Shown here: in pieces, positions 1 to 9,750 of the stretch
Position numbering within the stretch: the stretch's first letter is position 1
Layout: the number at the start of each line of letters is the position of its first letter
Source of the DNA: a virus
Lineage: Duplodnaviria > Heunggongvirae > Uroviricota > Caudoviricetes
Reading direction: 5' to 3' (one strand)
Virus record (IMG/VR): IMGVR_UViG_2541047860_000008
DNA length: 9,750 nucleotides
Program-made: the position numbers and the translations under genes
Notes under the pieces: generated by a model
What the model was told of the DNA's origin: nothing
The model's input: the letters and a program-made list of their open reading frames with translations, nothing else
Database searches by the model: none

Positions 1-975
1 ACGCCAAAGGCGGTAAAGACAGCATATGACCTTGCTAACGGGAAATATACCGCACAGGACGCGACCACAGCGCGAAAAGGCCTTGTCCAGCTCAGCAGCG
101 CCACTAACAGCACGTCAGAAACGCAGGCTGCCACACCAAAAGCCGTGAAGGCTGTATATGACCTTGCCAATGGAAAACAACCTGCCGACGCCACACTGAC
201 CGCACTGGCAGGCCTTGCCACTGCGGCAGACAAACTTCCGTATTTTACGGGGAATGATACAGCCAGCCTGACAACCCTGACTAACGTTGGACGGAATATT
301 CTGGATAAAGCAAGCACACAGGCGGTTATTCAATATCTTGGTCTGAGCGATGCAAGTGGATACGTTGGACGCTGGCTGAATACCCGGGTTTTCACCTCAT
401 CAGGTACGTACACCCCGACGCCAGGAACAAAACGGATCAGGGTCACAATAACTGGCGGCGGTGGCGGAGGGGGCGGCTGCAAGGCTACATCCAATAATGA
501 AACGTTTTTCGGTGCTGGCGGTGGGGCCGGTGGAACAATAATTTCAATAATTACCCCGACACAGAATAGTTATCCGGTCACTATCGGCGCAGGTGGGGCC
601 GGTGGTGTTAGTGCGACGAACGGCACCAGTGGCGGGAATAGCGTATTTGCATCGTTAATTGCTCCTGGTGGCGCAGGTGGCGGGAAAGTGGGAGTTACAA
701 ATACAAACGGCGGTAACGGAGGTGTGCCGAGTACTGGCGATATCCGCATCACTGGTGGAAATGGAGGCGACGGTCAGTCCGGAAATATCAGCGTCAGCGG
801 TGAAGGCGGAACATCGTACTGGGGTGGCGGTGGACGCGCAGGCGCTGGCGGTGGCGTTAGCGGTAAGGCATATGGTTCAGGCGGAGGTGGCGCATACGAT
901 GCCGGTTATAGCGGAACCAGTATGACGGGCGGGAAAGGCGCTGCAGGGATTTGTATTATCGAGGAGTTTGCATAA
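1..975 (+). CDS. H: Tail fibre protein, P2 gpH-like (3' portion; true start lies upstream of the window)
   Basis: Frame 1 is open from nt 1 to the TAA at 973-975, so the ATG at 145 in the ORF track is internal. Translation from nt 1 gives TPKAVKTAYDLANGK...ATTARKGLVQLSSATNSTSE...KQPADATLTALAGLATAADKLPYF...ASLTTLTNVGRNIL, motifs I recognise from the conserved shaft of P2 gpH. The last ~170 aa form a glycine-rich tip. Confidence 0.88.
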   Translation, partial: TPKAVKTAYDLANGKYTAQDATTARKGLVQLSSATNSTSETQAATPKAVKAVYDLANGKQPADATLTALAGLATAADKLPYFTGNDTASLTTLTNVGRNILDKASTQAVIQYLGLSDASGYVGRWLNTRVFTSSGTYTPTPGTKRIRVTITGGGGGGGGCKATSNNETFFGAGGGAGGTIISIITPTQNSYPVTIGAGGAGGVSATNGTSGGNSVFASLIAPGGAGGGKVGVTNTNGGNGGVPSTGDIRITGGNGGDGQSGNISVSGEGGTSYWGGGGRAGAGGGVSGKAYGSGGGGAYDAGYSGTSMTGGKGAAGICIIEEFA

Positions 976-1385
976 TGAATGCGTCATATGCAGTTATTGA
1001 AAATGGGATGGTTGTGAATGTCATTGTCTGGGATGGTGAGGATGAATTCACTGTGCCGGATAATCTGCAGCTCATTAATATTTCTGATATCAGTGAGCAG
1101 CCCGGAATCGGCTGGGCGTATTCAGACGGGGTATTTACTGCGCCGCTCCCTCCGGAACGTTCTCATGATGAACTGGTAGCTGACGCTGAACAGAAAAAAC
1201 AGTCGCTGTTAGACGCAGCAATGGCCAATATCAGCGTGATTCAGTTAAAGCTGCAGGCCGGGCGCAAACTGACGCAAGAGGAAACTACCCGACTTAACGT
1301 TGTGCTGGATTATATCGACGCTGTGACGGCAACAGATACCAGCACCGCACCGGATGTCATCTGGCCTGAACTGCCGGAGGCGTAG
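975..1385 (+). CDS. G: Tail fibre assembly chaperone (Tfa / P2 gpG-like), 136 aa
   Basis: ATG at 975 overlaps the H stop (TAATG) with GAGGAG at 961-966 as RBS. The C-terminus ...TRLNVVLDYIDAVTATDTSTAPDVIWPELPE resembles the conserved C-terminal motif of lambda Tfa / P2 G / Mu U chaperones, and the gene sits immediately 3' of the fibre gene. The ORF-track start at 951 is a TTG without a better RBS and is not preferred. Confidence 0.85.
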   Translation: MNASYAVIENGMVVNVIVWDGEDEFTVPDNLQLINISDISEQPGIGWAYSDGVFTAPLPPERSHDELVADAEQKKQSLLDAAMANISVIQLKLQAGRKLTQEETTRLNVVLDYIDAVTATDTSTAPDVIWPELPEA

Positions 1386-1584
1386 ACCATTCAATATCTG
1401 ACGTACCGGAAGTATCGGACCGCTCCGGTGCGTACAGGTAATCCAGCCACAAATTATATTGCGCCAGTACCTCAGACCTGCCGGGCTATTGCTTAGTGTT
1501 CATGTGTTTATTGGCCTGATTAATCAGTAGCTGTCTTTCTGGTCGTGTGGATCCTGCAAATCCTGAATGGTCGGAAATACCGCA

Positions 1585-1610
1585 GGCGGGCTGATTGCCC
1601 GCCTTTTTTA
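1585..1610 (+). terminator. Rho-independent terminator closing the fibre (H-G) transcription unit
   Basis: GGCGGGC (1585-1591) and GCCCGCC (1597-1603) form a perfect 7-bp GC-rich stem with a 5-nt loop, followed directly by TTTTTTA (1604-1610). The reverse complement lacks a 3' U-tract, so it is + strand only. Confidence 0.7.
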
Positions 1611-1705
1611 TCTGTTGTTTCATCCACTGACCAGCCAGGTCAAATAGCGTCTCATGCTCTGCACAACAGAAAATAGTTGCACCCATTAACCACGGAGTTA
1701 AACGG
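1611..1705 (+). promoter_or_regulatory. Putative Ogr-dependent late promoter for the FI-FII-E-T-U-D operon (P_F equivalent)
   Basis: Positional inference: P2 has a late promoter immediately upstream of FI. The sequence shows TGT(1616-1618)-N12-CCA(1631-1633), a one-mismatch version of the TGT-N12-ACA activator half-site pair, centred about 80 nt upstream of the FI ATG, and GGAG at 1694-1697 as the FI RBS. No clear sigma70 -35, as expected for activator-dependent promoters. Exact -10 and TSS not determinable by eye. Confidence 0.3.
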
Positions 1706-2896
1706 ATGAGTGACTATCATCACGGCGTGCAGGTGCTGGAGATTAACGAGGGCACCCGCGTCATTTCCACTGTATCCACGGCCATTGTCGGCATGGTCTG
1801 CACGGCCAGCGATGCGGATGCGGAAACCTTCCCCCTCAATAAACCTGTGCTGATTACCAATGTGCAGACCGCAATTGCAAAGGCCGGTAAAAAAGGCACG
1901 CTGGCGGCATCGTTGCAGGCCATCGCCGACCAGTCAAAACCAGTGACTGTTGTTGTGCGCGTGGAAGACGGCACCGGCGACGACGAGGAAACGAAACTCG
2001 CGCAGACCGTTTCCAATATCATCGGCACCACCGACGAAAACGGTCAGTACACCGGACTGAAAGCCCTGCTGGCGGCGGAGTCGGTAACCGGTGTTAAACC
2101 GCGTATTCTCGGCGTACCGGGACTGGATACCAAAGAGGTGGCTGTTGCACTGGCATCAGTCTGTCAGAAGTTGCGCGCTTTCGGGTATATCAGCGCATGG
2201 GGCTGTAAAACCATTTCCGAGGTGAAAGCTTACCGCCAGAATTTCAGCCAGCGTGAGCTGATGGTCATCTGGCCGGATTTCCTCGCATGGGATACGGTCA
2301 CCAGTACCACCGCCACCGCGTATGCCACCGCCCGTGCGCTGGGTCTGCGCGCTAAAATCGACCAGGAGCAGGGCTGGCATAAAACGCTGTCCAATGTCGG
2401 GGTGAACGGTGTTACCGGCATCAGCGCCTCTGTATTCTGGGATTTGCAGGAGTCCGGCACCGATGCTGACCTGCTTAACGAGTCAGGCGTTACTACGCTG
2501 ATTCGCCGCGACGGTTTCCGCTTCTGGGGTAACCGTACCTGCTCTGATGACCCGCTGTTCCTCTTTGAAAACTACACCCGCACCGCGCAGGTGCTGGCCG
2601 ACACGATGGCTGAGGCGCACATGTGGGCGGTGGACAAGCCCATCACCGCAACGCTGATTCGCGACATCGTTGACGGCATCAATGCCAAATTCCGTGAGCT
2701 GAAAACAAACGGCTATATCGTGGATGCGACCTGCTGGTTCAGCGAAGAATCCAACGATGCGGAAACCCTCAAGGCCGGAAAACTGTATATCGACTACGAC
2801 TATACCCCGGTGCCTCCTCTCGAAAACCTGACCCTGCGCCAGCGTATTACCGATAAATACCTGGCAAATCTGGTCACCTCGGTTAACAGCAATTAA
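1706..2896 (+). CDS. FI: Contractile tail sheath protein (P2 gpFI), 396 aa
   Basis: ATG at 1706 with GGAG RBS about 8 nt upstream. The 396-aa product has the same length as P2 FI and its N-terminus MSDYHHGVQVLEINEGTR... is recognisable as the myovirus sheath family. It follows the fibre genes and precedes the tube gene, as in P2. Confidence 0.95.
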   Translation: MSDYHHGVQVLEINEGTRVISTVSTAIVGMVCTASDADAETFPLNKPVLITNVQTAIAKAGKKGTLAASLQAIADQSKPVTVVVRVEDGTGDDEETKLAQTVSNIIGTTDENGQYTGLKALLAAESVTGVKPRILGVPGLDTKEVAVALASVCQKLRAFGYISAWGCKTISEVKAYRQNFSQRELMVIWPDFLAWDTVTSTTATAYATARALGLRAKIDQEQGWHKTLSNVGVNGVTGISASVFWDLQESGTDADLLNESGVTTLIRRDGFRFWGNRTCSDDPLFLFENYTRTAQVLADTMAEAHMWAVDKPITATLIRDIVDGINAKFRELKTNGYIVDATCWFSEESNDAETLKAGKLYIDYDYTPVPPLENLTLRQRITDKYLANLVTSVNSN

Positions 2897-2908
2897 GGAG
2901 CCTGACCG

Positions 2909-3427
2909 ATGGCAATGCCGCGCAAACTCAAGTTAATGAACGTCTTTCTGAACGGCTACAGCTATCAGGGCGTTGCAAAGTCCGTCACGCTGCCAAAACT
3001 GACCCGTAAGCTTGAAAACTATCGCGGTGCGGGGATGAACGGCAGCGCACCGGTAGACCTCGGCCTTGATGACGATGCGCTGTCAATGGAGTGGTCGCTC
3101 GGGGGCTTCCCGGATTCGGTTATTTGGGAGCTTTACGCCGCAACCGGTGTGGATGCCGTGCCGATTCGTTTTGCCAGCTCTTACCAGCGCGACGATACCG
3201 GCGAAACGGTGGCCGTCGAGGTGGTCATGCGTGGCCGTCAGAAAGAAATCGACACCGGCGAGGGTAAACAGGGAGAAGACACCGAGTCGAAAATCTCCGT
3301 GGTCTGCACCTATTTCCGGCTGACGATGGACGGTAAGGAGCTGGTCGAAATCGACACCATCAACATGATTGAGAAGGTGAACGGCGTCGACCGGCTGGAG
3401 CAACACCGCCGAAATATCGGCCTGTGA
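2909..3427 (+). CDS. FII: Tail tube protein (P2 gpFII), 172 aa
   Basis: AAGGAG RBS at 2895-2900 and ATG at 2909. The 172-aa product (MAMPRKLKLMNVFLNGYSYQG...) matches P2 FII in length and position directly after the sheath gene. Confidence 0.95.
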   Translation: MAMPRKLKLMNVFLNGYSYQGVAKSVTLPKLTRKLENYRGAGMNGSAPVDLGLDDDALSMEWSLGGFPDSVIWELYAATGVDAVPIRFASSYQRDDTGETVAVEVVMRGRQKEIDTGEGKQGEDTESKISVVCTYFRLTMDGKELVEIDTINMIEKVNGVDRLEQHRRNIGL

Positions 3428-3434
3428 TTTTCAT

Positions 3435-3455
3435 CCGGTCAGCCTGGCTGACCGG
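3435..3455 (+). other. Perfect RNA hairpin between the tube gene and E (candidate intra-operon attenuator or stabiliser)
   Basis: CCGGTCAGC (3435-3443) and GCTGACCGG (3447-3455) form a perfect 9-bp stem with a 3-nt loop, beginning 8 nt after the FII stop. There is no downstream U-tract, so it is not a canonical intrinsic terminator. Confidence 0.4.
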
Positions 3456-3483
3456 TTAACCCTGATTCAGAAGTGAGAAAACC

Positions 3484-3759
3484 ATGAACAAAGAAAATGT
3501 CATTACCCTGGACAATCCGGTCAAGCGTGGTGAGCAGGTCATCGAACAGGTCACGCTGATGAAACCCAGTGCCGGGACACTGCGCGGTGTCAGTCTGGCT
3601 GCGGTCGCGAACTCCGAAGTCGATGCACTGATTAAGGTGCTGCCGCGCATGACGGCACCGATGCTGACCGAGCAGGAAGTCGCCGCGCTGGAACTGCCTG
3701 ACCTTGTGGCGCTGGCCGGTAAGGTGGTCGGTTTTTTGTCGCCGAACTCGGTGCAGTGA
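3484..3759 (+). CDS. E: Tail assembly chaperone gpE, 91 aa (zero-frame product)
   Basis: ATG at 3484. The 91-aa product matches P2 E in length, sits between the tube and tape-measure genes, and ends ...GFLSPNSVQ just after a TTTTTTG slippery site. Confidence 0.9.
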   Translation: MNKENVITLDNPVKRGEQVIEQVTLMKPSAGTLRGVSLAAVANSEVDALIKVLPRMTAPMLTEQEVAALELPDLVALAGKVVGFLSPNSVQ

Positions 3760-3911
3760 CGTTTCCGAAAAATCTCTCGGTCGATGACCTGATGGCAGAT
3801 GTGGCAGTGATATTTCACTGGCCGCCATCAGAACTGTATCCCATGAGCCTGACCGAACTCATCACATGGCGCGAAAAGGCGCTCCGGCGAAGCGGAAACA
3901 CGAATGAGTAA
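3484..3911 (+). CDS. E+E': gpE+E' tail assembly chaperone made by programmed -1 ribosomal frameshift (142 aa)
   Basis: The slippery heptamer T TTT TTG (3732-3738) lies in the E zero frame (codons GGT TTT TTG). Shifting -1 after it and reading from 3738 gives VAELGAVTFPKNLSVDDLMADVAVIFHWPPSELYPMSLTELITWREKALRRSGNTNE to a TAA at 3909-3911. The total is 85 + 57 = 142 aa, the length of P2 E+E', and the extension overlaps the start of T by 8 nt, as in P2. Confidence 0.8.
3732..3738 (+). other. -1 frameshift slippery site T TTT TTG for E/E'
   Basis: The heptamer is seen directly and is the same motif reported for the P2 E/E' and analogous lambda G/GT chaperone frameshifts. Confidence 0.8.
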
Positions 3912-6351
3912 CAATGTAAAATTACAGGTATTGCTCAGGGCTGTTGACCAGGCATCCCGCCCGTTTAAATCCATCCGCACAGCGAGCAAGTCGCTGTCGG
4001 GGGATATCCGGGAAACACAAAAATCACTGCGCGAGCTGAACGGTCACGCATCCCGTATTGAGGGATTCCGCAAGACCAGTGCACAGCTCGCCGTGACTGG
4101 TCATGCACTTGAAAAGGCACGGCAGGAGGCCGAAGCCCTTGCCACACAGTTTAAAAACACCGAACGTCCGACCCGTGCTCAGGCGAAAGTCCTGGAATCC
4201 GCAAAGCGTGCGGCGGAGGACTTACAGGCGAAATATAACCGCCTGACAGATTCCGTTAAACGCCAGCAGCGGGAACTGGCCGCTGTGGGAATTAATACCC
4301 GCAATCTTGCACATGATGAGCAGGGACTGAAAAACCGTATCAGTGAAACCACCGCACAGCTTAACCGTCAGCGTGATGCGCTGGTGCGTGTCAGTGCGCA
4401 ACAGGCAAAACTTAACGCAGTAAAACAGCGTTATCAGGCCGGAAAGGAACTGGCCGGAAATATGGCCTCAGTGGGCGCTGCCGGTGTGGGGATTGCGGCG
4501 GCGGGAACGATGGCCGGAGTTAAGCTGCTGATGCCCGGTTATGAGTTTGCGCAGAAAAACTCAGAATTACAGGCTGTGCTCGGAGTGGCAAAAGACTCCA
4601 ACGAAATGGCCGCACTACGCAAACAGGCGCGCCAGCTTGGCGACAATACCGCCGCCTCGGCGGATGATGCGGCCGGTGCACAGATTATCATTGCGAAAGC
4701 CGGTGGGGATGTTGATGCCATTCAGGCGGCAACGCCGGTCACGCTGAACATGGCGCTGGCGAACCGCCGCACGATGGAAGAAAACGCCGCCCTGCTGATG
4801 GGGATGAAATCCGCCTTTCAGCTTTCAAACGATAAGGTCGCTCATATCGGGGATGTTCTCTCCATGACGATGAACAAAACCGCCGCCGATTTTGACGGCA
4901 TGAGCGATGCGCTGACCTATGCCGCACCTGTGGCAAAAAATGCCGGTGTCAGCATTGAAGAAACCGCCGCAATGGTCGGGGCGCTGCATGATGCAAAAAT
5001 CACAGGCTCAATGGCGGGGACGGGAAGCCGTGCCGTGTTAAGCCGCCTGCAGGCACCGACGGGAAAAGCATGGGATGCACTCAAAGAGCTTGGTGTGAAA
5101 ACCTCAGACAGTAAGGGGAATACCCGACCAATATTTACCATTCTGAAAGAAATGCAGGCCAGTTTTGAGAAAAACCGGCTCGGTACTGCCCAGCAGGCTG
5201 AATACATGAAAACTATTTTCGGGGAGGAGGCCAGCTCAGCCGCCGCCGTGCTGATGACTGCCGCCTCAACCGGAAAGCTGGACAAACTGACTGCTGCGTT
5301 TAAAGCCTCAGACGGGAAGACCGCCGAGCTGGTAAATATCATGCAGGATAACCTCGGCGGCGACTTTAAATCGTTTCAGTCAGCGTATCAGGCTGTTGGC
5401 ACTGACCTGTTTGACCAGCAGGAAGGCGCACTGCGTAATCTCACGCAGACGGCCACAAAGTATGTGTTAAAACTCGACGGCTGGATCCAGAAAAACAAAT
5501 CACTGGCGTCAACCATCGGCATCATTGCCGGTGGCGCACTGGCGCTTACTGGCATCATCGGTGCCATTGGTCTTGTAGCCTGGCCGGTTATCACCGGCAT
5601 CAATGCCATCATCGCGGCAGCAGGCGCAATGGGGGCAGTCTTCACGACGGTTGGCAGTGCCGTTATGACGGCCATCGGGGCGATTAGCTGGCCGGTAGTG
5701 GCCGTGGTGGCCGCCATTGTCGCCGGGGCGTTACTTATCCGTAAATACTGGAAGCCTGTCAGCGCATTTTTTGGCGGTGTGGTTGAAGGGCTGAAAGCGG
5801 CATTTGCGCCGGTGGGGGAACTGTTCACGCCACTTAAACCGGTGTTTGACTGGCTGGGTGAAAAGTTACAGGCCGCGTGGCAGTGGTTTAAAAATCTGAT
5901 TGCCCCGGTCAAAGCCACCCAGGACACCCTGAACCGTTGCCGTGACACGGGCGTCATGTTCGGGCAGGCACTGGCTGACGCGTTGATGCTGCCGCTTAAT
6001 GCGTTCAACAAACTGCGCAGTGGTATTGACTGGGTACTGGAAAAACTCGGTGTTATCAACAAAGAGTCAGACACACTTGACCAGACCGCCGCCAGAACTC
6101 AAGCCGCAACGTATGGCAGCAGTGGTTATATTCCGGCGACCAGCTCTTATGCAGGTTATCAGGCTTATCAGCCGGTCACGGCACCGGCTGGCCGCTCTTA
6201 TGTAGACCAGAGTAAAAACGAATATCACATCAGCCTGACGGGTGGTACTGCGCCGGGGACACAGCTCGACCGCCAGTTACAGGATGCGCTCGAAAAATAC
6301 GAGCGGGACAAACGTGCGCGCGCCCGTGCCAGCATGATGCATGACGGTTAA
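3904..6351 (+). CDS. T: Tail tape measure protein (P2 gpT), 815 aa
   Basis: The 815-aa product equals P2 T in length. The N-terminal half is predicted coiled-coil rich in A/Q/R/K/E, with a long hydrophobic Gly/Ala/Ile-rich segment at about aa 535-610 (ASTIGIIAGGALALTGIIGAIGLVAWPVITG...), typical of tape measure proteins. Position after E/E' fits. Confidence 0.95.
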   Translation: MSNNVKLQVLLRAVDQASRPFKSIRTASKSLSGDIRETQKSLRELNGHASRIEGFRKTSAQLAVTGHALEKARQEAEALATQFKNTERPTRAQAKVLESAKRAAEDLQAKYNRLTDSVKRQQRELAAVGINTRNLAHDEQGLKNRISETTAQLNRQRDALVRVSAQQAKLNAVKQRYQAGKELAGNMASVGAAGVGIAAAGTMAGVKLLMPGYEFAQKNSELQAVLGVAKDSNEMAALRKQARQLGDNTAASADDAAGAQIIIAKAGGDVDAIQAATPVTLNMALANRRTMEENAALLMGMKSAFQLSNDKVAHIGDVLSMTMNKTAADFDGMSDALTYAAPVAKNAGVSIEETAAMVGALHDAKITGSMAGTGSRAVLSRLQAPTGKAWDALKELGVKTSDSKGNTRPIFTILKEMQASFEKNRLGTAQQAEYMKTIFGEEASSAAAVLMTAASTGKLDKLTAAFKASDGKTAELVNIMQDNLGGDFKSFQSAYQAVGTDLFDQQEGALRNLTQTATKYVLKLDGWIQKNKSLASTIGIIAGGALALTGIIGAIGLVAWPVITGINAIIAAAGAMGAVFTTVGSAVMTAIGAISWPVVAVVAAIVAGALLIRKYWKPVSAFFGGVVEGLKAAFAPVGELFTPLKPVFDWLGEKLQAAWQWFKNLIAPVKATQDTLNRCRDTGVMFGQALADALMLPLNAFNKLRSGIDWVLEKLGVINKESDTLDQTAARTQAATYGSSGYIPATSSYAGYQAYQPVTAPAGRSYVDQSKNEYHISLTGGTAPGTQLDRQLQDALEKYERDKRARARASMMHDG

Positions 6352-6365
6352 GGAGGTGACGAAAA

Positions 6366-6845
6366 ATGATGCTCGCGTTAGGTATGTTTGTTTTTATGCG
6401 CCAGACGCTGCCACACCAGACCATGCAGCGTGAATCAGATTATCGCTGGCCGTCAAATTCCCGTATCGGTAAACGGGATGCCTACCAGTTTCTCGGTGTG
6501 GGTGAGGAAAACATCACGCTTGCCGGTGTGCTTTATCCCGAACTGACCGGCGGAAAGCTGACGATGACCACGCTCAGGCTGATGGCAGATGAAGGCCGGG
6601 CGTGGCCGTTGCTGGATGGCACCGGCATGATTTACGGCATGTATGTCATCAGCAGGGTGAGTGAAACAGGGAGTATTTTCTTTGCAGACGGCACACCCCG
6701 AAAAATTGATTTTACGCTGTCGCTCACCCGCGTTGATGAATCACTGGCCGCGCTTTATGGCGATATCGGTAAACAGGCGGAATCGCTCATCGGTAAGGCT
6801 GGCAGTATGGCGACTAAATTCACGGGTATGACGGGGGTGGGATAA
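6366..6845 (+). CDS. U: Tail protein gpU (tail completion/terminator-like), 159 aa
   Basis: AGGAGG at 6350-6355 and ATG at 6366. The 159-aa product equals P2 U in length, and its stop overlaps the D start (TAATG at 6843-6847). Confidence 0.9.
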   Translation: MMLALGMFVFMRQTLPHQTMQRESDYRWPSNSRIGKRDAYQFLGVGEENITLAGVLYPELTGGKLTMTTLRLMADEGRAWPLLDGTGMIYGMYVISRVSETGSIFFADGTPRKIDFTLSLTRVDESLAALYGDIGKQAESLIGKAGSMATKFTGMTGVG

Positions 6846-8008
6846 TGCCGGATGCGTTGACATTTGATGCAGGCAGTACGCTGACGCCGGATTACATGCT
6901 GATGCTCGACAGCAGGGATATTACCGGCAATATCAGCGACCGTCTGATGAGCATGACCCTGACGGATAACCGGGGCTTTGAGGCTGACCAGCTTGATATT
7001 GAACTGAACGATGCCGACGGGCAGGTCGGGCTGCCGGTTCGTGGCGCTGTCCTGACGGTGTATATCGGCTGGAAAGGTTTTGCCCTGGTATGTAAAGGGA
7101 AATTCACCGTTGATGAGGTTGAACACCGGGGCGCACCGGATGTGGTCACCATCCGCGCCCGGAGTGCAGATTTTCGCGGGACGCTCAATTCCCGCCGTGA
7201 AGGCTCCTGGCATGACACCACGCTCGGTGCGATTGTTGAGGCGATTGCCTCCCGTAACAGGCTGGAAGCCAGTGTCGCTCCGTCACTGGCCGGAATTAAA
7301 ATCCCGCACATCGACCAGTCGCAGGAGTCTGATGCTAAATTCCTGACCCGTCTTGCTGAACGCAACGGCGGTGAGGTGTCGGTAAAAATGGGAAAACTGC
7401 TGTTTCTCAAAGCGGGGCAGGGGGTGACGGCCAGCGGTAAAAAAATCCCGCAGATTACCATCACCCGCAGCGACGGCGACCGCCATCATTTTGCGATTGC
7501 TGACCGTGGAGCCTATACCGGCGTAACGGCAAAGTGGTTACACACCAAAGACCCGAAGCCGCAAAAGCAGAAGGTAAAACTGAAACGCAAAAAGAAAGAG
7601 AAACACCTGCGCGCACTGGAGCACCCGAAAGCGAAACCGGTCAGGCAGAAGAAAGCGCCAAAAGTACCGGAAGCCCGCGAAGGTGAATACATGGCCGGTG
7701 AGGCTGATAACGTTTTTGCCCTGACCACGGTGTATGCCACGAAAGCACAGGCCATGCGCGCCGCTCAGGCGAAGTGGGATAAGCTGCAACGGGGTGTAGC
7801 GGAGTTCTCCATCAGCCTGGCTACTGGTCGGGCTGATATTTACACGGAAACACCGGTTAAAGTGTCAGGCTTTAAGCGCGTCATAGACGAGCAGGACTGG
7901 ACAATCACTAAGGTGACACATTTTCTGAATAATAGCGGCTTCACGACGTCCTTAGAGCTTGAGGTCAGGCTTTCTGATGTGGAGTACGAAACAGAAGATG
8001 ATGAGTGA
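6845..8008 (+). CDS. D: Tail protein gpD (Phage_GPD family, baseplate hub-like), 387 aa
   Basis: The 387-aa product equals P2 D in length and occupies the U-D-ogr position. It contains a Lys-rich segment at about aa 235-281. Confidence 0.9.
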   Translation: MPDALTFDAGSTLTPDYMLMLDSRDITGNISDRLMSMTLTDNRGFEADQLDIELNDADGQVGLPVRGAVLTVYIGWKGFALVCKGKFTVDEVEHRGAPDVVTIRARSADFRGTLNSRREGSWHDTTLGAIVEAIASRNRLEASVAPSLAGIKIPHIDQSQESDAKFLTRLAERNGGEVSVKMGKLLFLKAGQGVTASGKKIPQITITRSDGDRHHFAIADRGAYTGVTAKWLHTKDPKPQKQKVKLKRKKKEKHLRALEHPKAKPVRQKKAPKVPEAREGEYMAGEADNVFALTTVYATKAQAMRAAQAKWDKLQRGVAEFSISLATGRADIYTETPVKVSGFKRVIDEQDWTITKVTHFLNNSGFTTSLELEVRLSDVEYETEDDE

Positions 8009-8089
8009 TATGTTTTATTTATCTGTTTGTTTTATAAGGATAAATTAACTAAAATGGCACCATCAACAAAACTGGAAGAGGTGCTCGCG

Positions 8090-8308
8090 ATGTTTCATTG
8101 TCCTTTATGCCAGCATGCCGCACATGCGCGTACAAGCCGCTATATCACTGACACGACAAAAGAGCGTTATCACCAGTGTCAGAACGTGAATTGCAGCGCC
8201 ACGTTCATCACTTATGAGTCGGTACAGCGATACATCGTGAAGCCGGGAGAAGTCCACGCCGTAAAACCGCACCCGTTGCCGTCAGGGCAGCAAATTATGT
8301 GGATGTAA
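8090..8308 (+). CDS. ogr: Late gene transcriptional activator Ogr (zinc-finger), 72 aa
   Basis: From the ATG at 8090 the product is MFHCPLCQHAAHARTSRYITDTTKERYHQCQNVNCSATFITYESVQRYIVKPGEVHAVKPHPLPSGQQIMWM, which I recognise as near-identical to P2 Ogr. It carries the C-X2-C-X22-C-X4-C zinc finger (C4, C7, C30, C35), with a GAGGTG RBS about 10 nt upstream. The ORF-track start at 8027 adds 21 residues that are not part of Ogr. Confidence 0.92.
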   Translation: MFHCPLCQHAAHARTSRYITDTTKERYHQCQNVNCSATFITYESVQRYIVKPGEVHAVKPHPLPSGQQIMWM

Positions 8309-8380
8309 TTACAAACAGAAAGCCCCTCAGTCGTGTACTGCACCCATTTTGTTGGACGATGAAATGGAATAGCCCCTAAT

Positions 8381-8902
8381 ATGTCAAAGCCAAAATACCC
8401 TTTTGAAAAGCGCCTTGAAGTCGTGAATCACTACTTCACAACTGATGATGGTTACAGGATCATCTCGGCACGTTTTGGTGTCCCCCGAACCCAGGTCAGG
8501 ACATGGGTTGCCCTCTATGAAAAACATGGAGAAAAAGGTTTAATTCCCAAACCTAAAGGCGTTAGTGCTGATCCAGAGTTGCGTATTAAGGTCGTGAAAG
8601 CTGTGATCGAGCAGCACATGTCCCTTAATCAGGCTGCTGCTCACTTTATGCTTGCTGGTAGTGGTTCTGTAGCCAGGTGGCTGAAGGTCTATGAAGAGCG
8701 CGGAGAAGCTGGTTTACGCGCGCTCAAGATTGGCACCAAAAGAAACATTGCAATATCAGTTGATCCAGAAAAAGCGGCATCAGCATTGGAGCTGTCAAAA
8801 GACCGACGCATTGAGGATCTTGAAAGGCAAGTTCGATTTCTTGAAACGCGGCTTATGTATCTAAAAAAGCTGAAAGCCTTAGCTCATCCCACGAAAAAGT
8901 GA
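8381..8902 (+). CDS. insJ: IS150-like transposase OrfA (InsJ-like, HTH DNA-binding), 173 aa
   Basis: ATG at 8381 just inside the left end. The 173-aa product (MSKPKYPFEKRLEVVNHYFTTDDGYRIISARFGVPRTQVRTWVALYEKHGEKGL...) has helix-turn-helix character and a C-terminal leucine-zipper-like region, typical of IS3-family OrfA. Confidence 0.9.
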   Translation: MSKPKYPFEKRLEVVNHYFTTDDGYRIISARFGVPRTQVRTWVALYEKHGEKGLIPKPKGVSADPELRIKVVKAVIEQHMSLNQAAAHFMLAGSGSVARWLKVYEERGEAGLRALKIGTKRNIAISVDPEKAASALELSKDRRIEDLERQVRFLETRLMYLKKLKALAHPTKK

Positions 8903-8923
8903 AAGTACTCAACGAGCTAAGGC
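8863..8923 (+). other. IS150-type programmed -1 frameshift signal: slippery heptamer plus downstream stem-loop
   Basis: A AAA AAG (8863-8869) lies in the OrfA zero frame (codons CTA AAA AAG). Six nt downstream, GCCTTAGCTC (8876-8885) pairs perfectly with GAGCTAAGGC (8914-8923), giving a 10-bp stem with a 28-nt loop. The -1 frame continues into OrfB. Confidence 0.8.
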
Positions 8924-9750
8924 AGTTTTATCCTCTTGATGAGCTTCTCAGGGCTGCGGAGATACCGCGCAGTACGTTTTATTATCATCTAAAGGCTCTC
9001 AGCAAGCCTGACAAGTATGCGGACGTTAAAAAGCGTATTAGTGAGATTTATCACGAGAATAGAGGCCGATACGGATACCGTAGGGTAACGCTGTCTCTTC
9101 ATCGAGAAGGGAAACAGATTAACCATAAAGCTGTTCAGCGCCTGATGGGAACCCTCTCACTTAAAGCAGCGATTAAGGTCAAGCGATACCGCTCTTACAG
9201 AGGAGAGGTAGGGCAAACCGCCCCTAATGTTCTCCAAAGAGATTTCAAGGCTACGCGGCCAAACGAGAAGTGGGTTACCGATGTTACTGAATTTGCAGTC
9301 AATGGGCGCAAGCTGTATTTGTCTCCAGTAATAGATCTCTTCAACAACGAAGTTATTTCTTACAGCCTTTCGGAAAGACCAGTGATGAACATGGTTGAGA
9401 ATATGCTCGATCAGGCATTCAAAAAGCTTAATCCTCACGAGCATCCTGTTCTGCACTCTGACCAGGGATGGCAGTATCGTATGAGAAGATATCAAAATAT
9501 CCTTAAAGAACATGGTATTAAACAAAGCATGTCCAGAAAAGGCAATTGTCTGGATAATGCTGTGGTGGAGTGTTTCTTTGGAACCTTAAAGTCGGAGTGT
9601 TTTTATCTTGATGAGTTCAGTAATATAAGCGAACTGAAGGATGCTGTTACGGAATATATTGAATACTACAACAGCAGAAGAATTAGCCTGAAATTAAAAG
9701 GTCTGACTCCAATTGAATATCGGAATCAGACCTATATGCCTCGTGTTTAA
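8899..9750 (+). CDS. insK: IS150-like transposase OrfB (InsK-like, DDE/RNase H-fold catalytic domain), 283 aa; expressed mainly as an OrfAB fusion by -1 frameshift
   Basis: The -1 frame relative to OrfA is open from the slip site to the TAA at 9748-9750. The product contains ...KWVTDVTEF...HSDQGWQY...[14 protein letters not shown]..., the D, D and E regions of an IS3-family DDE transposase. The ORF-track start at 8899 is a GTG. Confidence 0.9.

Follow-up and report, generated by a model that had tools for sequence, protein, structure and literature searches.

The tail fiber encoded at the left end of the 9,750-nucleotide (nt) stretch of DNA analyzed here (the window) ends in a member of a known, catalogued, and widespread class of fiber tips, that of Pam3 gp24 and Pfam family Gly_rich_2 (PF21722). 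Judged from sequence comparisons, the tip and the tail fiber assembly chaperone (Tfa) form a cassette that appears to move between phage lineages. The resemblance of the tip to the gp38 adhesins of T-even phages holds at the level of architecture only.

The fiber gene and its surroundings

The window is the tail half of an Escherichia coli P2-like prophage. Gene functions were assigned from open reading frame (ORF) size and order and from the RefSeq annotation of a near-identical locus. In addition to the features listed below, the window contains the sheath, tube, E/E', tape measure, U, and D genes.

1-975, plus strand: 3' end of the fiber gene, which is truncated by the window's left end
1-336, plus strand: 3' part of the P2-type tail fiber gene (gpH-like), encoding a shaft of Phage_fiber_2 repeats (PF03406, E 1e-24)
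337-972, plus strand: tip domain (window aa 113-324) of the Pam3 gp24 type, in which TNF-like beta-strands and a glycine-rich lattice are predicted to interleave
337-375, plus strand: joint motif LGLSDASGYVGRW, the point where unrelated shafts become alignable
453-477, plus strand: tandem DNA repeat, period 9, 2.8 copies, encoding a run of eight glycines (G8)
454-972, plus strand: glycine-rich stretch flagged in the original prediction, 173 aa
975-1385, plus strand: Tfa gene (Caudo_TAP, PF02413, E 5.6e-22)
1357-1467, minus strand: 36-aa remnant of the C terminus of an inverted second tfa gene (tfa'), identified by translation and from how RefSeq annotates the homologous locus
1584-1604, plus strand: GC-rich hairpin that resembles a terminator, with a T-run behind it, downstream of the fiber and Tfa genes
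8027-8308: ogr-like gene
8381-9750, plus strand: IS3-family element, which runs off the right end of the window

Reading from nt 1, frame 1 meets its first stop codon at 973-975. The best match to the window was E. coli MS 124-1 (99.6% over nt 1-1400), whose fiber is a 603-aa "tail fiber protein" encoded downstream of baseplate genes V, W, J, and I. The domain order in this full-length homolog is a Phage_tail_fib N terminus, the shaft repeats, and then Gly_rich_2. As originally predicted for the first ~115 residues, the window opens with P2 shaft sequence; the PF03406 match covers the first 113 aa, which are 75 to 80% identical to the fibers of P2-like and P1-like phages.

The tape-measure gene of the MS 124-1 prophage is interrupted by an IS21-family element (ISEc12), but the tape-measure ORF in the window (3904-6351) is intact; thus, the two prophage copies have decayed differently. 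The IS3-family element, assigned by eye from the translations of its two overlapping ORFs (8381-8902 and 8899-9750), follows the ogr-like gene and lies where one would expect the end of the prophage or the integrase region. The hairpin at 1584-1604, a pattern match from a consensus scan, has an 8-pair stem with 7 GC pairs followed by TTTTTT. A minus-strand ORF of 66 aa (1486-1686) encloses this plus-strand hairpin and matches nothing in Pfam, so it is unlikely to be a gene. Three short ORFs that cross the tip in other frames or on the other strand (330-494, minus; 570-752, minus; 659-925, plus) we read as by-products of GGN codons, which encode, for example, polyproline on the reverse strand.

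Family and fold of the tip

Glycine makes up 35.8% of the residues encoded by nt 454-972 (62 of 173 aa), versus 8.1% in the window's other six long proteins (binomial P = 1.3e-24). All ten glycine runs originally listed for this stretch, which had been estimated at ~170 aa, are present; we counted 11 strict glycine-rich motifs in the tip, plus GTSGG, giving ~12 in six pairs. The tip does not begin at nt 454, as had been proposed. The first residue of the Pfam Gly_rich_2 match is aa 133 (nt 397), the stretch common to unrelated fibers starts at aa ~113 (nt ~337) with LGLSDASGYVGRW, and ~40 aa of beta-strand come before the first glycine run.

The tip matched PF21722 over aa 133-321 with 53.1 bits (gathering score, 24.3), and the full-length homolog and the fiber of jumbo phage Goslar matched the same family. 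In an exhaustive search, 7,650 cluster representatives matched at E ≤ 1e-3, and the match nearly always reached the C-terminal end of the protein. A profile built from 69 diverse relatives matched Pam3 gp24 (7yfw_a) with an E value of 4.6e-22 and aligned to its C-terminal residue. Pam3 gp24 (7YFW/7YPX) was the sole solved family that this profile matched convincingly; the next match, mycobacteriophage Bxb1 gp33, had an E value of 0.05. Neither the tip nor Tfa had a match in NCBIfam, and the tip did not match the Pfam model of the ALK/LTK domain, Gly_rich (PF12810). This class of tip is not covered in the fiber-atlas paper (PMC12143355).

An AlphaFold2 model of the tip, made from the alignment of relatives, had a mean pLDDT of 95.9 and a pTM of 0.90; it is a globular domain in which 200 of 212 residues have a pLDDT of ≥90. 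The model has the TNF-like plus glycine-rich fold of Pam3 gp24. In structure comparisons it scored 23.1 against the Pam3 fiber (7ypx_A; 2.8 Å over 197 residues, 32% identity), 17.8 against Bxb1 gp33 (9d93_Qa; 36% identity), 12.7 against Bxb1 gp29 (9d93_Pa; 22% identity), and 7.2 to 8.8 against the ALK glycine-rich domains (7lir, 7nx3, 7ls0, and 7lrz; about 20% identity). The next best was thiamine diphosphokinase, at 5.0. Foldseek gave the matches in the same order. A search of predicted viral structures gave 267 matching proteins at E ≤ 1e-3, from giant viruses as well as from phages with many different hosts; the Goslar protein ranked first (TM, 0.98). DSSP assigned strand to 5 of the 67 glycines in the model versus 62 of the 145 other residues.

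The tip contains a Cys at window aa 160 (nt 478-480), directly after the G8 run, and another at aa 318 (nt 952-954), in the final beta-strand (GICIIEEF). Neither varies among the P2-type, Mu-type, and Goslar alleles, and neither is conserved in the wider family; the two may form a disulfide.

The original prediction likened the tip to the T2/S16 gp38 polyglycine-II (PGII) sandwich domain. Read as family membership, this would make the tip a gp38 homolog acquired from a T-even phage and joined to a P2 shaft. The architectural part of that claim stands. The tip does alternate conserved glycine-rich motifs with variable segments as gp38 does, Pam3 gp24 superposes locally on gp38 (6F45; 2.7 Å over 52 C-alpha atoms) (PMC9608196), and a resemblance to gp38 domains has been remarked upon (PMC13243192). 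However, this alternation is common to several unrelated PGII-bundle families and is therefore no proof of membership in any one of them, and every test of the family tie was negative. The tip did not match Pfam GP38 (PF05268) or Gp38_N (PF21721) at E ≤ 1, whereas S16 gp38, the positive control, scored 4e-73 and 1.1e-19, respectively. With hhalign, the tip-family profile aligned to S16 gp38 at 1.3% probability over 12 poly-G columns; BLASTP found no match between the tip and gp38, and neither profile nor global fold similarity to 6F45 was detected. The organization also differs: gp38 is a separate monomeric protein whose N-terminal domain attaches to the tip of the gp37 trimer, whereas the tip here is in frame with the shaft with no stop codon between them. 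The likeness is thus one of construction principle, and we regard descent from gp38 as very improbable.

On composition alone, the glycine-rich stretch could be a spacer of no defined fold (low complexity, disordered, or collagen-like), and dozens of 308-aa homologs carry the name "carbohydrate kinase," as if the domain were an enzyme. We give practically no credence to either idea. The confident globular model and the strong homology to a solved fiber tip rule out a spacer; in addition, the glycines are near-invariant and indels almost absent among homologs, and inspection by eye found no Gly-X-Y periodicity in the tip. The "carbohydrate kinases" contain only PF21722 and are encoded in the fiber slot of Mu-type tail modules, which rules out the kinase reading; the name, widespread for this tip-bearing fiber protein, is evidently a misannotation propagated through NCBI/nr. 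The Gly_rich_2 assignment replaces a plausible but wrong family, and the template for modeling or engineering this fiber is Pam3 gp24 with its Tfa, not gp38.

Among 120 close homologs, variation was 0.006 at glycine positions versus 0.09 at others, with the glycines almost invariant and indels nearly absent. Slippage in GGN-repeat DNA had been suggested to drive diversification of the tip, but the tip DNA is not a simple GGN repeat, since its four glycine codons are mixed. Tandem Repeats Finder (TRF) identified a single true array, the 25 nt that encode G8, and length variation was confined to this run, in 3 to 4 of the 120 homologs. These patterns give no support to slippage as the driver and suggest that the tip diversifies through substitutions in its non-glycine segments and swaps of the entire cassette.

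The tip and Tfa on other shafts

The gene that follows the fiber encodes a Caudo_TAP chaperone, as originally predicted. The fiber stop codon and the Tfa ATG overlap as TAATG (973-977), which suggests that translation of the two is coupled. The N-terminal half of Tfa (about nt 975-1180) accompanies the tip; in its C-terminal part (about 1200-1385), Tfa consists of a generic Caudo_TAP module common to many phages. Only nt 1200-1400 (~60 C-terminal aa) matched the Tfa proteins of phages with other tips, e.g., HK106, SfIV, and P2. This fits a division into a tip-specific N-terminal and a generic C-terminal domain, as described for the Pam3 chaperone gp25 (PMC9608196). Searched alone and as a 3-sequence profile, Tfa matched no solved structure, chaperones included; it had no detectable sequence match to Pam3 gp25, and no direct match to gp25 or to Mu Tfa was found. 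Caudo_TAP family membership and gene order are thus the basis for the analogy to gp25.

The tip and Tfa also occur in three other backgrounds.

Mu-type prophages: 308-aa fiber with baseplate genes gp45-48 and an O-antigen acyltransferase downstream; tip 89% identical, Tfa (138 aa) 90%
Jumbo phage vB_EcoM_Goslar: 1,324-aa fiber Goslar_00090 and Tfa Goslar_00089; tip 73% identical, Tfa 65%
~90-kb plasmids: fiber genes beside a recombinase remnant; tip 96% identical (DNA, one plasmid checked), Tfa present, unaligned

In all aligned cases, similarity starts at the same joint (LGL-D-SGYVGRW), at aa ~113 (nt ~337). The idea of a horizontally swapped module is thereby upheld: the tip and Tfa are found on unrelated shafts with a common joint, and a Tfa-type gene lies immediately downstream of the tip and covaries with it in three backgrounds. 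The Goslar and Mu-type fibers have the same tip allele family, joint motif, and coinherited Tfa as the window fiber but differ from it in shaft and tail machine, Goslar being a chimallivirus and the Mu-type fiber a short one.

Among 5,426 complete E. coli genomes, 262 contain the tip with the N-terminal half of Tfa and 157 contain the full shaft-tip-Tfa arrangement of the window. The ~90-kb E. coli plasmids, which are probably P1-type phage-plasmids, account for 77 places in the collection. In plasmid NZ_CP185941.1 (24064-34867), the tip and Tfa end a fiber gene of >1,400 codons near a recombinase remnant and lysis genes; the fiber and Tfa are annotated there as pseudogenes. When the tip was searched against deposited phages by tblastn, Goslar alone was found, with an E value of 3e-4 despite 73% identity. 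The low-complexity filter is our explanation for this weak value, and the search therefore does not show that other phages lack the tip; a distant blastn search found no further phage with the tip.

The tfa' remnant, which overlaps the end of tfa, is the relic of an invertible fiber-tip switch that has decayed in this prophage. The related P2-like phage NC_041848 has an intact invertible cassette between its fiber and sheath genes, consisting of Tfa, an inverted Tfa', an alternative tip, and a DNA invertase. Its fiber has Phage_tail_fib and a Collar domain (PF07484), whereas fibers of the window type have Phage_tail_fib, Phage_fiber_2, and Gly_rich_2 and lack the Collar-domain tip. Because the window keeps only the 36-aa remnant, its fiber is fixed on the glycine-rich tip.

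Proposed function and comparison with known systems

We think it probable that nt 337-972 encode the receptor-binding tip of a trimeric P2-type tail fiber, inherited with Tfa as one cassette and most likely directed at a sugar of the lipopolysaccharide (LPS) core. The ~12 glycine-rich motifs would pack in six pairs as extended polyglycine-II-type strands, forming a hydrogen-bonded lattice. This rigid lattice would present the non-glycine segments as a beta-sandwich and as loops that vary between alleles, with one copy of the tip on each of the three fiber chains. Tfa, presumably coupled to the fiber gene in translation, would hold the tip in a clamp through its tip-specific N-terminal domain, and its conserved C-terminal part would drive trimerization, by analogy with Pam3 gp25. 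The tip and Tfa appear to have been recombined together onto different shafts at LGL-D-SGYVGRW.

The choice of ligand follows from two homologs. In a Klebsiella phage homolog of gp24, mutations that restore infection of an LPS-mutant host map to the glycine-rich domain, and DNA ejection triggered by LPS is blocked by the protein in purified form (PMC12671077). Goslar depends on the LPS outer-core sugar GluII in genome-wide screens (supplement of 10.64898/2026.04.02.716166); the main text of that preprint says nothing of the Goslar fiber. By analogy with these homologs, LPS is the likely ligand. The Klebsiella homologs are distant, and the LPS dependence of Goslar could stem from some other receptor-binding protein that this phage may carry. 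A tip with the same fold that binds an outer membrane protein instead is an unlikely alternative; in its favor, gp38 adhesins, which have a similar lattice, bind porins (10.64898/2026.04.02.716166). The concentration of allelic variation in the non-glycine segments fits either class of ligand, but the sole functional data on homologs point to LPS.

With an LPS core sugar as the favored ligand, we tentatively extend the explanation, at somewhat less than even odds, to a self-contained adhesin cassette that is portable and probably recognizes the LPS outer core, and that has been swapped via one conserved joint among at least four otherwise unrelated myovirus backgrounds in E. coli (P2-like phages, Mu-type tails, P1-sized phage-plasmids, and the nucleus-forming jumbo phage Goslar) and was fixed here when the tip switch decayed. 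If so, LGL-D-SGYVGRW would offer a ready-made place at which to splice when P2-type phages or tailocins are to be retargeted. One tip-chaperone cassette serves several E. coli phage lineages, a jumbo phage included, and offers both a defined splice point and a receptor hypothesis (the LPS outer core); otherwise, the locus is an ordinary example of fiber-tip mosaicism.

The Pam3, Bxb1, gp38, and ALK domains have been grouped as glycine-rich PPII helical bundles (PMC13243192). Pam3 gp24 has 12 glycine-rich motifs in four layers and a TNF-like domain (PMC9608196), about the same motif number as the tip described here. It is a minimal 280-aa fiber with an alpha-helical stem from a phage of a cyanobacterium, whereas the window domain sits on a long P2-type Phage_fiber_2 shaft and belongs to a fiber of E. 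coli. The Bxb1 domains, the gp33 "tail wing brush" and a subdomain of the gp29 tail spike (PDB 9D93), occupy other virion positions, on a siphovirus tail tip. The TNF-like plus glycine-rich domain of ALK/LTK (PDB 7LRZ, 7NX1, and others) belongs to a metazoan receptor tyrosine kinase and binds a protein cytokine. Compared with Pam3-type tips, gp38 has 10 motifs in three layers and a beta-helix domain (PMC9608196), and it caps its trimer as a monomer, whereas each of the three chains of the window fiber, as in Pam3, would end in its own domain. What gp38 (PDB 6F45; PF05268) and the window tip have in common is a set of glycine-rich motifs with interspersed variable segments, a lattice of the polyglycine-II type (predicted for the tip), and a place at the fiber's distal end, where gp38 sets host range and the tip would do so.

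Follow-up and report, generated by a model that had tools for sequence, protein, structure and literature searches.

IS150 in the loop of the terminator-like hairpin downstream of ogr in a P2-like Escherichia coli prophage

The stretch of DNA analyzed here (the window; 9,750 nucleotides, IMG/VR record IMGVR_UViG_2541047860_000008) ends inside an insertion sequence that begins just after ogr, the last gene of a P2-like late region. Two questions arise from this arrangement: what did the insertion interrupt, and was its position chosen by the element? According to the original prediction, which was based on the window alone, an IS150-like element might have split either the ogr terminator or the att-proximal sequences. 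We are highly confident that the locus is a complete, canonical IS150 in the loop of the hairpin closing the FI-FII-E-T-U-D-ogr late region, that the target was duplicated, and that the attachment site is intact 0.8 kb further on, at a position that was probably chosen by the transposase.

RESULTS

A canonical IS150 at the end of a P2-like late region

The window is a 100% substring, without a single mismatch, of E. coli scaffold KE701070.1 (L006 3157-12906; assembly GCA_000459435.1), which was retrieved through the gpD protein encoded in the window and in which the right end of IS150 and its flank were read. Pfam matches and annotation identify the window as the right-hand part of the late region of a P2-like prophage, with tail fiber and assembly genes followed by FI (sheath), FII (tube), E, T, U, D, and ogr (Table 1). 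In both the window and matching loci, this order, ending in a zinc-finger activator, is that of the right end of a P2-like (Peduovirus) genome. The scaffold was examined leftward as far as gene O, the early region being located over 10 kb to the left of the window, and also contains O, N, M, L, X, lysis genes, R, S, V, W, J, I, H, and G; apart from an assembly gap within the tail fiber gene, O through ogr are full-length ORFs. The host element is a P2-like prophage in the region of the cpxQ sRNA, between cpxP and fieF of E. coli. One match (H35) considered as a cpxQ-site prophage was dropped, as it is a pflB-site prophage.

The stop codon of ogr (TAA, 8306-8308) is separated by a 25-nt stub (8309-8333) from the left end of IS150, TGTACTGCACCC, which starts at 8334. 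The copy in the scaffold is 1,443 bp long and has 0 mismatches over its entire length to a K-12-derivative copy (L057), bearing out the prediction of an IS150-like element with its left end at this position. Its ends (TGTACTG.../...CAGTACA) form imperfect inverted repeats of the type 5'-TG...CA-3', and the length, identity, inverted repeats, orfA-orfB frameshift, and 3- to 4-bp duplication are all those of IS150 (IS3 family). The window ends with the orfB stop codon; the right end of the element lies 26 bp further, where KE701070.1 has the matching right inverted repeat that had been expected beyond the window. As such, this is a full-length canonical IS150 in a P2-like prophage, a known and ordinary event, with the junction already annotated in 74 RefSeq genomes.

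Since KE701070.1 is a draft scaffold with a 155-bp gap of Ns immediately ahead of the window, the element might have been placed here by scaffolding, as a misassembled IS150 repeat. However, both junctions are contiguous, the duplication is clean, both halves of the interrupted hairpin are present, and the same architecture recurs in 74 finished genomes and one IMG/VR contig, such that an artifact is extremely improbable.

TABLE 1 Features of the ogr-IS150 region (window positions, except where L006 coordinates of the scaffold are given)
Feature	Position	Strand	Evidence or comment
P2 gpD-like late gene, final tail gene ahead of ogr	6845..8008	+	Pfam Phage_GPD, E = 2e-26; annotation in matching genomes, "phage late control D family protein"
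ogr, late-gene activator, 72 aa	8090..8308	+	Pfam Ogr_Delta, E = 1e-21; same protein in RefSeq is OgrK, WP_000468308.1
5' arm of ogr-distal hairpin, AAACAGAAAGCCCCTC, now parted from 3' arm	8313..8328	+	Perfect 16-nt partner GAGGGGCTTTCTGTTT just beyond IS150 in KE701070.1
Left copy of 4-bp duplication GTCG (loop bases GTC plus first G of 3' arm)	8330..8333	+	Right junction compared with IS-free allele
IS150, first 1,417 of 1,443 bp	8334..9750	+	Identical to scaffold copy; projected end at window-equivalent 9776
IS150 left inverted repeat	8334..8364	+	31-nt terminal inverted repeat, 71% complementary to right end
IS150 orfA, 173 aa, HTH DNA-binding protein	8381..8902	+	Pfam HTH_28, E = 4e-23
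A AAA AAG programmed -1 frameshift heptamer	8863..8869	+	IS position 530; RefSeq transposase note "programmed frameshift"
IS150 orfB frame, DDE integrase-type catalytic part of OrfAB transposase	8899..9750	+	Pfam rve (E = 3e-29), rve_2, HTH_21
213-aa ORF (642 bp) between hairpin and att, outside the window	L006 13052-13693		115-bp spacer after hairpin

IS150 splits the hairpin downstream of ogr

In KE701070.1, the two 16-nt arms of the ogr-distal hairpin are 100% complementary and 1,451 nt apart. The left junction reads CAGTCG/TGTACTG... and the right junction ...CAGTACA/GTCGAGGGGC (in longer form, ...GGGGTCAGTACA/GTCGAGGGGCTTTCTGTTTTGGGG), and the corresponding sequence of the IS-free allele is CCCCTCAGTCGAGGGGC. 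The hairpin is uninterrupted, AAACAGAAAGCCCCTCAGTCGAGGGGCTTTCTGTTT, in six alleles (L003, L005, L007, L010, L043, and L045) in which this prophage occupies the same chromosomal site without IS150. IS150 sits in the 4-nt AGTC loop of this perfect 16-bp hairpin, and GTCG is duplicated.

The stub had been taken for the first half of a hairpin whose partner was missing before the IS, and the partner arm is indeed found directly past the right end of the element; the comparison with IS-free alleles and the DNA beyond the window recovered both the remainder of the hairpin and the att core. Two details of the prediction needed amendment. The string quoted for the stub had one extra leading A, which belongs to the stop codon, the half hairpin itself being real. 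The target duplication was expected to be TCG: it exists, but in the genome of the window it is the 4-bp GTCG, the 3-bp form occurring in the M217 lineage and in IMG/VR contig L012 (see below).

The intact allele folds with -32.5 kcal/mol (z = -6), as against z = +0.4 for the window sequence, where the interrupted halves have no significant structure. With its perfect 16-bp stem and 4-nt loop, the intact allele has the GC-rich stem-loop of a Rho-independent terminator. The 3' tail of the hairpin, UUUCUGUUUUGGGG, falls partly within the stem and has a poor U-tract (GCUUUCUGUUUUGGGG), and a consensus terminator scan did not call the ogr-distal hairpin of the cpxQ-type lineage. P2-type alleles have a clean U6 tail, GCUUUUUUG, where the cpxQ-type lineage instead has UUUCUGUUUU. 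The ogr-distal hairpin is a homologue of the P2 ogr terminator, and its strength as a terminator in the cpxQ-type lineage is putative.

The attachment site lies intact beyond the element

The prediction that IS150 might have split att-proximal sequences, locking the prophage in place, started from the premise that the att arms directly follow ogr. This premise is correct for P2 itself and for P2-type prophages integrated elsewhere, such as the related prophages at pflB (L002, L004, L008, and L009), in which the arm repeats occur about 5 nt after the ogr terminator and GATGTGGTCAATGTGTGGAC follows at once. It fails for the cpxQ-site prophage, in which the 642-bp ORF and its flanks intervene between the hairpin and att. 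There, two P2-type Int arm repeats, ATGTGGACG and ATGTGGACA, which match the consensus tgTGGaCa (PMC3448106), are situated 11 bp apart at L006 13708-13727 and start 776 bp past IS150. Identity to the empty K-12 site begins at L006 13776 with GACACCATCCC, inside cpxQ and 844 bp past IS150; the shared stretch, GACACCATCCCTGTCTTCCCCCACATG...TGTGGGGGTTTTTTTT, is the first in common with the empty intergenic region between cpxP and fieF in K-12 and corresponds to the last 44 nt (3' end) of cpxQ, an annotated sRNA upstream of fieF. Together, the arm repeats and the core shared with the empty site mark attR, which is intact and outside the window, and over the 850 bp from the 3' arm of the hairpin into the att core there is at most 1 difference from IS-free alleles.

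Of the two targets proposed, then, only the hairpin was split, with its halves on either side of IS150. An insertion into att-proximal sequences is very improbable given the intact repeats and core, and the proposed impairment of excision is unsupported. An intact att core upstream of position 8309 had been named as the finding that would speak against the idea; the att was found further downstream instead. Excision would be unaffected through att, though the prophage is 1.45 kb longer.

The protein encoded between the hairpin and att matches the PADLOC profile PD-T4-10B (E = 1e-34), the toxin component of an abortive-infection system made up of two genes (PMC9519451). Because the distance from the ogr stop to the start of the ORF is only 140 bp in IS-free alleles, there is no room for the overlapping antitoxin gene PD-T4-10A, and the toxin-antitoxin pair of PD-T4-10 is incomplete here. 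No sequenced phage of the collection searched had the 213-aa ORF at the ogr-att position.

The same loop was probably hit twice

An IS150 in the same loop and orientation occurs in an M217-type lineage, represented by 73 complete genomes when searched with a 1,851-bp query and by 74 when searched with a right-junction query (e.g., strain M217). These 74 IS-bearing complete genomes are probably one clone. In the M217 type (L001 and L012), the left junction is the same as in the window, but the right flank begins TCGAGGGG, denoting a 3-bp duplication of TCG. The 4-bp right junction of the window had no identical match in complete genomes, the best reaching 99.0% over an 80-bp junction query. Within IMG/VR, there was a single match to IS150 in this loop in the direct orientation (L012, of the 3-bp type) and none in the opposite orientation. 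Only a remnant of the M217-type prophage is left, truncated by an IS66-family element immediately left of the sheath gene, and excision is moot in those genomes for reasons that have nothing to do with IS150.

A single ancestral insertion, later moved between prophage haplotypes by recombination and altered by a 1-bp indel to give the 3- and 4-bp duplications, would require no recurrent targeting. P2-like prophages are known to be mosaics, the two IS150 copies are identical (0 differences in 1,443 bp), and the downstream flanks differ by 1 base in 850 bp (3 in 1,100 in a longer comparison), all of which such a history would explain. Yet the right junctions diverge exactly at the IS boundary, GTCG versus TCG, the outcome expected if the target had been cut with staggers of 4 and 3 nt. 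Moreover, the 1,522 bp upstream of IS150 in KE701070.1 show 0 mismatches to the six IS-free alleles and 40 to the M217 type, some of them only 68 bp from the IS, and an exact loss of the IS from every IS-free allele is implausible. We regard a single insertion as unlikely. Because the M217 type differs both in its duplication, which is 3 bp, and in its flanking haplotype, the simplest reading is that there were probably two independent insertions, both in this loop and with the same orientation, one made with a 4-nt and the other with a 3-nt stagger.

IS150 sites share a target pattern

We compared this position with other IS150 targets, drawn from GTDB species representatives, from complete E. 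coli genomes picked solely for their differing loci, and from the hokC site of REL606, where IS150 insertions arose de novo in the laboratory; insertions at hokC, hokE, and ldr have been reported (PMC5419217). Sites were aligned from IRL to IRR, and four (L060, L063, L057, and L064) were left out because they have no clean duplication, being rearranged or having a different left end. Among the 14 non-ogr sites, an R occupies position +3 in 13, a G occupies +4 in 13 and +5 in all 14, a C occupies +6 in 12, and an A occupies -1 in 11. The common pattern comprises an (A)AAGCCCC block 12 to 24 nt left of the duplication, usually an A before the duplication, and RGGC two bases after it; the ogr hairpin fits this arrangement of N3-NN-RGGC downstream of a GCCCC arm, with only 4 nt between arm and duplication, as opposed to 12 to 24 nt at the other sites. 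Including ogr, the pattern is derived from 15 sites, many of which are homologous hok loci.

The majority of the sites are located just 5' of type I toxin genes (hokA, hokB, hokC, hokE, ibsA, and another ibs), and the others fall in gltL, a dsbA/dsbL-type gene, and cirA. The two ibs sites, GGGAAAGCCCCTCCCGAA[GAA]GGGGGCC and GGGAAAGCCTCTCCCGGA[GAA]GAGGGCTTT (duplications bracketed), are short hairpins resembling that of ogr, CAGAAAGCCCCTCA[GTCG]AGGGGCTTTCTG. When a weight matrix was built from the other sites only, the ogr position ranked 20th among 42,286 in a 21-kb IS-free locus, and 38th when 8 unrelated sites were used. The de novo laboratory insertions at hokC (REL606 position 16,972) coincide to the nucleotide with natural copies at hok loci from other genera, and trg/mokB is an IS150 hot spot even in mutation accumulation lines (PMC5289635). 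The REL606 position given for trg/mokB (1,272,468; PMC5419217) was not used, as it falls in chaB in NC_012967.1.

Among complete genomes, the cpxQ-type hairpin is intact in 87 and interrupted in 74. P2-type ogr hairpins, whose core is identical, are intact in 1,424 complete genomes, and IS150 was present at the site in none of these, suggesting that the site is not very hot and only mildly preferred, or else that insertions have been purged from active phages; a chimeric query representing IS150 in P2-type ogr terminators (GCTTTTTTGTCG) likewise found none among 5,426 complete genomes. A metagenome scan with the IS right end plus AGGGGCTTT returned only other elements in unrelated contigs, and L034, the single full match inspected, lacks an IS150 left end upstream; the resulting pattern, being biased by selection, was set aside.

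These observations suggest how the element came to its present position. The transposase would probably have chosen the ogr hairpin rather than landing at random: other IS150 copies, in fixed orientation, are found immediately ahead of an RGGC that serves as the 3' arm in an interrupted inverted repeat of GCCCC and GGGGC, of which ogr would be a perfect example, and which would have been hit at least twice in this hairpin. More broadly, IS150 may not insert near-randomly but recognize a target that is asymmetric and resembles a hairpin, (A)AAGCCCC - 4 to 24 nt - A - [N3-4] - NN - RGGC, and enter it in one orientation. The hok, ibs, and ldr loci and the P2 ogr hairpins would then be mutational hot spots, and parallel hok and ldr insertions in evolution experiments would be largely target driven rather than selected; we consider this general proposal evenly balanced between right and wrong. 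The literature searched contained reports of hot spots and parallel insertions but no published target consensus for IS150, and that the pattern is both real as stated and unreported we judge to be about an even call.

Likely effects on transcription

With the hairpin split, a terminator scan found no terminator-like site on the + strand between ogr and the copy of the cpxQ terminator at attR. Transcripts of ogr or of the late operon could run on into orfA and orfB and further, making the predicted read-through from ogr into IS150 plausible. In addition, the 3' end of IS150 has an outward-facing promoter, and transcription was significantly raised in 12 of 55 regions downstream of the element in the LTEE (PMC11101190). 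At this locus, the promoter would now face the PD-T4-10B-like gene, from which just one half of the hairpin would separate it.

DISCUSSION

For the window itself, the insertion is of little import, as it amounts to a canonical IS in an ordinary P2-like prophage whose att is untouched. Its interest lies in three other respects. The att model is corrected for the cpxQ-site prophage family, in which a PD-T4-10B-like gene is situated between ogr and att and the core is in the cpxQ sRNA. The placement of an outward IS150 promoter directly 5' of a toxin-like gene, coupled with loss of the insulating hairpin, is a possible regulatory change. And a phage terminator joins a consistent pattern of IS150 targets, which, should it hold in large sets of de novo insertions, would alter how parallel IS150 insertions are read.

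The locus can be set against several known systems. It has in common with the ogr-attP-int region of phage P2 the gene order D-ogr-hairpin and tgTGGaCa arm repeats on the ogr side of the core, but the cpxQ-site prophage has the 213-aa PD-T4-10B-like gene between the hairpin and the arm repeats, and its core lies in cpxQ, which is no classical P2 site.

The IS150 hot spots at hok/sok, ldr, and ibs (PMC5289635; PMC5419217) resemble the ogr insertion in orientation, with IRL toward the (A)AAGCCCC arm, and in having the duplication 2 nt before RGGC. They differ in that the spacer at ogr is a 4-nt loop between perfectly paired arms, and that ogr is the end of a prophage operon and not a toxin-antitoxin locus. 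Other IS3-family elements also occupy the loops of short chromosomal palindromes: IS1397 and ISKpn1 insert into those of REP/palindromic units (as cited in PMC1525189), and one of the two IS150 copies in CFT073 is REP associated (PMC1525189). A recurrent motif was found for IS150, although the ogr hairpin is not a REP or BIME unit and a transposase-based specificity of IS150 is putative. Compared with the K-12 IS150 beside hokA (insJ/insK), the ogr copy has the same 1,443 bp at 100% identity, the same orfA, orfB, and A AAA AAG heptamer, the same TG...CA repeats, and a 3- to 4-bp duplication; the two differ only in location, the loop of a phage terminator-like hairpin as opposed to a type I toxin locus or coding gene.

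Insertion sites of IS150

Type I toxin genes lie directly downstream of most randomly sampled IS150 copies, and at these loci the element occupies one fixed nucleotide in a single orientation. De novo insertions arising in the laboratory are at the identical nucleotide. Parallel IS150 insertions at toxin loci have been interpreted in the published literature as the result of selection for toxin-antitoxin inactivation.

The classic K-12 copy of IS150 beside hokA (L057 and L064) is oriented opposite to the common direction and has no target duplication. At hokA of strain AH21B060 (L065), IS150 is in the usual orientation and is bounded by an AAG duplication, a comparison that makes the inverted K-12 arrangement, which lacks the duplication, look rearranged.

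In an unrelated family of contigs from gut metagenomes (L034, L035, and L037 to L039), a 14-nt IS150-type right end, TTGGGGTCAGTACA, adjoins AGGGGCTTTTTTGAACG, a flank for which the search pattern itself selected. This flank resembles a terminator's 3' half. The right end probably belongs to a related insertion sequence of another host; L034, the single full hit that was inspected, has no IS150 left end upstream.

Organization of the prophage and its right end

Features of the source scaffold (L006) and of other loci
Feature	Location	Remarks
N gap, 155 bp	L006 3002-3156	Inside tail-fibre gene, directly before window start
213-aa ORF	L006 13052-13693 (window-equivalent about 9896-10537, outside window)	Between ogr hairpin and attR
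Shared core	L006 13776-13819; K-12 locus L011 1345-1388	Identity to empty site
Region left of sheath gene, E. coli M217	L001 1-2747	ISEc22 and recombinase/invertase gene
IS150 upstream of hokA, hokB, hokC, hokE, ibsA, and another ibs	L059, L062, L058, L065, L066, L016, L017, L020; REL606 L040 273-275	

Positions 1 to 177 of the window have copies upstream, at 132-bp offsets, in related loci (83 to 88% identity); these repeats, arranged in tandem within the fibre gene, are the probable cause of the gap in the L006 assembly. The M217 lineage, with 74 complete genomes, carries a remnant prophage in which all sequence left of FI has been replaced by a frameshifted IS66-family element, ISEc22, and a recombinase/invertase gene; the ogr hairpin of this remnant holds IS150, with a 3-bp duplication.

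This family of P2-like prophages integrates inside the cpxQ sRNA, within the cpxP 3' UTR. Identity to the empty site starts 14 nt into annotated cpxQ, so attR (the right attachment site) retains only the 3' 44 nt of cpxQ and its terminator, whose loop differs from that of the empty site by a single A/C difference.

The 213-aa ORF matches the PADLOC profile PD-T4-10_B (E = 1e-34), the toxin component of a toxin-antitoxin-like abortive-infection system. It had no Pfam or PHROG matches, it lacks a PD-T4-10A partner, and at the megablast level it was absent from all sequenced phages of the collection. The position between ogr and the attachment site may constitute a third cargo slot of P2-like phages.
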